Positions 1 to 64,000 of a stretch of DNA of 64,000 nucleotides are shown in pieces. Location of the stretch: NCBI GenBank assembly GCA_023458375.1, contig JAEWZT010000006.1, positions 85,931 through 149,930 of the forward strand, written 5' to 3'. The notes under the pieces were generated by a model. That model did no database searches. It was given only the letters and a program-made list of their open reading frames with translations, and was not told the origin of the DNA. Position 1 is the first letter of the stretch. Every line of letters begins with the position of its first letter. This stretch comes from Bacillota bacterium. GTDB lineage: Bacteria > Bacillota > Clostridia > Christensenellales > CAG-314. The translations under genes were made by a program, and so were the position numbers.

Positions 1-1560
1 ATTTTGCCCCGCTTGCAAATTCTCTTGCGGGTATGTCCCCTCTTGCGGGTTTATCAACTTATTATTTTGAGCGGATAATTGTTTTTCGCCAATAAAGCCG
101 CTTTCTGCAAAATTGATATCGTTTTTTTGCATTTCGCTATTTTGCGCGGTTAGCAGTTTTTCTTTAACCGCCCCTGTTTGCGCCGATTTATCTTTATAAT
201 TTTGCACGCCGCCTAAATCCCCGCCAAAATACCCGCTGTTTTTCTCTTCTGCCTTTATATAAGCGTCCTCTTGCAAGGAATTGTCATTTTCACTGTCTTT
301 TGCGGCAGCCTCCTGCTTTGCGCTTTCATTATTTTTGCTTATTTCATAAGTTTTTTTTTGAGTTTGAACCGCGCCGCCGTTATAGCTTCCGTTGCCGCCG
401 TCGCCGCCCATTTTGCCCGAAATAATTTTTTCCAGCCGAGCGATTCTTTTTTCCAATATCTCAATGCCCTCTTCTTCCTTTACCGCCAGTTTTAAAGCCA
501 CCGCCTCAAAAAGCAGTTGGGGTGAAAGCGACGAGCGCAATCTGTATTCCAGCGAAGAAAATGCGTCAATACAGCGCAGAAGTTTTTTTATGTCGGCGCT
601 TTTGGCGCTCTTTTCCAAAGAAAAATATAATTCCTCGGGCAGGCGCAGAATGTCCCTGGCGTCGCCGCAGGTGCTTATGACCGCTAAATCCCTCATATGC
701 TTGCACAAATCGCGCGCAAGCAAATATACGCTTTTGCCCTCGTTTATTAAGCTTACGGTAGTTTCAAGCAAAGTTTTGGCGTCGCCGCTTAGCACGCTGT
801 CTGCAAGGGAAATAAGCGTTTGCCTGTTTGTGGCGCCCAACACATCGAGCACGCTTTGGTAGTCAATTTTTTCCTTTGATAGCGCTACGCACCTGTCGGC
901 AACCGTTAAGGTATCGCGCACGCTCCCCTCCCCCGCCATAGCAATCGCAGAAAGCGCCTCTTTTTGAGCAGAAATCTTTAAATCGGCAAAAATATTTTCC
1001 AAGAGCGCCGTTAAGTTTTCCACCGACACCATATGAAAGTCAAAGCGCATGCACCGCGACAAAATGGTGGCGGGAAAAGCCTGCACTTCGGTGGTGCATA
1101 AAACAAATATCGCGTGTTCGGGGGGTTCTTCAATGGTTTTTAATAAGGCGTTAAAGGCGTTGTTTGTAATCATATGCGCCTCGTCTATTATATAAACCTT
1201 ATATCTGCTGTAATTGGGCGCGTAAGTAACCCTGTCGGCAAGCTCCCTTGCGTCCTGCACGCCGTTGTTGCTTGCCGCGTCAATTTCTATAATATCAACA
1301 TTTCCGCCCCTTTCGTAGTCAAGGCAGGCTTTGCACTTCATGCACGGCTCGCCGTTTTTGTTGTCAAGACAATTTACCGCGCGCGCAAAAATCCTCGCCA
1401 CGCTCGTTTTGCCCACCCCCCTAGTGCCGTTAAAAATATAGGCGTGCGAAAGGTTTCCGCTTTTTATTTGGTTGGAAAGCGCAAGCGTGATATGCTCTTG
1501 CCCTATAACTTGGGCAAAAGTTTTGGGTCTGTATATACGGTAAAGCGCTTGATGTTTCAT
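1..1560 (-). CDS. dnaX: DNA polymerase III subunit gamma/tau (N-terminal ~520 aa; 3' end runs off window start)
   Basis: Reverse-strand translation from ATG at 1560..1558 gives MKHQALYRIYRPKTFAQVIGQEHITLALSNQIKSGNLSHAYIFNGTRGVGKTSVARIFARAVNC... It has Walker A GTRGVGKTS, a Cys module (GEPCMKCKAC) and an IIDEAHM box. The frame stays open to position 1, so it is absent from the ORF track. The plus-strand ORFs here are antisense artefacts. Confidence 0.9.
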   Translation of the reverse strand, partial: MKHQALYRIYRPKTFAQVIGQEHITLALSNQIKSGNLSHAYIFNGTRGVGKTSVARIFARAVNCLDNKNGEPCMKCKACLDYERGGNVDIIEIDAASNNGVQDARELADRVTYAPNYSRYKVYIIDEAHMITNNAFNALLKTIEEPPEHAIFVLCTTEVQAFPATILSRCMRFDFHMVSVENLTALLENIFADLKISAQKEALSAIAMAGEGSVRDTLTVADRCVALSKEKIDYQSVLDVLGATNRQTLISLADSVLSGDAKTLLETTVSLINEGKSVYLLARDLCKHMRDLAVISTCGDARDILRLPEELYFSLEKSAKSADIKKLLRCIDAFSSLEYRLRSSLSPQLLFEAVALKLAVKEEEGIEILEKRIARLEKIISGKMGGDGGNGSYNGGAVQTQKKTYEISKNNESAKQEAAAKDSENDNSLQEDAYIKAEEKNSGYFGGDLGGVQNYKDKSAQTGAVKEKLLTAQNSEMQKNDINFAESGFIGEKQLSAQNNKLINPQEGTYPQENLQAGQN

Positions 1561-2111
1561 AGTTTCTCCTTATAGGATTTAAGCTTTTTGCGCGCGCGCT
1601 GCAAGGCGGCGTCCACCGACTTGTAGCTTTTTGCCGTTAAACCGCAAATCTCGCTGTGCGAATAACCTTGCAGTATGTATTCAATGACGGTCCTTTCCGC
1701 TTGGCTGAGGTTGTTTTTTATAAACCCTTGTATCAGGCAAAGCGCCTCGCTGCTTTCCACCTCGCCGTCGGGGGGCGGAAAAGTCCCGCTTTCTTCTCCT
1801 AGGGGCTGCGCAGAGGTTTCGTTCTTGTTTTTTTCGCTGTTTCCCTTGCTGATGCTCGTCAAAACCCTGTTTCTTATGCACCGTGAAGCAAACGCCGTAA
1901 AGTTTCCCCTTTTTGCGTCAAAATTGTTTATCGCGCCGAAAAGCCCTATCATACCCTCCTGCAAAAGGTCGTCTTTTTCGCCTCCCAGCTGAAAAAAGTT
2001 TTTGCAGACGCTTCTTACCAAAGGCTTATAGCGCGCGTATATTTCGTTTACCGCATTCTCATCCCCTTCTTTTGCGAGAAATACGAGCTGTTCTACCTGT
2101 ATATTTTCCAT
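1557..2111 (-). CDS. sigH: sigma-70 family sigma factor, SigH-like (sporulation/stationary phase)
   Basis: 184 aa with region 2 (DLLQEGMIGLFGAINNFD) and a region 4 HTH (LSQAERTVIEYILQGYSHSEICGL). It lies downstream of mrnC-rlmB as in Bacillus/Clostridium. Its stop overlaps the dnaX ATG (ATGA). Confidence 0.75.
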   Translation of the reverse strand: MENIQVEQLVFLAKEGDENAVNEIYARYKPLVRSVCKNFFQLGGEKDDLLQEGMIGLFGAINNFDAKRGNFTAFASRCIRNRVLTSISKGNSEKNKNETSAQPLGEESGTFPPPDGEVESSEALCLIQGFIKNNLSQAERTVIEYILQGYSHSEICGLTAKSYKSVDAALQRARKKLKSYKEKL

Positions 2112-2209
2112 TTTTATTTTTCTTTTTACTTTCTTTTGTTTTGCCTTGTATTTTTTACGGCTTTATTTATGCGACTTGCGGATATGTTCTTCCTTTATTT
2201 TGCCGCCTC

Positions 2210-2914
2210 TTACGGCATTTGCCTCCTTACGGCTTCGTAAAGCGCGATTCCGCATGCTACCGAAGCGTTAAGGCTGTTAATTTTTCCAAACATAGGTAAG
2301 CTTACGGTAGCGTCGCAAAGCTTTTTTGTAAGGGAAGACACCCCCTTGCCCTCGCCCCCTATAACAAAGGCGATATCCCCGCTCAAATCGGTTTGGTATA
2401 TGCTTTGCCCCTCCGCTTCAAGGCAATAAATCCAAATGTTAAGCTTTTTAAGCTTTTCAATAACGTTGTTTATACTGTTTACCCGCGCCACTTTAACGTG
2501 GTTTGAAGCGCCCGCAGAAACGCGCACCACCGTGTCGGTAACGCTTACGCTTCTGTTGAGGGGGATAACTAAGCCGTCAACGCCCGCGCATTCGCCTACG
2601 CGCAAAATACTGCCCAAATTGTGCGGGTCTTCAACGCCGTCAAGCAGCACAATAAAATGGCGCTCCTTTTTGTTTTGCAGTATCTCTTCCAACGAACTGT
2701 AAGAAAACTCCGAAACGTAGGCGATAAATCCTTGATGTTTTTTTTCGCCGCTATTTTTGTCAAGCGTAAACTTGTCAACATATTGAACTTTTATCTTGTT
2801 TTGCCGCGCTAATGAAATAATTTCGTGGTTTACGTCCTTTTGACACAAAATCTTGTCAATAGTCGTCCCGCTTTTTATAGCCTCCAATACGGCGTTTTTA
2901 CCTTCAATTTTCAT
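2210..2914 (-). CDS. rlmB: 23S rRNA 2'-O-methyltransferase, TrmH/SpoU family (RlmB)
   Basis: SpoU motifs (HNLGSILR, FVIGGEGKG, SLNASVA). The likely start is MKIEGKNAVLEAIKSG at 2914; the ORF track extends to 2941. Confidence 0.8.
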   Translation of the reverse strand: MKIEGKNAVLEAIKSGTTIDKILCQKDVNHEIISLARQNKIKVQYVDKFTLDKNSGEKKHQGFIAYVSEFSYSSLEEILQNKKERHFIVLLDGVEDPHNLGSILRVGECAGVDGLVIPLNRSVSVTDTVVRVSAGASNHVKVARVNSINNVIEKLKKLNIWIYCLEAEGQSIYQTDLSGDIAFVIGGEGKGVSSLTKKLCDATVSLPMFGKINSLNASVACGIALYEAVRRQMP

Positions 2915-3299
2915 TTTCGCCCTTAAAAAGCAGAAAAGCAAGCCGCTCTTGCTGCCCCGTCAAATATAAATATCCGTAAACCGCTTCAAGCCCGCTGGCT
3001 TTTTTGTAGTCGGCTACGCTTCCGTGCTTTGCCGCGCCCTTAATGTTGTTGCGCGCGCGGTGGTAAACTTCGTCTTCTTCTTGGCTTAGAAGCGGCAGCA
3101 GCCTTTCACATTGGCGCGCCTGCGAAAAGGATTTTACCCTGTCGGCCGTCAAAAGGTGCAGCGATTTTGACTTGCTGTCGCTGCTTTTGGCAAGCTGCTC
3201 GCGCACATAAAGCGTCTGCACTGCGTCCCCCACAAAGGCAAGCGCCGAAACGCTTAAAAGCTTGGCGGCTTCAATGCTCATTTTCTCAAAAAATTCCAA
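2904..3299 (-). CDS. mrnC: mini-ribonuclease III
   Basis: 131 aa with the LAFVGDAV RNase III-like signature. Conserved position upstream of rlmB. Confidence 0.8.
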   Translation of the reverse strand: MEFFEKMSIEAAKLLSVSALAFVGDAVQTLYVREQLAKSSDSKSKSLHLLTADRVKSFSQARQCERLLPLLSQEEDEVYHRARNNIKGAAKHGSVADYKKASGLEAVYGYLYLTGQQERLAFLLFKGENEN

Positions 3300-3307
3300 A
3301 ACTACTC

Positions 3308-3856
3308 CTAAAAAGTTAGGGCGAAAGTTAAGTTTTCGCCTATTTTGCGCACTTGCTTAAAACCGTATTTTCTGTAAAAGTTTACGCCCTTAATGTTTTT
3401 TTCCGTCGTTCCCAGATAGACGCCATTTAAGCCCTTTTGCTTTAAGCGGGAAAGAAGCGCGTCTGTCAGTTTACTTCCCCAGCCGCCCCTTTGGTAAGGG
3501 GGCAGCAAATCTATGTGCAAATGCGAGCCGTATTTTTTGTAAAGCTTTTTATCGGCAAGCATTTCTATTCTAAATACAAGCGCCATATACCAGCTTATTT
3601 TTTTAACCTTGGGCAAATAAATATTTCTCATTTTTTTAAAATAGTCGGGGCTGCTTGCCGCTATTATATACCCCACAGCTTGACCGCCGTCGTCTAGAAC
3701 AAAAATATTTTCCGGTTCCTGCTCGGTGTAATAGTCGTTCCATAAAATGGGTATATACGCCCTTGTCTTGTCATTTAAAGGAATAAGCGTCGTTTCAACG
3801 CATATTTTTCTTAAATTATCCTTGTCTTTTGGCAGATATTTTCTAATTTCCGGCAT
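3308..3856 (-). CDS. GNAT family N-acetyltransferase
   Basis: 182 aa with the acetyl-CoA binding motif QRGGWGSKL and the C-terminal FYRKYGF motif. Confidence 0.7.
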   Translation of the reverse strand: MPEIRKYLPKDKDNLRKICVETTLIPLNDKTRAYIPILWNDYYTEQEPENIFVLDDGGQAVGYIIAASSPDYFKKMRNIYLPKVKKISWYMALVFRIEMLADKKLYKKYGSHLHIDLLPPYQRGGWGSKLTDALLSRLKQKGLNGVYLGTTEKNIKGVNFYRKYGFKQVRKIGENLTFALTF

Positions 3857-4331
3857 TTTTGCACCCCTCGCACTTATGCTCTTTAACCTCTTTATACATC
3901 ACGATATGGTCGCAAATGGGGGCGATATAAAAAACTTCCCCCTTAGTTTCAAAGCCGCTTTTGGTGTAAAAGTCCTTTGCCGACAGGCGGGCGTTGCACC
4001 ACAAAAAGTTTACGCCGCGGTTTAAGCACAAAAACTCGCAGTATTGCAAAAGCGCCCTGCCTACGCCCTGCCCCCTGTATTCCTCCATAACCGCCATTCC
4101 CCTAAGCTGGTATTGGCGCTCAATGCCGCTAAAATGGCTTGATTTTCTTCTCATTAAGGAGGCTATGCCGACAATCTTTTCTTCCAAACAAAAGGCGGCG
4201 TGCAAAGTATAAGGTTCGTCGTCCCCCTCAAAAACCGCCGAACTGTCGGGCATTCCTTGGCGCAGCAAACTTTTGCGCAGGGGATAAACTTCCTCCGCCG
4301 AAACGGTTTTCATAGTAAAGGAACCTAACAA
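3843..4331 (-). CDS. GNAT family N-acetyltransferase
   Basis: 162 aa with LRGMAVMEEYRGQGVGRALL and FYTKSGF motifs. Confidence 0.75.
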   Translation of the reverse strand: MLGSFTMKTVSAEEVYPLRKSLLRQGMPDSSAVFEGDDEPYTLHAAFCLEEKIVGIASLMRRKSSHFSGIERQYQLRGMAVMEEYRGQGVGRALLQYCEFLCLNRGVNFLWCNARLSAKDFYTKSGFETKGEVFYIAPICDHIVMYKEVKEHKCEGCKNAGN

Positions 4332-4402
4332 AGCCTTACCTCCGCGCGTTTTATTTTAATAAAAGAATACCACACTAAGCCCCCCGTGTCAATAAATGTG
4401 TA

Positions 4403-4431
4403 TTTACATTAAAAAGGCTTTGTGGTATAAT
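4403..4431 (+). promoter_or_regulatory. sigma-A type promoter (TTTACA-17-TGgTATAAT)
   Basis: -35 TTTACA at 4403..4408, a 17-nt spacer ending in TG, and -10 TATAAT at 4426..4431. It lies 27 nt upstream of the 4458 ATG, which has a GGGAGGG RBS. Confidence 0.6.
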
Positions 4432-4457
4432 CCCATTTATTACGGGAGGGAATTACC

Positions 4458-5486
4458 ATGCAACACAAACTTAGCGAGGGAATGCTTTTAGACGAAAAAG
4501 GTCGGCTCGTTGAGGCGGGTTACGCCTTTAAAACGGTTAGGAAATATAACAGAAAAGCCGTAAAGGCGGGAAAACTGCGCATAAAAGAATGGGACTACTA
4601 TATAGTAACAAACGGAAAAATCGCCGTCGCGCTAACCGTTGCAGATAATTCTTACATGAGTTTGGTAAGCGCCAGTTTTTTAGATTTTACTAAGCCTTAT
4701 TACAAAACCACCAGCGAAATGAAGTTTTTTACCTTCGGAAAAATAGGTTTGCCGTCAAGCCCCCAAGAGGGCGACGTCATTTACAACAGCGACAGGGTAA
4801 AAATACATTTTATAAAGCAGGAAAACAAGCGTCGCTTAGTGTGCCGCTTTGAAAAATTTGAGGGCGACAAAACCCTTGAAGCAAACATAACTTTAAGCGA
4901 TTTTCCGCAAGAGGATATGGTTATAGCCACTCCTTTTAAAGAGGACAAAAGAGCGTTTTATTACAACAGCAAGGTAAACTGCATGGCGGCGCAAGGTTAT
5001 GTTTCCTTTGGCGGCGAAATATACGAGTTTGACAAAAGCGACAGTTTGGGCACCTTGGATTGGGGGCGCGGCGTGTGGACTTACAAAAACACCTGGTATT
5101 GGGGAAGCCTTTCAACTTATGTTGAGGGCAAAAAAGTGGGCTTTAACATAGGCTACGGTTTCGGCGATACCGCTGCCGCAAGCGAAAATATGATTTTTGT
5201 CAACGGCAAAGCCTACAAAACGGAAGACGTTACCTTTAATATACCCAAAAAAGACGGTAAAGACGACTTTCTGTCCCCCTGGACTTTTACAAGCGGCGAC
5301 GGCGCATTTAACCTTGACTTTACGCCAATAATTGACAGAAAAGATTTTACTAACGCAATAGTGCTTTGTTCCGACCAGCATCAGGTCTTCGGAAAGTTTT
5401 GCGGCACCCTTGTTTTGCCTACGGGCGAAATAATTGTTTTAAAAGACAAATTAGGCTTTGCGGAAAAAGTATATAACAAGTGGTAA
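4458..5486 (+). CDS. DUF2804-like protein (function unknown)
   Basis: 342 aa. The N-terminal IKEWDYYIV motif and overall size recall the DUF2804 family from memory. Not verified. Confidence 0.45.
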   Translation: MQHKLSEGMLLDEKGRLVEAGYAFKTVRKYNRKAVKAGKLRIKEWDYYIVTNGKIAVALTVADNSYMSLVSASFLDFTKPYYKTTSEMKFFTFGKIGLPSSPQEGDVIYNSDRVKIHFIKQENKRRLVCRFEKFEGDKTLEANITLSDFPQEDMVIATPFKEDKRAFYYNSKVNCMAAQGYVSFGGEIYEFDKSDSLGTLDWGRGVWTYKNTWYWGSLSTYVEGKKVGFNIGYGFGDTAAASENMIFVNGKAYKTEDVTFNIPKKDGKDDFLSPWTFTSGDGAFNLDFTPIIDRKDFTNAIVLCSDQHQVFGKFCGTLVLPTGEIIVLKDKLGFAEKVYNKW

Positions 5487-5550
5487 ATAAGCGGAAGATA
5501 AGAAAATAAAGGGGCGATTATTAAATAATAATCATTAGCGCAAGCAGTTG

Positions 5551-5595
5551 AGGGTTTGACCGTTGGCGTCCGCTATCGGTAAAACCCTTCTTTTT
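5551..5595 (+). terminator. probable intrinsic terminator
   Basis: AGGGTTT ... AAACCCT stem with an inner ACCG/CGGT stem, followed by TCTTTTT. Confidence 0.45.
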
Positions 5596-5998
5596 ATAAA
5601 TGCACGAGCAGGCGTATCGTTTTTATTAATATGTTTCCATTGCAATCTTACTTTCTTTATCTTCTATTCAAAGGAAGAGGCAATTATTAGCGTTTTGCGC
5701 CAAAGCATTTGTTGTTTGTCAGTGATAAGTTGCCCGCAATAATAGCAGGCAAGTTGTCAATGTCTTTTATCAATACAACGCATATAATTTGGTTATCGTC
5801 GGCAACTTATACAATCTTGGCATTGCGGGCGCGGTAAATATTAGCTTCGGGATAATATCGAAGCGCAAATGTTAAGAAAAACTTTCTGCTCTAAAATCCG
5901 CGCTAAGCGCGGCGTCAAGCCTGCCGAAATCTTTTATATCAAACAAGTTAATTCATTTAGTTCATCAACCTTTTTTATGTATAGGCAACTTTATTATA

Positions 5999-6454
5999 CT
6001 AAACATCTATCCAAATTCCCTCGTCCTTAATTTTAGCGCCTTTAAGGGAACGGTAAAAACTTTGCGCGTCCTTATTGCCCGCTATTAGACCTATTAAAGT
6101 GTCAATGCCCAGCGCTTTTAATTCAATTCTGAGCTTATCCATAAGTTTTTGAGCAACCCCTTTGTGCCTGTAACTTTTAAGCACGCATATCCAGTCTAAA
6201 TAGGCTTTGACGCTTCCGTCAAAATGGCTGTATATAAAAGCGCAGTCAATTCTGCCTACGGCTTTTTGCCCGTCGCAGGCTATAAAGGACAGCGAGTTGT
6301 TTTCCCGCCCTCCTTCAAAGCTGTTTAAAACATTTTTTAAGTATTCGCCGTCAATTTCCCAGCCCCAAAAATCTTCCTCTTTCCTTAGATTAAGTTCAAA
6401 CTCCACGACGCTTTCTATCATGTTTTTTGTGTATTTTTTAATTTCTATTTCCAT
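5999..6454 (-). CDS. GNAT family N-acetyltransferase
   Basis: 151 aa with YRHKGVAQKLM and FYRSLKG motifs. Confidence 0.7.
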   Translation of the reverse strand: MEIEIKKYTKNMIESVVEFELNLRKEEDFWGWEIDGEYLKNVLNSFEGGRENNSLSFIACDGQKAVGRIDCAFIYSHFDGSVKAYLDWICVLKSYRHKGVAQKLMDKLRIELKALGIDTLIGLIAGNKDAQSFYRSLKGAKIKDEGIWIDV

Positions 6455-6614
6455 TTCTTCTCCTATTGCGCGTAAAAAAACCGTTTTAAAAATTGTTAAA
6501 TCAAAAATACTGCCCCAAAAAACCGTAACGGGCGCAACAAAAAGGGCGCAAAAAGCTTTTCCACCCAGCCTGCACCCGATTTTATTTATGCCAAAAGTTA
6601 AGCGCCCAAAGCCG

Positions 6615-6851
6615 CTATTTTATTTGTCTCAGCGCCTTTGCGAGCTGGTCGGGGCAAGAGGTTGGTTTAGCGCCGCAATGTATTCCTTCAAGTTTTTTTA
6701 TAACTTCCTGCACTTCCATTCCCTCAACGAGCTGCGAAATGCCTTGAAGATTGCCGCTGCAACCGCCGATAAAGCGCACGTTAAAAACCTTACCCTCTTT
6801 AATTTCGTATTCTATTGAGCCTGAGCAAGTTCCGCTTGTTTTGTAATTCAT
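6615..6851 (-). CDS. TIGR03905-type 4-Cys TSCPD-domain small protein
   Basis: 78 aa: MNYKTSGTCSGSIEYEI...FIGGCSGNLQGISQLVEGM...CGAKPTSCPDQLAKAL, the typical family pattern. Confidence 0.7.
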   Translation of the reverse strand: MNYKTSGTCSGSIEYEIKEGKVFNVRFIGGCSGNLQGISQLVEGMEVQEVIKKLEGIHCGAKPTSCPDQLAKALRQIK

Positions 6852-6885
6852 TTTAGCCCTCTTTATTTTTAATTTTGTCTAAAAA

Positions 6886-6915
6886 ATTATAAAGTGCAAA
6901 GACGCTTTTTGTCAA
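6886..6915 (-). promoter_or_regulatory. sigma-A type promoter (TTGACA-18-TATAAT) for 6851 gene
   Basis: On the minus strand, TTGACA is at 6915..6910 and TATAAT at 6891..6886. An AGAGGG RBS precedes the ATG. Confidence 0.55.
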
Positions 6916-7539
6916 TTAAAAACTTATTTTTCGCGCCGTCTAAAATAAATCGGAATATTTTTTGCCGCATTTAAAGCTAATCATTATTGCGGAAATTAAA
7001 GTAAAAATAAAAACTATCAATCGTTTAGGTGAACATTAAGAATATCACTAGACCGCAGTTATTCCAAAAATATCAAGCCGCAGTTGTATTGACAATAATT
7101 GCAACCACACTTTTTGTCGGAGGAAGTTGAAAAAAATTTAAAGCAAAAGCTTTATATTTGCAGTTTGAATACTGCGCTTTAAGCACCCCTATTTCAAAGG
7201 CATTTAAAACTGCTGTTTATATACTTAATAAGAAGCAACGCACCGACGCTTAATCCAAAAAGGGCATAGAAAAAGACTCTCCGCTTTGGGGTAAAGCAAA
7301 AAGTCTTTTTCTATTTGTCTATAAGGAGGGTTGTCATAGAAACTTGGTGGGGTAACCTTGTTTCTATGCTATTATATTACCCATAAATTGTGATAACCAG
7401 GTGATAACGCAATGAAGAATTATTAATGTTTTTCAAACTTTTCCCCGTTGTTTTTTCCTGTTTTTTGAGTTTTGCCGCGTTGCCGCGGCGGCTTTAATTA
7501 TTACGGCTTATAGGGCTGTTTTGCGCCGATTATTTTCTT

Positions 7540-9084
7540 TTACTGCAAATCGCCTTGTAAAATTTCGCCGGGCTTTTCAACCAAAGGAAGCTCAAAATAG
7601 AAATCGCTGCCCTTGCCTAACACGGAATTGACGCCGAACTGCGCTTCGTGCATCTGCAAAATATTCTTGCAAATAGCAAGCCCTAAGCCCGTGCCCTGCC
7701 CCCGCGTATGCTGTCCGCTTGCTCGGTAAAACCTGTCCCAAGCGCGCTGCCTGTCTTCTTCGCTAAGTCCGCCGCCGCTGTCATAGCAGTCAAGGCGTGC
7801 TTTTCCGCCTACGTCTTTTACTTCAAGGCTGACTTTTTTGTCCTCCCCCGTGTAGGCAAAAGCGTTTGTCAAAAAATTATACAAAACCTGCTGAATTTGA
7901 CCCTTGTCGGCGTTGACGAATAAGTCCTCTTGAATTACCGCCTTAAAATTATAACCTTCCTGCTTTTTTACCGCAAAAAAGTCGGCGACGGAACTCACAA
8001 GCTGCGAGAAGTTAAACACCTGTTTTTCAAGCTTCCTGTCCCCCCTTTCCGAAAGGGTGAGCTTTACCATTTCGTTTACAAGGTTTGTTACCCTGTCCGT
8101 CTCTTTGACTATTAGCGTTAAACTTTGCTCGCGCTTTTCTTTTGGCATATCGGGAAAATCTTTAAGCATTTCGGCGTAAGACTTAATTAAGGTAAGGGGC
8201 GTCTTTAAGTCGTGGGAAACGTTGGCTACGACGTCTTTTCTAAGGGATGCGATTTTGCTTAACTCCTGCGTGGCATAGTTAAGCGCCTCGCCCAACTCGT
8301 CAATTTCGTTGTAGCCGTTGCCCACAAAATGCGCCGAATAGTCGCCTTTGGCAAGCTTGCGCGCCTCTTTGCTCATGCTTATAATGGGGCTGCTAAGCTG
8401 TTTTGCCAAAAGATAGCTTGTAACAAGCGCCATAATAACCGCCGCCGCCGCAATCCACAGCAGCTGCAAGCTCATTACGCGGATATTGCCCCATTGCGCT
8501 AAAAGGGGCGTGCTGGCATAAAAAAAGTAGGTGTTTCCGCCTTTTATATACAGACGGCAAAACACCAGCAGCCTTTCGTCGTTATTTTTTGAAGTATAAG
8601 TCGTGCTTAACTCGTCTTTGTCTGAGTCGAGCATATTTTGATAAAGCGTGCCAACCCTTTCTATGAACTCTTCGTAACCGTCAACGGTCAAATCGGGCGT
8701 TTGCTCCCCTCCGAAGGGTTCATAGGGGTTGCTTGAAAAAACGACGGCTTGGAAGTTTAAATTATTTCCCTGCGTTAAAAAAACCCTCGTTTCCATAGAG
8801 GTTTTTGAGGCAAGGGAGTGAAGTTTAGCCCTATCCTCCGCCGTTATGCCGCCGCCTTGGCTTAAAACGCTTACAATTTCATTTGCGGCGCTTTTCATAT
8901 CTCTAAGCTTAAACCGCTCGTAGCTGACATTGTTTATAATGAAATTAAAAAGCCAAACCGCGCTTACTACGCAAATGGCAAAAACGGCAAAATACGTCCA
9001 TATCCGCGATTGAATGCCGTCCACTTCGCGGCGCAAATTGAAAATACTGTCTTTTTTGTTGGTTTTATTTTTCTTCACACTCAA
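7540..9084 (-). CDS. two-component sensor histidine kinase (2 TM, HAMP, HisKA, HATPase_c)
   Basis: H-box VANVSHDLKTPLT, N/G boxes (LYNFLTNAFAY, DSGGGL, GTGLGLAI), two hydrophobic segments and a HAMP-like linker. Confidence 0.9.
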   Translation of the reverse strand: MSVKKNKTNKKDSIFNLRREVDGIQSRIWTYFAVFAICVVSAVWLFNFIINNVSYERFKLRDMKSAANEIVSVLSQGGGITAEDRAKLHSLASKTSMETRVFLTQGNNLNFQAVVFSSNPYEPFGGEQTPDLTVDGYEEFIERVGTLYQNMLDSDKDELSTTYTSKNNDERLLVFCRLYIKGGNTYFFYASTPLLAQWGNIRVMSLQLLWIAAAAVIMALVTSYLLAKQLSSPIISMSKEARKLAKGDYSAHFVGNGYNEIDELGEALNYATQELSKIASLRKDVVANVSHDLKTPLTLIKSYAEMLKDFPDMPKEKREQSLTLIVKETDRVTNLVNEMVKLTLSERGDRKLEKQVFNFSQLVSSVADFFAVKKQEGYNFKAVIQEDLFVNADKGQIQQVLYNFLTNAFAYTGEDKKVSLEVKDVGGKARLDCYDSGGGLSEEDRQRAWDRFYRASGQHTRGQGTGLGLAICKNILQMHEAQFGVNSVLGKGSDFYFELPLVEKPGEILQGDLQ

Positions 9085-9739
9085 ATTTATAACCTAGACC
9101 CCTTAAAGTAACTATGCAATCGCGGTATTTGCCTAAATTTCCCCGTAAAGTTTTTATGTGCGTGTCCACTGTTCTGTCGTCGCCAAAAAAGTCAAAGCCC
9201 CATACGTCGGAAAGCAGTTTTTCGCGCGATACCGCAAGCCCTTTATTCCTTACAAGATAAAACAAAAGCTCGTATTCTTTGGGTGTAAGGTCGGCTTTAA
9301 TTCCGTCAACCGTTACGTTTCTGCCGTCAAAGTCCACCACCAGCCCGCCGAACTTTTGGACGCTGTGGGCGTTTTCGGGGTTTGACCTTGCCAAAATCGC
9401 CTTAACGCGCGCCAAAACCTCTTTGGGCGAAAAGGGCTTTGTAACGTAGTCGTCTGCCCCCACTTCAAAGCCGAAAAGTTTGTCGTATTCTTCCCCCCTT
9501 GCCGAAAGCATTAAAACGGGGACAGAGCTGTCTTTTCTTATTTGTTTTACCGCCGAAATACCGTCAAGGCGGGGCATCATAATATCCATTATAATAAGGT
9601 CGTATTTATTTTGGCGCGCCTTTGTAACCGCCTCGTAACCGTCTTGCGCGGTATCCGTTTGATAGCCGCCGAACTCTAAGTATTCGCACAAAAGCTGCCG
9701 TATCATTTGCTCGTCGTCTACAATGAGTATTTTTTTCAT
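9065..9739 (-). CDS. OmpR-family response regulator
   Basis: Receiver domain (ILIVDDE, DLIIMDIMMP, KPF) plus a winged-helix C-terminus (LTPKEYELLFYL...TVDTHIKTLRGNL). Overlaps the kinase gene by 20 nt. Confidence 0.9.
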   Translation of the reverse strand: MKKILIVDDEQMIRQLLCEYLEFGGYQTDTAQDGYEAVTKARQNKYDLIIMDIMMPRLDGISAVKQIRKDSSVPVLMLSARGEEYDKLFGFEVGADDYVTKPFSPKEVLARVKAILARSNPENAHSVQKFGGLVVDFDGRNVTVDGIKADLTPKEYELLFYLVRNKGLAVSREKLLSDVWGFDFFGDDRTVDTHIKTLRGNLGKYRDCIVTLRGLGYKFECEEK

Positions 9740-10041
9740 AATTTAACCTCTGAAAATAAAGATTAAACCAATAATAACATATATTTGTGAAAAAAGCGTG
9801 ATAAATTGAAACCGCCGCTCAAAACTTGAAAATAATTTTCAAAAATAAAAAGCCCGCGGCGGCTGTTTTAGGGTGTAGATTTATTAAAATTGCTTTGGTT
9901 TTTGCTTAATTTTTTCTTAAAAGCAACGCCGTAAAAGTGCCGTTTGGGCATTCTTACGTTTTTATGTTTTTGTGTTTGAGGCGTTTGTTCAAAATAAAAA
10001 TTGCCCGTTAGCTTAACGGGCAATTTTTAAGGACGCTAAGG

Positions 10042-10263
10042 TTAGCAGAGCACCCAAACCTTTTTGTGGATAATCATCGTGACAAGGTCAATAACCCAAA
10101 AGATATTGAATCCTAAGAAGAAACGGATGATTGCCCCTAAAATATTCCCTCTTTGAACCGCCAAAATGACGCCGCAAATCCAAGAGGTAACGGGTATGAT
10201 TGCAATAACCAAGCTGACAATGTAACCTAGCCCAAAGTAACCTTGCGATGCTTTCTTTGCCAT
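10042..10263 (-). CDS. small integral membrane protein (73 aa)
   Basis: The internal ATG at 10263 is preceded by GGAGGA. Two hydrophobic helices. The longer ORF-track start is AT-rich and implausible. Confidence 0.5.
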   Translation of the reverse strand: MAKKASQGYFGLGYIVSLVIAIIPVTSWICGVILAVQRGNILGAIIRFFLGFNIFWVIDLVTMIIHKKVWVLC

Positions 10264-10438
10264 AAAATCCTCCCTATAAAAAATATATACATTATTATTA
10301 AGCAGTATAACATAATAATTATACAAATACAACGGTAAAATTATAACAATAGCAAAGACTTCTTAAAAGGATTTTTTATATTTAAATTATAAAGATAAGT
10401 CAAAAAACATTTATTTTTTTATCTATTTTTTATTTCGC

Positions 10439-10918
10439 CTATTCCGTCCAAATGATTTTTTTATCAACGGCTTGCAAAAATCTTAAAAACTGGTTGCTTT
10501 CAAGCGCCGCCGACATGGTGTTGTCGCAGGGGTGAAAACGGACTTTGCCCTGCAAACTTACTTCCCTGTCAAGCAGCAGCCCCACGCTTTTTGAGGAAGG
10601 GTAAATAAAACAAAAGGGTGAAACGCTTCCCCGCGCCACATGCAGATATTCTTTAAGCGCGGTTTCCGTTGCAAACTCAAACTTTTCCGCCCCAACATAA
10701 CGCGCTAACGCCCGCATGTCCGCCCTTTTTGCGTTAGGCAGCACGGCGAGAAAAAACCTTTCGCTTTTCTTATCTTTTACAAACAGGCTTTTGTATCCTC
10801 TCGCGTCGGGTATGTGTATTATGCGTTTGCTTTCTTCTACCGATACCGCCGCGGGGTGCTTGTAAAGTGTGTATTCTATTTGCAGTTTATCTAAAAAGTC
10901 CAAAACTTCTTGCGCCAT
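10439..10918 (-). CDS. YbaK/ProX-type aminoacyl-tRNA deacylase domain protein
   Basis: 159 aa. The pattern KSLFVKDKK...FLAVL...RADMRALA...ARGSVSPF is typical of prolyl-tRNA synthetase-associated editing domains. Confidence 0.65.
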   Translation of the reverse strand: MAQEVLDFLDKLQIEYTLYKHPAAVSVEESKRIIHIPDARGYKSLFVKDKKSERFFLAVLPNAKRADMRALARYVGAEKFEFATETALKEYLHVARGSVSPFCFIYPSSKSVGLLLDREVSLQGKVRFHPCDNTMSAALESNQFLRFLQAVDKKIIWTE

Positions 10919-11536
10919 AGATAAATAATACCCCCGCCTTCATCCTTTGTCAAGCCGACGGCAAGGGAGTATAATGCGGCAAAACGAAAGATTGATATAA
11001 TAAATATGGTTATGACGCTTTGCAAAAGGCTTTGCTTTCGGGACAATTTATAAGCATTGCCGCTTCATAAGACGGCACATTTTACGGCGAGAAAATACTG
11101 CTTTAAATGCGCTTCGCTTGAACTGTCCGCTTTCGGCGCGGTGTTTCACGGGGTGCGCAAATTGCCCGCTTAACAGTTTTTTTGCGTAATATTTCCGCTT
11201 AACGGCAATTGCTATCGTTTTTACATTGTATTTGTGAAAAGCAAATAAATGGTTAAATAAAAATGCAAACAATATAAGCGGCAGCAACTTTTAGCGCCTT
11301 TTGTCATATGCCTGCGGAAAAGAAAAGGGAAATTATTCAAAGCACTAATGAATAAAGTATCACAAAGGCAAGGCGGCTTGTAAGAGCGGTTGCAAATAGC
11401 CATGCGTCAAAAAATATTTTTGCTTTTTGCAGGTAAAATGATTTGATAGCTTAATGCGACTTTAATTTATAAAAACTAAAAATAAGGCGCGTTTTTTCCA
11501 ACGCTGTTTTATGGAATAAGAAGTTTTGCCCGTCAG

Positions 11537-12277
11537 TTACCTTCCGTAAACATAAAGCATAATGCCCTTAAAGGCGGCTTCAACGATAGCTTGCATATAC
11601 TGTTCATCTACTAAAAGAGCCGCCTCCTCCGCGTTTGACAAAAAGCCGAACTCAATTATAACGCAGGGCTTGTTTTTTAAGCATTGCAGTATAAAATAAT
11701 CGCCCGACAGATGCGAATGGTTGTTTTTCGTAAAGGCATTAAGCGTTTTTTGAATATTTGCCGCAAGGCGGCTTGACATAACGTCGCCCTTTTGAAAAAA
11801 GACCTGCGGACCGCTGCGCGAGGAATCTTTATATTTATTCATATGCACCGATATCACCATATCGGCTTTTGCGTTTATTATAATTTCTTTGCGCTTGTTC
11901 ATGTCGCGCCGCTTAAAGCCGTCGCCGGCGTCGCCGTAAAGCCCGTTTTCGTCTTTGCGCGTATAGACAACGTTAATATTAAGCTTTTCAAGTTTAGCGC
12001 CCAAAACGAAAGCATATTTTAAGTTAAGTTCCGCTTCCCTCGTGTCCCCCCTTGTAACGCCTCCGTCAATTCCTCCGTGCCCCGCGTCAATAACTACCGT
12101 ATAGGCGTCGTTTGGAACCCATGATGTTTTTGTGCTTTTGTATACCAAAGCCGTCGTAACAAGCAGCGCGGCGGCGGCGACAAGCGCCAAAAAGACGTAA
12201 AAGGGTCTTTTGCCTTCTTTGTGCGTTTTATTTTTCATTTTTACAAAATTACTCATTTTTCGCGCCTTTTTGTGCAA
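11537..12277 (-). CDS. cwlD: N-acetylmuramoyl-L-alanine amidase (Amidase_3; CwlD-like)
   Basis: N-terminal membrane anchor, then VVIDAGHGGIDGGV, ISVHMN and IIEFGFLSN motifs. Its size fits the germination-specific CwlD. Confidence 0.7.
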   Translation of the reverse strand: MHKKARKMSNFVKMKNKTHKEGKRPFYVFLALVAAAALLVTTALVYKSTKTSWVPNDAYTVVIDAGHGGIDGGVTRGDTREAELNLKYAFVLGAKLEKLNINVVYTRKDENGLYGDAGDGFKRRDMNKRKEIIINAKADMVISVHMNKYKDSSRSGPQVFFQKGDVMSSRLAANIQKTLNAFTKNNHSHLSGDYFILQCLKNKPCVIIEFGFLSNAEEAALLVDEQYMQAIVEAAFKGIMLYVYGR

Positions 12278-12694
12278 AATAAGGCAGTCTTATCCACTTA
12301 TGCACAGAGTTATACACAAGAACGGATGTTTATGTGCAATACTTGTTTCATAGGGAATGTGAAACAAAACGCCTTTACTTACTTTTATATGCTATGCCCC
12401 GGTTCCCCCTGTTAGCACGCGCAAAAAGGCAGCTTTGGCAAAGATAATAGCTTTTTTGCGCTCATTATGTCGTTTGCCTTATATTTTAATAAACCCGCAA
12501 TATTGAACACAATTGCCTATCTGTTTCCCGCCTATAAAAATTTTAATATTTAAAATGCGCGGATTAAAAATGTTGGTCAAAAAATAAAAAACTTTCCGTT
12601 AAATTTTTCAATTTTAAATATAAACAAGTTTTTCCTACGCGCAATGGCTTTGCTTAAAAAGTGATGAGTAAAAAAGTGCTTAGCATAATTTTCC

Positions 12695-12725
12695 TCCCAA
12701 ACAACAAAAGGCGAAAACTTTCGCC
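12695..12725 (-). terminator. intrinsic terminator after hsp20
   Basis: Minus strand reads GGCGAAAGTTTTCGCC followed by TTTTGTTGTTT. Confidence 0.7.
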
Positions 12726-12772
12726 TTCGCCTCTGTCTTGGAGGGAAACTAGTTGGTTGGTTGCCTTTGTTG

Positions 12773-13192
12773 TTATTCTATGCTGATTTGTTTAGCGTCG
12801 GGCTTTTTAACTTCTTTGCTTACGGTAAGCGTCAAAACGCCCTGTTCGTATTTTGCCTTGATATCATTTTCGGTAATGTCGCCCACATAATAGGTGCGCG
12901 AGCAGCTTCCGCTTATGCGCTCTCTGCGAATGTAGCCCTTTTCTTTGCTTTCCTCTTCGCGAGCGTCTTTTGCGGACACCGTTAGGTAGCCCTTTTCAAG
13001 GCTAAGACTGATGTTTTCTTTGGAATAGCCCGCCATGTCAATTTCAAATAGGTATTCGTTTTCTTTTTCGGTAATATCCGTTCTCATATTTCCGTATTTT
13101 CTTTCGCCGAAATCAACGGATAGGAATGGATTAAACATTGAATCGAAAACTTCGTCTAACGCATTGGTTCTTACAGGTCTTAAATACTTCAT
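12773..13192 (-). CDS. Hsp20/alpha-crystallin small heat-shock protein
   Basis: 139 aa. The alpha-crystallin core includes DITEKENEYLFEIDMAGYSKENISLSLEKGYLTV and ...GVLTLTV. Confidence 0.9.
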   Translation of the reverse strand: MKYLRPVRTNALDEVFDSMFNPFLSVDFGERKYGNMRTDITEKENEYLFEIDMAGYSKENISLSLEKGYLTVSAKDAREEESKEKGYIRRERISGSCSRTYYVGDITENDIKAKYEQGVLTLTVSKEVKKPDAKQISIE

Positions 13193-13238
13193 ATTTTTTT
13201 ATCTCCTATAATATATTAGCAATCTTTGGTTTTGATTG

Positions 13239-13265
13239 TTAGCACTCTCTCTGCTCGACTGCTAA
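13239..13265. promoter_or_regulatory. CIRCE operator (HrcA binding site)
   Basis: TTAGCACTC-N9-GACTGCTAA, one mismatch to the consensus TTAGCACTC-N9-GAGTGCTAA. It lies immediately downstream of the hsp20 promoter. Confidence 0.8.
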
Positions 13266-13269
13266 CTGT

Positions 13270-13297
13270 ATTATAGCATCTCTATAAAATACGTCAA
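13270..13297 (-). promoter_or_regulatory. sigma-A promoter of hsp20 (TTGACG-16-TGcTATAAT)
   Basis: On the minus strand, TTGACG is at 13297..13292, followed by a 16-nt spacer ending in TGc and TATAAT at 13275..13270. Confidence 0.7.
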
Positions 13298-13658
13298 GCG
13301 TTTTTTGCCGTTTTTTTATAATTTTTTTAGATTTTTTTCTTATTCCCCTTCCTTATTATAAGAATTTGCCGTCTTTAATTTTTTTTGTTTTCAGAAATGA
13401 TTTTCGTCTTAGGTCTATTCCCCGTTAAAACTTGATTGGCTAATTTTGCCGCACGCGTTTCCGCGCGAAAAGAAAAGTAAATGTTTTGCGCTGCCCAGCC
13501 TTTAATTTATCATCTTATGATAAAAAAGTTCATTGCTACTTTTTTTTGTTTGACAATCCTAGTTTTTTGCCCTTTTTTCGCATAACTGGCACTAACTCTG
13601 ACAATCATCATTAATTAGCTCGCGCCTAAAACTTATACTTTCTTTTTAGCGTTTCCCT

Positions 13659-14906
13659 TTAAATAATCCTTGCGTAGCTAGTATTGTCCTGGCGCCTGTC
13701 TGCAAGCTGCTCGATGGGGTGGGGCATTTTTTCGTAGCGGTAGTCTTTGCCATTGTCGCTGATATACTTTTCAATAACCCTGTGGCTTGCAACAGACTTT
13801 AAATTGTCGTTTACCTTATGCTGATACGCCGCGAAGTTGCTTTCTCCGTCAAGGTCGCGGACATTTATATATTCTTCCTTGTTGCCCGTCAGTTCGCCCG
13901 TTTGCGCCAGCACCTTTCTTACATATCCAACCGAATCGTCAAAAACCAAAAGCTCGGGGAAATCGCCGTTTCCCACTACTTGCTCGTAACTTTTTTTCTC
14001 GTAGTCAAGCAAAAGCTTTGCAGCCTCGTGCAAGTGAGCCACTTCCTGCTCAAAGCACTGTTCAAAGACGTTTTTAATATAGCCGTCAGTTTCGTCCATA
14101 AAGAGCGAATAGTATAAATAACACTCGGTATATTCGTGAAGCAGCAGATTTTCAAAGGGCGTAGCGGAAGCGTCAAGCAGCGAACCGTAAAGGGAAACGT
14201 GCTGCTCTTCTATCTGCGCTATTTCAGCATAAAGGTCGCGCCCCAGCTTGTTTTCGTAAAAGATGCCCACGTTCATATAATAATTCATCGTCTGCTGCTC
14301 GGCGGCGGTAATTATGCCCACGTTCAGTTTTGTCGCAAGCGCCGCCTGCGTAAAGTTGGTAAACTTTTTTACGTCGTCTTGCGGGCAGCGGTGTTCCGAT
14401 ACAGTAGGCCGCCCCGGCATAATTTCCGTAAGCTTGCCGATGAGTTTTTCCGCCTTGATACCCCTTTCCATTTCCAAAAGGTCAGCGTAACGGTATAAAT
14501 GGTCAAAGTCCTCTAAAAGTGCGAAATCCAACGCTTTTTTGACGTATTTGTCGGGTTCTTTTTTAGCCAGCGCCGCGGTAAGCTCAACCGCAAGCTGTTC
14601 GTAGCCTATGGTGTGCTGTAAAATGTCTTCTGAAAAGGACTTTAAACTTGATATCCTTTTTTGCTGCTGCTGTTCGCTTCTTCTTATCATTGCCAGAGAA
14701 CGGCGGACGTCATTGTCGGGAATGGTCCTGAACATATGGTGAGAGCATTTTACCGCCTCAAATTCCGCCCCGTTCGCCAAAATCACTCTCAATTTGGTGT
14801 AAGGATGGGCTGTTTTGTCGTTATAGGGACGGGAAGATATCTGCTGCCAGTCCATATATACGTCTGTAATGGGTTTAGGTTTTAACTTAAAGGGATTTAC
14901 GCTCAT
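13659..14906 (-). CDS. hypothetical protein with ferritin-like di-iron motifs
   Basis: 415 aa with two ExxH motifs in helical context (IAQIEEQHVSLY, FEQEVAHLHEAAKLL) plus additional Glu-rich helices. The family was not recognised. Confidence 0.35.
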   Translation of the reverse strand: MSVNPFKLKPKPITDVYMDWQQISSRPYNDKTAHPYTKLRVILANGAEFEAVKCSHHMFRTIPDNDVRRSLAMIRRSEQQQQKRISSLKSFSEDILQHTIGYEQLAVELTAALAKKEPDKYVKKALDFALLEDFDHLYRYADLLEMERGIKAEKLIGKLTEIMPGRPTVSEHRCPQDDVKKFTNFTQAALATKLNVGIITAAEQQTMNYYMNVGIFYENKLGRDLYAEIAQIEEQHVSLYGSLLDASATPFENLLLHEYTECYLYYSLFMDETDGYIKNVFEQCFEQEVAHLHEAAKLLLDYEKKSYEQVVGNGDFPELLVFDDSVGYVRKVLAQTGELTGNKEEYINVRDLDGESNFAAYQHKVNDNLKSVASHRVIEKYISDNGKDYRYEKMPHPIEQLADRRQDNTSYARII

Positions 14907-15041
14907 AAAAAATGCTCCTTAATAAAATTTTCCCTTAAATTATTTACAGCGAATAATTAAAATATACTTGATTGCCGCCCTCAATAAGTTGAACGCAATA
15001 TGACAATGTGTTAAAATGATTATATAAGCGAGGGAAAAACA

Positions 15042-15449
15042 ATGGCAAGTATCAGATGCGAAAACTGCGGCGCGCCCAAAAAGCGCGAGGACGAGGGGGA
15101 ATGCCCCTATTGCGGCACACATTACACTTATAAAGAAGAAAAAAACTGTTCGGCGCAAAGTTCGGGGCAGGAGGACACGCGCAGTCATACATACTCGCGC
15201 AAATACGAAGAAAGCGCGGCGGCGTCTTACGACATAACAAAGCACCTTAGCAGACGCGTCATTGCGGCGATTTTAGCGATAGTTTTGGGCGTTTTCGGCG
15301 CGCAGCACTTTTATTTAAAAAAATATGTGTGGGGCGTTTTATCCTTGGTTTTCTTTTTTACCGGGGTAACAGCAATTATAGGCTTAATTCAAGGCGTGCT
15401 TTGGCTGCTTGCAACCGATGCCGACTTTGAAAGCCGCTATCCCGAATAA
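15042..15449 (+). CDS. zinc-ribbon + TM2 domain membrane protein
   Basis: N-terminal CENCGAP...CPYCG zinc ribbon. C-terminal TM2-like segment AILAIVLGVFGAQHFYLKKY... Confidence 0.7.
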   Translation: MASIRCENCGAPKKREDEGECPYCGTHYTYKEEKNCSAQSSGQEDTRSHTYSRKYEESAAASYDITKHLSRRVIAAILAIVLGVFGAQHFYLKKYVWGVLSLVFFFTGVTAIIGLIQGVLWLLATDADFESRYPE

Positions 15450-15725
15450 AACTTTTGCATTCGCACATTTTTGTTTTCTTTTTCCGTAGGCATTTGGGGT
15501 TAACAGCCGAAAAAGAAAAGCAAATTAAACAGCTTTCAAACTTTTATTTTAGACGGCAAACAAAGCAGGCGGATTGACGATATTAAAAAAACCGCTTGCA
15601 ACGCCGCAACAGAGGACGAATTTGCCGATGACGGAGTATAGCTGCCCTCACAAGCAAACAATGCGGGATTTAAATATATCACAAGTATTATTTTGACTAA
15701 CTAATTAAAAGAAAAATAACAATTC

Positions 15726-15760
15726 AAAAAGCCTTATTTCAATGTGAAATAAGGCTTTTT
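15726..15760. terminator. bidirectional intrinsic terminator
   Basis: AAAAAGCCTTATTTCA-atg-TGAAATAAGGCTTTTT, a perfect palindrome flanked by A/T runs between convergent genes. Confidence 0.75.
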
Positions 15761-15871
15761 GCATATCTAGCTTTTTAAGTTTTTTCGTGCAGTATTTTTC
15801 TATAAACTTGCCAAGGTCTTTTGATAACTTGGGTTTTGCTCGCGTTGTTTAAATGCAGTTTTATTTAAAGC

Positions 15872-17080
15872 TTATGCGTATAGGGACACTATATTTAACA
15901 TTATTTCCACTACTTTTTCCATGGCTTCTACGGTGATATATTCATATCTGCCGTGGAAGTTGTAGCCGCCCGTGCAAATGTTGGGGCAGGGCAGCCCCAT
16001 ATAGCTAAGGCGCGCGCCGTCGGTGCCGCCGCGTATGGGCATAACTATTGGAGTAACGCTTGCCTTTTCCATTGCTTTTTTGGCGTTGTCAATTAAATGC
16101 ATATGGGGAAGGATTTTTTCCTTCATATTAAAATACTGGTCTTTAAGCGTAAGCGTAACCCTGCCCTCGCCGTATTTTTTGCCCATAAACTCGGCTACCT
16201 TTTCAATAAAGGCTTTTTTAGCCAAAAACTTTTCTTTGTCGTGGTCGCGGATAATATAGCGGCTTTGGCAGGCGTCGCAGCCCCCTTCAATGCCGTCTAA
16301 GTGATAAAACCCCTCATACCCCTCGGTATACATAGGATTTTGCTCAACGGGCAGCATGGAATGAAACTCCTGAGCCAGCAATATCGCGTTTATCATTTTC
16401 CCTTTTGCGGTGCCGGGGTGAATGCTCACGCCCTTAAAGTTGATTTTTGCCGAAGCGGCGTTAAAGTTTTCGTATTCAATCTCCCCTACGCGTCCGCCGT
16501 CAATGGTGTAGGCAAAATCGGCGCCAAAAAGCGGAATATCAAAGTATTCCGCGCCGTTGCCCACCTCTTCGTCGGGCGTAAAAGCGATTTTTATTTCGCC
16601 GTGCTTAATGCTTTTGTCCTTTAAAAGCGTTTGGGCAAGCTGCATAATCTCGGCGACGCCCGCCTTATCGTCGGCGCCCAAAAGAGTGCTACCGTCGGTG
16701 GAAATTACCGTTTCGCCCAGGTGGTTAAGCAACGAAGGGTATTCCTTGGGCGACAAAACGTAGCCCTCGCCCATTTTAACGTCCTTTCCGTTGTAGTTTT
16801 TTGTAAGGACGGGTTTGACGTTTTCTCCCGAAACTGCGGGGGAAGTGTCCACGTGGGCGATAAAGCCCAACTTGTGTTTTGAAGAGCCGTTTGCGGGAAT
16901 TGTCGCGTAAACGTAACCGCGCCCGTCGCAAAGCACGTTGGCGGCGCCCATAGCTTTAAGTTCTTCCGCAAGCATTTGCGAAAGGTTTAATTGTTTTTGC
17001 GTGCTGGGCACAACGGCAACCCCTTCCTGCGACTGCGTGTCCACTTTTACGTATCTCAAAAACTTGTCGGTAACTTTCAT
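15872..17080 (-). CDS. pepT: peptidase T (tripeptide aminopeptidase, M20B)
   Basis: [17 protein letters not shown]..., HVDTSP, GADDKAG and FTPDEEVG motifs. The start was moved to ATG 17080, which overlaps the upstream stop in a TAATG arrangement. Confidence 0.9.
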
Positions 17081-17661
17081 TATCCTCTCTCCTCGTCTAT
17101 GTATGTAGCAAGCAAGTCCGCCGCGTGCATTAAAACACACAGCTTATACTTTGCGTATGCTTCTGAAATGGAAAAATTGCCCCCTTTGGCTCTGTCGTCA
17201 AAACCGCCCATATGCCAGTTGATAGCCAGCGCCTCTTCGGTAGACAGCTTGATAAAACTTTGCAAAATAAACACGCTCTTTTCGCCGTGTCCGTAAGGCA
17301 GCGTTTCCCTGCGCGTGTAATAGGGAACCTGCCGCCATGTTCCGTCAATTTTTGCGTTTCTAAATTCCGTATCGTAATAATGCACCTTGCAAAGGTCGTG
17401 CAAAAGCCCGCAAATGGCTACCGTTTCGTTGGAATATTTTTTTTGCCAATCGTCGCCGTATTCTTTTTTGACCAAAGACAGCAGCCTGTTATAAACGTTT
17501 ACGCTGTGTTCAACAAGCCCCCCTTCGTAAGCGCAATGGAACTTTGTGGAACAGGGCGCGGCAAAAAAATCGCTTTTTTCCAGCCAGTCAAGCAGCTTGT
17601 CGGCGCCCTCTCTTTTGATTGCGCTCTTAAAAATAGTTAAAAACTCATCTTTATACGACAT
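17080..17661 (-). CDS. HD-domain phosphohydrolase
   Basis: 193 aa with [11 protein letters not shown] and other His/Asp motifs. Confidence 0.65.
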
Positions 17662-17664
17662 TTG

Positions 17665-18399
17665 TTACTCCTTGTAATTTTTAGGCAGGTTACGCTTGTG
17701 TTCTGTCGTTTTGTGGTATCTTTCTATTATTTCCCTGCTTTTTTGTTCAACCTCGCTTCTTTTGCCCGCCATATAAGCGTCAATTTGGGCGTAAGATACC
17801 CCCATTTCCCCCTCGTCCGTTTGCCCCTCGTAAAGACCTGCGGAGGGCACTTTTGTAATGATTTTACGGGGGATTTTAAGATAGTCCATAAACTGATAAA
17901 CTTCCGTAACGGTAAGGTCGGCGATGGGGTTAAAGTCGTATGCGCCGTCCCCCCACTTTGTAAAGTAACCCATATATCTTTCGCTTGCGTTGCCCGTGCC
18001 CGCTACAAGCGCGCCCCTTGACTGCGCTACGGTATAAAGCGTGGTCATTCTCAGCCGCGGAGCAATATTTGCCGCCGCCGCGGGAAGGACTTTTACACTT
18101 TTTTCTATGTTTTCCATTATTTTTTCGCGCGCCGCCGTCAAGTCAACGGTAATTTGCTCAATATCAAACTGTTTTGCGGCAAGCAAAGCGTCTTCTGTGT
18201 CGGTGGTATAGTTTATCGCCGAAGCGCAGGGCATTAAAATGCCCAGCGTGTCAGAGCAGGCGGCTTTGCATATGACGGAAACCAGACAGCAGTCTTTTCC
18301 GCCGCTGTTGCCGTAAACTATCGCAAAACTATGCGCGTCTTTAAGACAGTCTTTGACAAATTGCACCCGCTTTTCAAACTCGCTTTTCCAATCTCTCAT
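17665..18399 (-). CDS. nadE: NH3-dependent NAD+ synthetase
   Basis: PP-loop motif SGGKDC, GTGNASE, and YFTKWGDG motifs. The likely start is MRDWKSEF at 18399. Confidence 0.8.
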   Translation of the reverse strand: MRDWKSEFEKRVQFVKDCLKDAHSFAIVYGNSGGKDCCLVSVICKAACSDTLGILMPCASAINYTTDTEDALLAAKQFDIEQITVDLTAAREKIMENIEKSVKVLPAAAANIAPRLRMTTLYTVAQSRGALVAGTGNASERYMGYFTKWGDGAYDFNPIADLTVTEVYQFMDYLKIPRKIITKVPSAGLYEGQTDEGEMGVSYAQIDAYMAGKRSEVEQKSREIIERYHKTTEHKRNLPKNYKE

Positions 18400-18613
18400 C
18401 TTTTTGTCCCTTAATCTTTTCTTTGCCTTTATTTTCCCTTTGAACTGCATCTTTAAGTTGCAATAGGGATTTTCCGTCTTATAATTTTAATATCTTCCCG
18501 CTTGTTACTTTTAGCATGCGGGTTTATTTATTTATTTAATACCCATTGTCTTGCTTAAATCTATTATTAATGCTATTACGTTAAATCTTTATATATTTTG
18601 CGCGCCCGTTAAA

Positions 18614-19048
18614 TTAATTGTTTCCGCCCTCTTCGCCGTTTTCTTCTTCAATGCCGAGCTCCCCTTCGCCTTCTATATGCTCGACTGATATTTCCTTTGT
18701 CCCCTTTTGAAACTCTTGATACTGGGTTTTTAAAAACTCGTCTTGCAGTTCCTGCTTGTGCCTTTCAATATACATTTTTGCGTCGGGCAGTATTGCGATA
18801 TAATGCCCCGCCCCGCAAATTATTGACACTATGCGGCAAATGAAAAGAAAAAAGGTGTTCACATAGGGAATAAAGGAAAAGAGCGCGTATATAAAAAAGT
18901 TGACTGCGTCTAAGGGCAGAAGCGCTACGTAAAGGGGCAAGCCGACGGTTATGCAAAGCGTTTTTGCCAAAAGATAGTACCACTTTTTGCCAGTATAGGT
19001 AAAAATCCTTTGAAAACGCCCTTTATAGTAAAGTAAAATATCCTTCAT
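18614..19048 (-). CDS. hypothetical membrane protein with acidic C-terminus
   Basis: Three or four hydrophobic segments and a C-terminal EGEGELGIEEENGEEG tail. The likely start is MKDILLYY. Confidence 0.4.
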   Translation of the reverse strand: MKDILLYYKGRFQRIFTYTGKKWYYLLAKTLCITVGLPLYVALLPLDAVNFFIYALFSFIPYVNTFFLFICRIVSIICGAGHYIAILPDAKMYIERHKQELQDEFLKTQYQEFQKGTKEISVEHIEGEGELGIEEENGEEGGNN

Positions 19049-19496
19049 CGGTTTTATTCTCCCTTTGGAAAAAATTATATCACAGCAAATAAAAAAGCGC
19101 AACGCAAGATTTTACCGCTTATATAAACTTCATTTTTTCCTTTAAACTTATGTAAAATTTTTTCCTGTATTGAAGCCGCCTTTACGGTATCAATAATTGA
19201 TTCGTTTAAGGGGCGGTACTTAAAACAAGCTCATTTTGTTTTTGCGCGCCGTATCGTTGCGATAAATTATACAAAGGCGTAGTTGCTCGGCGTTTTGGTA
19301 ATAATTATGCCGCTTGCCTGGCCACGCAAAAGGCTTGACAAACCACAAAGACGCCGTAAAAAGAGGTTTATTGATGCCTTGCGTCATCACATATGCCTCC
19401 GTTCTTATTTTTCTCTTAATGGCAATTTTGCAAAAACCCTACAACACAGCAGCGCTTTTTGGGGCTATTTCCGCCCGTGCTTTTCTCCCGCCGAAC

Positions 19497-20864
19497 TTAA
19501 AATTTATGGGTAATCTCCTTAAAAATTTCGCATACGGTGGGGTGCGGAAAAACAAGGTGCTTTATTGATTCTAAATCCGTTTCCAAATCAATCAAATTGC
19601 CCGCCTGCGCGATAAATTCGCTTGCGTAGTCCCCCATCGCGTGAAAACCCAAAAGTTTGTTATTTTTCTTGTCAACTATCGCTTTGGCTATTCCCCTCAT
19701 TTTCACATTTTCCGCGACATAGCGCCCCGAATACGTCAATGGAAGCTCTATTATATCTACGGCAATCCCTTTTTCAGCCGCCTGCTCTTGCGTAAGCCCC
19801 ACGCTGCCCACTTCGGGAGAAGAATAAATGACGGAAGGAATAGCGTTATATTTCATCGCGTCGGCAACGCCTAAAATGTCGTTGACGGCGACCTCAGCCT
19901 CGCGCGCGGCGGCATGGGCGAGCATAATTTTTCCGTTGCAGTCGCCTACGGCATAAACGCCCGTTATATTAGTCTGCATTTTTTCGTCGGTTTTTACGTT
20001 GCCGCGCCCGAAAACTACGCCCAGTTCTTCAAGACCTATGCCTATTGCGTTGGGACGCCTGCCCACCGAAAGCAAAACTTTACCGCAATCAAGTCGGTTT
20101 TCCTGCCCGTCTTTAAAATATTTGATGTTTCCCTCCCCAACTTCAATCACTTTTGCCGACAAGATAAATTCAATTCCCTTTTCTTCCAAAGCTTTTTGCA
20201 GCGCATTGGCAATTGTTAAATCCAAGGGGTTGGCAATGCGCGGCAGCATTTCAATCACCTTAACGGGCACGCCCGCCGCAGCGTAGTAGCTTGCCATTTC
20301 AAGCCCTATTACGCCGCCCCCCAGCACCGCAAGACTTTGGGGCAGTTCCGTTAAGTTTAAAATCTCTCTGTTTGTAAGCACAAAACCGCTTTGAAGCCCC
20401 TCTTCAACGCCTTTAATAGAAGGAATTAAAGAAACGGAGCCGGTAGCGACAATGACGTTTTTGCAAAAGTATTCTCCTTTGCATTCTATAATAAAACCCT
20501 CTTTCTGTTTTGCCGTAATTTTTGCCCTGCCGGCAACCGTTAAGGCGCCGCTTGCCTTAACGCTTGCTTTAACGCCCAAAACAAGACGGTTCACCACTTG
20601 GTTTTTTCGCCTTATTATCGCAGCTTGGTCAATAGAGGGCTTTCCTTCTATAATTACGCCGAAGTTTTTGGCATTTTGCGCGCTTGATAATACTTTTGCG
20701 GAATAAAGCAGCGATTTGCTGGGAATACATCCCTCGTTAAGGCAAACGCCCCCCATCTCTTTTTCTTCAAAAACCACCGTTTTAAGCCCCGCGCCGCCGC
20801 TTTTTTGCGCCGCCGTATAGCCCCCCGGCCCGCCGCCAATAATTCCAACGTCAAAAATATCCAT
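19497..20864 (-). CDS. lpdA: dihydrolipoyl dehydrogenase / pyridine nucleotide-disulfide oxidoreductase
   Basis: GGGPGGY FAD motif, redox-active CLNEGCIPSK, NAD motif GGGVIGLE and a C-terminal HPT dimerisation motif. Confidence 0.85.
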   Translation of the reverse strand: MDIFDVGIIGGGPGGYTAAQKSGGAGLKTVVFEEKEMGGVCLNEGCIPSKSLLYSAKVLSSAQNAKNFGVIIEGKPSIDQAAIIRRKNQVVNRLVLGVKASVKASGALTVAGRAKITAKQKEGFIIECKGEYFCKNVIVATGSVSLIPSIKGVEEGLQSGFVLTNREILNLTELPQSLAVLGGGVIGLEMASYYAAAGVPVKVIEMLPRIANPLDLTIANALQKALEEKGIEFILSAKVIEVGEGNIKYFKDGQENRLDCGKVLLSVGRRPNAIGIGLEELGVVFGRGNVKTDEKMQTNITGVYAVGDCNGKIMLAHAAAREAEVAVNDILGVADAMKYNAIPSVIYSSPEVGSVGLTQEQAAEKGIAVDIIELPLTYSGRYVAENVKMRGIAKAIVDKKNNKLLGFHAMGDYASEFIAQAGNLIDLETDLESIKHLVFPHPTVCEIFKEITHKF

Positions 20865-21297
20865 TGCAAAAATCTCCTTTAATTCGGTTAAAGTATATCA
20901 CACAAAATAACGGATAGGCAATTGAACATAAGAAAAAACCAAAGGGCGCAAAGCAAGAGTAAAATTATCCTCGGGAAAGCGATTTAGGCGGCTTTTAATA
21001 TCTTAACTAAGCACGGTTTCTTTGGTATGCCGCGGCAAAATTAGATAAAACAACAAATCAGATACGGTTTTAAGTATAAAACAACGCCTTGCTTTTTCAG
21101 CACCCTTTTGCTAAACTTAAACGCGTAAGTGCTATTGAGCATATTTGTAACAGCACTTAATAACGCAGAAAGTGATTGAAATTATTAAATACAAAAGTGT
21201 AAAAACAGTGAGAGTTAAAAAGACAAAAGACCGCAGAAAATGTCGGGAAATAATTTCAAAATATTGATAGTATAAGGATGCGCAGGGAGGGGCTAAT

Positions 21298-22173
21298 TTG
21301 GAATGGATTGAAACGATAAGCCAAGCAATAGACTATATTGAGGAAAATATGACGGAGGAGTTGACGGCGGAAAGTATTGCGAAGCGCGTCTGTTTATCGC
21401 CGTTTTATTTTCAAAAGGGATTTGCCATGCTGTGCGGCTTTACCGTAGGCGAATACATCAAACGGCGCAGACTTGCCCTTGCGGGTATTGAGCTTGTATC
21501 AACTAAGGAAAAAGTGATTGATATCGCACTTAAATACGGCTACGATTCGCCTGACAGTTTCACAAAGGCCTTTACTCGCTTTCACGGCATTACGCCTACG
21601 GCCGTGCGCAGGGAGGGTGCGATGTTTAAATCCTTCGCGCCGTTAAAAATCAGGTTTTCATTAGACGGAGGTTACACTATGGATTATAAAATTGTTGAAA
21701 AAGAAGCTTTTACAGTTATGGGCACGTCAAGAGTATTTAAATATGATAGCGCAAAAGAGGAAATCCCTTTGTTTTGGGAGGAACACTACCGCAAGGGAAA
21801 GGGAAAAGTTGTATGCGGAAAGTATGGGATTTGTCTTGACGAAAAGGGGGGCAAAGACGGGTTTGAATATTTAATTGCAGACGACTACGATTTAAAGGCT
21901 AAAATACCGCAAGGTTTTGTTTTAAAGACTATCCCCAAACACACTTGGGCGGTATTCGCTTGCAGGGGCGCTATGCCTCAGGCGTTGCAGGAGGTCAACG
22001 GCAACATATTTTCTCAATGGCTGCCCAACTGTAAAGATTACGAAATTGCGGCAGGCTACAACGTAGAAATGTATACAGACGTCAGCCAATACAAAGACGG
22101 CAACCAAGACAAAAACTATTACAGTGAAATTTGGATTCCGATTAAAAGGCGTCGGACACTCAAACCCATATAA
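21298..22173 (+). CDS. AraC-family regulator with GyrI-like effector domain
   Basis: N-terminal AraC HTH (LSPFYFQKGF, KYGYDSPDSFTKAFTRFHGITP) and a C-terminal GyrI-like/SOUL-type domain. TTG start. Confidence 0.8.
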   Translation: MEWIETISQAIDYIEENMTEELTAESIAKRVCLSPFYFQKGFAMLCGFTVGEYIKRRRLALAGIELVSTKEKVIDIALKYGYDSPDSFTKAFTRFHGITPTAVRREGAMFKSFAPLKIRFSLDGGYTMDYKIVEKEAFTVMGTSRVFKYDSAKEEIPLFWEEHYRKGKGKVVCGKYGICLDEKGGKDGFEYLIADDYDLKAKIPQGFVLKTIPKHTWAVFACRGAMPQALQEVNGNIFSQWLPNCKDYEIAAGYNVEMYTDVSQYKDGNQDKNYYSEIWIPIKRRRTLKPI

Positions 22174-22358
22174 CCAGTGATTTTGAGAAAGAAGAAATTA
22201 AAAAAGTTAGTAAAGCGAAAAAATACCCTTAAAAATACCCTTAAAAAGGGACGCGAGGCGCTGTAATTGATTTTAACACCGCCTTTTTTGACCTAAGAAA
22301 AATGAAAAAAGGCTCTTAACCGCTTAAAACAGCCTTTAAGAGCCTTAAACAAGGGCTT

Positions 22359-22435
22359 TGGTCGAGGCGACAAGATTTGAACTTGCGACCTCATGGTCCC
22401 GAACCATGCGCGCTACCAAACTGCGCTACGCCTCG
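22359..22435 (-). tRNA. tRNA-Pro (anticodon CGG)
   Basis: The minus strand reads CGAGGCG-TA-GCGC-AGTTTGGTA-GCGC-G-CATGG-TTCGGGA-CCATG-AGGTC-GCAAG-TTCAAAT-CTTGT-CGCCTCG-A-CCA, a complete 77-nt cloverleaf. Confidence 0.9.
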
Positions 22436-22977
22436 ACGTTTATATCCTTACATTATTATAATACCGTTTACCCCCCTATGCTCAAAACTGCTCCATATTT
22501 ATAAAGCAAAACCCTCAAAACTGTCTTTTTGGATAATTTGCCCTGTCATTTGCGCAAAGAAAGATTTTATTAAAGTGCGCTGCAAGGTTTTAATTATATC
22601 ACAGTATCAAACGCATTGTCAAAAGTTTTAATCGCCGCGCCCGCAGAAATTGCCGCTTAGCAAGACGGCTTTTATTTAGTTTATATATGCAAAAACTTTT
22701 CTTTTGCGCGTTAATTATCAAAGCAGAATTAAAGCGGTCTTCCTCTGCCAGCATTATTCTTGAAATAGCCCAAAATGTTTTAAGGCGCGAAAAAAAACAG
22801 AACGCTTACCGTTCAAAATACGAATTTTTTTAGACTGTCATTCTTGTATAAGTTTTTTATTTCATTAGTTGTTTTAAATATTTTTATTCTAAAAAACGCT
22901 TTTTAAAGAGTTTACGGGCAAAACAATCTTGTATTAAAAGTAAAATTTGAGGGCATGCTCAAATGGGCGGAAAATGC

Positions 22978-23006
22978 TTGAAAAAAGAGGTTTGCTGTGT
23001 TATACT
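22978..23006 (+). promoter_or_regulatory. sigma-A promoter (TTGAAA-17-TGtTATACT)
   Basis: -35 at 22978..22983, an extended -10 TGT, and TATACT at 23001..23006. Confidence 0.55.
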
Positions 23007-23012
23007 TTTTTG

Positions 23013-23148
23013 CGAGGGAGTAACTCCGCGCATTTTAAACAATGCGCGTGGCAAGTCAACATCCTGTCGGGCAAAAAAAGTCCGATTGGTTTGTCAATAA
23101 AGAGTGAGACTCATATATTCTGCATTTGAGTATATGGGTCTTTTTTTT
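23013..23148 (+). promoter_or_regulatory. structured 5' leader with terminator; candidate yybP-ykoY-like (Mn2+) riboswitch
   Basis: GAGGGAGTAAC, AGTCAACATCC, GGTTTGTCAATAA and AGTGAGAC resemble the conserved GGGGAGUAG / UUGACAUA / AGCAAGAC blocks. Terminator AGACTCATATA-N13-TATATGGGTCT plus T8 at 23107..23148 overlaps the putative P1 3' strand. Confidence 0.45.
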
Positions 23149-23179
23149 AGGCATCAACATTACTTTACAAGGAGAAAAT

Positions 23180-25888
23180 ATGAAAGAGTATTTGCATTCA
23201 ATTGAGCAGACTTTTGAAAAAACCGCCTCTACGCCCGACGGCTTAACTTCGCAGGAAGTTTTAAAGCGGCAGGAGTCAAGCGGCAAGAATAAGCTCAGAG
23301 AAGCGAAAAAAGATTCCTTTTTTAAGCGTTTTTTTAAACAGCTTGCCGACCCGATGATTATAATTCTGCTCGTTGCCGCCGTCATTTCGGCGGCTACCTC
23401 AATTTACGAGGGTTTGCATGCGGGCGAGGGTTTTGTATTTCCCAGCGAATCGCTGATAATTTTAATCGTCGTTTTGCTTAACTCCACGCTGGGCGTCATT
23501 CAGGAAAGCAAGGCGGAAAAAGCCGTTGAGGCGCTTCAAGAAATCTCCGCCACCACAAGCAAGGTTTTGCGCGACGGAAAAATTACCGTTATCCGCTCGG
23601 AAGACCTTGTGGTGGGCGACATAATTGTACTTGAAGCGGGGGACGCAATTCCTGCGGACGCAAGAATAATTGAATGCGTCAGCATGAAGGTAGAAGAGTC
23701 GGCGCTGACGGGCGAAAGCGTTCCCGTTACCAAAACGACGGACGCCTTAAATTTAAACGGTCAAAAGGATATTTCACTGGGCGACCGCAAGAATATGGTT
23801 TATATGGGAAGCACCCTTGTTTACGGCAGAGGCAAAGCCGTTATTTGCGCTATCGGCATGGACACCGAAATGGGCAAAATCGCAGACGCCTTAGAAAAAG
23901 CCGAAGAGGGGAAAACCCCCTTGCAAATGAAACTTTCGCAGCTTTCAAAGATATTAACTTACTTAGTTTTAGGAATTTCCGTATTTATCTTTTTGTTCTC
24001 AATAGTCAGAAATTGGATTATGGCACAGCCCATTAACGGACCTTTTGTGCTAAATACCTTTATGATAGCGGTATCACTGGCAGTTGCCGCCATACCCGAA
24101 GGGCTTGTTGCCGTTGTAACCATAGTGCTTTCAATAGGCGTTACAAACATGAGCAAACGCAACGCCATAATCCGCAAGCTTACCGCCGTAGAAACGCTTG
24201 GCTGCGCCCAAATAATTTGTTCGGACAAAACGGGCACGCTGACACAAAACAAGATGACGGTCGTTGACAAAAGCGGCGAAGACGTAACGTTGTTAGCCAA
24301 AGCTATGGCGCTTTGCAGCGACGCCTATTTGGACGAAAACAACAAAGCGACGGGCGAACCCACCGAGTGCGCGCTTGTAAACTACGCGGTAACGCTTGGC
24401 CTGCGTAAGCACGAGCTTGAAAAAATTACCCCCCGCGTTGCCGAAGCGCCCTTTGATTCTATGCGCAAAATGATGTCTACCGTCCACCAAACGGAAAAGG
24501 GCTTTATTCAATATACCAAAGGCGCGCCCGACGAAGTGCTTAAAAAATGCACCAGCGCATTAATAGGCGGCAAGGAAGTTCCTCTTACGGAAGCAATTAA
24601 AAATGATATATTGGCAGAAAACAAGCGTATGGCGGACAAAGCTTTGCGCGTTTTAGGCGCCGCATATAAAACATATTCGCAAAAACCCTCTTCAAACGAA
24701 CCGCAAGCGCTTGAATACGATTTGTGCTATATCGGTTTAGAGGGCATGATTGACCCCGTGCGCCCCGAAGTAATAGGCGCGATAAAAGAATGCAGAACAG
24801 CGGGGATACGCCCCATAATGATTACGGGCGACCACCGCGACACGGCAATAGCAATAGCGCTTCAACTGGGAATCATTTCAAGCGAAGAAGAAACCATTAC
24901 AGGCATGCAGCTAGACGATATAAGCGACGAACAGTTGAAGGTGGACATCGTTAAATATTCCGTTTACGCAAGGGTTCAGCCCGAACATAAAGTGCGCATA
25001 GTCAACGCCTGGAAAGCGCAGGACAAAGTAGTCGCCATGACGGGCGACGGCGTAAACGACGCCCCCAGCATTAAAAGCGCCGATATCGGAGTGGGCATGG
25101 GCATTACTGGCACCGACGTGACGAAAAACGTGGCGGATATGGTGCTTGCCGACGATAATTTCGCAACGATAGTTTCGGCGATAGGCGAAGGCAGGCGCAT
25201 TTACGACAACATAAGAAAGGCGATACAATTTCTGCTTGCAAGCAACTTATCGGAAGTTTTAAGCATTTTCGCGGCGACGGTTTTGGGCTTTACCATTTTA
25301 AAACCCGTGCATTTGCTTTGGATTAACTTAATTACCGACAGTCTGCCCGCTTTGGCTTTGGGCGTAGAAGAACCGGAAATTGACATTATGAACCGCAAAC
25401 CGCGCGAAGCAAGAGAAGGCGTTTTTGCCAACGGCGTGGGCTTTGACTGTTTGTGGCAGGGCGTAATGGTTACCGTTTTGACGCTTTTAGCTTTCTTTAT
25501 AGGCGAAAAAATACAAAACGGCGCGTGGGCGATAGCCGACAGCACCGACGGTATGACAATGGCGTTTTTAACGCTTTCTATGGCGGAGATATTCCACTCG
25601 TTCAATATGCGCAGCAGAAGAAAGAGCATATTCAGCCTCAAAAAGCAAAACTGGTTTTTAATCGGCGCGGCTGCGCTGGCGTTAGGGCTTACCACAATGG
25701 TAATCTACGTTGACTTTTTGTCGCTAGCCTTCGGTTTCGTGTCGGAAACGGGCGCGCCCATTCACATAAGCGTGCTTGAATACGCCGTAGCTATGGCGCT
25801 TGCCTTTGCGGTAATACCCATTACGGAAATCGTTAAAATGTTTCAGCGCGCTGCCGACAAAAAGTTCCAGCTAAAATCGTTGAGCTAA
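23180..25888 (+). CDS. P-type cation-transporting ATPase, Ca2+(/Mn2+) P2-type
   Basis: TGES, CSDKTGTLT, MITGDH and TGDGVNDAPS motifs with 10-TM topology. ATG 23180 follows a GGAGAA RBS. Confidence 0.9.
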   Translation: MKEYLHSIEQTFEKTASTPDGLTSQEVLKRQESSGKNKLREAKKDSFFKRFFKQLADPMIIILLVAAVISAATSIYEGLHAGEGFVFPSESLIILIVVLLNSTLGVIQESKAEKAVEALQEISATTSKVLRDGKITVIRSEDLVVGDIIVLEAGDAIPADARIIECVSMKVEESALTGESVPVTKTTDALNLNGQKDISLGDRKNMVYMGSTLVYGRGKAVICAIGMDTEMGKIADALEKAEEGKTPLQMKLSQLSKILTYLVLGISVFIFLFSIVRNWIMAQPINGPFVLNTFMIAVSLAVAAIPEGLVAVVTIVLSIGVTNMSKRNAIIRKLTAVETLGCAQIICSDKTGTLTQNKMTVVDKSGEDVTLLAKAMALCSDAYLDENNKATGEPTECALVNYAVTLGLRKHELEKITPRVAEAPFDSMRKMMSTVHQTEKGFIQYTKGAPDEVLKKCTSALIGGKEVPLTEAIKNDILAENKRMADKALRVLGAAYKTYSQKPSSNEPQALEYDLCYIGLEGMIDPVRPEVIGAIKECRTAGIRPIMITGDHRDTAIAIALQLGIISSEEETITGMQLDDISDEQLKVDIVKYSVYARVQPEHKVRIVNAWKAQDKVVAMTGDGVNDAPSIKSADIGVGMGITGTDVTKNVADMVLADDNFATIVSAIGEGRRIYDNIRKAIQFLLASNLSEVLSIFAATVLGFTILKPVHLLWINLITDSLPALALGVEEPEIDIMNRKPREAREGVFANGVGFDCLWQGVMVTVLTLLAFFIGEKIQNGAWAIADSTDGMTMAFLTLSMAEIFHSFNMRSRRKSIFSLKKQNWFLIGAAALALGLTTMVIYVDFLSLAFGFVSETGAPIHISVLEYAVAMALAFAVIPITEIVKMFQRAADKKFQLKSLS

Positions 25889-25930
25889 GACCCGCCAAAG
25901 AATTATTAAAGTAAATTAACAAACAAAATA

Positions 25931-25965
25931 AAAGCCGCGGCTAAACGCTTGCGGCTTTATTTTTT
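25931..25965 (+). terminator. intrinsic terminator
   Basis: AAAGCCGC-N12-GCGGCTTT followed by a T-run. Confidence 0.7.
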
Positions 25966-26274
25966 ATAGTTGAGTTTGCTTAAAGCGTAATAAACCGAGA
26001 TTGACTTTTATCTGTTTTTTTTACGAAAAGATTGTCTTGTAATCTTTTACCCTTTGGTTTTTCCGCCTGTTTTTTACGCATACTGTTTTTCTAAAATACG
26101 TTTCTTTTTGCCGCTACCGCCAAATGAAAGTGCGACAGCGATGCTTCTTTTTTCTATTTTCTTGCAATAAAAATATAAGCGTAACCGTTTGACAAAGCGG
26201 CGGTAAAACTATACTATAATGCTGTTCGCAAAAAAGACAAAACCAACATAGAGTAAACGGAAGAGAAGAAAATT

Positions 26275-27933
26275 ATGTTTAATGATTTAGAAATAGCCCA
26301 CTCCGTAACGCCAAAACCCATAGCAGAAATTGCCGCAAAGCTGGGCATTTCAGCGGGGGAAGTTGAGCCTTACGGCGCAAACAAAGCCAAAATAAACGTC
26401 AAAAACCTAAACCCCAAGGGTAATTTGATTCTCGTTACCGCTATTAACCCTACGGGAAGCGGGGAAGGGAAAACGACGGTTTCCATAGGGCTTGCCGACG
26501 CCCTTAACAGAATAGGCAAAAAAACCTGCCTCGCTTTGCGCGAACCTTCATTAGGACCCGTTTTTGGAGTCAAAGGCGGAGCGGCTGGGGGCGGCTGGGC
26601 GCAAGTTATACCTATGGAAGACATAAACTTGCACTTTACGGGGGACATTCACGCCGTTACGGCGGCAAACAACCTGTTAAGCGCAATAATTGACAACAGT
26701 ATTTACCAAGACAACAAGCTTAATATCAACCCCAAACGCGTGGTATGGAACCGCTGCGTTGACCTTAACGACAGGGCGCTAAGAAAAGTTGTGGTGGGGC
26801 TTGGCGGAACAACGGACGGTGTTGTCCGCGAGGAAAACTTTAACATTTCCGCCGCAAGCGAAGTTATGGCGATTTTATGCCTTTCAAACGACTTAAAGGA
26901 ACTCAAAGAAAAACTGGGCGACATTGTCGCGGCATATACCTATGACGGCAAACCCGTAACGGCGCGCGATTTACAAGCGCACGAGGCAATGGCGATTTTG
27001 CTTAAAGACGCGGTTAAGCCCAATTTGGTGCAGACCTTAGAAGGCAACCCCGCTCTGATACACGGAGGACCTTTCGCAAATATCGCGCACGGCTGCAACA
27101 CCCTGCTCGCCACCAAAACGGCTTTAACTTACGCCGATTATTGCGTAACGGAAGCGGGTTTCGGCGCCGACTTGGGCGCGGAAAAGTTTATTGACGTTAA
27201 GTGCCGCCTTTCGGGGCTTTCGCCCAAATGCGCCGTAATTGTAGCTACCGTGAGGGCGCTAAAACTTCACGGCGGCGCCGACAAAAAGAATTTGACGGCG
27301 GAGAATTTGGAAGCGCTGCAAAAAGGCTTGCCCAATTTGGAAAAACACATTAAGAATATGGCGGAAGTTTTCCGTCTTAAATGCGTAGTGGCAATCAACT
27401 GCTTTGCAAGCGACACCAAGGAAGAGCTTGACTTAATAAAAAACGCATGCGACGCATTAAACGTGCCCGTTGCCTTTTGTGAAGTTTGGGCAAAAGGAGG
27501 CAAGGGCGGAGAAGACCTTGCCCGCAAGGTGGCAGCTATTGCGGAAAGCGCCGATGCACCCGTCCGATATGTTTATCCGCTCAACTTGCCCATTGAAGAA
27601 AAAATAAACGCCGTCGCTAAAAGCGTTTACGGCGCGGAAGGCGCTGAGCTTTCAGTAAAGGCAAAGCAGGATATAAAGGAAATTACCCGTTACGGCTACG
27701 GCGGTTTGCCCATTATCATAGCTAAAACGCAGTATTCCCTTTCCGACAATGCAAACAAGCTTGGCGCGCCCAAAAACTTTATAATCAACGTCCGCGAGGT
27801 GCAACTGCGCGCCGGCGCGGGCTTTGTTGTAGCAATCGCAGGCGATATTATGCTTATGCCGGGGCTTCCAAAAACCCCCGCCTCCGCTGCCATGACCATT
27901 TCCGCCGACGGCGTCATAGAAGGGCTGTTTTAA
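26275..27933 (+). CDS. fhs: formate--tetrahydrofolate ligase
   Basis: 552 aa with INPTGSGEGKTT and the GGPFANIAHGCN signature. Confidence 0.95.
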   Translation: MFNDLEIAHSVTPKPIAEIAAKLGISAGEVEPYGANKAKINVKNLNPKGNLILVTAINPTGSGEGKTTVSIGLADALNRIGKKTCLALREPSLGPVFGVKGGAAGGGWAQVIPMEDINLHFTGDIHAVTAANNLLSAIIDNSIYQDNKLNINPKRVVWNRCVDLNDRALRKVVVGLGGTTDGVVREENFNISAASEVMAILCLSNDLKELKEKLGDIVAAYTYDGKPVTARDLQAHEAMAILLKDAVKPNLVQTLEGNPALIHGGPFANIAHGCNTLLATKTALTYADYCVTEAGFGADLGAEKFIDVKCRLSGLSPKCAVIVATVRALKLHGGADKKNLTAENLEALQKGLPNLEKHIKNMAEVFRLKCVVAINCFASDTKEELDLIKNACDALNVPVAFCEVWAKGGKGGEDLARKVAAIAESADAPVRYVYPLNLPIEEKINAVAKSVYGAEGAELSVKAKQDIKEITRYGYGGLPIIIAKTQYSLSDNANKLGAPKNFIINVREVQLRAGAGFVVAIAGDIMLMPGLPKTPASAAMTISADGVIEGLF

Positions 27934-27962
27934 TATCAATTAAACACAACATAAAAACACAT

Positions 27963-27990
27963 AAAAGCCGCCATTACAGCGGCTTTTTTT
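27963..27990 (+). terminator. intrinsic terminator of fhs
   Basis: AAAAGCCGC-cattaca-GCGGC followed by T7. Confidence 0.8.
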
Positions 27991-28020
27991 GATTTAAAAA
28001 AATGCATTAAACTGCATCTG

Positions 28021-28308
28021 ATGCCTGCAATAAAGCAACGCTATATTACTCTTATATTTTCAATTGCAGATTTCTTTCAACATTCAAAGATTAAATCTAA
28101 ATTAAGCGTGCAAATATTACGCCATACATTCATTATAAGGCGCAACAAAGCAAACATACCGGCAAATGCAGTGCAAAAATGGGCAGGACATGCAAGCGTT
28201 AAAATGACCTTAAAAACCTATACACACGTTAATAAAGAGTTTGAAGAGAAAAATACTAAGCAATTTGACACTTATTCTGACACTTATTCTGACACTCATA
28301 AAAACTAA
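28021..28308 (+). pseudogene. tyrosine recombinase (phage integrase) C-terminal remnant
   Basis: LRHTFIIR...WAGHASVKMTLKTYTHV carries the R-H-x-x-R...H...Y catalytic C-terminus only. The N-terminal two thirds are absent. It abuts the ssrA 3' end. Confidence 0.75.
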
Positions 28309-28393
28309 AACAAAAATAAATAAGGGGTTTTTAACCTTAAAAAAGACAAAAACCCATTATTTTAAGCCCTAAAAGCCGCCATTTTGGCTAATT

Positions 28394-28765
28394 TGGCGGA
28401 GGTGGCGAGACTTGCACTCGCGTACCGCTGCGTAACCGACAGATTTTCTCCGTGCGCAGCCTAGTTTCTTTTTATGTCCCCTTTAAAAGCTAGTAGGCAA
28501 GCTTTAAAAAGGGTAATATGTTCTTTGGCGGCACGCCCTTACATAGTGGGGGCGCTGCCCCTTTACCGCTTATAATGACGCTCTTGCCCCCGCTAAACGG
28601 TAAGCGGGGAAGAACGGGCGGCTAATTAAGCCGCAACTGCCAATCTGGTTGATTGGGTGCTAAAATTTTCGTTAGCGTTTAATTTGTTTGCCGTTTTTTA
28701 CGAAGCACGGCGCTTCGGCACGCTTATCAGCCCTTTACCACAACGGGCGAATCTATAACACCCCC
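28394..28765 (-). ncRNA. ssrA: tmRNA (ssrA)
   Basis: On the minus strand, 5' GGGGGTG pairs with 3' CACCTCC (G3:U), followed by G-CCA, with T-arm GCGAG-TGCAAGT-CTCGC. The internal tag ORF (28691..28626) is GCA AAC ... GCG GCT TAA, encoding ANKLNANENFSTQSTRLAVAA*. Confidence 0.85.
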
Positions 28766-28807
28766 GCGATTATCAAAACCCGTTAAATGCAGTTTTAACG
28801 GTTCTTT

Positions 28808-28836
28808 ATTATAGTATATTTACCCTTTTCCGTCAA
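28808..28836 (-). promoter_or_regulatory. sigma-A promoter of ssrA (TTGACG-17-TATAAT)
   Basis: On the minus strand, TTGACG is at 28836..28831 and TATAAT at 28813..28808, about 45 nt upstream of the mature 5' end. Confidence 0.65.
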
Positions 28837-28906
28837 GCGTTATAGTTTACATCAAACTCACCCAAAGAAAACTCTTTTTGTGTTATAATGAAATAGGGGT
28901 TACAAA

Positions 28907-29788
28907 TTGAGTCATAATAAAAAATTAATTAATAGAGTTTATCTTGATTGTGTTCAAATAATAGAATCAAGTAATGATACAAATATAGAGTCAAAGCGTA
29001 AAAAGCTTGTTAACGCTTATGAAAAACTCACTGATTCAGACGATTGGGAAACGCAAGAATTTCATAGTATAGTTCATGAATTGCGGGTTTATGATTTTGT
29101 GAAAAGAAGTGGCATAGCTATAACAGCCAGTAAAGATAGATTTGATGGTCCGGATTTTGAAACCGAATTTGGATATATTGAATGCGTCTGCGCCACAAAA
29201 GGCAAAAGGGGAACGCCTCAAAGAAAGGAGCTTGACGAGGCGTTAAACGGCACAATGAATAGGTCTCGCGCGACGTTGCCAAGGCTAACTTCTGTTATCC
29301 TTGATAAACAAAAGAAATACGTGAAATATCAAACAAAAGACATATTAAAGCAAATTCCTTGCCTAATTGCATTAGGCACTTCAATATTTTCCGAAGATTT
29401 CAATAGCGATTTAAATTTAGATAACGCGCAAAAAATTCTTTACGGAATTGGTGATCAAACATTATTATTTAATGCAAACACCCATAGCTTTGAAGATACA
29501 GGGGGGGTTGAATTATATGCTTATAGTAATAAAGGGTACAAAGGCAATAATATTGAAGTTGGGAGTGACTATTTTTCAGAGGATTCTTATAAGTTAATAT
29601 CTGGCGTAATACTGGTCAACAATCGTATTGTTGAAACGTTAAGTAATAATTGTTTTAATATTTTATTAAATCCAAATGCTATAATTTCCGTTGATATAAA
29701 TAAATTAAGCAAATTCCGTTATTTTTATAGATATGCCATTGAGGAGAACGGCAGAAACTCATATAAATGGCATGTGGAAGAAACTTAG
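28907..29788 (+). CDS. hypothetical protein (AT-rich orphan; weak PD-(D/E)xK-like motif)
   Basis: 293 aa with a TTG start. It is markedly more AT-rich than its flanks. GPDFETEFGYIECVCATK loosely resembles a restriction-endonuclease-fold core. No confident family assignment. Confidence 0.4.
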   Translation: MSHNKKLINRVYLDCVQIIESSNDTNIESKRKKLVNAYEKLTDSDDWETQEFHSIVHELRVYDFVKRSGIAITASKDRFDGPDFETEFGYIECVCATKGKRGTPQRKELDEALNGTMNRSRATLPRLTSVILDKQKKYVKYQTKDILKQIPCLIALGTSIFSEDFNSDLNLDNAQKILYGIGDQTLLFNANTHSFEDTGGVELYAYSNKGYKGNNIEVGSDYFSEDSYKLISGVILVNNRIVETLSNNCFNILLNPNAIISVDINKLSKFRYFYRYAIEENGRNSYKWHVEET

Positions 29789-29851
29789 ATTTTTGGCTAA
29801 AATGCAACTGTTTTAAGCGATTTTTTAGGGTTAATCTGCTATAATGCCCTT

Positions 29852-30661
29852 GTGGAAACTCCAAAATACAAGTTAGGTCATATCGGACTGCATTTTTTTG
29901 AAGAGCCTTTTATAAGCGGAAACAAGGGCAGCGGAACAATGTTTTTTTCGGGATGTAATATGCGCTGCGTATACTGCCAAAATTATCCCCTTTCGCGGCA
30001 AAACATGGGAAAGGGTTTTTCCGAGCAAGAGTTCATTTGCGCGGCGTTGTCTTTACAGGAAAAAGGCGCCCACAATATAAACTTAGTAACCCCCAGCCAT
30101 TATATCAAGCCGCTGCCCCAAACGTTAAAAAAGTTGAAGCAAAAGCTTACAATCCCCATTGTTTACAATACCAGCGGCTACGACGGCGAAAAGGATTTAG
30201 AAAACTTAAAAGGGCTTGTCGACATTTACCTTGCGGATTTTAAGTATTGGAGCGATGAAAGTTCGCAAAAGTATTCGGGCAGAGCCGATTATCCCGCAGT
30301 TGTAAAAAAAGCGCTTATTGAAATGAAAGGGCAGCAGCCTGAGGATATTTTTGACAGTGTTGGCATTATGCAAAGGGGTTTGGCAGTTCGCCATCTGGTT
30401 ATGCCCGGTCTGATTGAAGAAAGCAAGGCAATTTTGGATTTTTTAAGGCAAAACTTTGGCGAGCGAACGGTTGTTAGTTTAATGGCTCAATACCTGCCTT
30501 TATACGGAGCGGAAAGTTTTCCCGAAATTAACAGAAAAATAACAAAAACGGAATATCACAAGGTTTTAAACTATGCTTTGAATTTGGGGTTTTCTAACAT
30601 TCTTACGCAAGAGCTTGCTTCGGCGGCGCAAGAATACATTCCCCATTTTAACTTAATTTAA
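29852..30661 (+). CDS. radical SAM protein, PflX/PflA-like
   Basis: CNMRCVYCQN (CxxxCxxC) preceded by GSGTMFFSGC. 269 aa with a GTG start. Confidence 0.75.
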   Translation: METPKYKLGHIGLHFFEEPFISGNKGSGTMFFSGCNMRCVYCQNYPLSRQNMGKGFSEQEFICAALSLQEKGAHNINLVTPSHYIKPLPQTLKKLKQKLTIPIVYNTSGYDGEKDLENLKGLVDIYLADFKYWSDESSQKYSGRADYPAVVKKALIEMKGQQPEDIFDSVGIMQRGLAVRHLVMPGLIEESKAILDFLRQNFGERTVVSLMAQYLPLYGAESFPEINRKITKTEYHKVLNYALNLGFSNILTQELASAAQEYIPHFNLI

Positions 30662-30721
30662 AGGCGCTCAAACGATGACGGACATTACATTTAAAACAGA
30701 AAAAGGGTTTTTGGCCACAGG

Positions 30722-31189
30722 GTGGGGGCTATTATCATCTGCAAAGGAAAACTGCTGGCAATCAAAAACGCAAAACACCCCTATTACTATACAATCGGCG
30801 GCAGGGTAAAAGTAGGTGAGCTATCAGAGGAAGCTGTAATAAGGGAAGCTTACGAAGAAACAAATATAATTTTTACCGTTGACAGATTGTGTTTTGTCCA
30901 TGAAAATATGTTTAACGCCGATTTTTTGGCGGGAGGGCAGATTGTGCCCTTTCACGAAGTTGGGCTGTATTATCTTTTAAAAAGCGAGAGCTTAGAGGGG
31001 CTTAGTTGCGTAAGCTTAGGTATGGACGGGGGCGAAGAATCGCTGCATTGGCTGCTCTTAAACCAACTGGGCGGCTATCAATTATACCCCGAGTTTTTTA
31101 AAACTGAGTTGCCCCTTTTAAACATTGAGGGACGGCAAAATGTTAAGCACTTTATAACAAGAAACGGTTTGACATTTATAGGAAAATAG
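30722..31189 (+). CDS. NUDIX hydrolase (N-terminus possibly frameshifted)
   Basis: Nudix box GGRVKVGELSEEAVIREAYEETNI. It has a GTG start, but an upstream ATG at 30675 in another frame could supply the missing N-terminus. Confidence 0.7.
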   Translation: MGAIIICKGKLLAIKNAKHPYYYTIGGRVKVGELSEEAVIREAYEETNIIFTVDRLCFVHENMFNADFLAGGQIVPFHEVGLYYLLKSESLEGLSCVSLGMDGGEESLHWLLLNQLGGYQLYPEFFKTELPLLNIEGRQNVKHFITRNGLTFIGK

Positions 31190-31206
31190 AAAAAAGGAGA
31201 AATATA

Positions 31207-31887
31207 ATGCTTGCGATACTAACGGCGCTTGAAAGCGAAGCCAAAGAGATTTTGCAAAAGGTTACAATAGAAAAAAAAGAGCAAAAGACCTTTTGCGAGA
31301 TATTCCATATTAAATATGAGGACAAAAAGGCGATTTTAGCCGTTATGGGCGTAGGCAAAGTTTTAGCGGCGATGACTACGCAGTTTGTTTTGGATAATTA
31401 TCCCGTAACAACGCTGTTAAACTGCGGCACGGGGGGCGGCGTAGAAGGTGAAGCGAGTTTGGGGGAAACTTATCTGATTGAAAAATGCTGCCAATACGAC
31501 TTTGACGTAAGCCCTTTTGACAGGCAGACAATTAAAATCGGTCAGCTGCCAAGGCGGGAAAGCGTTTTTATGCATTTGCACACTCCCGACAGCTTTAAAA
31601 AAGTTTTTGAGTTGTCTTGTCTTGCAACGGGCGACAGGTTTGACGACAGCGACGAACTTGTTGAGTTTATAAAGAGCAACTTTAATTGCCCCATAAGGGA
31701 TATGGAGGGGGGCGCGATAGCGCAGGTTGCAGAGGCAAACAACATCCCCTTAGTAATGCTTAAAGGCGTATCGGACTATGTGGGCAAAAATAGCGTAAGT
31801 ATGTTTGCCGACCACAAGGGCAACTTTGAAAAGATTTTAGCAAAAGTTTCCGATAATATTAAGCTTATAATGAGTATTGAAGGTTAA
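31207..31887 (+). CDS. MTA/SAH (5'-deoxyadenosine) nucleosidase-like, PNP_UDP_1 family
   Basis: Aligns by eye to Pfs: ILTALESEA, GVGKVLAA, NCGTGGG, ATGDRF, DMEGGAIAQVA and LKGVSDYVG. Confidence 0.65.
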   Translation: MLAILTALESEAKEILQKVTIEKKEQKTFCEIFHIKYEDKKAILAVMGVGKVLAAMTTQFVLDNYPVTTLLNCGTGGGVEGEASLGETYLIEKCCQYDFDVSPFDRQTIKIGQLPRRESVFMHLHTPDSFKKVFELSCLATGDRFDDSDELVEFIKSNFNCPIRDMEGGAIAQVAEANNIPLVMLKGVSDYVGKNSVSMFADHKGNFEKILAKVSDNIKLIMSIEG

Positions 31888-31909
31888 ACGGCAAAGAGAG
31901 GTAAAGAAG

Positions 31910-34243
31910 ATGAAAATAGCGTTAAACGAGGGTTGGATTTTTTCAAAAAACGAAGATTTTTTACAAAGCGAAATTGTGCGGCTTCCCCATGCAAACGCGC
32001 TTTTGCCCATAAGCTATCTTGACGAAAAGGACTATCAATTTGTGTCCTATTACAAAAAAGAGTTTGTAATAAGCGGCGATATGCTGGATAAATGCCTGCT
32101 TTTGACATTTGAGGGGGCGGCGCATCAATCGGCGCTTTATGTAAACGACCAACATGTTTTAACGCACAACTGCGGCTATACCGCTTTTTCCGCAGACATT
32201 TCCCCTTTTGTAAAGAAGGGAAGCAACACCTTGCTTTTGCGCGTTGACAGCAGGGAAAGCTTGGATATTCCCCCCTTTGGCAACGTTATAGACTACCTGA
32301 CCTACGGCGGCATTTATCGCGAGGTTTACCTTGAAGTTTTAAATAAAGCGCATATTGTTGATATTTTTGCCAAAGGCTTGGGCGGCGGAAAGGATAATTT
32401 TTGCGCCGAAATAACGCTAAGCGAAAAAATAAAGGGGAAAATATGCCTAAGTGTTACGCATTTTCAAAGCGGCGGCGTCGTTTTTGAAAAATGCCGCGAA
32501 ATAGATTGCAAAACTTTAACCGTTGAGGAAGAAATCAAGCAAGCCTTGCTTTGGGACTTGGAAAATCCCAATTTGTATATTTTAAACGCAAAACTTGAAG
32601 TTGACGGCAAAACCGTTGACGAAAAAAGCGTTCGGTTCGGTTTCCGCACGGCTGAATTTAAAAAAGACGGTTTTTATTTGAACAGCAAAAAAATTGTTTT
32701 GCGGGGGCTTAACCGCCACCAAAGCTACGCATACGCAGGCTACGCTTTGCCTTCGCGCCCGCAAAGGCTTGACGCCTTGATATTAAAAAACAAACTTGCG
32801 GTAAACATTGTGCGCACAAGCCATTATCCGCAGTCTCGGCATTTTTTGGAGGCATGCGACGAAACGGGACTTATGGTATTTACCGAAATCCCCGGCTGGC
32901 AGCATATCGGAGGGGAAGAATGGCAAAATCAGGCGCTTAATAACACGCAGGATATGATTATGCAAAACCGAAACCACCCTTGTGTCGTGTGCTGGGGGGT
33001 AAGAATTAACGAAAGCGCCGACTGCGACGCGCTGTATGAAAAGACAAACCCCCTTGCCAAAAGTCTTGACGGCACGCGCTCTACCGCCGGCGTAAGGTAT
33101 ATCGCCCACTCTAATTTGTTAGAGGATGTTTACAGCTACAACGACTTTATTTTTATGGGGAAAAACGATTCCGTTACGCCGAAAAATAAAATGTACCGCG
33201 GCGAAAAACCTATGCTTATTACCGAATATAACGGGCATATGTTTCCCGCAAAAAGCTATGACGACGAAACGCATAGGTTGGAGCATACTCTCCGCCACCT
33301 AAAAGTTATGGAGGGCTATTACAGCCGCAAACACCTTTTGGGCGGAATCGGCTGGTGCATGTTTGACTACAATACCCACTCACAATTCGGTTCGGGGGAC
33401 AAGATTTGCCACCACGGCGTATTGGATATGTTCCGCAACGAAAAGCTTGCCGCCGCCGCTTATTCCATGCAAGGCGAAACGCCTTTTATGGAAATATCTT
33501 CTTCTATGGACAAGGGCGACTGGGCGGGCGGAACGATTGAAAAAGTTTACGCCTTTACCAACGCCGACAGCGTAAAGCTATATAAAAACGGCAAGTTTGT
33601 AAAAGAATTTTTTCCCGACAGAAAAAATTTCCCCAGTATCCCCCACGCGCCCGTTATAATTGACGACTTTGTGGGAGACGCCCTTATTAAGGAAGAAGGT
33701 TTTAGCGAAATAAGCAGTAAAAGAACTAAGCAATGCCTTGCATATATTTTTAAACACGGCTACAACGATTTGCCGCTAAGGATTTTGCTTAAAGCGTTCT
33801 CGGTGGTGCTGAAAGAAAAAATAACGATAGCGCAATTTACCCAAATCGCCGCAAAATACGTCTCGGGTTGGGGCAGCGCGTCGGCGGAATTTATCTTTGA
33901 AGGCGTTTACGGAGGCAAGGTTTTAAAAAGCGTCAAAAAGGCAAGCTGCGCCGATATCGGACTGTCTTGCGAACCCGACACAACAAAGCTAACGGAGAGC
34001 GATACCTATGACGTCGCAACGGTATCCCTCAAAGCCATTGACGGCAACGGAAACCTTTGCGTTTATTGCAACGAGCCCGTTTTGATAAAGGCGGAGGGCG
34101 CGGTTGAAATTATAGGTGAAAACTCAATATCCTTGCGCGGCGGAATGTGGGGCGTATATGTTAAAAGCGCAAGAAAAGGCGATGGCGCGCTCATTTTAAC
34201 TTTTAGGGGAAAAGAACAGACAATTGCCTTTAATGTGTCGTAA
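31910..34243 (+). CDS. glycoside hydrolase family 2 (beta-galactosidase/beta-glucuronidase-like)
   Basis: GH2 sugar-binding N-terminus (LNEGWIF...FEGAAHQSALYVNDQ), NIVRTSHYPQ, the catalytic region WGVRINES and ITEYNGH. The start was moved to ATG 31910. Confidence 0.8.
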   Translation: MKIALNEGWIFSKNEDFLQSEIVRLPHANALLPISYLDEKDYQFVSYYKKEFVISGDMLDKCLLLTFEGAAHQSALYVNDQHVLTHNCGYTAFSADISPFVKKGSNTLLLRVDSRESLDIPPFGNVIDYLTYGGIYREVYLEVLNKAHIVDIFAKGLGGGKDNFCAEITLSEKIKGKICLSVTHFQSGGVVFEKCREIDCKTLTVEEEIKQALLWDLENPNLYILNAKLEVDGKTVDEKSVRFGFRTAEFKKDGFYLNSKKIVLRGLNRHQSYAYAGYALPSRPQRLDALILKNKLAVNIVRTSHYPQSRHFLEACDETGLMVFTEIPGWQHIGGEEWQNQALNNTQDMIMQNRNHPCVVCWGVRINESADCDALYEKTNPLAKSLDGTRSTAGVRYIAHSNLLEDVYSYNDFIFMGKNDSVTPKNKMYRGEKPMLITEYNGHMFPAKSYDDETHRLEHTLRHLKVMEGYYSRKHLLGGIGWCMFDYNTHSQFGSGDKICHHGVLDMFRNEKLAAAAYSMQGETPFMEISSSMDKGDWAGGTIEKVYAFTNADSVKLYKNGKFVKEFFPDRKNFPSIPHAPVIIDDFVGDALIKEEGFSEISSKRTKQCLAYIFKHGYNDLPLRILLKAFSVVLKEKITIAQFTQIAAKYVSGWGSASAEFIFEGVYGGKVLKSVKKASCADIGLSCEPDTTKLTESDTYDVATVSLKAIDGNGNLCVYCNEPVLIKAEGAVEIIGENSISLRGGMWGVYVKSARKGDGALILTFRGKEQTIAFNVS

Positions 34244-34448
34244 CGGCAAAAGTAAAAAAACTATAAGGACGCGTTATAAAAGGAAGAAGCAAAGCAAGTT
34301 TTAAAACAAGTTTCACAATTTTGCCCGAAAAATCTAGTTTAGCCCTGTGGTGCGCGGACGTTCTTGAATAACAAAGCAGTTAGCAGGTTATTGCGGTATA
34401 TTTTATTGATTTTTCAAATTAGTCAAAATCTATTAACAATAATAAAAA

Positions 34449-34483
34449 CAGCCGCTGTTTAATTTCGGCGGCTTTTTCTTTTG
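34449..34483 (+). terminator. intrinsic terminator
   Basis: AGCCGC-N12-GCGGCT followed by TTTTCTTTTG. Confidence 0.7.
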
Positions 34484-34598
34484 TGTTTTTTTAATTAAAA
34501 GTTTTTGACTTTGCAAAGTTTTTTGCATTTAAAAGACTATATTTAGTTTTTTGCCTTACGAAAGACGAAAGATACAAAAGATTTTGCAGCAATCTGCT

Positions 34599-35276
34599 TT
34601 ATTCTTTATTCCCCTCTTTTTCCTTTAAAGCCGCCGCCGATTTGTTTGTCTGCTTTTTCAGCTTTGTCTTTTTGGAGCTTTGCAGCAAATGCCGCAGGAA
34701 AAAATATAAAATAGCTATAATTTGCAGCGGAACGACGATAATTAAAATTATCCAAAATTCCTCCACAATATATTGAGTGCTGAGCCAAATAGAAAAAGTC
34801 AGCCCCCAAATGACCATGGACACGCTTATAACCTGCAAAACACGCTTGTGCCAAATATAGCCGAAAATAAACATAAGCATTCCCGAAAGGGGCACGCAAT
34901 AAATAAACACTAACCAGGGGTTGGATATATCGGCTTGAAATACTGTAAGGTAGGCAAAGATCACCGCACCCAAAAGCCAAACAAACAGCCCGCAAAGCAC
35001 TGCCACAACGATTTTGCTTACCCTCTCGTAGGGAAGCTTCCTAAGCTGCTGCGGCTGCAAAAGGTCGTCCACCGTAAGCTTATAAAGCTTTGCGATACGC
35101 TGCAAAACAAAGACGTCGGGAATATTTTCCCCCCTCTCCCACTTGCTTATCGCCTTGTCGGAATAGTTAAGCATATTCGCAAGTTCAAGCTGCGTAATAT
35201 TTGCAAGCTTGCGGTAATAAACGAGGTTTGACGCCACTATTTGTTTTAATTGACCTTCTTCCAATTGCTCCTGCAT
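34599..35276 (-). CDS. XRE-family HTH regulator fused to a 4-TM membrane domain
   Basis: N-terminal HTH (ITQLELANMLNYSDKAISKWERGENIPD) followed by four hydrophobic helices. Confidence 0.75.
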   Translation of the reverse strand: MQEQLEEGQLKQIVASNLVYYRKLANITQLELANMLNYSDKAISKWERGENIPDVFVLQRIAKLYKLTVDDLLQPQQLRKLPYERVSKIVVAVLCGLFVWLLGAVIFAYLTVFQADISNPWLVFIYCVPLSGMLMFIFGYIWHKRVLQVISVSMVIWGLTFSIWLSTQYIVEEFWIILIIVVPLQIIAILYFFLRHLLQSSKKTKLKKQTNKSAAALKEKEGNKE

Positions 35277-35487
35277 ACCGTCATTTTAGTTCGCGCCATA
35301 TTAATTTGTCAAGTAAAAGTTCAATTCTACCGGCAGTAGAGTGGGTTTTCTTTAAAGTAGAGTGGGCAAAAATATTTGTAGGTTGGCAAAGGCTTTCCGC
35401 CTTGATACAATTTTAATAATAAGCGGGGAAGAAAAGAAACAAAGATTTAAGCTTTTTCTTACATTTGTCCCCGTTTTGGGAGGGTTT

Positions 35488-36687
35488 ATGGACGTATTTA
35501 ACAAGTGCCGCCAAAAACTGCTTTCGGAAAAGCTCATTGAAAATAATATCTACCCTTATTTTCACGAGCTTCAATCGCGGCAGGGACCCGAAGTTGTTAT
35601 GGAGGGGAAACGGCGCATTATGCTGGGAAGCAACAATTATTTGGGGCTTACCGCGCACCAGCGCGTAATTGACGCGGCAACGCAAGCCGTCAAGCAATAC
35701 GGCAGCGGCTGTTCGGGCTCGCGTTTTTTAAACGGAACGCTTAATTTGCACGTTACGCTTGAAAAAGAGCTTGCAGACTTTTTAGGCAAGGAAAGCGCGC
35801 TTACTTTTTCTACGGGCTTTCAATCTAATTTGGGAATAATTAGTGCCGTCGTAGGAAAAAACGACTACATGATTTGCGACAAGGAAAACCACGCCAGCAT
35901 ATACGACGGCTGTAAGCTTAGCTACGGAAAAATGCTGCGCTACCGCCACAACGACATGGAACATTTAGAAAAGCTGCTTGCCGAAGTGCCGCAAGAATGC
36001 GGCACCTTAATAATAACCGACGGCGTGTTTTCTATGAGCGGAGATATAGCCAACTTGCCGGAGATTTGCCGTTTGGCAAAAAAATACGGCGCAAGGGTTA
36101 TGGTGGACGACGCGCACGGGCTTGGCGTGATAGGCGAAGGGGGCCGCGGCACGGCAAGCCATTTCGGGCTTACAAAGGAAGTGGATATCATTATGGGCAC
36201 TTTTTCAAAGTCGCTTGCAAGTATGGGTGGCTATATGGCGGCGGACGAAGAAATAGTAAACTTTGTCAAACACACCTCGCGCCCCTTTATTTTTTGCGCC
36301 AGCATAACGCCCAGCAACGCGGCTGCGGCGCTTGAAAGTTTAAGGATTTTAAAAGAAAATCCGCAGATGCCCTCAAAACTGCTTTCCCTTGCAAAGTATA
36401 TGCGCGCGGGACTACGCCAAAGAGAAATTGCCATTAAGGAAAGCATAACCCCCATTATCCCCATTTACACATTTGACACGGAGCTGACTTTTGTCATAAC
36501 AAGGGAGCTTTACGAAGGCGGCGTTTACGTCAACCCCGTTACCGCGCCCGCTACCCCCGTTGGCGAAGCGCTATTAAGGACAAGCTATATGGCGACGCTT
36601 ACAAAAGATTTATTGGACGAGGCGATTGAAATAATAAGCAAAGTTTTGGCAAAATACCCCCTGTTAAAGCAAGGGGAACGCGCGTGA
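35488..36687 (+). CDS. alpha-oxoamine synthase family PLP enzyme, serine palmitoyltransferase-like
   Basis: YPYFHELQS...GSNNYLGL, GSRFLNGT, DDAHGLG and GTFSKS (PLP lysine). The GSRxLNGT and GTFSKS forms look more like SPT than like KBL/BioF. ATG 35488 follows a GGGAGGG RBS. Confidence 0.7.
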   Translation: MDVFNKCRQKLLSEKLIENNIYPYFHELQSRQGPEVVMEGKRRIMLGSNNYLGLTAHQRVIDAATQAVKQYGSGCSGSRFLNGTLNLHVTLEKELADFLGKESALTFSTGFQSNLGIISAVVGKNDYMICDKENHASIYDGCKLSYGKMLRYRHNDMEHLEKLLAEVPQECGTLIITDGVFSMSGDIANLPEICRLAKKYGARVMVDDAHGLGVIGEGGRGTASHFGLTKEVDIIMGTFSKSLASMGGYMAADEEIVNFVKHTSRPFIFCASITPSNAAAALESLRILKENPQMPSKLLSLAKYMRAGLRQREIAIKESITPIIPIYTFDTELTFVITRELYEGGVYVNPVTAPATPVGEALLRTSYMATLTKDLLDEAIEIISKVLAKYPLLKQGERA

Positions 36688-37481
36688 AAGATTTTGTCGG
36701 CAAATGCGTCGTTATTACGGGGGCAAGCGGCGGGATAGGCTACGCCTGCGCCAAGTTTTTTGAGCAAAGGGGCGCAACGGTATACGATTTAAGCAGAAGC
36801 GGAACAAGTTGCGATAACATAAACCATATTTTTTGCGACGTAACTGACGCGCAAAGCGTTAAAGAGGCGGCGGCGCATTTAGCAAAAGTTACCCAAGAAA
36901 TCCACCTTTTGATAAATAACGCAGGGTTTGGTATTTCGGGCGCGATTGAAGACACTCCGCTTGAAAAAGCCAAAGCGCAGTTTGACGTTAATTTTTTCGG
37001 GGCGGTAATGGTAACCAACGCCCTTTTGCCGCAAATTAAAAAGGTGAAAGGAAAAATTATTTGTGTAAGCAGCGTCGCGGCGGCTTTGCCCATACCTTTT
37101 CAGGCTTTTTACAGCGCAAGCAAAAGCGCCGTCAATGCCTACGCAATGGCGCTTGCAAACGAGCTTAGACCCTTTGGCGTGGGTGTTTGCGCCCTAATGC
37201 CGGGGGACACAAAAACTTCTTTTACTCAAAACAGACAAAAGCAGACAGCTAGCGCGCAATACAGCACAAGGTCGGAAAAAAGCGTCGCCCAAATGGAAAA
37301 AGACGAGCAGGAAGGGGGAAGCCCGTTGCTGGTCGCAAAAAAAATCTACCGCATAGCGCAAAAAAACAAAATAAAGCCTCTTTATACCGTCGGCGCAAAA
37401 TATAACTTTTTTGTGTTTTTGTCAAAGGTGCTGGGAAGCGCCGCGGTCAACAAAATACTGGGCAAAATGTATTCAAGGTAA
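36684..37481 (+). CDS. classical short-chain dehydrogenase/reductase (SDR)
   Basis: TGASGGIG, NNAG and YSASK motifs. The GTG start overlaps the upstream stop (GTGA). Confidence 0.85.
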   Translation: MKDFVGKCVVITGASGGIGYACAKFFEQRGATVYDLSRSGTSCDNINHIFCDVTDAQSVKEAAAHLAKVTQEIHLLINNAGFGISGAIEDTPLEKAKAQFDVNFFGAVMVTNALLPQIKKVKGKIICVSSVAAALPIPFQAFYSASKSAVNAYAMALANELRPFGVGVCALMPGDTKTSFTQNRQKQTASAQYSTRSEKSVAQMEKDEQEGGSPLLVAKKIYRIAQKNKIKPLYTVGAKYNFFVFLSKVLGSAAVNKILGKMYSR

Positions 37482-37564
37482 GCATTTTTATAAAAATATT
37501 CCTCCAACGAAAAGCCTTTTGCTTATAAGCAGGGGGCTTTTTGTCTTGCCTTTTTCCTCTGCCC

Positions 37565-37594
37565 TTGACAGAGGACAAAAAGGTAAGTTATAAT
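37565..37594 (+). promoter_or_regulatory. sigma-A promoter (TTGACA-18-TATAAT) for alr
   Basis: Consensus hexamers at 37565..37570 and 37589..37594. It follows a terminator-like hairpin at about 37513..37545. Confidence 0.65.
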
Positions 37595-37648
37595 TATTTT
37601 TACAGTAAGAATAAACTACCTATAACGAATGCGCGAGGGGTAGCTTAT

Positions 37649-38764
37649 TTGAAAAACCTTAGGTGCTGGGCGGAAGTTAATTTAGACAATATCGCCCATA
37701 ACTACCATTTTTTTAAAGATACTTTGGGCGGCGAAATTATAGCCGTCGTAAAAGCCGACGCCTACGGGCACGGCGCGGCGCAAGTTTCCGAAAGGCTGGA
37801 AAAAGAAGGCTGTCGCTTTTTTGCCGTCAGCAACATTGAGGAAGCGTTGTTTTTGCGACAAAAGGGCGTTAAGGGCGGCATAATACTTTTGGGTTTTACT
37901 CCACTTCCGCGTTTTTACGCCGCATACAAAAACGACATAACGCTTTGCGTAAACAGTCTGTCTTATGCCAGAGAGCTTGATTCCCTCGCAAAAAAGTTAT
38001 CGGTAAAAGTTAAGTGCCAAATCAAGCTTGATACGGGCATGGGCAGAATAGGCTTTGACGCCTTTGACAAAAATATCTTGGGCGAGTTAAAAAGCGTTTA
38101 CGCTTTAAACAATTTAGAGATTACGGGGGTTTTTTCACATTTTTCTTCCGCCGACGGAGGGAAGAAAAGCGACATACGTTACACAAACAAGCAAAAAGAG
38201 CGATTTGGGCAAATCCTGCTCTTTTTAAAGGAAAACGGGCTTGACGCGGGGCTGTGCCATCAGGCTAACAGCGCGGCGGCGCTAAGCGGAAACTATAACG
38301 TCAAATACGCGTGCCGCATAGGCTTGGGGTTATACGGACTTAGCCCCAGCAAGCGTTTTAACGCTTTCTCCCTTAAACCCGCTATGGAATTGAAGGCTTG
38401 GGTAGTTTTTGTAAAACTTGCAAAAAAGGGAAGAGCAATAAGCTACGGGCGGCAGTATGTTACCAAAAAACCCACAAAAATAGCCACCGTAAGCATAGGC
38501 TACGCCGACGGTTACGACAGGCGTTTTAGCAAAGGGGGCGTAATGAGCGTTGGCGGCAAGCGCTCGCCCGTTATAGGCAGAGTTACAATGGATATGGCAA
38601 TGCTTGACGTAAGCGACGCGCCCTGCAAGGCGGGCGACGCCGTTACAGTCTTTGGGGAAAACGCCCTTACAATTTCTAATGCCGCTCAAAAACTTAAAAC
38701 CATTCCCTACGAAATAATATGCGGTATTTCTTCAAGGGTAAAAAGAATATACAAAGGCGATTAA
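37649..38764 (+). CDS. alr: alanine racemase
   Basis: WAEVNLDNIAHNY, the PLP-lysine motif VVKADAYGHG, and a C-terminal VSIGYADGY. The likely start is TTG 37649 after a GAGGGG RBS; the ORF track starts at 37541. Confidence 0.9.
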   Translation: MKNLRCWAEVNLDNIAHNYHFFKDTLGGEIIAVVKADAYGHGAAQVSERLEKEGCRFFAVSNIEEALFLRQKGVKGGIILLGFTPLPRFYAAYKNDITLCVNSLSYARELDSLAKKLSVKVKCQIKLDTGMGRIGFDAFDKNILGELKSVYALNNLEITGVFSHFSSADGGKKSDIRYTNKQKERFGQILLFLKENGLDAGLCHQANSAAALSGNYNVKYACRIGLGLYGLSPSKRFNAFSLKPAMELKAWVVFVKLAKKGRAISYGRQYVTKKPTKIATVSIGYADGYDRRFSKGGVMSVGGKRSPVIGRVTMDMAMLDVSDAPCKAGDAVTVFGENALTISNAAQKLKTIPYEIICGISSRVKRIYKGD

Positions 38765-38785
38765 ATAATAAAAGCGGGAGAAAAT

Positions 38786-40030
38786 ATGAAAAAATTCATT
38801 TCAAAAAATGACGTAAAAATTGAGGAAAAAATAAATGTCTTTGACGAAACCAGCCGCCTTAATAAGGTGCTGCTTCACCGTCCGGGCGGGGAACTGTTAA
38901 ACCTTGTGCCCGAGTATTTGCCGCAAATGCTTTTTGACGACATACCGTGGCTGGAAAAAGCCCGCGAGGAACATGACGCTTTTGCAAAAATATTAAAAGA
39001 CAGCGGCGCGGAAGTGCTTTATTTGGAGGATTTAACATGCGAAGCGCTTTCCGACAACGCCGTCAAAGAGGAATTTGTCAAACAATTCGTGACGGAAGGG
39101 CATATATACACCGAATGGGCGAGAGAAAACGTGGCAAAATTCCTGCTTGACAGACCCACAAAAGAAACGGTGCAAATGGCTATGAGCGGCGTCAGAAAAA
39201 GCCAGATGAAGTTTTCCAAAACGCATCTTGCCGACTTTATGGCGTCGGAATACCCCTTCGTGCTTCCCCCTATGCCCAACCTTTATTTTACCCGCGACCC
39301 TTTCGCGTTTGTGGGCAACGGCGTAATTCCCTGCAAAATGTTTACAAATCAAAGAAGCAGAGAAACTATTTTTGCCGAATATATTTTAAATTACCACCCC
39401 CGTTTTAAGCATTTAAATCGCTACTACGACAGAAACAACGTCTTTTCCGTTGAGGGAGGCGATATTTTGGTTTTAGGCAAGGGCGTTTTGGCGGTGGGCA
39501 TAAGCCAGCGCAGCCAAGTGGAGGGAGTTGAAAAACTTGCTAAAAATATACTTTTTAGCGGCGAAGAAACGGGCTTTAACACCGTTTTAGCAATAGACAT
39601 ACCAAAAACGCGCTCCTTTATGCACTTAGACACCGTCTTTACCGCGTTGTCGCACGACATTTTCACCGTTCACCCCGTAGTCTCAAAGCAATTTTATGCC
39701 TTTGCGCTTACCAACGACAAGGGCGCGCTTAAAATTGAAGAAAAAAGCGGCGCGTTGGAAGATATACTTAAAGAAGTATTAAAACTTGACAAAATCGTCT
39801 TAATTAAGTGCGGCGGCGAAAGCGCCATAGATTCGGCGCGTGAACAGTGGAACGACGGCGCAAACACCCTGGCTATTGCAGACAAAGAAGTAATCGTTTA
39901 CGCGCGCAATAACGTTACCAACGCGCTGTTAAAAGACTGCGGAATAAAGATACATGAAATGGCGTCCTCCGAACTTTCGCGCGGCAGAGGCGGTCCCCGC
40001 TGCATGTCAATGCCCATTAACAGAGGATAA
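38786..40030 (+). CDS. arcA: arginine deiminase
   Basis: 414 aa with PNLYFTRDP, MHLDTVF, and the catalytic Cys in GGPRCMSMP. Confidence 0.9.
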   Translation: MKKFISKNDVKIEEKINVFDETSRLNKVLLHRPGGELLNLVPEYLPQMLFDDIPWLEKAREEHDAFAKILKDSGAEVLYLEDLTCEALSDNAVKEEFVKQFVTEGHIYTEWARENVAKFLLDRPTKETVQMAMSGVRKSQMKFSKTHLADFMASEYPFVLPPMPNLYFTRDPFAFVGNGVIPCKMFTNQRSRETIFAEYILNYHPRFKHLNRYYDRNNVFSVEGGDILVLGKGVLAVGISQRSQVEGVEKLAKNILFSGEETGFNTVLAIDIPKTRSFMHLDTVFTALSHDIFTVHPVVSKQFYAFALTNDKGALKIEEKSGALEDILKEVLKLDKIVLIKCGGESAIDSAREQWNDGANTLAIADKEVIVYARNNVTNALLKDCGIKIHEMASSELSRGRGGPRCMSMPINRG

Positions 40031-40582
40031 AGCATTATTTAAGCTGATTTATAGGAAGCAAAGCATATTTAAGCTGACTGTATCGGAACCAAAGTCTTAA
40101 AAATAATAGGCAAGCGTCATTAATTAATCTTTGAAATTAGAACATTATTTGGTTTACGCCCGCTATTTGGCTTAGAAGAACATAATAAATCCGCTCATCG
40201 CTAAACAAAAAAATAGCCTAATCGCCCCGCGTTTTTGCCAGTTCTTTATCTGCCCCTTTTGATAAAATAAAAAGCCGCCTTAGAAAAACATCGGGCGGCT
40301 TTAAGTTAGGTATTTATAAAGGGTTTTTTTGTAAAAGAAGTTTTATGGAGGATTTGTCTTTTGATAATTTTTTATTCTTTTACGATTTGCTCCCTTTTAA
40401 TACTGCTAAGAAATATTTACACTTTTAGTATTTGCTTTTTATTTAGAATTAACTCGTTTGGGGATTTATTATTACTTTCATAAAGTAATTCCAACGGCTA
40501 AGTGAAACAGTATTGTAGCGTATCGCCGTTTAGCGTCATTTAGCGCCGCTCTTTGCCGCCTTTATCGTTAAGCTTTACTGAT

Positions 40583-41374
40583 TTATTTGTTAAGCTTTCT
40601 TTGCACAAGCTCGGGCAGAGCGAAAGAAATTACATCCTCGGCAAATTTTCCTGGACCGAAACCGGCGTCGTAGCCTAATTCTTTGGCGAGTTCGTGCGTA
40701 ATGCGCGCGCCGCCGCAAATTAAAACCACCTTGTCGCGCATATTTTCCGCTTCAAGCAGCTCCACCAAATTGGTAAGGTTTTCTATATGGATATTTTTTT
40801 GCGTTACCGTTTGTGAAACCAACAGTATTTCCGCTTTCATTTCCTTTGCCTTGGCGATAAACTCTTCGTTGGGCACTTGGCTGCCCATATTAAGCGTTTC
40901 AAGCATATCGTAGCGTTCAAGCCCGTAATGTCCCGCAAAGCCTTTTCTGTTCATAATGGCGTCAATGCCTACGGTATGCGCGTCGGTGCCCGTGCTTGCG
41001 CCCAAAATTATTACTTTGCGCCCAAAATATTTTCTTATATAGTCGTTGGTTTCATCCATGCTCATATTCACGCTGTCCACGTCCGCGACGGTAATTTCGT
41101 CGTAATTTATGGTATGCGCACAGCTCCCGTAAACGACATAAAAGGTGAAATCCTTTGAAAGCGGCATTGCGTGAGCTACGTTAGGCTCAATTATGCCCAT
41201 TTTTCTTGCGTATTCAGCCGCCGCTTCCGCCCCCTTGGCGTTGTTGGCAACGGGCAGGGTAAAGCTTAGCTGAACTTTTCCGTCCCCTACGGTGTCGCCG
41301 TAAGGGCGCATTTTCTTGCTGTCTAAAACCCCGCTTTCTTTGGGTCTGTTTAAATTATAAAGCCCGCCGCTCAT
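40583..41374 (-). CDS. kamE: D-lysine/beta-lysine 5,6-aminomutase beta subunit (B12-binding)
   Basis: 263 aa. MRPYGDTVGDGKVQLSF plus a B12-binding Rossmann domain (STGTDAHTVG). Overlaps kamD (ATGA). Confidence 0.85.
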   Translation of the reverse strand: MSGGLYNLNRPKESGVLDSKKMRPYGDTVGDGKVQLSFTLPVANNAKGAEAAAEYARKMGIIEPNVAHAMPLSKDFTFYVVYGSCAHTINYDEITVADVDSVNMSMDETNDYIRKYFGRKVIILGASTGTDAHTVGIDAIMNRKGFAGHYGLERYDMLETLNMGSQVPNEEFIAKAKEMKAEILLVSQTVTQKNIHIENLTNLVELLEAENMRDKVVLICGGARITHELAKELGYDAGFGPGKFAEDVISFALPELVQRKLNK

Positions 41375-42933
41375 AGTTTCCCCTCCTTTTTAAGCATGAG
41401 CTTAATAAAAGGATTAAAGTATCCCTCGCTTTTCCTCACCACGCCGTCAAGTCCTTTGCCCCCTTGCGGGCTTCTTTTAATGGATGCGAATATTCCCCTT
41501 TCAAGAGTGCCGAAAAGCTTAAACTTCTCAATGTCCTCTAAAAGGGAACTTGCCTTTGTCAAAACCTCTTGCGCCCTTTTGACAATTATTCCGTCCTTTT
41601 TAAACTTAATTTCTCCTGAAATGTCCGCCATAGTATTAAAAACATATTTGGCGTTTTCTATCGCCAAAGCGCGGTCGGACATAAAAGGGGTGTGAATGGC
41701 TTCCGTCATCATGCCCAAAAGGTGTATTTTTTGGTCTGTGGCAATGCTTACAATATTAAAAAGCGCGTCCTGAACGTGACCTCTAAAAATATTGCCCGTC
41801 ATAAACTTTGTTGGGGGCATATATTTTAAGGGCGCTTTGGGAAATATTTCCCTCGCCATTTGCGCCTGTGCAAGTTCGTATAAAAAGCCGTTTTTAAAAG
41901 CGGGGTCTATTTCAAAAGCGTGCCCTAAGCCCATTTGTTCTTCTTTCAGTCCCGCTTTAAGGGCAAACTGCTCATTTAAAAACTGCGACGCCAAAACGGT
42001 ATGTGCCTCTTCAACGGCGTCTGCGGTAGTTAGATAGTTGTCTTCGCCCGTATTTATTATTACTCCCGCAAAACCATTTATTACCCTGCTGAAATACTGG
42101 TCTATTATGGTGCGCTTCATGTTTATGTCCCTAAACAATATGCCGTAAAGCGCGTCGTTAAGCATTACGTCAAGGCGTTCAAGCGCGCCCATCGCGGCGA
42201 TTTCAGGCATACATAGCCCCGAGCAGTAGTTGCAAAGCCTAATGTAACGCCCCTCTTCTTCCCCCGCCTTGTCAAGCGCCGCCCTCATAAGGCGGAAGTT
42301 TTCCTGCGTAGCGTATGTGCCGCCGAACCCTTCCGTCGTAGCGCCATAGGGAACGTAGTCCAAAAGCGACTGCCCCGTCGTCCTTATTACGGCAATTATG
42401 TCGGCTCCCTGCTTTGCGGCGGCGGTCGCCTGCGTAATATCCTCGTAAATATTGCCCGTAGCCACTATTAGATAAATTAGCGGTCCTTTTTTGTCGCCGT
42501 ATTTTTGCAGCAGCTCTTTACGTTTATTAACATTGGCTTTGATAATTTTTATGCGTTTTTTAGCCAGCTTATAAACGGCTTCTTCCACCTCTTCTTGGCT
42601 GTGGGAAGGCAAAAGGGTTAAATCAAGCTTTTTTTCCATGACGGCTTTTGCGATTTTTTGCGGCGCCATATTGGTTTCTAATATGGCGTTGCCCATATAA
42701 TATGCCGCGCCCCTTGCCAAAACGCCCTTGTCTACCAAGTGGTCTATTACGATATTGGGCAGCGGAACGCCGAACTTGTCAACTCCGTCAACGCCTAAAA
42801 GCCTTAAAAGCGCGCGCTCAACGGTTACGGTGGTATGCAAATCTATAAAGTCCTGCGTGTCGGAAGCTACCGCCTCGGCGTGCTTTCTGCACTTCGCCAC
42901 CAGCTCATAATTGAGGTTAATTTTACTTTTCAT
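41371..42933 (-). CDS. kamD: lysine 5,6-aminomutase alpha subunit
   Basis: About 520 aa TIM-barrel subunit. The likely start is MKSKINLNYELV at 42933. Position and size match KamD. Confidence 0.85.
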   Translation of the reverse strand: MKSKINLNYELVAKCRKHAEAVASDTQDFIDLHTTVTVERALLRLLGVDGVDKFGVPLPNIVIDHLVDKGVLARGAAYYMGNAILETNMAPQKIAKAVMEKKLDLTLLPSHSQEEVEEAVYKLAKKRIKIIKANVNKRKELLQKYGDKKGPLIYLIVATGNIYEDITQATAAAKQGADIIAVIRTTGQSLLDYVPYGATTEGFGGTYATQENFRLMRAALDKAGEEEGRYIRLCNYCSGLCMPEIAAMGALERLDVMLNDALYGILFRDINMKRTIIDQYFSRVINGFAGVIINTGEDNYLTTADAVEEAHTVLASQFLNEQFALKAGLKEEQMGLGHAFEIDPAFKNGFLYELAQAQMAREIFPKAPLKYMPPTKFMTGNIFRGHVQDALFNIVSIATDQKIHLLGMMTEAIHTPFMSDRALAIENAKYVFNTMADISGEIKFKKDGIIVKRAQEVLTKASSLLEDIEKFKLFGTLERGIFASIKRSPQGGKGLDGVVRKSEGYFNPFIKLMLKKEGKL

Positions 42934-44173
42934 TGCCGTTTTTCCTTTTCGTCCTTGCCAAATCCTTGGGTTCAAGCGACTTCGCGTCGCCTAAAATTAA
43001 CTTTTCCACGCCTATAAGGTTTTTCTTTTGCTTTTCGCATTGCTCGCAATGGCAAACGCTCGTATAATTCGTAGGCTGTGAATAGGCCGTGATTACGCCC
43101 TCAAAGTTTCTTAAAATCACCTTTTCGGGTGACTGCGAAATGAGATAGTTGGGCATTACGGGGATTTTCCCCCCGCCGCCCGGCGCGTCTATCACAAAAG
43201 TGGGGACGGCGTAGCCGCTGGTGTGCCCTCTTAGCCCCTCAATTATTTCAATGCCCTTAGACACGGGGGTGCGGAAATGTTTAAGCCCCATAGACAAGTC
43301 GCATTGATAAATATAATAAGGACGGACCCTTATTTTGACAAGTTCCTGCACAAGCTTTTTCATTACGAAAAGGCAGTCGTTTACGCCCGCTAAAAGCACG
43401 CTTTGGTTGCCCAAGGGTACTCCCGCGTCCGCAAGCTTGCGGCAGGCTTCTTTGCTTTCTTGTGTAATCTCGTTAGGGTGATTAAAGTGGGTGTTAAGCC
43501 AAACGGGGTGATATTTTTTGAGCATTTCGCAAAGCCCGTCGGTAATGCGCTGCGGCATAACTACGGGGGTGCGCGTGCCTATTCTTATTATCTCAACGTG
43601 GGGAATGAGCCTTAGCCGCCTTATAATGTCTTCAAGCTTAGCGTCGGACATCATCAAAGCGTCGCCTCCCGACAAAAGCACGTCGCGAACTTCCTCGTGC
43701 TTTGCGATATAGTCAATACAGTCGTCAATTTGCTTAGCCGCGCAGGCGGTGTCCTTTTGCCCCGCAAAGCGCCTTCTGGTGCAATGCCTGCAATACATGC
43801 TGCACATATCGGTAATCAAAAAGAGAACCCTGTCGGGATAACGGTGCGTCAGGCCCTTAACGGGGCTGTCGGCATCCTCGTGCAAAGGGTCAAGCAAATC
43901 TTCGGGAGAAACAGTAAGTTCCTCGGAAGTGGGGATAGCCTGACGGCGTACGGGGTCAAAGGGGTTTGAAAGATCAATTAAAGAAAGGTAATAGGGAGTA
44001 ATAGCCATTCTCAATGTTGAAAGGCATTTTTTTATCCCCTCCTCTTCTTCCTGCGTAAGGGTGATGAGCTTTTTAAGCCCGTCAAGCGTTTCTATCCTGT
44101 TGGCGACTTGCCAGTGCCAGTCGTTCCATTTGTCTTGCGGAACTTCTGCGAAAAGACCGTTACGCGTTATCAT
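42923..44173 (-). CDS. kamA: L-lysine 2,3-aminomutase (radical SAM, PLP)
   Basis: CSMYCRHCTRRR cluster motif, LLSGGDAL, and C-terminal Zn-binding cysteines. 416 aa. Confidence 0.92.
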   Translation of the reverse strand: MITRNGLFAEVPQDKWNDWHWQVANRIETLDGLKKLITLTQEEEEGIKKCLSTLRMAITPYYLSLIDLSNPFDPVRRQAIPTSEELTVSPEDLLDPLHEDADSPVKGLTHRYPDRVLFLITDMCSMYCRHCTRRRFAGQKDTACAAKQIDDCIDYIAKHEEVRDVLLSGGDALMMSDAKLEDIIRRLRLIPHVEIIRIGTRTPVVMPQRITDGLCEMLKKYHPVWLNTHFNHPNEITQESKEACRKLADAGVPLGNQSVLLAGVNDCLFVMKKLVQELVKIRVRPYYIYQCDLSMGLKHFRTPVSKGIEIIEGLRGHTSGYAVPTFVIDAPGGGGKIPVMPNYLISQSPEKVILRNFEGVITAYSQPTNYTSVCHCEQCEKQKKNLIGVEKLILGDAKSLEPKDLARTKRKNGNEK

Positions 44174-44188
44174 TTTACCTTTTTCTCC

Positions 44189-45223
44189 TTAAATATATTT
44201 TTCTTCAAAAAGTTTGCGTATGCCTTGGTGCTCGCGCAAGACATTAAGCGTTATTTCGGCGTGGTTTTTGCAATAGCCGTTGCCGATTATCATATTTACG
44301 TCCTTGCCTATGCCCTCTGCGCCCAGCGCCGCCTTAGTAAAGCTTGTCGCCATAGAGAAGAAATAGACTATTCCCCCCTCGCGGACGGGCAGAATTGTGG
44401 ACATCTCGGTGTTATGCACGTTTACGCAGTTAATCGACACATCGTATTCGCGCCCCAAGTTTGCCGCCAAAGACTTTTCAAGCACCTCTACGGGCATATC
44501 GGCGGAGGCAAGCACAACTTCGTCGGCTATGCCAAGGGATAACAGAGTGTCGGCATAAGCCTGTTTTCTTACGACGCCCACTACCCTGCCCTTGCTTCCC
44601 GCTTTCTTTTTAGCTTCGTAGCACACTAAAACTCCGCTTTTTCCGCCGGCGCCAAGCACAAGCACGCTGTCGCCCTCTTTGACGAGGTTTGCAGTTTGCG
44701 CGGGCGCGCCCGCAACGTCTAGCGCCGCTAAGGCAAGGTTTTCAGTCATGTCGGAGGGAAGCTTTGCGTAAATGCCGCTTTCAAAAAGCACCGCTTTTGC
44801 CACAACGTCAACTCTTTCTATTTCAACGTGCACGTCGGTAATTTTTTCAATTTTTAAAGGAGTTAAGGAAAGGGATACCAATGAGGCTACCGTGTCGCCC
44901 ACCTTTAAGTCCCTGTCCTTTAAGTCCTCGCCTATATAGGCGATTTTGCCTATAAACATGCCGCCGCTTCCCGTCACGGGGTTTTGCATTTTGCCTATAT
45001 TGCCCGTAATTTCCATAATTTTAGCGGCAATTTTTTCTTTGTCTCCCCCCGCTTCGTGCTTAATCTGCGTAAAGCTTGCGGAATCTATATTGAGCGATAT
45101 TACGTCGCAAAGTATTTCATTTGAGTAAAGAGTGGTAAAATCGTTGTCAAGGCGCTTTGCCGCTTGGGGCAAAATCCCTTTGGGTTCAATGACTCTGTGC
45201 GTTCCGTATTTATTTCCTTTCAT
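44189..45223 (-). CDS. kdd: L-erythro-3,5-diaminohexanoate dehydrogenase
   Basis: 344 aa with N-terminus MKGNKYGTHRVIEPKG and the Rossmann motif VLGAGGKSG. Conserved position in lysine fermentation clusters. Confidence 0.8.
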   Translation of the reverse strand: MKGNKYGTHRVIEPKGILPQAAKRLDNDFTTLYSNEILCDVISLNIDSASFTQIKHEAGGDKEKIAAKIMEITGNIGKMQNPVTGSGGMFIGKIAYIGEDLKDRDLKVGDTVASLVSLSLTPLKIEKITDVHVEIERVDVVAKAVLFESGIYAKLPSDMTENLALAALDVAGAPAQTANLVKEGDSVLVLGAGGKSGVLVCYEAKKKAGSKGRVVGVVRKQAYADTLLSLGIADEVVLASADMPVEVLEKSLAANLGREYDVSINCVNVHNTEMSTILPVREGGIVYFFSMATSFTKAALGAEGIGKDVNMIIGNGYCKNHAEITLNVLREHQGIRKLFEEKYI

Positions 45224-45237
45224 AGGTCTCTCTCCTT

Positions 45238-46062
45238 TTATTTTTTGTCTATTGATAAAATTTTTCTGGCTTCTGCCGTCGTTGCGATTTCTCTTTCAAA
45301 GATTTTGGCTATTTGCACGACTTTTTCCACAAGCTGGGCGTTGCTTTGGGCTTTTACGCCCTTGCTTAGATACACGTTGTCCTCAAATCCTACCCTCACG
45401 TGCCCCCCCATAATAATTGCCATAGTCGCCATTGGAAAAGCCGCTTTGCCTATGCCCGAAACCGTCCAAGTCGCATCATGCGGAATGCTTTCCGCCATAA
45501 AAATAAGGTCGCGTGGCGTTGCGGAAATACCGCCGTTTACGCCCAAAACAAAGTTAAAGTGCATGGGTGAGGTGATAATGCCCTTTTTATTTAAACGCAG
45601 CGCCATATCTATCATGCCCTTGTCAAAAACCTCAATTTCGGGCTTAATATTTTTTTCCGTCATTTTCTTTGCAAAATCAATTATGGTGTTTTCCGTATTG
45701 ACAAAAATGTCGTCGCCGCCGAAGTTGCAGGTGCCGCAGTCAAGCGTCGCCATCTGCGGCAAAAGCTCAATGGGCTGCAACCGTTCTGCGTTGCTCATGC
45801 CTACTGCGCCGCCCGTGCTGGGTTGAATTATTACGTCGGGGCAAAGGGCGGAAATGGCGTCAATGCACTGCCTAAAACGCTTTGCGCTTTGCGTGGGGGT
45901 GCCGTCGTCTTCCCTTACGTGCAGGTGGATTATACTTGCGCCCGCTTTATATGCCAAAAAAGCCTCGCGCGCAATTTCCTCTACGGTATAAGGCACGGCG
46001 GCATTATGCTGTTTTGTTACTTCGGCGCCGCAAATGGCGGCTGTAATAATAAGTTTTTCCAT
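45238..46062 (-). CDS. kce: 3-keto-5-aminohexanoate cleavage enzyme (BKACE/DUF849)
   Basis: 274 aa: MEKLIITAAICGAEVTK...IIHLHVRE... Confidence 0.85.
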   Translation of the reverse strand: MEKLIITAAICGAEVTKQHNAAVPYTVEEIAREAFLAYKAGASIIHLHVREDDGTPTQSAKRFRQCIDAISALCPDVIIQPSTGGAVGMSNAERLQPIELLPQMATLDCGTCNFGGDDIFVNTENTIIDFAKKMTEKNIKPEIEVFDKGMIDMALRLNKKGIITSPMHFNFVLGVNGGISATPRDLIFMAESIPHDATWTVSGIGKAAFPMATMAIIMGGHVRVGFEDNVYLSKGVKAQSNAQLVEKVVQIAKIFEREIATTAEARKILSIDKK

Positions 46063-46067
46063 ATTTT

Positions 46068-46454
46068 TTACTTCCTTTGCTTATTTTTTGGCACTACGCA
46101 GGTGCCGCTAGCCCTGCAAACCAACACGGGCGGGTCTAAAACGTCGCACGCCGAGGGGGACAGGTCGGGGCGGGGGGCGATAACTTTTTTAGCCTCAAAA
46201 ACCATTTTGCGGCTGCTGTTTCCCACCGAAAGGATTTTTCCCGTAACTTCAATGTAGTCGCCCGCGTATACGGGGGCAAGGAACTCCACATTGTCGTAGG
46301 CAACGAAAAGCCCTTCGTCGCCGTCGTGGATAATTAAAAGTTCCGTTGCAGCGTCGCCGAAAAGCGCCAGCATTCTTGCGCCGTCAACAAGGTTTCCGCC
46401 GTAGTGCGCGTCGGCGTTGCTCATCCTCAAACGAATAGTTGATTTGACTTCCAT
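46068..46454 (-). CDS. kal: 3-aminobutyryl-CoA ammonia-lyase (hot-dog fold)
   Basis: 128 aa with [17 protein letters not shown]. First gene after the L-box. Confidence 0.75.
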
Positions 46455-46471
46455 TATTTACCTCCCGCAAT

Positions 46472-46692
46472 AAAAAAAGCTATCAGCATAGGGAAAGACC
46501 CTAAATACTAATAGCGCTTCAATTTTATAAAAATTGACAGTAACCCCGCAGCTTATGCGTGGCTCCCAAGGAAAAATCTAGCGGAAAACTTCTTCTCCTT
46601 TCGGCGGAAAACCCCTTTGCGCGTAAAGAGCCGCTCCTCTTATTTTGCCGCGCTACCTTGAATTCCGCTACCTCTATATTATTTAATTTACC
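46472..46692 (-). promoter_or_regulatory. lysine riboswitch (L-box) with intrinsic terminator
   Basis: The minus strand reads AGAGGTAGCGGAATTCAAGGTAGCG...GGAGCGGC...CAAAGGGG...GCCGAAAGGAGAAG...CCTTGGGAGCC...GGGGTTACTGTCAA, which matches the L-box core blocks. The terminator is GCTATTAGTATTTAGGG-tcttt-CCCTATGCTGATAGC plus T7 (46515..46472). Confidence 0.85.
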
Positions 46693-46698
46693 TTTTAT

Positions 46699-46728
46699 AT
46701 TATATAACAAAAACCTTTTCTTTGTCAA
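46699..46728 (-). promoter_or_regulatory. sigma-A promoter (TTGACA-18-TATAAT) driving the L-box leader
   Basis: On the minus strand, TTGACA is at 46728..46723 and TATAAT at 46704..46699. Confidence 0.7.
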
Positions 46729-46737
46729 CTGCCAAGA

Positions 46738-48153
46738 TTAAAAATTTGACATAAAATCGTCGCTTAACCCCAATAGGCGGCACACCTCTATCGCGTCTTT
46801 TGGCGCGGGTGAATTTAAGGATACCCGCTTTAAACCGTAATCCATGAGGCGCGAAATCTCTTTTAAGCCTATATTTTGCCCCTTAACGCCCTCTTGTCTT
46901 AGTCCGCCCGTTTGATAATGGGCGGCGGCGTAAGGCGCTACGTTGTCGTAGTGCGTCGTCAAAAGCGCATAAAGCTCGGGCGTTTTGTTAAGCGTTTTTA
47001 CTACGGCGGCAAGTATTTTTTCCCCCTCGGCAGCGTTGGTTCCCCGCGCGAACTCGTCCATGACTACAAGGCAATTTTTGTCTTTAAACAAAGCGTAGCC
47101 GCCGTTAAGTCTTACTACGTCGCAGGCAAAGCCCGAAAGCCCGTCCTCCTCCTTTTCACCCTCAAAGGGAAGATAAAAATAGCCTTCAAACAAAGGTGAA
47201 GAAAAACTTTCCGCAAAAACATAAAAGCCGAACTGCATAAGCAGGCAGTTGACAAGCAGCGACTTTAACGCCACCGTTTTGCCCCCCATATTCGCGCCCG
47301 TAAGCACCGTCGCGCCTTTTTCAATTTCAATGTCAAGGGGAGTAAACTGTCCGCCCGCTTTTTCAAGCCTGTCTTTGATATGGGGAAGAATCATTTGCTT
47401 TGCCGCGATGTTTTCTTCAACAATTTGCGGGCGGGCGCAATGGTATTTTGTTGCCAACTCTGCTTTTGCAAGCAGCAAATCGTAAGCGCCCAAAAGTTTG
47501 TAGTTAAAAAGCATATCCTCTTTATATGCTTCCAGTTCGTCGCACATTTGCTTTAAAGCATCTCCTTCAAGCTCTTTTTCTTCCGCCCAAAGCTTGCCGT
47601 GAAGGGCAAGGCACTCTTCCCTTTCACTTCCTTTTAAAGTTTTTAGTTTTGCGTCAAGTATTTTCTTTTGTTCCCTTACGCTTTTTAGCTGCGGGCGCCC
47701 TTTGCCGCTTATAAAAAATACTTCCGCCCTCAGCCCTTCGGGGTCTAAAATGAGAAGGGGCATTTTAACGTCTTTTAGTTTATCGTGGCTTTTAAAGGCG
47801 CACGTTTGTCTAAGGGAACTTATCAAAGGCAACATTTTTTCGCATGTCAGCAAAAACCGCTTGATTTCAAACAGTTCCACCTCGTCAAGCAAGCCGCCGC
47901 ATTTTAAAAGCGTTTTTTCAATTACGCGCGTTTGCATCAAAAGAAAGGAAACGTCCTTTCTTATTTTTGCCGTCTGCGGATAATTTTCTATAAGCGTGCC
48001 GATATCTTGCAAATAATCCCTTAGTTCTTCCTCCTCTCCCTTTAAAAACGGTTTTAAGGTAAGTTTTTCGCCCAAAGGAGAATTAAAACTCAATAAATTT
48101 AAGCAATAAGTAAAGCCGCATATTTTTTGCTGCTCTTGCGTTAAGTTAATCAT
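46738..48153 (-). CDS. MutS-domain-V-like ATPase (probable lysine 5,6-aminomutase reactivase component)
   Basis: Walker A GANMGGKT, Walker B VVMDEFARGT and a TTH motif typical of the MutS ATPase domain. There is no mismatch-binding N-terminus. ATG at 48153. Confidence 0.6.
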   Translation of the reverse strand: MINLTQEQQKICGFTYCLNLLSFNSPLGEKLTLKPFLKGEEEELRDYLQDIGTLIENYPQTAKIRKDVSFLLMQTRVIEKTLLKCGGLLDEVELFEIKRFLLTCEKMLPLISSLRQTCAFKSHDKLKDVKMPLLILDPEGLRAEVFFISGKGRPQLKSVREQKKILDAKLKTLKGSEREECLALHGKLWAEEKELEGDALKQMCDELEAYKEDMLFNYKLLGAYDLLLAKAELATKYHCARPQIVEENIAAKQMILPHIKDRLEKAGGQFTPLDIEIEKGATVLTGANMGGKTVALKSLLVNCLLMQFGFYVFAESFSSPLFEGYFYLPFEGEKEEDGLSGFACDVVRLNGGYALFKDKNCLVVMDEFARGTNAAEGEKILAAVVKTLNKTPELYALLTTHYDNVAPYAAAHYQTGGLRQEGVKGQNIGLKEISRLMDYGLKRVSLNSPAPKDAIEVCRLLGLSDDFMSNF

Positions 48154-49213
48154 AAAATTTACCTCTCGTATCAAAAAGGGGCAAATTGGTTTTTGCCTTT
48201 AAATCATCCGCAAATTTGTTTGCGTCAAGTATATACCCCTCTACGGAATAAGGGTTTATGGCGACCGCCGCTAAATTAACGCTTTTTTTGACTGCGAAAA
48301 ATACGCCCGATGCCTTAGCCCTGTAAAAAATTTCTTTGGAAAGCATTATTTTACTGCTGTCTTCAGCAATGACAGTTAACGGCTTTTTGCCCTTAGCTTT
48401 AATCAACGGCATAAGTGCGCCGTCGGTAAGCGCCCCCTCAATTTCGACAATTTCTTTTTCTTTTATTTTATTCAAAATTTTTTTATTATTATCGGCGCGG
48501 GACAAACCGCTTTTTGCGCTTGAAGTTGAGGCTAAACACCCTTTCGGGGCGAAGGAAAAGTCCTTTTGTTCTTTGTAAAGCTCTCCGCTTGGGTTTTTTA
48601 TAAAAGACAAAGGCAAGCCTGCCTTGTCAATGTTTTCTTCCGCCAAAGGCAGCGTCAAAATGTCAATGTTAAACAGCGTTTCTTCAATTAAAGCGTCATA
48701 GCTAATTGAAGAACCTGCCCCCGCCACAAGCAGGCAGGCGTCGCTTAATTTCGCGGTAATTAAAGAGCGGCGGGAAAGCGCGCCGTCTATCAGCACTTTT
48801 TGGGCGCCTTTGTCAAAAAAAATATCTTTTAAACCTGCCAGCTGAGACGTAATTGAAGGTCCCGCCAAAATAACTTTACCCCCGGACAGCGCCCTGCATA
48901 CCGCCACTACCCCCAAGGGCGTATAAAAATCCGTTACCGCAATAATTTCTTTGGTTGCAGTGCAAAGCGGCAGAAGTTCTTTTGCAGTCGCGAAAAGCAT
49001 ACCGCTTTTTACGTATATTTGCGGCTTGTCGGTGCCGGACAAAACGTCAACTTTTTCGCCGTCAAGCCCTATGGAAGTAATCGCCAAAGGTTCGCAGTTT
49101 TCCCTCTCAAACCCATCAATTAAGGTGTTGAGCAGCGTGGTCTTTCCCGCATTTTTGCATATTCCCGTAACGGATAGGCACTTATATGAAGATAAAAGTT
49201 TTGCAAGCGTCAT
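48146..49213 (-). CDS. P-loop protein (GICKNAGKTT), probable partner of the MutS-like ATPase
   Basis: 355 aa with an N-terminal P-loop. It overlaps the downstream gene by 8 nt, consistent with translational coupling. Confidence 0.45.
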   Translation of the reverse strand: MTLAKLLSSYKCLSVTGICKNAGKTTLLNTLIDGFERENCEPLAITSIGLDGEKVDVLSGTDKPQIYVKSGMLFATAKELLPLCTATKEIIAVTDFYTPLGVVAVCRALSGGKVILAGPSITSQLAGLKDIFFDKGAQKVLIDGALSRRSLITAKLSDACLLVAGAGSSISYDALIEETLFNIDILTLPLAEENIDKAGLPLSFIKNPSGELYKEQKDFSFAPKGCLASTSSAKSGLSRADNNKKILNKIKEKEIVEIEGALTDGALMPLIKAKGKKPLTVIAEDSSKIMLSKEIFYRAKASGVFFAVKKSVNLAAVAINPYSVEGYILDANKFADDLKAKTNLPLFDTRGKFYD

Positions 49214-49735
49214 GTTATTTTTACCTTATTTTTATTATAGCATATTTTTAACCCAACTGCTCTACCGTTTAGACGATTTCAAGATTACAACATATTGTGG
49301 CAAAACATAAAATTGCTGCTTTAACTTACAAAAAAATGAATTATCTAAATGGACGAAAAAATAAAACCGCCGCCGTTGACGATGGAATCTTCCAACCGCC
49401 AAACAGCAACATAAAGGCAGTATAAAGCGTTGGGTATTACGACTTACAACCATTTGTCGGCGGCAAAAATACAAAAAAGTCAATCTGCCCTAACGATTTA
49501 TAGGCGGCAGAATACAGCTATGATATTGTCCGTTTACAAAAAAAACGAAAAAGGCAATATTTTGAAATATATATGTTAAGTCTGGCAAGGACGGCAAGGA
49601 TGATGCCTTGCGCCGTTTTCCAAAAAGACTGGGCAGTATAAAAAATTATTTCAAAATATTAAAAGGAATATATGCGGCTTGCCCTTTTACCTATGTATTG
49701 CTGTTTGCATTTAATTAATGTTGCCGCAACCTGCG

Positions 49736-50755
49736 TTAAAGCTTATCGCTTGTTATTTCACCGCGCAGATTTTTTTCCATCATAGCTGCCAGACTTTCCC
49801 CCTCAAAACCGAGCGAAAGCAAATGGTAAAGCTTGCATACCGCGCTTTCCGCCGTCATATCAAAGCCGCTTATAGCGCCAAAATCTTTAAGCGTTGAGGA
49901 AGCCTCGTAAAGACCCAAACGCGCGTTGCCTTGCAGGCACTGCGTAACTATGACTATCGCCGTGCCGTTTTCCTTTGCCTTTGCCAAAAGCCTTGTCAAG
50001 CCGTTGTCCCCCTGCGGCACGTTGCCCGAACCGAAAGCTTCCAAAACAATTCCTTTCAGTTCAGGCTTTAAAATATTTTCAAAAATATCAAACTGTATGC
50101 CGGGAAAAACTTTCAGCACCGCAATAGGAAAAGCTTCGAAGGGATGAAAAGAAAAAGCTTGCGCGCTTCTTTTCAACAAATATTTTTTGTTAATTCTCAC
50201 CTTGCCATCCCTCTTCCATTTGGCAAGGGGGGCAAAATTAGGGGAAGCAAAGGCGGCGAGCGCGTCTGCGGATACCTTGGTAGCTCTGTTGCCGCGAAGC
50301 AGCGTTCCGCCAAAACACACGCAAACTTCCTTTAAGCTTTTGTGCGCGGCAAGGCGGAAAGAGTAAATCAAATTTTCGCCCGCATCGCTGTTGCTTTCGC
50401 AGAAGGGAATCTGCGAACCTGTCAAGATTACGGGCTTGTCAAGCCCCTCAAACATAAAGCTTAGCGCCGATGCGGTATAGCACAGGGTGTCCGTGCCGTG
50501 CAGCACAACAAAGCCGTCGTAATCTTTATAATTTTGAAAAATGACCGACCCTATTTCATTCCATTGCGCCAAAGACACATTGCTGCTGTCTAAAATGACG
50601 GGCAGCTCAATAAGGTGGTATTGAGGCATCCCCTCCCCATTAAGGGGGGCAAATTTTTGCAGTTCCGCCGCAAAGAAACCTTTTTTTGTGGCGTAACCGC
50701 GGCTGGTCTTTGTCATACCTATTGTTCCGCCGCTGTGGATAACGCATATTTTCAT
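49736..50755 (-). CDS. ansA: L-asparaginase, type I
   Basis: MKICVIHSGGTIGM (catalytic TGGT-like), HGTDT and a C-terminal domain. Start at 50755. Confidence 0.85.
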   Translation of the reverse strand: MKICVIHSGGTIGMTKTSRGYATKKGFFAAELQKFAPLNGEGMPQYHLIELPVILDSSNVSLAQWNEIGSVIFQNYKDYDGFVVLHGTDTLCYTASALSFMFEGLDKPVILTGSQIPFCESNSDAGENLIYSFRLAAHKSLKEVCVCFGGTLLRGNRATKVSADALAAFASPNFAPLAKWKRDGKVRINKKYLLKRSAQAFSFHPFEAFPIAVLKVFPGIQFDIFENILKPELKGIVLEAFGSGNVPQGDNGLTRLLAKAKENGTAIVIVTQCLQGNARLGLYEASSTLKDFGAISGFDMTAESAVCKLYHLLSLGFEGESLAAMMEKNLRGEITSDKL

Positions 50756-50944
50756 TTTGACAAAATATCCTCCCGTCAAGCAAAAACAGTATATATTATT
50801 TTCCTCTGCCCTGTCAATATCGGCGGCAAAAAATGCTTTTTTAGCGCGGCAAACAAATATAATTTTTATAACGCTTAGAAAAAATATTCCGCAGCCTTAA
50901 AAGTTTTTGCCGCAAGCTCATTGCTGGTTAAAAATCTAACGCGC

Positions 50945-50985
50945 GGCAAAAAATACCGCGCCCTTGCATTGGCAAAAGGGCGCGG
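50945..50985 (-). terminator. intrinsic terminator ending the four-gene operon
   Basis: The minus strand reads CCGCGCCCTT-ttgccaatgc-AAGGGCGCGG followed by TATTTTTTG. Confidence 0.75.
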
Positions 50986-51122
50986 GGTTATATGCGGACT
51001 ATCAATAGGCACATTTCGTGCAATTATAACGCGTATGTAGTTAAAGCGTAAAAAGGTTTTTATTTAACCAAATAATACCTGTTTTAATTGGCTTTAACTG
51101 CGTTTAATGCTATGCGGCATTT

Positions 51123-51980
51123 TTACGAGGGAACTTCAAGATAAATCCTTATAAGGGGAAGTTTAAACGCAACCCCGCTGTAAGAGTTATATTCCGCCCA
51201 TGTCAAGTCCGACTGCGTCAAACCAGCGCCCCCTTGTGAAAGGGGCTTAATAAGGTTTTCATAGGGTTCAAAGGTAAAAATCATATAAAGATCAAGCTCG
51301 TTTTCGCCGCTTACGCTGTTAAGCATAACGCCCTCAATCAAGTTGATAATTTCAGCAAAAATCCTGTCGTCGCTGTTGCTCGATTCTTTAAACTCAACGT
51401 CCTTTAAAACGCTGGCAAAATAGATTTTGACCGTTTGGCTATCGTCGCCGCCCACCTTTACAGTTACCGACATAACCCTGAGATATTGCATAAAGAGGTC
51501 AAAATCGGCGCCCGTAAGCCCGCCGTAAAGCGGCTCGTCCTCTTCCCCCTCTGCGCCCGCCATTAAAAAAGATGTGTCGTAGCCCATTAAAGAAAGCCTA
51601 ATTACGTTACGCGCGTCAGACCTGTTTATAATCGTAAACTTAAAGGTGTGCTTTTGAGAGGGCATCAGGTCTGCCATTTGCATAGAAGTTTTAACTTCGG
51701 CGGCTTCCTGCCCCGTTACATACATGGGGTTTCCCTCTAACTCTTGATACTTATATCCTATTACGGTTACCCCGTCGTCGCCCAACAACGGGTCAAGGTT
51801 TCCGTCATAATTTCTGTCAACGCCCTTTGAAAGAGTGATTACCGAGTCAATTTTGGCAATTATCAACTCTGCGCCCCCCATTGAGTCGTAAATTACAAAC
51901 CATGCAAATACGGTGCCGATAAGCAGCATAAACGACGCCGCAAGCAATGCTATTAAACTGATTATCCTGCTTTTTTTCAT
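51123..51980 (-). CDS. secreted TasA/camelysin-like protein (gene 4 of operon)
   Basis: 285 aa. The N-terminus is MKKSRIISLIALLAASFMLLIGTVFAWFVIYDS, with a GT-x-FA-x-F end like SipW-class signals. The body is beta-rich (HTFKFTIINRSD). Confidence 0.55.
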   Translation of the reverse strand: MKKSRIISLIALLAASFMLLIGTVFAWFVIYDSMGGAELIIAKIDSVITLSKGVDRNYDGNLDPLLGDDGVTVIGYKYQELEGNPMYVTGQEAAEVKTSMQMADLMPSQKHTFKFTIINRSDARNVIRLSLMGYDTSFLMAGAEGEEDEPLYGGLTGADFDLFMQYLRVMSVTVKVGGDDSQTVKIYFASVLKDVEFKESSNSDDRIFAEIINLIEGVMLNSVSGENELDLYMIFTFEPYENLIKPLSQGGAGLTQSDLTWAEYNSYSGVAFKLPLIRIYLEVPS

Positions 51981-51984
51981 TTTT

Positions 51985-52779
51985 TTATTTATTGACGGCG
52001 GTAATTACAATGCGCCCTATCTTAAACGCTTTTTCCGACAGCTCTTTAACGCCGTTTACGCCGTCAATCTGTTTAGTGTCAAACGTAAGCCTAAAATGCA
52101 GCGTAAGCTGACTTTCCTCGTCGTTCCATTCTTTTCCGGAAATGATAATAAAGCTTTTAAGGCTGAAAAACTCGCCGCCGCCTGTTATTTGGGGGTCGTC
52201 GCCTGCGTTCGCATAATTGTCAAGCCAAATATTTTCGCCCATAGCGCCGTTTTGGTCAAAAAGGTTGACGCGGTAAACTGTCAGCACAGAACTATATCCT
52301 TCGCCGCATGCAAACATATCTCCCGTAAGGTTTTCAAAGCGCAAATCAACGGAAAAATCCGCATTTGCGGCGTCTGTTTTGTTTAGCGGTATATAAAAGT
52401 CTACGCTTTCACCGGGCCAAAGCCCTTTAATTGAAAAGGGCTTTTTATTTTGGTCGCCGTCGAGCACAAACTCCCACTTGCCTTTCGCCGCATTGTAGGC
52501 AGATTCATAATATACGCCGTCGCCGTCCCTTTGAAAATAAATTGTCGTTTTATTTCCCTCAAAACCTCTTTCTATATAAATGAACTCGTCTATATCTATT
52601 TGCGCGCCATTGGCGCTTAGGGAAATGCCCTTTGCGTCGTTGTCAAGGCTTAAAGCATACCAAGAAAAAACAACGGAAAAAAGCGCCGCAAAACTTAACA
52701 CAAGCGCGATTGCGGTTTGCAGTATGTGCGCCGTCTTTTTTGCTTTTTGTTTTTTGTTGCTCACAATTTCTTTTTCCAT
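51985..52779 (-). CDS. secreted TasA/camelysin-like protein (gene 3 of operon)
   Basis: 264 aa. It has a basic N-terminus, a hydrophobic helix ending VVFSWYALSLD, and LWPGESVDFYIPL resembling the PGD strand of the M73/TasA family. Confidence 0.55.
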   Translation of the reverse strand: MEKEIVSNKKQKAKKTAHILQTAIALVLSFAALFSVVFSWYALSLDNDAKGISLSANGAQIDIDEFIYIERGFEGNKTTIYFQRDGDGVYYESAYNAAKGKWEFVLDGDQNKKPFSIKGLWPGESVDFYIPLNKTDAANADFSVDLRFENLTGDMFACGEGYSSVLTVYRVNLFDQNGAMGENIWLDNYANAGDDPQITGGGEFFSLKSFIIISGKEWNDEESQLTLHFRLTFDTKQIDGVNGVKELSEKAFKIGRIVITAVNK

Positions 52780-55700
52780 TATTCACCCGTGCCGTCACTT
52801 AGCCTAGTTACGCTAAACTTTGCGGAAATGGAAATGGGTATCCATTCGTAATCGGCGCTGAAAATACTGCCGCCCGTTTGCAGATAGGCTTCGTAGCTGT
52901 AAGTCATTGTAAATTCCGTAGCGGTATACGCGCTGCCGGAATAACTGAACGTGATACTCCAATACCGCAGTTTGTCGTCCTCGTAAGGCTTGGTTATGCC
53001 GTAGTCGGCGGGGTTTGTGCTTAAATATTGGTAAACCGTTTCAATAGAAACGCCTTGGGGCAGCACGTCCTGATAGACTATATTTTTCATTTTAGCGTAG
53101 TCCGAGGCGGAGCTTCCCCCCGTGTATGACTCGGTAGCGCTTATATGGTAAATCACTACCCCTCTTTCCAAATACAGCTGCTGATAAACCGCGGTATTTG
53201 TTGAACCCATCGAGCCGTAAGTGCTGTTGGATAAATTGGTCAAAACATCCCTTATCGCCGCCCAAGAAATGGTTGAGGTATGGCTGTTGCCGTAAGTGTA
53301 AACCACTTCAATGGAGGCAAAGGAAGCAAGGTCGGTAAAATCAAAGATTTTGTTGTTGCTTAAATCAAGTATTTTTAAGCCGCTTAAAGCCGATAAAACG
53401 CCTATAAAATCGTTATCGTCGCCTGTGGGGAAGGCAGCCGACGACTGCGCCCTGTCGTAAAGCCCGTTGTTGGAAAGATAAAGCTCTTCCAAACCCTGCA
53501 TTTGCGCGATATACTTTACCGCGTTTAGCAGTATAGCGGTGTTTGCCGTTGACGTTCCGATATCGTTTAGATAAAGCGCCTTTACGCCCGCTAAATATTC
53601 AATGCCTTTGTAATTGGTTATTGACAAGACGTTTGCGTTATTATTTATGGTCATTTCCTTGGTAAGCCAGCTTGTCATAACGTATTTTGTGTATTTGTCG
53701 GAGTTAAAACTGTAACTGTCGCCCTTTAAATTATAATTGTCATAAATCCATTTGTAAAACACGGTATCAATTACCCCTGTTTCATCCGTGTTGCCGTTAG
53801 TATAGACGGTTCTTAAAATTCCCGGCAAAATAAAGGAGCTGTCTGCGGCATCGTAAGAAATCCATTGCGTCATTCCCGTATAGTCGTAGGAGTTTTCCAG
53901 CTTTGAACCGAACTTATAATTGTATTTTACCGAAATATTACAGTCGGTTTTTCCGATTTGGTCTATGTCAATGTTAAACGTCCACTTTGCGTCGCCGTAG
54001 GCTATGAGTTGATTAAGTGTCAAGCCGTTTGCCGCAAGATGGGCGTCAAACGCGTCGGTATACGAAGCGTAAGAGCCTAAAAACAAGTCGTGGGCAACAC
54101 CGTTATAATATATTTGAAGCGTAATTGCGCCTTCGCTGTCGCCCGCTATATCGTAAACTACGGCGGGACTGCCCGCGGGGTAATACAGCGGCATATCAAA
54201 GGACAGGTAAGTGCTTGCGCCGACAATGCCCTTAAACACTCTGTTAAGGTAAATATAGTAGGGCAAAAAGGCGTGGATTTGGCTGTTGCCGCCTCCCGTG
54301 GTGTCGGGGTCATAAACAACGGGTATAGAAATGCTTACCCTTTCGTCCTCAAACTCAAACGTCGCAGTCAGATAAACCCTTTGCAGTTCGTTAGGGTGCT
54401 TGCCCGCAACGATATGCAAAATGCTTTTGTCGGCAGAAAAGCCGTAGGTGCCGTCAACGTTATTTGAAAGGTCGTAATCCACCGATAAAACGCCCTTGCT
54501 TGCAAACTCCGAAACATTGTAGTAGAGCGTTTGATAGGTATATTCGTTTATGCCCATTACCGAATCGTTGGTTATAACAATTTCGTTTGAATACCACTGC
54601 GCAATTATATTTTGCGCCACCGAATAATTGTCTTCAATGGTAATAGCCTGACCGCGTATGCGCAAGTCGCTGGTAGACAGTGTTTCCCCCTCCAATTGGC
54701 AGGTAACGCGTAAAAAGTTTATGTCGGCAGACACTGCAAAGATATAGGCGTTGCCCACCGTTCTAAAATATTCCCTTTCGCTTACTCCCCCGTCCATATC
54801 CCGCGTTGTGTCAACGGCGTTGACTAGGTCGTCTTGGTCAAAAACTTCGTATATAAAAGTTACTCCGCCCATCTCTTCGTAGGAAGGCAAGCTTATTTCG
54901 CCGCTGAAAGAGTAACCCAAAAAATCTTTTTCGCCGTCTCCGTCGGTGTCGTAATAACCTAGGTAATTTCTTAAATAATCTAAAACCCTCGCCCTTGCAA
55001 GCTGGACGTGCGACAGCGCGTCGTCGGGGCTTATCAAAATAATATCGTAGTCGTAGCAGGCGTAAAACTCGCTTTCTCCGCTTGAATTTATAAAGCTTAT
55101 GCGGGCGGTAAGCGTTACTTTTTTGGCTTGGGCGCCGTTAAAAGTTACTTCCCCCCTGTCGTTTATTAAATCGCTTTCCCCCTCGCTTGATACGCTGGAA
55201 TATTCAATTTTTAACGCGTAATTATGGTAGCTTAAAGGCAGGTCAATATTGCCCCCTATGTAGTAGCAATAGCAAATAGCGTCTTCTTCAAAGGGGCAGT
55301 AGTAGCTTGCGCTGTTAAACTTAATTCTGCTGTAATTGTTGCTTGCTATGTCCTCTTCGCTTCTCCCATCCAAAGCCAGAAAAACCTTGCCGTAGTCAAT
55401 CCTTTCTTTATCCTGCGTGTAGCCGCTTTTTAATAGACCCGCTATCATATAAAAAACATTGTAGGCGATTATTTTTTTGTCGGCGTTGATATAAACGATA
55501 TATTCGCTTGAATCAAGCGCGCTTTGCGACGCGTCGGTAAAGATAACTCCCTTTAATGCGGTATCGGCGTTGGGCGTGTTTATGTAAAACTTTGAAAAGG
55601 AATCGCTTTTTTGAAATAAATATCCGTTTTCTACCACAAAAGTCCCCATATAGTCATGGGAAACAGTTACGCTGTGCCCGTTTAAATAAAGGGTAAACCC

Positions 55701-56012
55701 GTTTAAATTGAGGTTAACATCGGCTGTAATCAAAAGGTTGGAAGTTAAAGTAATATTGCCCTCAAACTTAACCGTAACCCTTTTTTCGCTTATGGTGCCG
55801 TGAGGGTTATAGAAGGTATCTTGCGTCGCCTTGTAAAGCTGCTGCTCGGTATACACAGCTACGGTGCTTTCGCCGTCGTCTTCTACGGTTAACACGGGTT
55901 CTTTCCCGCTGCCTATGGGCATAATCTCTTGGAAAAAAGCGTAAACGACGGTAGCACAGCAAATAACTGCGACAAGTAAAAGCGATAAAGTTGCAACCGT
56001 CCTTTTTTTCAT
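52779..56012 (-). CDS. giant secreted protein with TasA-type signal and C-terminal LRRs (gene 2)
   Basis: 1077 aa. The signal ends ATVVYAFFQEIMPIGSG. An NLNGFTLYLNGHSVTV segment is paralogous to gene 1. Internalin-like LRRs are at about 53283..53621 (GIEYLAGVKALYL, LEELYLSNNGL, LKILDLSNNKIFDFTDL). No LPXTG motif. Confidence 0.6.
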   Translation of the reverse strand: MKKRTVATLSLLLVAVICCATVVYAFFQEIMPIGSGKEPVLTVEDDGESTVAVYTEQQLYKATQDTFYNPHGTISEKRVTVKFEGNITLTSNLLITADVNLNLNGFTLYLNGHSVTVSHDYMGTFVVENGYLFQKSDSFSKFYINTPNADTALKGVIFTDASQSALDSSEYIVYINADKKIIAYNVFYMIAGLLKSGYTQDKERIDYGKVFLALDGRSEEDIASNNYSRIKFNSASYYCPFEEDAICYCYYIGGNIDLPLSYHNYALKIEYSSVSSEGESDLINDRGEVTFNGAQAKKVTLTARISFINSSGESEFYACYDYDIILISPDDALSHVQLARARVLDYLRNYLGYYDTDGDGEKDFLGYSFSGEISLPSYEEMGGVTFIYEVFDQDDLVNAVDTTRDMDGGVSEREYFRTVGNAYIFAVSADINFLRVTCQLEGETLSTSDLRIRGQAITIEDNYSVAQNIIAQWYSNEIVITNDSVMGINEYTYQTLYYNVSEFASKGVLSVDYDLSNNVDGTYGFSADKSILHIVAGKHPNELQRVYLTATFEFEDERVSISIPVVYDPDTTGGGNSQIHAFLPYYIYLNRVFKGIVGASTYLSFDMPLYYPAGSPAVVYDIAGDSEGAITLQIYYNGVAHDLFLGSYASYTDAFDAHLAANGLTLNQLIAYGDAKWTFNIDIDQIGKTDCNISVKYNYKFGSKLENSYDYTGMTQWISYDAADSSFILPGILRTVYTNGNTDETGVIDTVFYKWIYDNYNLKGDSYSFNSDKYTKYVMTSWLTKEMTINNNANVLSITNYKGIEYLAGVKALYLNDIGTSTANTAILLNAVKYIAQMQGLEELYLSNNGLYDRAQSSAAFPTGDDNDFIGVLSALSGLKILDLSNNKIFDFTDLASFASIEVVYTYGNSHTSTISWAAIRDVLTNLSNSTYGSMGSTNTAVYQQLYLERGVVIYHISATESYTGGSSASDYAKMKNIVYQDVLPQGVSIETVYQYLSTNPADYGITKPYEDDKLRYWSITFSYSGSAYTATEFTMTYSYEAYLQTGGSIFSADYEWIPISISAKFSVTRLSDGTGE

Positions 56013-56016
56013 TTTT

Positions 56017-59000
56017 CTACCCTAGTAATATTACCTCAAAATCTCTGTAAAAAGTGTAGCTTCCCACCGTTATTTTTGCCCTTAAAACCGTTGAGGAGGA
56101 GGTGCCCGTACCGCTGAATAAGTTTGTGTATCTGTAAACAAAGTCGCTTCCGATTGCAACTTTACTTAATTCTGTTTCTGCGTTGTTTTTTATTTCAAAC
56201 CATTCAATGCCGTATGGGTTGTCTGTTGGGGAAGACGAAACATAAACCTTGCTGGTAAGCAAAGTGTATATGCTGTTTGAAGAACCTATTTCCTTTAAGT
56301 AAAAGAGATAGTTCAATATAGTTATTTCTTCTTGCGTAAGTTCAGTTTCAAAAAGCGTCCTTTCGCCGCTTAGCGTATAATAAATTTCGGGGTACTCGCC
56401 CTTAGCGTTTTTATAGCCGTAATATATTTGCGAAAAAGTCGCAAGGTTGTTTTGGTAATTCATACCCGTTTTATGCAAATCAAGGTAACTCAGCTTCTTT
56501 AAGTTGAGATTGGTAAGCGCCCCTCCCTGCGTTAGGTTTCCGTTGCCCGAAAGGTCCAAATAGGTCAAATTTTTAAAGACGCCTATTAAGGAAATATCGC
56601 CCAAAGAGGCGTATTGCATCACCAGCTTTTCCAGCTTGGTATTATAAAGAGTAATTCTGTTGAAAAAGTTTCTGGCGTTATTTGCGCTGGTAAATATCGG
56701 CGTTAAGTCGCTGGGAGCGCCAAACACATAAAGCTCTTTAAGGTTTGTAAAATAGCTAAGCCCCTTTGCGTAAGCGTCAATTATGGTAACGTAGGGGTAG
56801 TAAAGCGTTTGGTAGTATTCCTCGTCGCTTATCTCTTCAATTCTATGAGCTTTAAAGAAATATTCGCTGTTTTTGCTGTCGTAACTTAAAATATACGCTA
56901 GGTTTTGCGTAAAATCGCCGTCTTCGCCCATATATAAATAGACGCTTCCCAATTGGCTTTGCTGCGCGCTTGTAAGCGCATTATACATTTCCTGCGAAGA
57001 AGATAATTCCGTTACGGAAGTTTCTTCAAAGTAATAGTTGGGCGCGTTAAAACTTAAACGGTAATAGGCGTTTTTTGTATACGCCGCGCTGCCTGTGCCG
57101 GTAAATTGATAAATTGAGCCTATCTGCGTTTTGTCGGCGCTTGCAATGACGCCATTCATGCCGCGCAAAATCTTTTGGGTAATATTGAGCAGGCTAAGGT
57201 TTTCCGTTTCGCCCTGAGCGTTTTGGTAAAACTGGTTGAGTAGCGCTATGCCGTCGTCGGTAAAGACGTCAACTTGCGGCACGTTGGCGTTCCAAAGGGT
57301 TGCAAAACCGCTATGTGCGGCTGGCAGAGCCTTGTTCCAAAACTCAAATAAAACATCTTTTTCTTCAAAAGAAACGGTAGCTTTGCCGTCGGAGTAATTT
57401 GAAGACGTTGAAGAAAGGTAACTAATGCCCGCCGCTGTTCCCGCGGTGGAAATGCCGCTTCCCTTTGCCCAGTTGAGCAGCGTATTGTAGCGGTTGGCGA
57501 TTATGCTTTTCATTGCGGAAACTATTGCGGTTTGAAGCGCGTCGTCGTAAGTGTATTTAGCAGTAGAAGCTAAACCCGCGTCAAAGTAGCCGTAAGTTGT
57601 GCTGCCGGAACTGAAAGTTCCGTCGGCTATATAGCGGCATAGAATGTAAAGGTGTCCGTTGGTATAAGTTGAGGTGGTAGTGCCCGTATAGATGTATCCT
57701 TTGCGGTAATTGGAGCTTCCGCTATTGAGGTTGGTGGTCATTTGGCTTTCGCTGGCGTTTGTAGCGGGGGTAAGCAAAACGTAAAAATCCGAGTTACTTG
57801 GCAGGCTCAAAGCGTTCCTTGCCGATTCCCAAGCATTAGCAAACTCTTTAAAACCTATATTAGAGCCGGCATACGCCGCTACAATGTCGGCAATTTCCTG
57901 CGTTGTAACGCCGGGGTTTATCCTTTCCGTTGTAGTCGCTGTGCTTTTGCCCAGCGACGCGCCGTAATCTGACATCAAAGTGTATTTTTTTGTAAACCCC
58001 AAAAACGTGGTATGGTAGCTTGTGCCCCTTGCCCAGTCAATATATTCCGAAAAGGTGTCGGTAGGAGTGCTTGTGGTGTTAAAGGGCAGCGAAAGGTTTA
58101 CAAACTTCGCCAAAAACTGCGTAATGCCGTTTGTTGGGGAATTGAGCAGTAAATCAATATCTTCTGTTCTTAAATTGTATGCTTTTGTTGTCGCGGCGCT
58201 CCATTGTGTGTCAAAGCCGTCGTATCTGCCCAAAAATGCCGCTATCGCCTCTTTTTCTTCCGCCGAAATAAACACATTGCCGTCGGAAACGTTTTGGGCA
58301 TAATCACTGCCCTCAAAAAAGGACATAACCGACTGGACTTCCTGCCCCGCGTTGGTTATGGAAGTCGCCCAGCCTAAAAGCGCCGTAAACAGCTGTTCGG
58401 GAGAACCGTTTTGAAAAACAAGCGCCGAAACAAGTTTGACGTCCCTCATTAAGATATAGTCCCAATTTGCAATGGAACTTACGTCAACTTCGCCGTCAAT
58501 TATGCCAATATCCAACTGCTCGTTTTGGGGTAGCTGCTGCCATACTTGGAGCTTTATGGCGTTATATATTTCCTCGTTTGAAAAGCCCTCCGAGTCTTGT
58601 TTCAAAACTGCGGGCGCGTTAAAGTATAGATTTCTGCTTTCGTCCACCCCTTCCAAAGAGGGCTTGTAAACCCTTACCGTTAAAGCCGCCGCCGTGTCTG
58701 TGGAATTAAAATTGGAGGCGTTTATGCCTATGATATATTTACCGCTGCCGTTAGAGGTTACAGAGGACACAATACCCTGCGAATAGGCGTAGCTGTATTC
58801 TATATCAAAGCCGTTATAGCTTGAAGGAAGAAGGAAATCTCCCTTTTCCACCTGCATACCGTAAAGCACGCGGGTGTCAATGATATTTTGCAGCACGTCA
58901 ACGCCCGAAAGACAGCTTGAAACGTAGTCAAAAACGTTGTCCAATAACTCCGCGTTTTCGCCAAGCTCAATTTTAATGCCTATGCTGCCCGTGTATGATT

Positions 59001-60876
59001 CCGTGCCGAAATACCCCGTTACGCTAACTTGCGCGTAAACTTGAAAAGTGGGTTCTTTTAAATATATCTCCGTCGGTTTTGTAGCTTCCAAAGCGTCGGC
59101 GTCGCCCATTTGCAAATAGTAAAAGCTCGGGTCAACCTGGTATTGCAAAGCGGTAAGCCCCAGCTCCTTGCCCCCCGTAAACTTGGTGTAATGATTTTCA
59201 TCGCTTTCGTCAACTACGGGCAAAACAAAGGAAGAACCCGTTTGGGGGTAAACGTCTAAAAGCTTTATGGGGTTTAAACGCGCAAGCAAATACAAAAACT
59301 TCATTTCGTTGTCTTGGCGCACCACATAAAAACGGAACACTTCGTAATAAAGGTCTTCGTTTATCTTAATTGTCGCCGTTAAGAATACTTCACCCTCCGC
59401 CTTTTCTTCTATTTTCCCGCTGTTGGAAATCAAGCTTGTATTGCTGCTTTTCCAGCTTATCGAAGCGTTGAGCGCCTCAATTCTTAAAGGCAAAAAAAGG
59501 TCATAGGTAATGTTGGGCACGCTGCCGTCCCCGCTGCCGCCGGGAATATGCTGCAAGTAATCAGCCTTCAAAGCTTCAAAAGCGCCCTCGTCTTCCCCCA
59601 CCAGTTTAAAAATAATCTTTTCGCCGTCAAGCGTTAAAGAAGTGTTGACTGAATTGTAAAGGGAAGGCGGGGTAAGCAAGCCCGTAGAGTTTTCAAAAGA
59701 ATAGGGCGCGTCAAGCGGAATTTCAAAGGCAATGTCGCCTTTCATGTTTTGGCAGTAGCAATAAAGCGCCCCCAAAGGCTCAAAGCTTTGCGCGCCGTAA
59801 AGCCTTAGATTGGAAAGTTTTGACAAAAATCTCTCTTTCATGAGCTTTGCGGCAAGCGCGCCGTTATACTGTAAACCGTTTTCGCCGTCGCTAACAATGT
59901 CAAAGTTATAAAACGCATAATCTTTTACGCTGTCGGCAAAGTCAACAACGCCAAAGGGGTTGTTTAATAAAAAACCGCCCGCGTCGGCTGATTCGCCCTC
60001 GTTTACAAAAACCTTGCTTGAAATAAAATTGCGCGAGCTTTTTACCGTTAAAATGCCTTGGTGCAATAAATTGATGTAAAAACCGTTAAAGGTAATATGA
60101 TGCCCCCTTAAATCTATGGCGCAGGGATTGGAGGCGTTTAATGCTTGCAATTGAAGCTTTTGCAGCTTTGTTAAATATTCGGCGTCTTCTGAATCAAGGT
60201 CGGAAGCTAACTCGCTTAAATCAATATCAGCCGTTAAAATAATTGTCTTAAAAATATCGCTCTCTGCCGAAATATCGTAAAGCGCGTAGCGCAAATCCTT
60301 TGCGGAACTTACAAATATAACCTTGTTTACGTCGTAGTTTTGCGCGTAGCTTAAAATATTTACTTTGCAGCTTTTATCTTCAAAATAAGAGCCGTCAGCC
60401 GCGTTATGCAGCTCAAAGGTCAGAGTATGCTCTTCGGAAGAGGGGGAAGACGCGCTTCCCTTTAAAAGATAAAAATCATTATCAATTTTGTGTTCGCCCT
60501 TTTGAGCAAGCTGCGCCAGCGTCCCCAAATATTCGCCGTCAAAATAGACTAAAATTACCTTTTCAAGACCGTCCTCGCCCTCGGCGCGTTGGTCCATTAA
60601 AGCAATTCCGAAAAAATAATGATAATACTCGGAAGAAGTGTTTGAAATGGTTATGGGAATCTCTTTCTTTTCCCCGGGGTATGTAAACTTAAAATCGGTA
60701 ACCAAGTTTTCAAAGGAAGTTGAAACGCCCCAATCTATTTCGTGAATAATTACGTCGGAACCTATTGGCACGCTGCTTGTAAAAAACGCCGCGAAAACGG
60801 ATGTGGCAAACACTGCCGTCAGCAGAAGTACCGCCGCTATTGTTAAAGCTATTGTTTTTATGCGCGTATTGTTCAT
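56017..60876 (-). CDS. giant secreted protein with TasA-like N-domain and C-terminal LRRs (gene 1)
   Basis: 1619 aa. The signal ends ATSVFAAFFTSSVPIGSD and is followed by a TasA-like beta domain (FKFTYPGEKKEIPITISNTS). LRRs are at about 56446..56763 (FTNLKELYV, NLTYLDLSGNGNLT, LSYLDLHKTGM). Cysteine-poor (a few Cys only), with no LPXTG motif. Confidence 0.6.
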   Translation of the reverse strand: MNNTRIKTIALTIAAVLLLTAVFATSVFAAFFTSSVPIGSDVIIHEIDWGVSTSFENLVTDFKFTYPGEKKEIPITISNTSSEYYHYFFGIALMDQRAEGEDGLEKVILVYFDGEYLGTLAQLAQKGEHKIDNDFYLLKGSASSPSSEEHTLTFELHNAADGSYFEDKSCKVNILSYAQNYDVNKVIFVSSAKDLRYALYDISAESDIFKTIILTADIDLSELASDLDSEDAEYLTKLQKLQLQALNASNPCAIDLRGHHITFNGFYINLLHQGILTVKSSRNFISSKVFVNEGESADAGGFLLNNPFGVVDFADSVKDYAFYNFDIVSDGENGLQYNGALAAKLMKERFLSKLSNLRLYGAQSFEPLGALYCYCQNMKGDIAFEIPLDAPYSFENSTGLLTPPSLYNSVNTSLTLDGEKIIFKLVGEDEGAFEALKADYLQHIPGGSGDGSVPNITYDLFLPLRIEALNASISWKSSNTSLISNSGKIEEKAEGEVFLTATIKINEDLYYEVFRFYVVRQDNEMKFLYLLARLNPIKLLDVYPQTGSSFVLPVVDESDENHYTKFTGGKELGLTALQYQVDPSFYYLQMGDADALEATKPTEIYLKEPTFQVYAQVSVTGYFGTESYTGSIGIKIELGENAELLDNVFDYVSSCLSGVDVLQNIIDTRVLYGMQVEKGDFLLPSSYNGFDIEYSYAYSQGIVSSVTSNGSGKYIIGINASNFNSTDTAAALTVRVYKPSLEGVDESRNLYFNAPAVLKQDSEGFSNEEIYNAIKLQVWQQLPQNEQLDIGIIDGEVDVSSIANWDYILMRDVKLVSALVFQNGSPEQLFTALLGWATSITNAGQEVQSVMSFFEGSDYAQNVSDGNVFISAEEKEAIAAFLGRYDGFDTQWSAATTKAYNLRTEDIDLLLNSPTNGITQFLAKFVNLSLPFNTTSTPTDTFSEYIDWARGTSYHTTFLGFTKKYTLMSDYGASLGKSTATTTERINPGVTTQEIADIVAAYAGSNIGFKEFANAWESARNALSLPSNSDFYVLLTPATNASESQMTTNLNSGSSNYRKGYIYTGTTTSTYTNGHLYILCRYIADGTFSSGSTTYGYFDAGLASTAKYTYDDALQTAIVSAMKSIIANRYNTLLNWAKGSGISTAGTAAGISYLSSTSSNYSDGKATVSFEEKDVLFEFWNKALPAAHSGFATLWNANVPQVDVFTDDGIALLNQFYQNAQGETENLSLLNITQKILRGMNGVIASADKTQIGSIYQFTGTGSAAYTKNAYYRLSFNAPNYYFEETSVTELSSSQEMYNALTSAQQSQLGSVYLYMGEDGDFTQNLAYILSYDSKNSEYFFKAHRIEEISDEEYYQTLYYPYVTIIDAYAKGLSYFTNLKELYVFGAPSDLTPIFTSANNARNFFNRITLYNTKLEKLVMQYASLGDISLIGVFKNLTYLDLSGNGNLTQGGALTNLNLKKLSYLDLHKTGMNYQNNLATFSQIYYGYKNAKGEYPEIYYTLSGERTLFETELTQEEITILNYLFYLKEIGSSNSIYTLLTSKVYVSSSPTDNPYGIEWFEIKNNAETELSKVAIGSDFVYRYTNLFSGTGTSSSTVLRAKITVGSYTFYRDFEVILLG

Positions 60877-60887
60877 CCTATCCTTTC

Positions 60888-60926
60888 AAAAAAAAGCCGC
60901 ATTAACAAAAAACTGCTAATTACGGC
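60888..60926 (-). terminator. second intrinsic terminator in the operon leader
   Basis: The minus strand reads GCCGTA(A)TTAGCA-gttttt-TGTTAATGCGGC followed by T8. It ends 11 nt before the ATG, directly adjoining the GAAAGGA RBS. Confidence 0.65.
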
Positions 60927-60937
60927 AACTGGCTGTC
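60923..60937 (-). repeat. 15-nt direct repeat copy 2 (GACAGCCAGTTGCCG)
   Basis: Exact copy of the aptamer 3' strand, positioned as the 5' flank/arm of terminator 2. Confidence 0.9.
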
Positions 60938-60938
60938 C

Positions 60939-61050
60939 AAAATAAAGAAAAGCGCCGAAATAACTAACGTTATTTTCGGCAACTGGCTGTCTCTTTCGGG
61001 ACCCTATAGCTTTGCGTCGCCACCTTACGGATAGCTTTGCTTTGATTCAC
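60939..61050 (-). promoter_or_regulatory. c-di-GMP-I (GEMM-I) riboswitch with terminator 1
   Basis: The minus strand reads CAAAGCAAAGCTATCC-GTAA-GGTGGCGACGCAAAGCTATAGGGTCCCGAAAGAGACAGCCAGTTGCCGAAA, with a GNRA-capped P1 hairpin and the hallmark ACGCAAAGCUAUAGGGUC and CAGCCAGUUGCCGAA blocks. Terminator 1 is GCCGAAAATAAC-gtta-GTTATTTCGGC followed by TTTTCTTTATTTT. Confidence 0.85.
60977..60991 (-). repeat. 15-nt direct repeat copy 1 (GACAGCCAGTTGCCG, within aptamer)
   Basis: Identical to 60923..60937. The two copies are spaced 54 nt apart. Confidence 0.9.
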
Positions 61051-61056
61051 AAAAAG

Positions 61057-61085
61057 ATTATACAGCTCCTTTACAGTTTTGTCAA
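61057..61085 (-). promoter_or_regulatory. consensus sigma-A promoter (TTGACA-17-TATAAT) of the riboswitch/operon
   Basis: On the minus strand, TTGACA is at 61085..61080, followed by a 17-nt spacer and TATAAT at 61062..61057. The upstream flank is AT-rich and UP-like. Confidence 0.8.
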
Positions 61086-61255
61086 TAATAATATCAATGC
61101 TTTTTATTTCCCCTTGCCGTTAAACTATTAACTTTTATTACTTTTGGCTGCATTAAAAACGCAGTTTAATTTTTTCTTAGAATATAAGTTGTTTTTCCAT
61201 TTGATATACTATGTATTTTTAAATAAAATGTTTTGAGCACAACTAAACCAAAAAA

Positions 61256-61285
61256 GAAGCTTAAAACAGCTTCTTTTTGGAGCTA
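61256..61285 (-). terminator. intrinsic terminator directly after the tRNA-Thr fragment
   Basis: The minus strand reads AAGAAGCT-gtttta-AGCTTCTT followed by TTTTGG. Confidence 0.7.
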
Positions 61286-61287
61286 GT

Positions 61288-61332
61288 GGCCGGATTTGAA
61301 CCGGCAACCTGCGCATTACGAATAAAAAAAGT
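61288..61332 (-). other. tRNA-Thr(CGU) 3' fragment (anticodon loop to CCA); att-site-like remnant
   Basis: The minus strand reads TTCGTAA-TGCGC-AGGTT-GCCGG-TTCAAAT-CCGGC-CACTAGC-T-CCA. The 5' anticodon-stem strand, D-arm and acceptor 5' strand are absent; TTTTA appears where GCGCA is required. Confidence 0.75.
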
Positions 61333-61644
61333 TCCGCGAAATAGCGTTTTTAGCATGTGTAACAAGCCTGTTTTTTGTAGTTTGCACAGCTTACTTGGTA
61401 AGTTTTTTAAAATATCTGTAATTCGCCATATACCTAACTTTTCTGTTTTTCGTAAGTTCTTATAAAAAAGTTTTATAAAATTTTTATAAGACATTTTTAG
61501 AAATTTTACCAATTAGAGATAGCAAGTTTTACTAATAAGACAGAAAGCATTAAATTGGAAGTGCTAAAAATCGGCACTCCCTTTTAATTTAAAATACATT
61601 TTGCTATTAATCTTATAATGTCAACCAGCTTTCTGTTAGTAATT

Positions 61645-62439
61645 TCATTTCCTGATGTAATGGCTGCAAAACCCACTTTCGTCTATTCCATTAGTGCAGG
61701 TATATTGCCCATAATATTGACAAGAGGGGCATTTCGTAAATTTATTTGCCTGAATTTTTGCAGCCTTAGCCGTCGCCTCCTGCGCTTTGACTTCTCTTAA
61801 CCTTAGTTCCCGCTCCTCTTCTTGACGACGAATCTCACGCTCCTTTTCCCATCGTTCGTGATTTCTTTCACTCAATTTCTTTGCATAATCGGTGACTAAA
61901 CTCAAAATTTCTTTATCGTCGCTATCTTGATAAATACTCATGCAATTTATACCGTCTTTATTTAGCTGTGCAAATTTATTTAAATAAGAGTCGTCATTAT
62001 ATTTTGCTTTATAGTCTCCAAATTTTTCTGAATTATCATAGAAGATTCGAATAAAATCAATAAATCTGTCTGCCATTTCTTTGTTTGTCATGTTGCTTTG
62101 GTCGAGTTTTTTCAAGTCTTCAATAGAGGCTTGCATTGTCGCAAGCACTTCCTGCAACTCTTGCTCTGCTTGCTTTCTTTCTTTTTCCCTTTCTTCTGCC
62201 CGCCTTGCTTGGCTTGCGGCAGCCGCTGCATATATTGCCGCAGACTCCGCTTCTTGCTGTTTTTTTCCTTTACGAAACCATATAAGTACACCCACTACCG
62301 CGCCCACTACATATATAGGTATAACAAAAGCGGCAATAGGCTCTATAATTGAAAATATAATAAATACCACTACAGCCACAATTGCCCAAAACCACCATAA
62401 TTTGTAAAACGGCTTTTTCTCATTTGAATTATTTCCCAT
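61645..62439 (-). CDS. hypothetical membrane protein: 2 TM + coiled coil + C-terminal Cys/His cluster
   Basis: 264 aa with an N-terminal pair of hydrophobic helices, E/K/R-rich coiled-coil segments, and a C-terminal CPSCQYYGQYTCTNGIDESGFCSHY. Confidence 0.5.
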   Translation of the reverse strand: MGNNSNEKKPFYKLWWFWAIVAVVVFIIFSIIEPIAAFVIPIYVVGAVVGVLIWFRKGKKQQEAESAAIYAAAAASQARRAEEREKERKQAEQELQEVLATMQASIEDLKKLDQSNMTNKEMADRFIDFIRIFYDNSEKFGDYKAKYNDDSYLNKFAQLNKDGINCMSIYQDSDDKEILSLVTDYAKKLSERNHERWEKEREIRRQEEERELRLREVKAQEATAKAAKIQANKFTKCPSCQYYGQYTCTNGIDESGFCSHYIRK

Positions 62440-62694
62440 TTTTGAATACCACCTTTTTAAATTAATTATTAATGTTTAACGATAAATGTTTTTTACTTTA
62501 GTTTCCCTTGTTCCATTTTTTTCCCAAAGTTTCAAGTTCTTTTTATTGAGAAAAATTTTCTGACTTTTGTACATGTCAAAACAGTTGGTTTCGACAGCTA
62601 CGATTTATGTTTGTTGTTATCAATCCAAGTCACTCATGTATCACTTGAGTTGGAATATTTTCACGCCTACTTAATGCATCTCACTTAGTGCTGT

Positions 62695-63033
62695 TTATTT
62701 ATATAAAGCAGAATCTATTTGGTCTTTATATTGGTTGTTGATTTTTACTAATGAACTCTTGCCGTCCTTGAACTTTATAGTATAGGTCGTTTCAAGATTT
62801 GTGCTTGAATGAATGGAATAATTCTCTATATCAGTACCATCAAAACGATACTCTTCCGGCTTTGTAAAAAATATTAGCGCACTATTTAGCGGTTTGTTAC
62901 CAACACCTGCTATGGTAACAGTAGTTTTATCACTTTTAGACCCAGACCCCACCATAACGCCTTTGTAATCTCCTCCAACAACTTGTCCAATTTTTGGAAC
63001 CGCCGCCATTACCAAATTCTTTAAAAACCCCAT
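62695..63033 (-). CDS. hypothetical protein (112 aa)
   Basis: Open frame with a GGAG RBS. Beta-rich, with no recognisable motif. Confidence 0.4.
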   Translation of the reverse strand: MGFLKNLVMAAVPKIGQVVGGDYKGVMVGSGSKSDKTTVTIAGVGNKPLNSALIFFTKPEEYRFDGTDIENYSIHSSTNLETTYTIKFKDGKSSLVKINNQYKDQIDSALYK

Positions 63034-63242
63034 TTGTTTAATCTCCTTTGCCGATTTAATCCTACGGCTCGGTTATTTGCCTTTAATATAATATAAATTA
63101 CGACTATTTACAAGAAAAACAACAATATATGTCTATTTTTATTTTATTTTTACGCATATAACACTATTTAGCCAAGTCTGGTGTACAAGTTTGCTTTTGA
63201 CAAGGATTTATAATGGAATTATCAAAGATGCGAGGTAACTTT

Positions 63243-63635
63243 ATGAATAAAACCGATATTATCGACCGCATAGGGTATATAAGAGTTAGGGCAAAACTTA
63301 CCCAAAAAGCTTTATCCTTTGCAATAGATATGAATCCTAGTTATATAAACAGATTAGAAAGTAAAAAAGATTTTTTACCGAGTTTAGAAGTTTTATTAAA
63401 AATCATAGAGGCTTGCGGCAGCACGCCTGAGGAATTTTTTTACGGCGATTTGTCTAATTACGAAAAGGACAAACAGCTTTTAGAAAAATTAAAAACGCTC
63501 TCGGTTGAACAAATAGAAGCTCTTTTAAAATACGATACCGAACTTATGTATATATTTAATAGACTAAATAAACTTGGCGAAAAAATAGCGCCTGACGAGT
63601 TGGCAAAAATAACGCCTGTTGATAAGAAAAAATAA
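63243..63635 (+). CDS. XRE-family HTH regulator
   Basis: LTQKALSFAIDMNPSYINRLESKKDFLPSLEVLLKI matches a Cro/C1-type HTH. The likely start is MNKTDII at 63243. Confidence 0.75.
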   Translation: MNKTDIIDRIGYIRVRAKLTQKALSFAIDMNPSYINRLESKKDFLPSLEVLLKIIEACGSTPEEFFYGDLSNYEKDKQLLEKLKTLSVEQIEALLKYDTELMYIFNRLNKLGEKIAPDELAKITPVDKKK

Positions 63636-63837
63636 AGCGGCGACGAAAAATTAAAAAATATTATTGCCCGTTGGCAATCTTTCTTTATGTCAAATATAAC
63701 GCGTATTTTACACCGACACGCTAAAACCAATTATGCCGTTTATTTTTGCGAAATAGATGTCGAACTTTAAAAATATTTTTTCGTAAACGAGGTCTACATT
63801 TTATACTCTCAGTCAACTAACAGAGGTTAAAAGGTTA

Positions 63838-64000
63838 TGGTCAGCAGTATTTTAAATAATGCGGTTGAATTAGGACATATTAAAACTAATTATGCTACAA
63901 AAAAGTTTTCTGACCAAAAAGACGCTAAAAGGCGCAAGCGCGATATCTATGACGAAGATGTTAAAGCAGTTTCCCTAAGTGTCGGACGCGCAGATATAAA
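63838..64000 (+). pseudogene. tyrosine recombinase fragment (probably degraded; runs off window)
   Basis: MVSSILNNAVELGHIKTNYATKKF resembles the end of the integrase N-terminal SAM-like domain (ILNYAVE.G.I..NP). There is a stop codon 9 nt upstream in frame. A neighbouring frame carries an FFVNEVYILYSQSTNRG-like piece, suggesting internal deletion or frameshift. Confidence 0.5.

Follow-up and report, generated by a model that had tools for sequence, protein, structure and literature searches.

Directly in front of an operon for lysine fermentation in a Clostridial genome stands a lysine riboswitch of the L-box type, which raises the question of whether lysine switches the genes for its own breakdown off or on. 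In reviews, characterised lysine riboswitches are still described as OFF switches (PMC11477304). L-boxes listed as positively regulated include those of kal-kce in Clostridium sticklandii, kal in Fusobacterium nucleatum, and pspF-kal-kce in Thermoanaerobacter (PMC5584792, section 13). In a further paper, certain lysine riboswitches are described as having ON logic, in which pieces of the terminator stem are buried, with credit given to Rodionov 2003 (PMC2258182), and a two-element ON scheme is ascribed there to certain glycine, adenine, and lysine riboswitches (PMC2258182). An earlier note on this DNA had named LYS elements on lysine-utilisation genes in Thermoanaerobacter and Fusobacterium, flagged by comparative genomics, as candidate activating switches, and these two sources bear it out. 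The literature searched yielded no experimental test of a lysine riboswitch with ON logic. The kind has been predicted in print from 2003, and the element described here is a well-supported new example of it, located in a window (that is, the whole stretch of DNA analysed) of 64,000 nucleotides.

Organization of the locus

The six genes kal-kce-kdd-kamA-kamD-kamE follow directly downstream of the leader, just as the earlier note had claimed, and each product scores above the cut-off of an NCBIfam equivalog (Table 1). Together they encode the route by which lysine is fermented via beta-lysine and 3,5-diaminohexanoate. The L-box lies on the kal strand with 50 nt between the end of the aptamer and the kal start codon. 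Upstream, on the same strand, lie kamB and kamC, so that the promoter and the switch are found inside the kam cluster rather than at its head. These two genes are outside the reach of the switch's own promoter, and transcripts reading through from them would also meet the switch. The same arrangement, with kamC directly upstream of the L-box, is seen in five relatives (L017, L193, L199, L204, and L205), and the gene order kal-kce-kdd-kamA is kept in relatives.

The leader begins with a promoter whose −35 and −10 hexamers both match the consensus perfectly at a spacing of 18 nt, in keeping with what had been read from the sequence earlier. Promoters of this quality number 5 in the window, against 0.03 expected from shuffles. 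Judging from the position of the promoter, transcription probably starts near 46693..46691. TATAAT boxes just upstream of the L-box also occur in relatives (L022/L130, L202, L203, and L205).

Table 1. Features of the kal leader, the operon behind it, and the genes upstream (window coordinates).
Feature	Position	Strand	Basis or detail
Intergenic leader with promoter, L-box, and terminator	46455..46737	−	
Sigma-70-type promoter	46699..46728	−	12/12 consensus positions; −35 TTGACA 46728..46723, 18-nt spacer, −10 TATAAT 46704..46699
Lysine riboswitch aptamer (L-box, RF00168), helices P1–P5, five-way junction	46504..46684	−	cmscan
P1 5′ strand, core AUAG	46674..46677	−	pairs with CUAU 46514..46511
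Junction AGG	46671..46673	−	motif present in sequence
L2 loop AGCGG	46631..46635	−	complementary to L3 CCGCU 46584..46580 (L2–L3 kissing contact); sequence inspection only
P2 3′ side CAAAGGGG	46612..46619	−	GG 46615..46614 as L4 receptor, equivalents of lysC G98/G99
L4 loop region AUAAGCU	46550..46556	−	conserved AA 46554..46553
Shared segment: J5/1 AGCG 46518..46515 and P1 3′ strand CUAUUA 46514..46509	46509..46518	−	cmscan alignment and terminator fold
Intrinsic terminator	46472..46515	−	5′ arm 46515..46499, loop 46498..46494, 3′ arm 46493..46479, U7 46478..46472
Shine-Dalgarno GGGAGG and kal ATG	46466..46461; 46454..46452	−	sequence and ORF list
Regulated operon kal-kce-kdd-kamA-kamD-kamE	40583..46454	−	six NCBIfam equivalogs above cut-off
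KAL (kal)	46454..46068	−	NCBIfam equivalog above cut-off
KCE (kce)	46062..45238	−	NCBIfam equivalog above cut-off
KDD (kdd)	45223..44189	−	NCBIfam equivalog above cut-off
Lysine 2,3-aminomutase (kamA)	44173..42923	−	NCBIfam equivalog above cut-off
Lysine 5,6-aminomutase alpha (kamD)	42975..41371	−	NCBIfam equivalog above cut-off
Lysine 5,6-aminomutase beta (kamE)	41374..40583	−	NCBIfam equivalog above cut-off
kamB-kamC, lysine 5,6-aminomutase reactivase genes	46738..49213	−	directly upstream of the switch
KamB; KamC	49213..48146; 48174..46738	−	NF052386 277 bits and NF052383 383.6 bits for the kamB-kamC pair

The lysine aptamer

The L-box, noted earlier as a full aptamer, is matched by the RF00168 covariance model over its full length (model positions 1–182) with 73.9 bits against a gathering score of 30 (E = 2e-17). 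Its helices P1–P5 are all made of canonical pairs around a single junction, which for P1 means four core pairs. A possible extension of P1 reaches 46686 (UUAAAUAAU), and the extended pairing is seen in the minimum free energy (MFE) structure of a transcript ending at 46501. The longer P1 requires one bulge and one mismatch, and the covariance model scores the two outer P1 pairs as non-canonical.

Loss of ligand-binding residues, which would speak against the polarity proposed in the earlier note, was not found. The conserved core is kept: of the 37 alignment columns with conservation of 90% or more across 30 control aptamers, the window aptamer retains 33, including every junction motif (AGAGG, GCCGAA, UGG, ACUGUCA, and G-AG-N-GCU). 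By its position in the consensus motif, 46672 appears to be the equivalent of G39 in the Bacillus subtilis lysC riboswitch, a core residue whose mutation abolishes the lysine response (PMC3082890). The loop–loop contact between L2 and L3 also matters in lysC, where, in addition, A156 and A157 of L4 dock on G98 and G99 of P2 and the response is lost when either side is mutated (PMC3082890). Both partners of the P2–L4 contact are kept in the window aptamer, as the AA of L4 and the GG of GAAAGG in P2. Measured against the canonical loop-E (sarcin-ricin-like) form of the P2 internal loop, the 5′ side reads CAAG-GUA and is one base short of the A-N-N-AGUA found in 30/30 controls; the 3′ side is canonical. 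Nothing in the aptamer suggests that the pocket has been lost, and binding of lysine is predicted.

Proposed switch mechanism

At 46515..46472, where the earlier note had placed a terminator, a hairpin (46515..46479) followed by U7 folds with −19.3 kcal/mol (z −4.72), a value that none of 200 shuffles equalled. It is present in the MFE fold of the full leader and absent from the output of a simple terminator scan, for which a 2-nt bulge in the stem is the probable reason. The 5′ arm of this terminator, GCUAUUAGUAUUUAGGG (46515..46499), holds the entire 3′ strand of P1 (46514..46509), and P1 and the terminator are therefore mutually exclusive. Between the P1 3′ strand and the terminator arm, no segment able to serve as an antiterminator is present.

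Transcripts of successive lengths were folded. In a transcript ending at 46501, the MFE structure is the complete aptamer including P1, with a probability of 0.52 for the P1 G–C pair. With the 3′ arm of the terminator fully transcribed, −66.3 kcal/mol for the terminator state compares with −55.6 kcal/mol for the P1 state, and the probability of P1 falls to 0.0. When P1 is held closed, only a truncated hairpin forms, with 6 unpaired bases between it and the U tract, and none is left directly beside a U-run; closure of P1 leaves no terminator, rather than promoting termination as an OFF switch would. The leader is thus expected to terminate by default unless P1 is stabilised, which amounts to ligand-ON logic. 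The polarity, which the earlier note had offered as inference only, is thereby supported by folding, with the P1 3′ strand doubling as the 5′ arm of the terminator. The element is predicted, with a probability of roughly 0.85, to be a transcriptional lysine riboswitch with ON logic built on a two-element platform; we infer lysine binding, kinetic competition, and induction in the cell.

In the proposed sequence of events, the consensus promoter would start the transcript and the L-box would fold co-transcriptionally. Without lysine, P1, with its four core pairs, would be weak, and the 3′ arm of the terminator would capture the shared strand, so that a full hairpin beside the U tract would halt transcription ahead of kal. 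Binding of lysine in the five-way junction would lock P1, leaving only the truncated hairpin able to form, and the polymerase would continue through into kal-kce-kdd-kamA-kamD-kamE. By nearest-neighbour energies, which ignore tertiary and ligand contributions, the terminator is favoured by ~10.7 kcal/mol, so lysine would have to act kinetically, within ~30 nt of transcription. Such kinetic action plausibly fits a switch that answers only abundant lysine.

A second L-box in the same genome

A second L-box, with 92 bits, is found in the same genome at G000:C6:273149-273322 (locus L001), where it precedes a gene for an amino-acid ABC substrate-binding protein of the Lys/Arg/Orn type. Its terminator is a separate hairpin that forms whether P1 is closed or open. 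As long as P1 is open and the terminator still lacks its 3′ arm, an antiterminator forms between the P1 3′ strand and the 5′ arm of the terminator (−65.7 kcal/mol against −62.1 kcal/mol). As modelled, L001 is a classical OFF design. One genome would accordingly use the same sensor in both polarities, with rising lysine predicted to turn uptake off and fermentation on. The search for lysA found no copy in this 95%-complete genome, and dapA is present; from the absence of lysA, the organism may depend on imported lysine.

Comparative analysis of kal-linked leaders

Loci with close relatives of KAL were fetched from species genomes (80), from metagenomes (80), and from the window's own family (13). 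KAL is encoded in 14 of 61 genomes of this family and in 0 of 40 genomes from other families of the same order. Many Bacteroidales carry KAL at ~80% identity, and no L-box was found at the Bacteroidales kal loci sampled. An L-box directly upstream of kal is present in 23 leaders, the window's included, which span the window's family, Oscillospiraceae, and other Clostridia and are kin to one another, so that counts among them overstate independence. Most of these L-boxes are confirmed by the Rfam model; that of L194 was detected by nhmmer alone, without covariance-model support, and L195 is cut by the end of its contig. The metagenome loci contributed just one additional L-box leader. Within the window's family, every kal locus with enough upstream sequence has an L-box, which is the sole L-box in eight of those genomes. 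As controls, 30 L-boxes were taken from 100 related genomes; the genes downstream are asd (15), genes for amino-acid ABC binding proteins (8) and NhaC-type antiporters (3), dapA (1), and unnamed genes (3).

The two sets differ in geometry. In 20/23 kal-linked leaders, among them all those from the window's own family, the start of the terminator precedes that of the P1 3′ strand by 1 to 5 nt, whereas control terminators begin at +9 to +77, save for three that were flagged as overlapping (L001, L103, and L109). An overlapping terminator as the sole terminator was found in 0/30 controls. On inspection, the flagged hairpin of L001 proved to be the antiterminator, and L103 and L109 keep an independent terminator with P1 closed, L103 being ambiguous.

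Folding with P1 open or closed separates the sets as well. A terminator that forms only with P1 open was obtained for 17/23 kal-linked leaders and 2/30 controls, and one that forms only with P1 closed for 0/23 and 7/30, respectively. Classing of the controls by MFE is noisy, since 13/30 show a terminator in both states and the 2/30 that appear ON-like do so via distant effects; for this reason, reliance is placed on geometry and on the test with closed P1.

Covariation points to the same pairing. Over the ten bases past the conserved clamp, the terminators are 44% identical, yet their arms covary: cognate arms pair with −5.28 kcal/mol on average against −0.77 kcal/mol for arms swapped between species, with 0/10000 permutations reaching the cognate mean, and the cognate arm is the best partner in 15/18 leaders. 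RNAalifold independently predicts the helix in which a G and the P1 3′ strand pair with the bases preceding the U-run. In this shared helix, 92.9% of cells are paired, compared with 75.9 ± 2.5% in shuffles (0/500), and double-sided changes number 22 cells, compared with 7.6 ± 2.1 (0/500); registers slid along the helix are 32 to 56% paired. An example of a compensatory change is an A-to-G exchange in the P1 3′ strand accompanied by U to C in its terminator partner (A–U in 12 sequences, G–C in 5). Swapping the P1 strands between species gave no cognate-specific signal (821/5000 permutations), and the case for P1 therefore comes from the conserved core and the covariance model.

It should be noted that three kal-linked leaders, L012, L057, and L066, have a different platform: the terminator is separate from P1, and an additional hairpin lies between the two. 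In two of them, L012 and L057, the partner segment of the P1 3′ strand has a second possible partner in the terminator's 5′ arm; as modelled, with the logic partly resolved, such a four-element chain would again give ON logic.

A possible sub-class of kal-linked aptamers

The aptamers in front of kal share features that set them apart from the controls, by counts that are approximate because extraction of L4 was incomplete for some sequences. The base of the P2 loop that all 30 controls have is lacking in 18 of 20 kal-linked aptamers. The AAAGG strand of P2 is missing in all kal-linked aptamers but the window's and is mostly replaced by GAAUGUG-like sequence in the place of GAAAGG, and most L4 loops are of the UCAGU or UUAGU type (Y-U-Y-A-G-Y), without AA. 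Both partners of the P2–L4 contact thus seem to have been exchanged together in most of these aptamers. The window copy is a hybrid, with the kal-type 5′ side of the P2 loop and the canonical GG and AA.

These sequence features leave some room for the idea, on balance a doubtful one, that the L-boxes of kal operons form a structurally distinct sub-class of lysine riboswitches of which the window copy would be an intermediate form. Given that the P2–L4 contact organises the binding pocket, its replacement could retune the folding speed or the lysine threshold of a catabolic ON switch. It might just as well be neutral, the signature of a single aptamer lineage that accompanies the operon.

Relation to known riboswitches

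The closest known counterparts are the predicted activating LYS elements of Clostridium (Acetoanaerobium) sticklandii, F. nucleatum, and Thermoanaerobacter, which have in common with the window element the aptamer family, the pathway with kal as the first gene, and the proposed logic in which the ligand buries part of the terminator stem. The window element differs from them in its host, a small-genome (1.63 Mb) relative of Christensenella-like Clostridia, in that the whole kal-to-kamE pathway is one unit behind the switch, and in the placement of the switch with its own promoter between kamBC and kal. What is added here to those predictions is an OFF/ON pair within one genome, the distribution at the level of the family, covariation of the shared helix, controls from 30 leaders, and the aptamer sub-class.

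In mechanism, the nearest parallel is the pbuE (ydhL) adenine riboswitch of B. subtilis, an ON switch whose terminator incorporates the 3′ strand of P1. In both, mutually exclusive structures share this strand, termination is the default, and the window for the ligand is short; the aptamer and ligand are unrelated, so the resemblance is one of mechanism and not of family. The pbuE type is also named as an example of ON logic of this kind (PMC2258182). The glycine riboswitch of gcvT is comparable in physiology, as an ON switch on a catabolic operon by which an amino acid induces its own breakdown, but belongs to another aptamer class, is often tandem, and is experimentally validated, whereas the window switch is predicted (PMC11477304). 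With the lysC L-box of B. subtilis (PMC3082890), the window element shares the five-helix aptamer, the junction motifs, the L2–L3 contact, the GG and AA of the P2–L4 contact, and control at the level of termination, and it is one base shorter on the 5′ side of the P2 internal loop. In lysC, three elements (P1, an antiterminator, and a separate terminator) make lysine cause termination; the window element, as modelled, would operate with two elements and the inverted sign.

Alternative explanations

That the element is instead a classical OFF switch, in which lysine promotes termination and represses the fermentation operon, would accord with the fact that the biochemically characterised L-boxes are all OFF switches (PMC11477304; PMC3082890). 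Such a switch depends on a terminator that still forms with P1 closed and on an antiterminator drawing on the P1 3′ strand, as in the OFF layout modelled for L001 in the same genome, whereas the sole terminator here contains the P1 3′ strand and vanishes when P1 is closed. Repression of a catabolic operon by its own substrate would, moreover, seem to make no physiological sense, and we hold this reading to be extremely improbable. The same is true of control that is mainly translational, with the switch masking or exposing the ribosome-binding site at 46466..46461. Weak pairing of GGGAGG with a U-rich stretch of P5 does appear in one unconstrained fold, but it is a run of G–U pairs that is missing from the full-leader folds. 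The Shine-Dalgarno sequence, 6 nt past the U tract, stays free of pairing in either modelled state, and transcription termination is what a strong hairpin with U7 behind it signals.

It is also conceivable, although very unlikely, that the aptamer is a decayed relic, the hairpin a constitutive attenuator or the terminator of kamB-kamC, and control exerted by some other factor. The hairpin lies ~220 nt past kamC and would also stop read-through from kamBC, the core of P1 is short, and one base of the P2 internal loop is absent in comparison with all controls. Decay is hard to reconcile with a score of 73.9 bits, 33/37 near-invariant columns, and the retention of both tertiary contacts, and a mere kamBC terminator with a perfect promoter between kamC and the aptamer. 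In addition, the overlap and its compensatory changes are kept where no kamC lies upstream (e.g., L003, L005, and L200 to L203), and a terminator that acted constitutively 25 nt ahead of kal would shut down all six genes of a conserved operon. A ligand different from L-lysine, such as beta-lysine or another intermediate of the pathway, is likewise very unlikely and, in our estimate, a shade less probable than decay. In other riboswitch families, the ligand has proved to differ between sub-classes associated with different genes, and the kal-linked aptamers do form a recognisable sub-class. Their differences, however, are situated in the peripheral P2 loop and L4, whereas the junction that forms the pocket keeps all its motifs; the window copy is canonical even at the P2–L4 contact, and L-lysine is the substrate of KamA, the first enzyme of the pathway. 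A lysine-responsive ON switch acting on transcription is the reading preferred here.

Significance

The window element is a convenient candidate for testing an ON lysine switch. None of the experimentally probed positions of its sensor departs from the canonical form, and its platform is minimal, with 63 nt from the P1 3′ strand to the start codon, a single terminator, and a perfect-consensus promoter; the same genome supplies a matched OFF control in L001. If validated, a lysine-inducible switch would be a useful genetic part. For the organism, the pair of L-boxes suggests how lysine may be balanced in a small-genome, gut-type anaerobe, in which one type of sensor would shut uptake and open fermentation.

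Aptamers and leaders upstream of kal

The L-box aptamers upstream of kal appear, by sequence comparison, to form a sub-class of their own. In the loci compared (L003, L005, L017, L021, L022, L159, L193, L196 to L205, and the window), the P2 internal loop is one base short on its 5' side in 18 of 20 kal-linked aptamers vs 0 of the 30 controls. In most kal-linked aptamers, GAAAGG is also replaced by GAAUGUG and the L4 loop lacks AA; the two partners of the P2-L4 contact thus appear to have been swapped jointly. The window aptamer is a hybrid, retaining both GG and AA.

Downstream of the sensor, three leaders (L017, L003, and L004) have the last strand of the aptamer duplicated 3' of the first terminator (GAUGAAGCGCUAUUGG and similar), with the copy again fused to a hairpin, which in L017 is followed by a U-run. 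Such leaders may place two stop signals under one sensor; the lysine switch of the window has a single module only. Leaders from Clostridium and Dethiosulfatibacter are built on another platform, in which a downstream segment has two alternative partners, the P1 3' strand and a separate terminator's 5' arm. Such a four-element chain would give ON logic as well; it is plausible in L012 and L057 and less certain in L066.

Other L-boxes

The second L-box of the window's genome (L001), which precedes the gene for an amino-acid ABC substrate-binding protein, is of the classical OFF design. In eight genomes of the window's own family that carry kal, the kal-linked L-box is the sole one found. Among the controls, L103, upstream of an NhaC-type antiporter gene, has a small terminator whose loop and 3' arm can base-pair with the P1 3' strand, and therefore two alternative hairpins share one common U-run end; the sign of regulation is ambiguous.

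Distribution of KAL and genomic surroundings

KAL is ~78 to 84% identical among Clostridia, Bacteroidales (many of the loci L007 to L082), and one genome of Candidatus Lokiarchaeum ossiferum, which amounts to remarkable conservation or horizontal spread. No L-box was found at the sampled Bacteroidales or Lokiarchaeum KAL loci.

In the 64 kb of the window, five perfect TTGACA-N16-18-TATAAT promoters are present vs 0.03 expected, one of which precedes a c-di-GMP-I riboswitch. The kam cluster lies in a neighbourhood for amino-acid catabolism, as genes for arginine deiminase and a type I asparaginase stand on either side of it. The host genome, 95% complete, yielded dapA but no lysA (diaminopimelate decarboxylase, TIGR01048); the organism may be auxotrophic for lysine, importing the amino acid and fermenting it.

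Coordinates of the features discussed (window positions unless a genome, locus, or accession is named)
Feature	Position	Strand
Perfect consensus promoters	6886..6915, 22593..22622, 37565..37594, 46699..46728, 61057..61085	
c-di-GMP-I riboswitch	60975..61051	-
Genes flanking kam cluster	38786..40030	+
	49736..50779	-
Segments compared for sub-class traits	46654..46660, 46612..46619, 46550..46556	-
Second last-strand copy with hairpin	L017:2370-2450; L003:2350-2410; L004:2346-2410	
Candidate four-element leaders	L012:1366-1460; L057:2384-2475; L066:2379-2465	
Second L-box (L001)	G000:C6:273149-273322	
dapA	G000:C7:83625-84431	
Control L-box L103	G041:C3:99201-99373	
Lokiarchaeum KAL locus (L061)	CP104013.1

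Follow-up and report, generated by a model that had tools for sequence, protein, structure and literature searches.

A GEMM-I riboswitch leader carrying a reiterated partial-aptamer/terminator module, a candidate serial ON switch for a giant surface-protein gene

A sharper riboswitch response is thought to need duplication of whole riboswitches or of aptamers. Among c-di-GMP-I riboswitches, 347 doublets and 12 triplets of complete units in tandem have been reported (PMC9481103). The current catalogue takes an aptamer plus one expression platform as its unit, and the review of complex architectures sorts them by complete aptamers, with no class for one aptamer followed by several serial platforms (PMC9481103). 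The leader described here was found in the window, by which we mean the whole 64-kb stretch of DNA that was analysed, and it combines one complete GEMM-I aptamer with a second copy of the aptamer's 3' strand, each copy being joined to a terminator-like hairpin. It thus falls outside the definition of a tandem riboswitch, which includes at least two complete aptamers, each with its own platform. Searches of the literature on tandem terminators, multi-platform aptamers, and partial or ghost aptamers in c-di-GMP riboswitches did not turn up any account of a partial-aptamer/terminator module in repeated form, in line with the initial annotation, whose author knew of none; a reiterated platform of this kind on GEMM-I is apparently undescribed.

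The aptamer lies between a sigma-70 promoter and the ATG at 60876 (Table 1), 100 nt upstream of the gene, and transcription would start near 61050 on the minus strand. Its proposed GEMM-I identity was borne out by the RF01051 model, which covered positions 1-87 with a score of 51.8 bits (E 3e-7 in 64 kb), compared with a curated gathering score of 35. Scores below that of RF01051 were obtained at the same region with the rival clan models RF03167 and RF03168, and RF01051 was the only credible family there at E <= 10. A second RF01051 aptamer was absent from 60800..61200, only one match being obtained in this interval even at E <= 10.

The window aptamer has equivalents of A47 (GACGCAAAG) and of C92 (UUGCCG), and the nucleotide aligned to the ligand-contacting G20 of Vc2 is an A. 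An A at position 20 marks cGAMP-selective or bispecific variants, including an example from Clostridium beijerinckii (PMC6140456, PMC9481103); in the census of the same subfamily described below, this position was G in 64 and A in 18 of the 83 scorable leaders, among the matches listed. With an A at position 20, the ligand is uncertain: c-di-GMP and 3'3'-cGAMP are both candidates, alone or together; the earlier proposal of c-di-GMP holds for the aptamer class, while c-di-GMP may not be the sole ligand.

The second aptamer arm is cut down to GGGUC-CCGAAAGA-GAC, with about 11 consensus positions deleted, which leaves no room for a tetraloop receptor. Of the docking between a GNRA loop and its receptor, a common but not universal feature of GEMM-I, only the tetraloop is kept, as GUAA, in the first arm. 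The initial annotation had noted the retained loop and had called the short arm unusual; the arm is indeed short, but such arms are frequent in the subfamily, with apical inserts of 5-10 nt in 41/83 leaders (among the matches listed). No convincing pairing that would form a closing P1 helix was found between the ~10-nt 5' leader and the sequence after C92, either in the window or in the related leader L024 (see below), and gating would therefore depend on the C92 region alone.

Table 1. Positions of the leader features and of the genes downstream within the 64-kb window.
Feature	Position	Strand	Remarks
Sigma-70 promoter, TTGACA-17-TATAAT	61057..61085	(-)	12/12 consensus matches
GEMM-I (c-di-GMP-I class) aptamer, completed by copy 1	60975..61051	(-)	RF01051 match
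Nucleotide aligned to Vc2 G20 (ligand contact), A	61041	(-)	RF01051 alignment
First aptamer arm with GUAA (GNRA) tetraloop	61014..61040	(-)	RF01051 alignment, pairs checked
Second aptamer arm, 5' strand, AGCUAUAGGGUC	61000..61011	(-)	RF01051 alignment
Copy 1 of aptamer 3' strand, GACAGCCAGUUGCCG	60977..60991	(-)	Includes C92 equivalent at 60979
Candidate terminator 1 (T1) hairpin, GCCGAAAAUAAC/GUUAUUUCGGC	60954..60980	(-)	Base is GCCG of copy 1
T1 tail, GCUUUUCUUUAUUUU	60939..60953	(-)	Interrupted U-run
Copy 2 of aptamer 3' strand	60923..60937	(-)	G60938 before copy 2 can pair with C60999
Segment of copy 2, GACAGCCAGUU	within 60923..60937	(-)	
Candidate terminator 2 (T2) hairpin	60896..60926	(-)	Base is GCCG of copy 2
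U8 tract of T2	60888..60895	(-)	Ends 11 nt before ATG at 60876
Ribosome-binding region, GAAAGGAUAGG	60877..60887	(-)	
Regulated gene, 1619-aa protein	56017..60876	(-)	Signal-like N-terminal segment, aBig_2 domain, weak LRR matches
1077-aa gene after the 1619-aa gene	52779..56012		Then two small ORFs

The 15-mer GACAGCCAGTTGCCG of the aptamer 3' strand has two exact occurrences, 54 nt apart; a search of the 64 kb that tolerated up to two mismatches gave no third one, and a two-match outcome was obtained in 0/100 dinucleotide shuffles. With 90% identity the repeat can be followed over 21 nt, and T1 and T2 also resemble each other in their 3' arms; a unit of about 54 nt, comprising the 3' strand, the hairpin and the U-run, was thus duplicated and later diverged. 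The base preceding each copy differs: it is G before copy 2 of the window, adding a C-G pair, and A before copy 1, where it leaves a C.A mismatch, while L024 has a U-A pair. Taken together, the coordinates and sequence statements of the initial annotation all hold on the minus strand, the two exact copies and the GCCG of each at the base of a terminator-like hairpin among them.

Each hairpin folds more stably than its shuffles with RNAfold, at -13.2 kcal/mol for T1 (z = -3.7) and -14.5 kcal/mol for T2 (z = -4.1), and is followed by a U-run. With a stable GC-based hairpin and then a U-run, T1 and T2 are candidate intrinsic (Rho-independent) terminators. A gapless terminator scan called none of five hairpins (T1 and T2 of the window, T1-T3 of L024), the two of the window being missed because of a one-base bulge in each stem, and RNAfold was used in its place to assess the hairpins. 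The bottom four pairs of each terminator (RCCG) contain the ligand-pairing C92 equivalent.

The ribosome-binding region contains a GGAUAG complementary to the CUAUCC of the first aptamer arm, and this pairing is present in the minimum free energy (MFE) structure. From their sequences, the genes downstream probably form a giant secreted surface-protein operon, of a kind that is often under cyclic-dinucleotide riboswitches. The family of the 1619-aa protein is rare (11 matches with the full-length query), and a protein search with the 1077-aa second gene returned only itself.

Every homologous gene that was reached carries a GEMM-I aptamer in its leader. A single module was found in the more distant homologues L004/L165, L006/L007, L164 and L160, in all of which the terminator draws its 5' arm from the aptamer 3' strand, a design that implies ON logic. 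In contrast, L024, from a Clostridia MAG, has the same aptamer followed by three modules (AGACAGCCAGTTGCCG with T1, AGACAGCCAGTTACCG with T2 and AGACAGCCAGTTGCCA with T3), with U6-U7 after each hairpin. Its promoter is TTGACA-17-TACAAT, with the spacing to the aptamer seen in the window, and its protein is the closest relative of the window protein (36% identity over the N-terminal 245 aa). L024 came from a genome-wide pattern scan of genome representatives, the window species not being among them, which gave 36 matches, mostly chance ones in non-riboswitch DNA.

An unbiased census of metagenomes for the shared aptamer core yielded at least 120 loci with 105 unique leaders. Even when only an 8-nt core was required, a further copy on the same strand within 200 nt was present, among the matches listed, only in the window species, in L024 and in complete tandem aptamers, of which L062 has four and L148 two. 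The window species showed an identical two-module leader in four independent assemblies, and viral contigs gave 0 matches for the double repeat. A second GACAGCC in L039 was considered as an extra copy and rejected, because an ordinary terminator, in an OFF-type design, uses it as its 3' arm. Three further leaders, L014 (Omnitrophota), L027 (Nitrospirota) and L041, have a first copy with a hairpin lacking a U-run, and then a second copy with a terminator; Infernal built the aptamers of L014 and L041 through the second copy, with the first looped out, showing that the family model allows an aptamer to be closed through a distal copy.

The 11-mer GACAGCCAGTT is invariant in 5/5 modules (two in the window and three in L024), and the next three bases are RCC, whereas the 38 nt downstream of it have only ~62% identity even after optimal pairwise alignment. 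The rough probability that an extra copy stays intact was 0.005 for each and ~2e-7 for the three, with sites and copies treated as independent. Folding is retained in the five hairpins (-12 to -19 kcal/mol) despite their sequence differences; a two-sided stem change was seen at position 5 of the window stems, A-U in T1 and U.G in T2, and the basal pair of L024 T2 is A-U as against G-C in the other hairpins. The invariance of the 11-mer against hairpins that are ~62% alike, together with the restriction to two lineages in the census, indicates at the sequence level that selection acts on the extra copies, and the census and the four identical assemblies argue that they are neither a by-product of the ordinary platform nor an assembly artefact. 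The initial annotation had named a second copy lacking in homologous leaders as the sign of a neutral duplication; the closest homologous leader proved to have three modules with the 11-mer invariant. The architecture is known from two lineages only, whose aptamer 5' strands are identical, and so no covariation signal with the extra copies is possible.

We favour, at about even odds, a transcriptional ON riboswitch in which one GEMM-I aptamer 5' half would gate repeated 3'-strand/terminator modules in series. The platform would be reiterated, each module consisting of the second-arm 3' strand with the ligand-pairing C, and its GCCG being shared with the bottom four pairs of the terminator. The ligand-bound aptamer completed by copy 1 would withhold this GCCG, leaving T1 open, so that the polymerase would pass; as copy 2 emerged, the aptamer 5' strand would re-pair with it, T1 would close, and the aptamer pairs would be identical to the previous ones, with the GCCG of copy 2 now kept from T2. 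Transcription would thus reach the gene only if the ligand-bound state were present at every checkpoint. A lower leak and a steeper response would be expected, as in tandem complete riboswitches, at a cost of 54-70 nt per extra checkpoint. The ON direction, the re-pairing with copy 2 and the serial gating are what we infer from the arrangement of the leader; the ON logic of the initial annotation fits the C92 equivalents held in the RCCG bases, as well as the single-module relatives, where the aptamer 3' strand serves as terminator 5' arm.

Characterised c-di-GMP-I aptamers such as Vc2 release their ligand very slowly. With ~30 nt left until T2 is complete, a ligand-locked complex with copy 1 might fail to exchange in time, and T2 would then terminate it. 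The exchange kinetics are the weakest point of a serial hand-over.

An inverted-repeat search found no complement to the copies in the leader other than the 5' strand of the second aptamer arm. Calculated with nearest-neighbour energies, which cover secondary structure only and include neither ligand nor tertiary terms, the move of the window aptamer from copy 1 to copy 2 with T1 closing is downhill (-12.4 to -22.0 kcal/mol), as are the copy-to-copy moves of L024 with the previous terminator closing (-13.8 to -24.8 to -38.6 kcal/mol). Once copy 2 exists, the 5' strand in the unconstrained ensemble of the window pairs with it at a mean of 0.3-0.67, compared with <0.005 for copy 1, and the findpath barrier from the state with P3(copy 1) and T1 is ~6 kcal/mol. 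In the ligand-free ensemble of L024, copy 1 stays paired (0.55) and copies 2 and 3 are never used. An equilibrium hand-over, seen in the window and not in L024, was accordingly rejected as a conserved thermodynamic property.

Two further pairings were set aside. The UGGCGAC:GUUGCCG pairing of the RNAfold MFE structure was taken as chance, and it is impossible in L024. Segments complementary to used copies, which would strip them, were dropped as a general feature, only module 2 of L024 being significant (p = 0.01); the T1 tail of the window paired with the upstream AAAGAGACAGC no better than shuffles (p = 0.36), and module 1 of L024 gave p = 0.74.

The best-surviving alternative, which we consider unlikely, is an attenuator-type relay of 1:2, 2:3 and 3:4 pairings, in which the ligand would hold the GCCG of copy 1, and the freed 3' arm of T1 would pair with the 5' arm of T2 and block it; in the absence of ligand T1 would form, with T2 forming as a back-up, and copy 2 would never be part of the aptamer. 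Folding is in part consistent with it, as the MFE structure at 128-143 nt with the copy-1 aptamer constrained pairs the 3' arm and tail of T1 with copy 2 and the 5' arm of T2 (-27.1 kcal/mol), and the T1 3' arm:T2 5' arm cross-duplex is stronger than shuffles both in the window (-13.1 kcal/mol, p = 0.002) and between T1 and T2 of L024 (-11.3 kcal/mol, p = 0.009). However, cross-complementarity is an automatic by-product of a tandem duplication, the complete T2 wins (-34.6 kcal/mol) over an estimated barrier of only ~7 kcal/mol, and the relay fails for T2 to T3 of L024 (-3.9 kcal/mol, p = 0.6). Moreover, the 11-mer is not part of the terminator stems, and a relay leaves its invariance unexplained.

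Quite unlikely in our judgement is a role of copy 1 as a transient first partner that T1 strips away, the operative switch being the copy-2 aptamer gating T2, so that the sensing window would be lengthened or delayed and no checkpoint added. The strong preference of the window ensemble for copy 2 once made, the extra C-G pair of copy 2 with the aptamer 5' strand, the extended T1 helix that swallows copy 1, and the interrupted U-run of T1 all point this way, as do L014, L027 and L041, where the hairpin after copy 1 is not a terminator. Against it stand the clean U6-U7 runs at T1 and T2 of L024 and the preference of the L024 ensemble for copy 1, while in the window copy 1 is perfect, with C92 intact, and should therefore bind ligand; the T1 tail, moreover, pairs with the upstream A-rich stretch no better than shuffles.

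That module 2 has no sensing role, having arisen as a neutral tandem duplication or acting as a fail-safe terminator that is not itself regulated and only lowers expression, or that the repeats serve protein binding or a slippage-based deletion restoring a single-module switch, is improbable: one module suffices in most relatives, more than one is found in two lineages only (among the matches listed), and the 15-nt direct repeat would permit a precise deletion of module 1, but the 11-mer is invariant against ~62% identity in the hairpins, the architecture persists across proteins only 36% identical, the intact 1619-aa gene would be silenced by a strong T2 (U8) directly in front of it that escaped regulation, and the four independent assemblies with the same two-module leader show no polymorphism.

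Beyond the serial ON switch itself, we tentatively entertain a distinct architecture, in which one sensing 5' half would be passed from copy to copy (two here, three in L024), each hand-over being paid for by the closure of the previous terminator, so that the ligand would be read several times in succession; the Omnitrophota, Nitrospirota and other two-strand GEMM-I leaders would be versions of the same principle. If this were true, a single aptamer would be reusable at successive checkpoints through strand exchange. Low leak and digital control would then become attainable in very little sequence, by a design open to copying in synthetic biology, and co-transcriptional strand displacement would gain a natural test case. 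Annotation of aptamers only, as with Rfam matches, overlooks diversity at the level of the platform.

The window leader resembles the tandem complete c-di-GMP-I riboswitches, which are pseudo-cooperative (e.g. the triple tandem of Bacillus thuringiensis), in that several terminators, which here too would answer to a single ligand, lie in series ahead of one gene; a sharper, more digital response is the benefit expected of both, and surface- or adhesion-protein genes are usual targets. Tandem riboswitches, however, have a complete aptamer per unit, while the extra unit of the window consists of the last 15 nt of an aptamer and a terminator, and the true tandems of the same subfamily (L062, L148, L076) have a layout quite different from that of the window.

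With the single GEMM-I ON switches (L006, L148, L160, L164, and the cGAMP pilM switch, PMC9262584) the window shares the competition between aptamer 3' strand and terminator 5' arm, together with the aptamer subfamily and the promoter layout. These switches have one terminator, which overlaps 7-10 nt of the second-arm 3' strand, whereas in the window the overlap is only the RCCG and the unit is repeated. The 'ghost aptamer' of singlet glycine riboswitches (PMC5066625, PMC6239177) is likewise a partial aptamer kept by selection beside a complete one, although it supplies tertiary contacts, and the copies of the window would instead be an alternative aptamer strand fused to extra terminators.

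Within GEMM-I, L014, L027 and L041 also combine one 5' half with two copies of the 3' strand, the second copy being the terminator 5' arm; unlike in the window, their first copy departs more from the consensus, with one additional nucleotide or with CC absent, and the terminator overlaps the whole second-arm strand. Classical leader attenuators, e.g. the trp leader, work through alternative 1:2, 2:3 and 3:4 hairpins. The window is similar to them in that related segments can pair alternately, the 3' arm of T1 with the 5' arm of T2; but in leader attenuators it is the ribosome that senses, whereas in the window the sensor would be a ligand-binding aptamer, and both the 1:2 and the 3:4 hairpins are terminator-like.

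The nucleotide equivalent to Vc2 G20, a ligand-contacting position, was an A in the window aptamer and at the related sites listed in the table, whereas a G was found in L006 and L160 (single-module homologues) and in L148 (complete tandem aptamers). Among the matches listed in the subfamily census, 64 carried G and 18 carried A at this position. Since A20 has been linked to cGAMP-selective or bispecific GEMM-I variants (PMC6140456, PMC9481103), the identity of the ligand sensed by the window riboswitch is uncertain.

The ribosome-binding region of the window leader contains GGAUAG, a perfect complement of CUAUCC, which is the 5' strand of the aptamer's GNRA arm; this pairing was present in the MFE structure of the full leader. 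A counterpart, CUGUC with GGCAG adjoining the RBS, was found in L024, the three-module leader of the closest homologous gene, while the single-module relatives showed no such complementarity. The pairing could represent an extra translational layer, or chance. In L024, GUGCAAGACAG was also complementary to CUGUCUGCAU (-13.7 kcal/mol, p about 0.01), forming a longer helix that surrounds module 2.

Two alternative 3' strands were present in GEMM-I leaders from Omnitrophota (L014), Nitrospirota (L027) and an unclassified MAG (L041). In all three, the hairpin that comes after copy 1 lacks a U-run, and the 5' arm of the terminator is made by copy 2; in L014 and L041, Infernal aligned the aptamer through copy 2.

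Features located in the window and in related leaders
Feature	Source	Position	Strand	Remark
Vc2 G20 equivalent = A	window	61041	-	aptamer alignment
Vc2 G20 equivalent = A	L024	about 6952		
Vc2 G20 equivalent = A	L004	about 2609		
CUAUCC, GNRA arm	window	61031..61026	-	5' strand
GGAUAG	window	60884..60879	-	within ribosome-binding region
GUGCAAGACAG	L024	7058-7068	+	upstream flank and start of copy 2
CUGUCUGCAU	L024	7108-7117	+	just 3' of T2 U-run
Two alternative 3' strands	L014	4445-4594	+	
Two alternative 3' strands	L027	5711-5802 and downstream	-	
Two alternative 3' strands	L041	5219-5349	+	
Conserved GC-richer leader stretch	L004	2690-3000	+	
Conserved GC-richer leader stretch	L165	880-1200	+	
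Complete aptamer array	L062	about 110-390	+	
tRNA- or tmRNA-like 3' fragment	window	about 61312..61251	-	
Lysine riboswitch	window	46504..46684	-	73.9 bits; ordinary-looking
tmRNA gene	window	28394..28765	-	143 bits; ordinary-looking

Immediately upstream of the riboswitch operon lies a tRNA- or tmRNA-like 3' fragment, with a T-arm (GCCGGTTCAAATCCGGC) followed by ...CTCCA and, directly 3', a hairpin and T-run. Its tmRNA match was weak and only partial, ARAGORN called no tRNA there, and it may be an integration-site remnant.

In the single-module homologue (L004/L165), a ~300-nt stretch of leader lying between riboswitch terminator and start codon was well conserved and GC-richer. L062 carried four complete GEMM-I aptamers that repeat every 80 nt in head-to-tail order, with no terminators separating them and a gene directly 3' of the array, one aptamer more than the triplets catalogued in PMC9481103.
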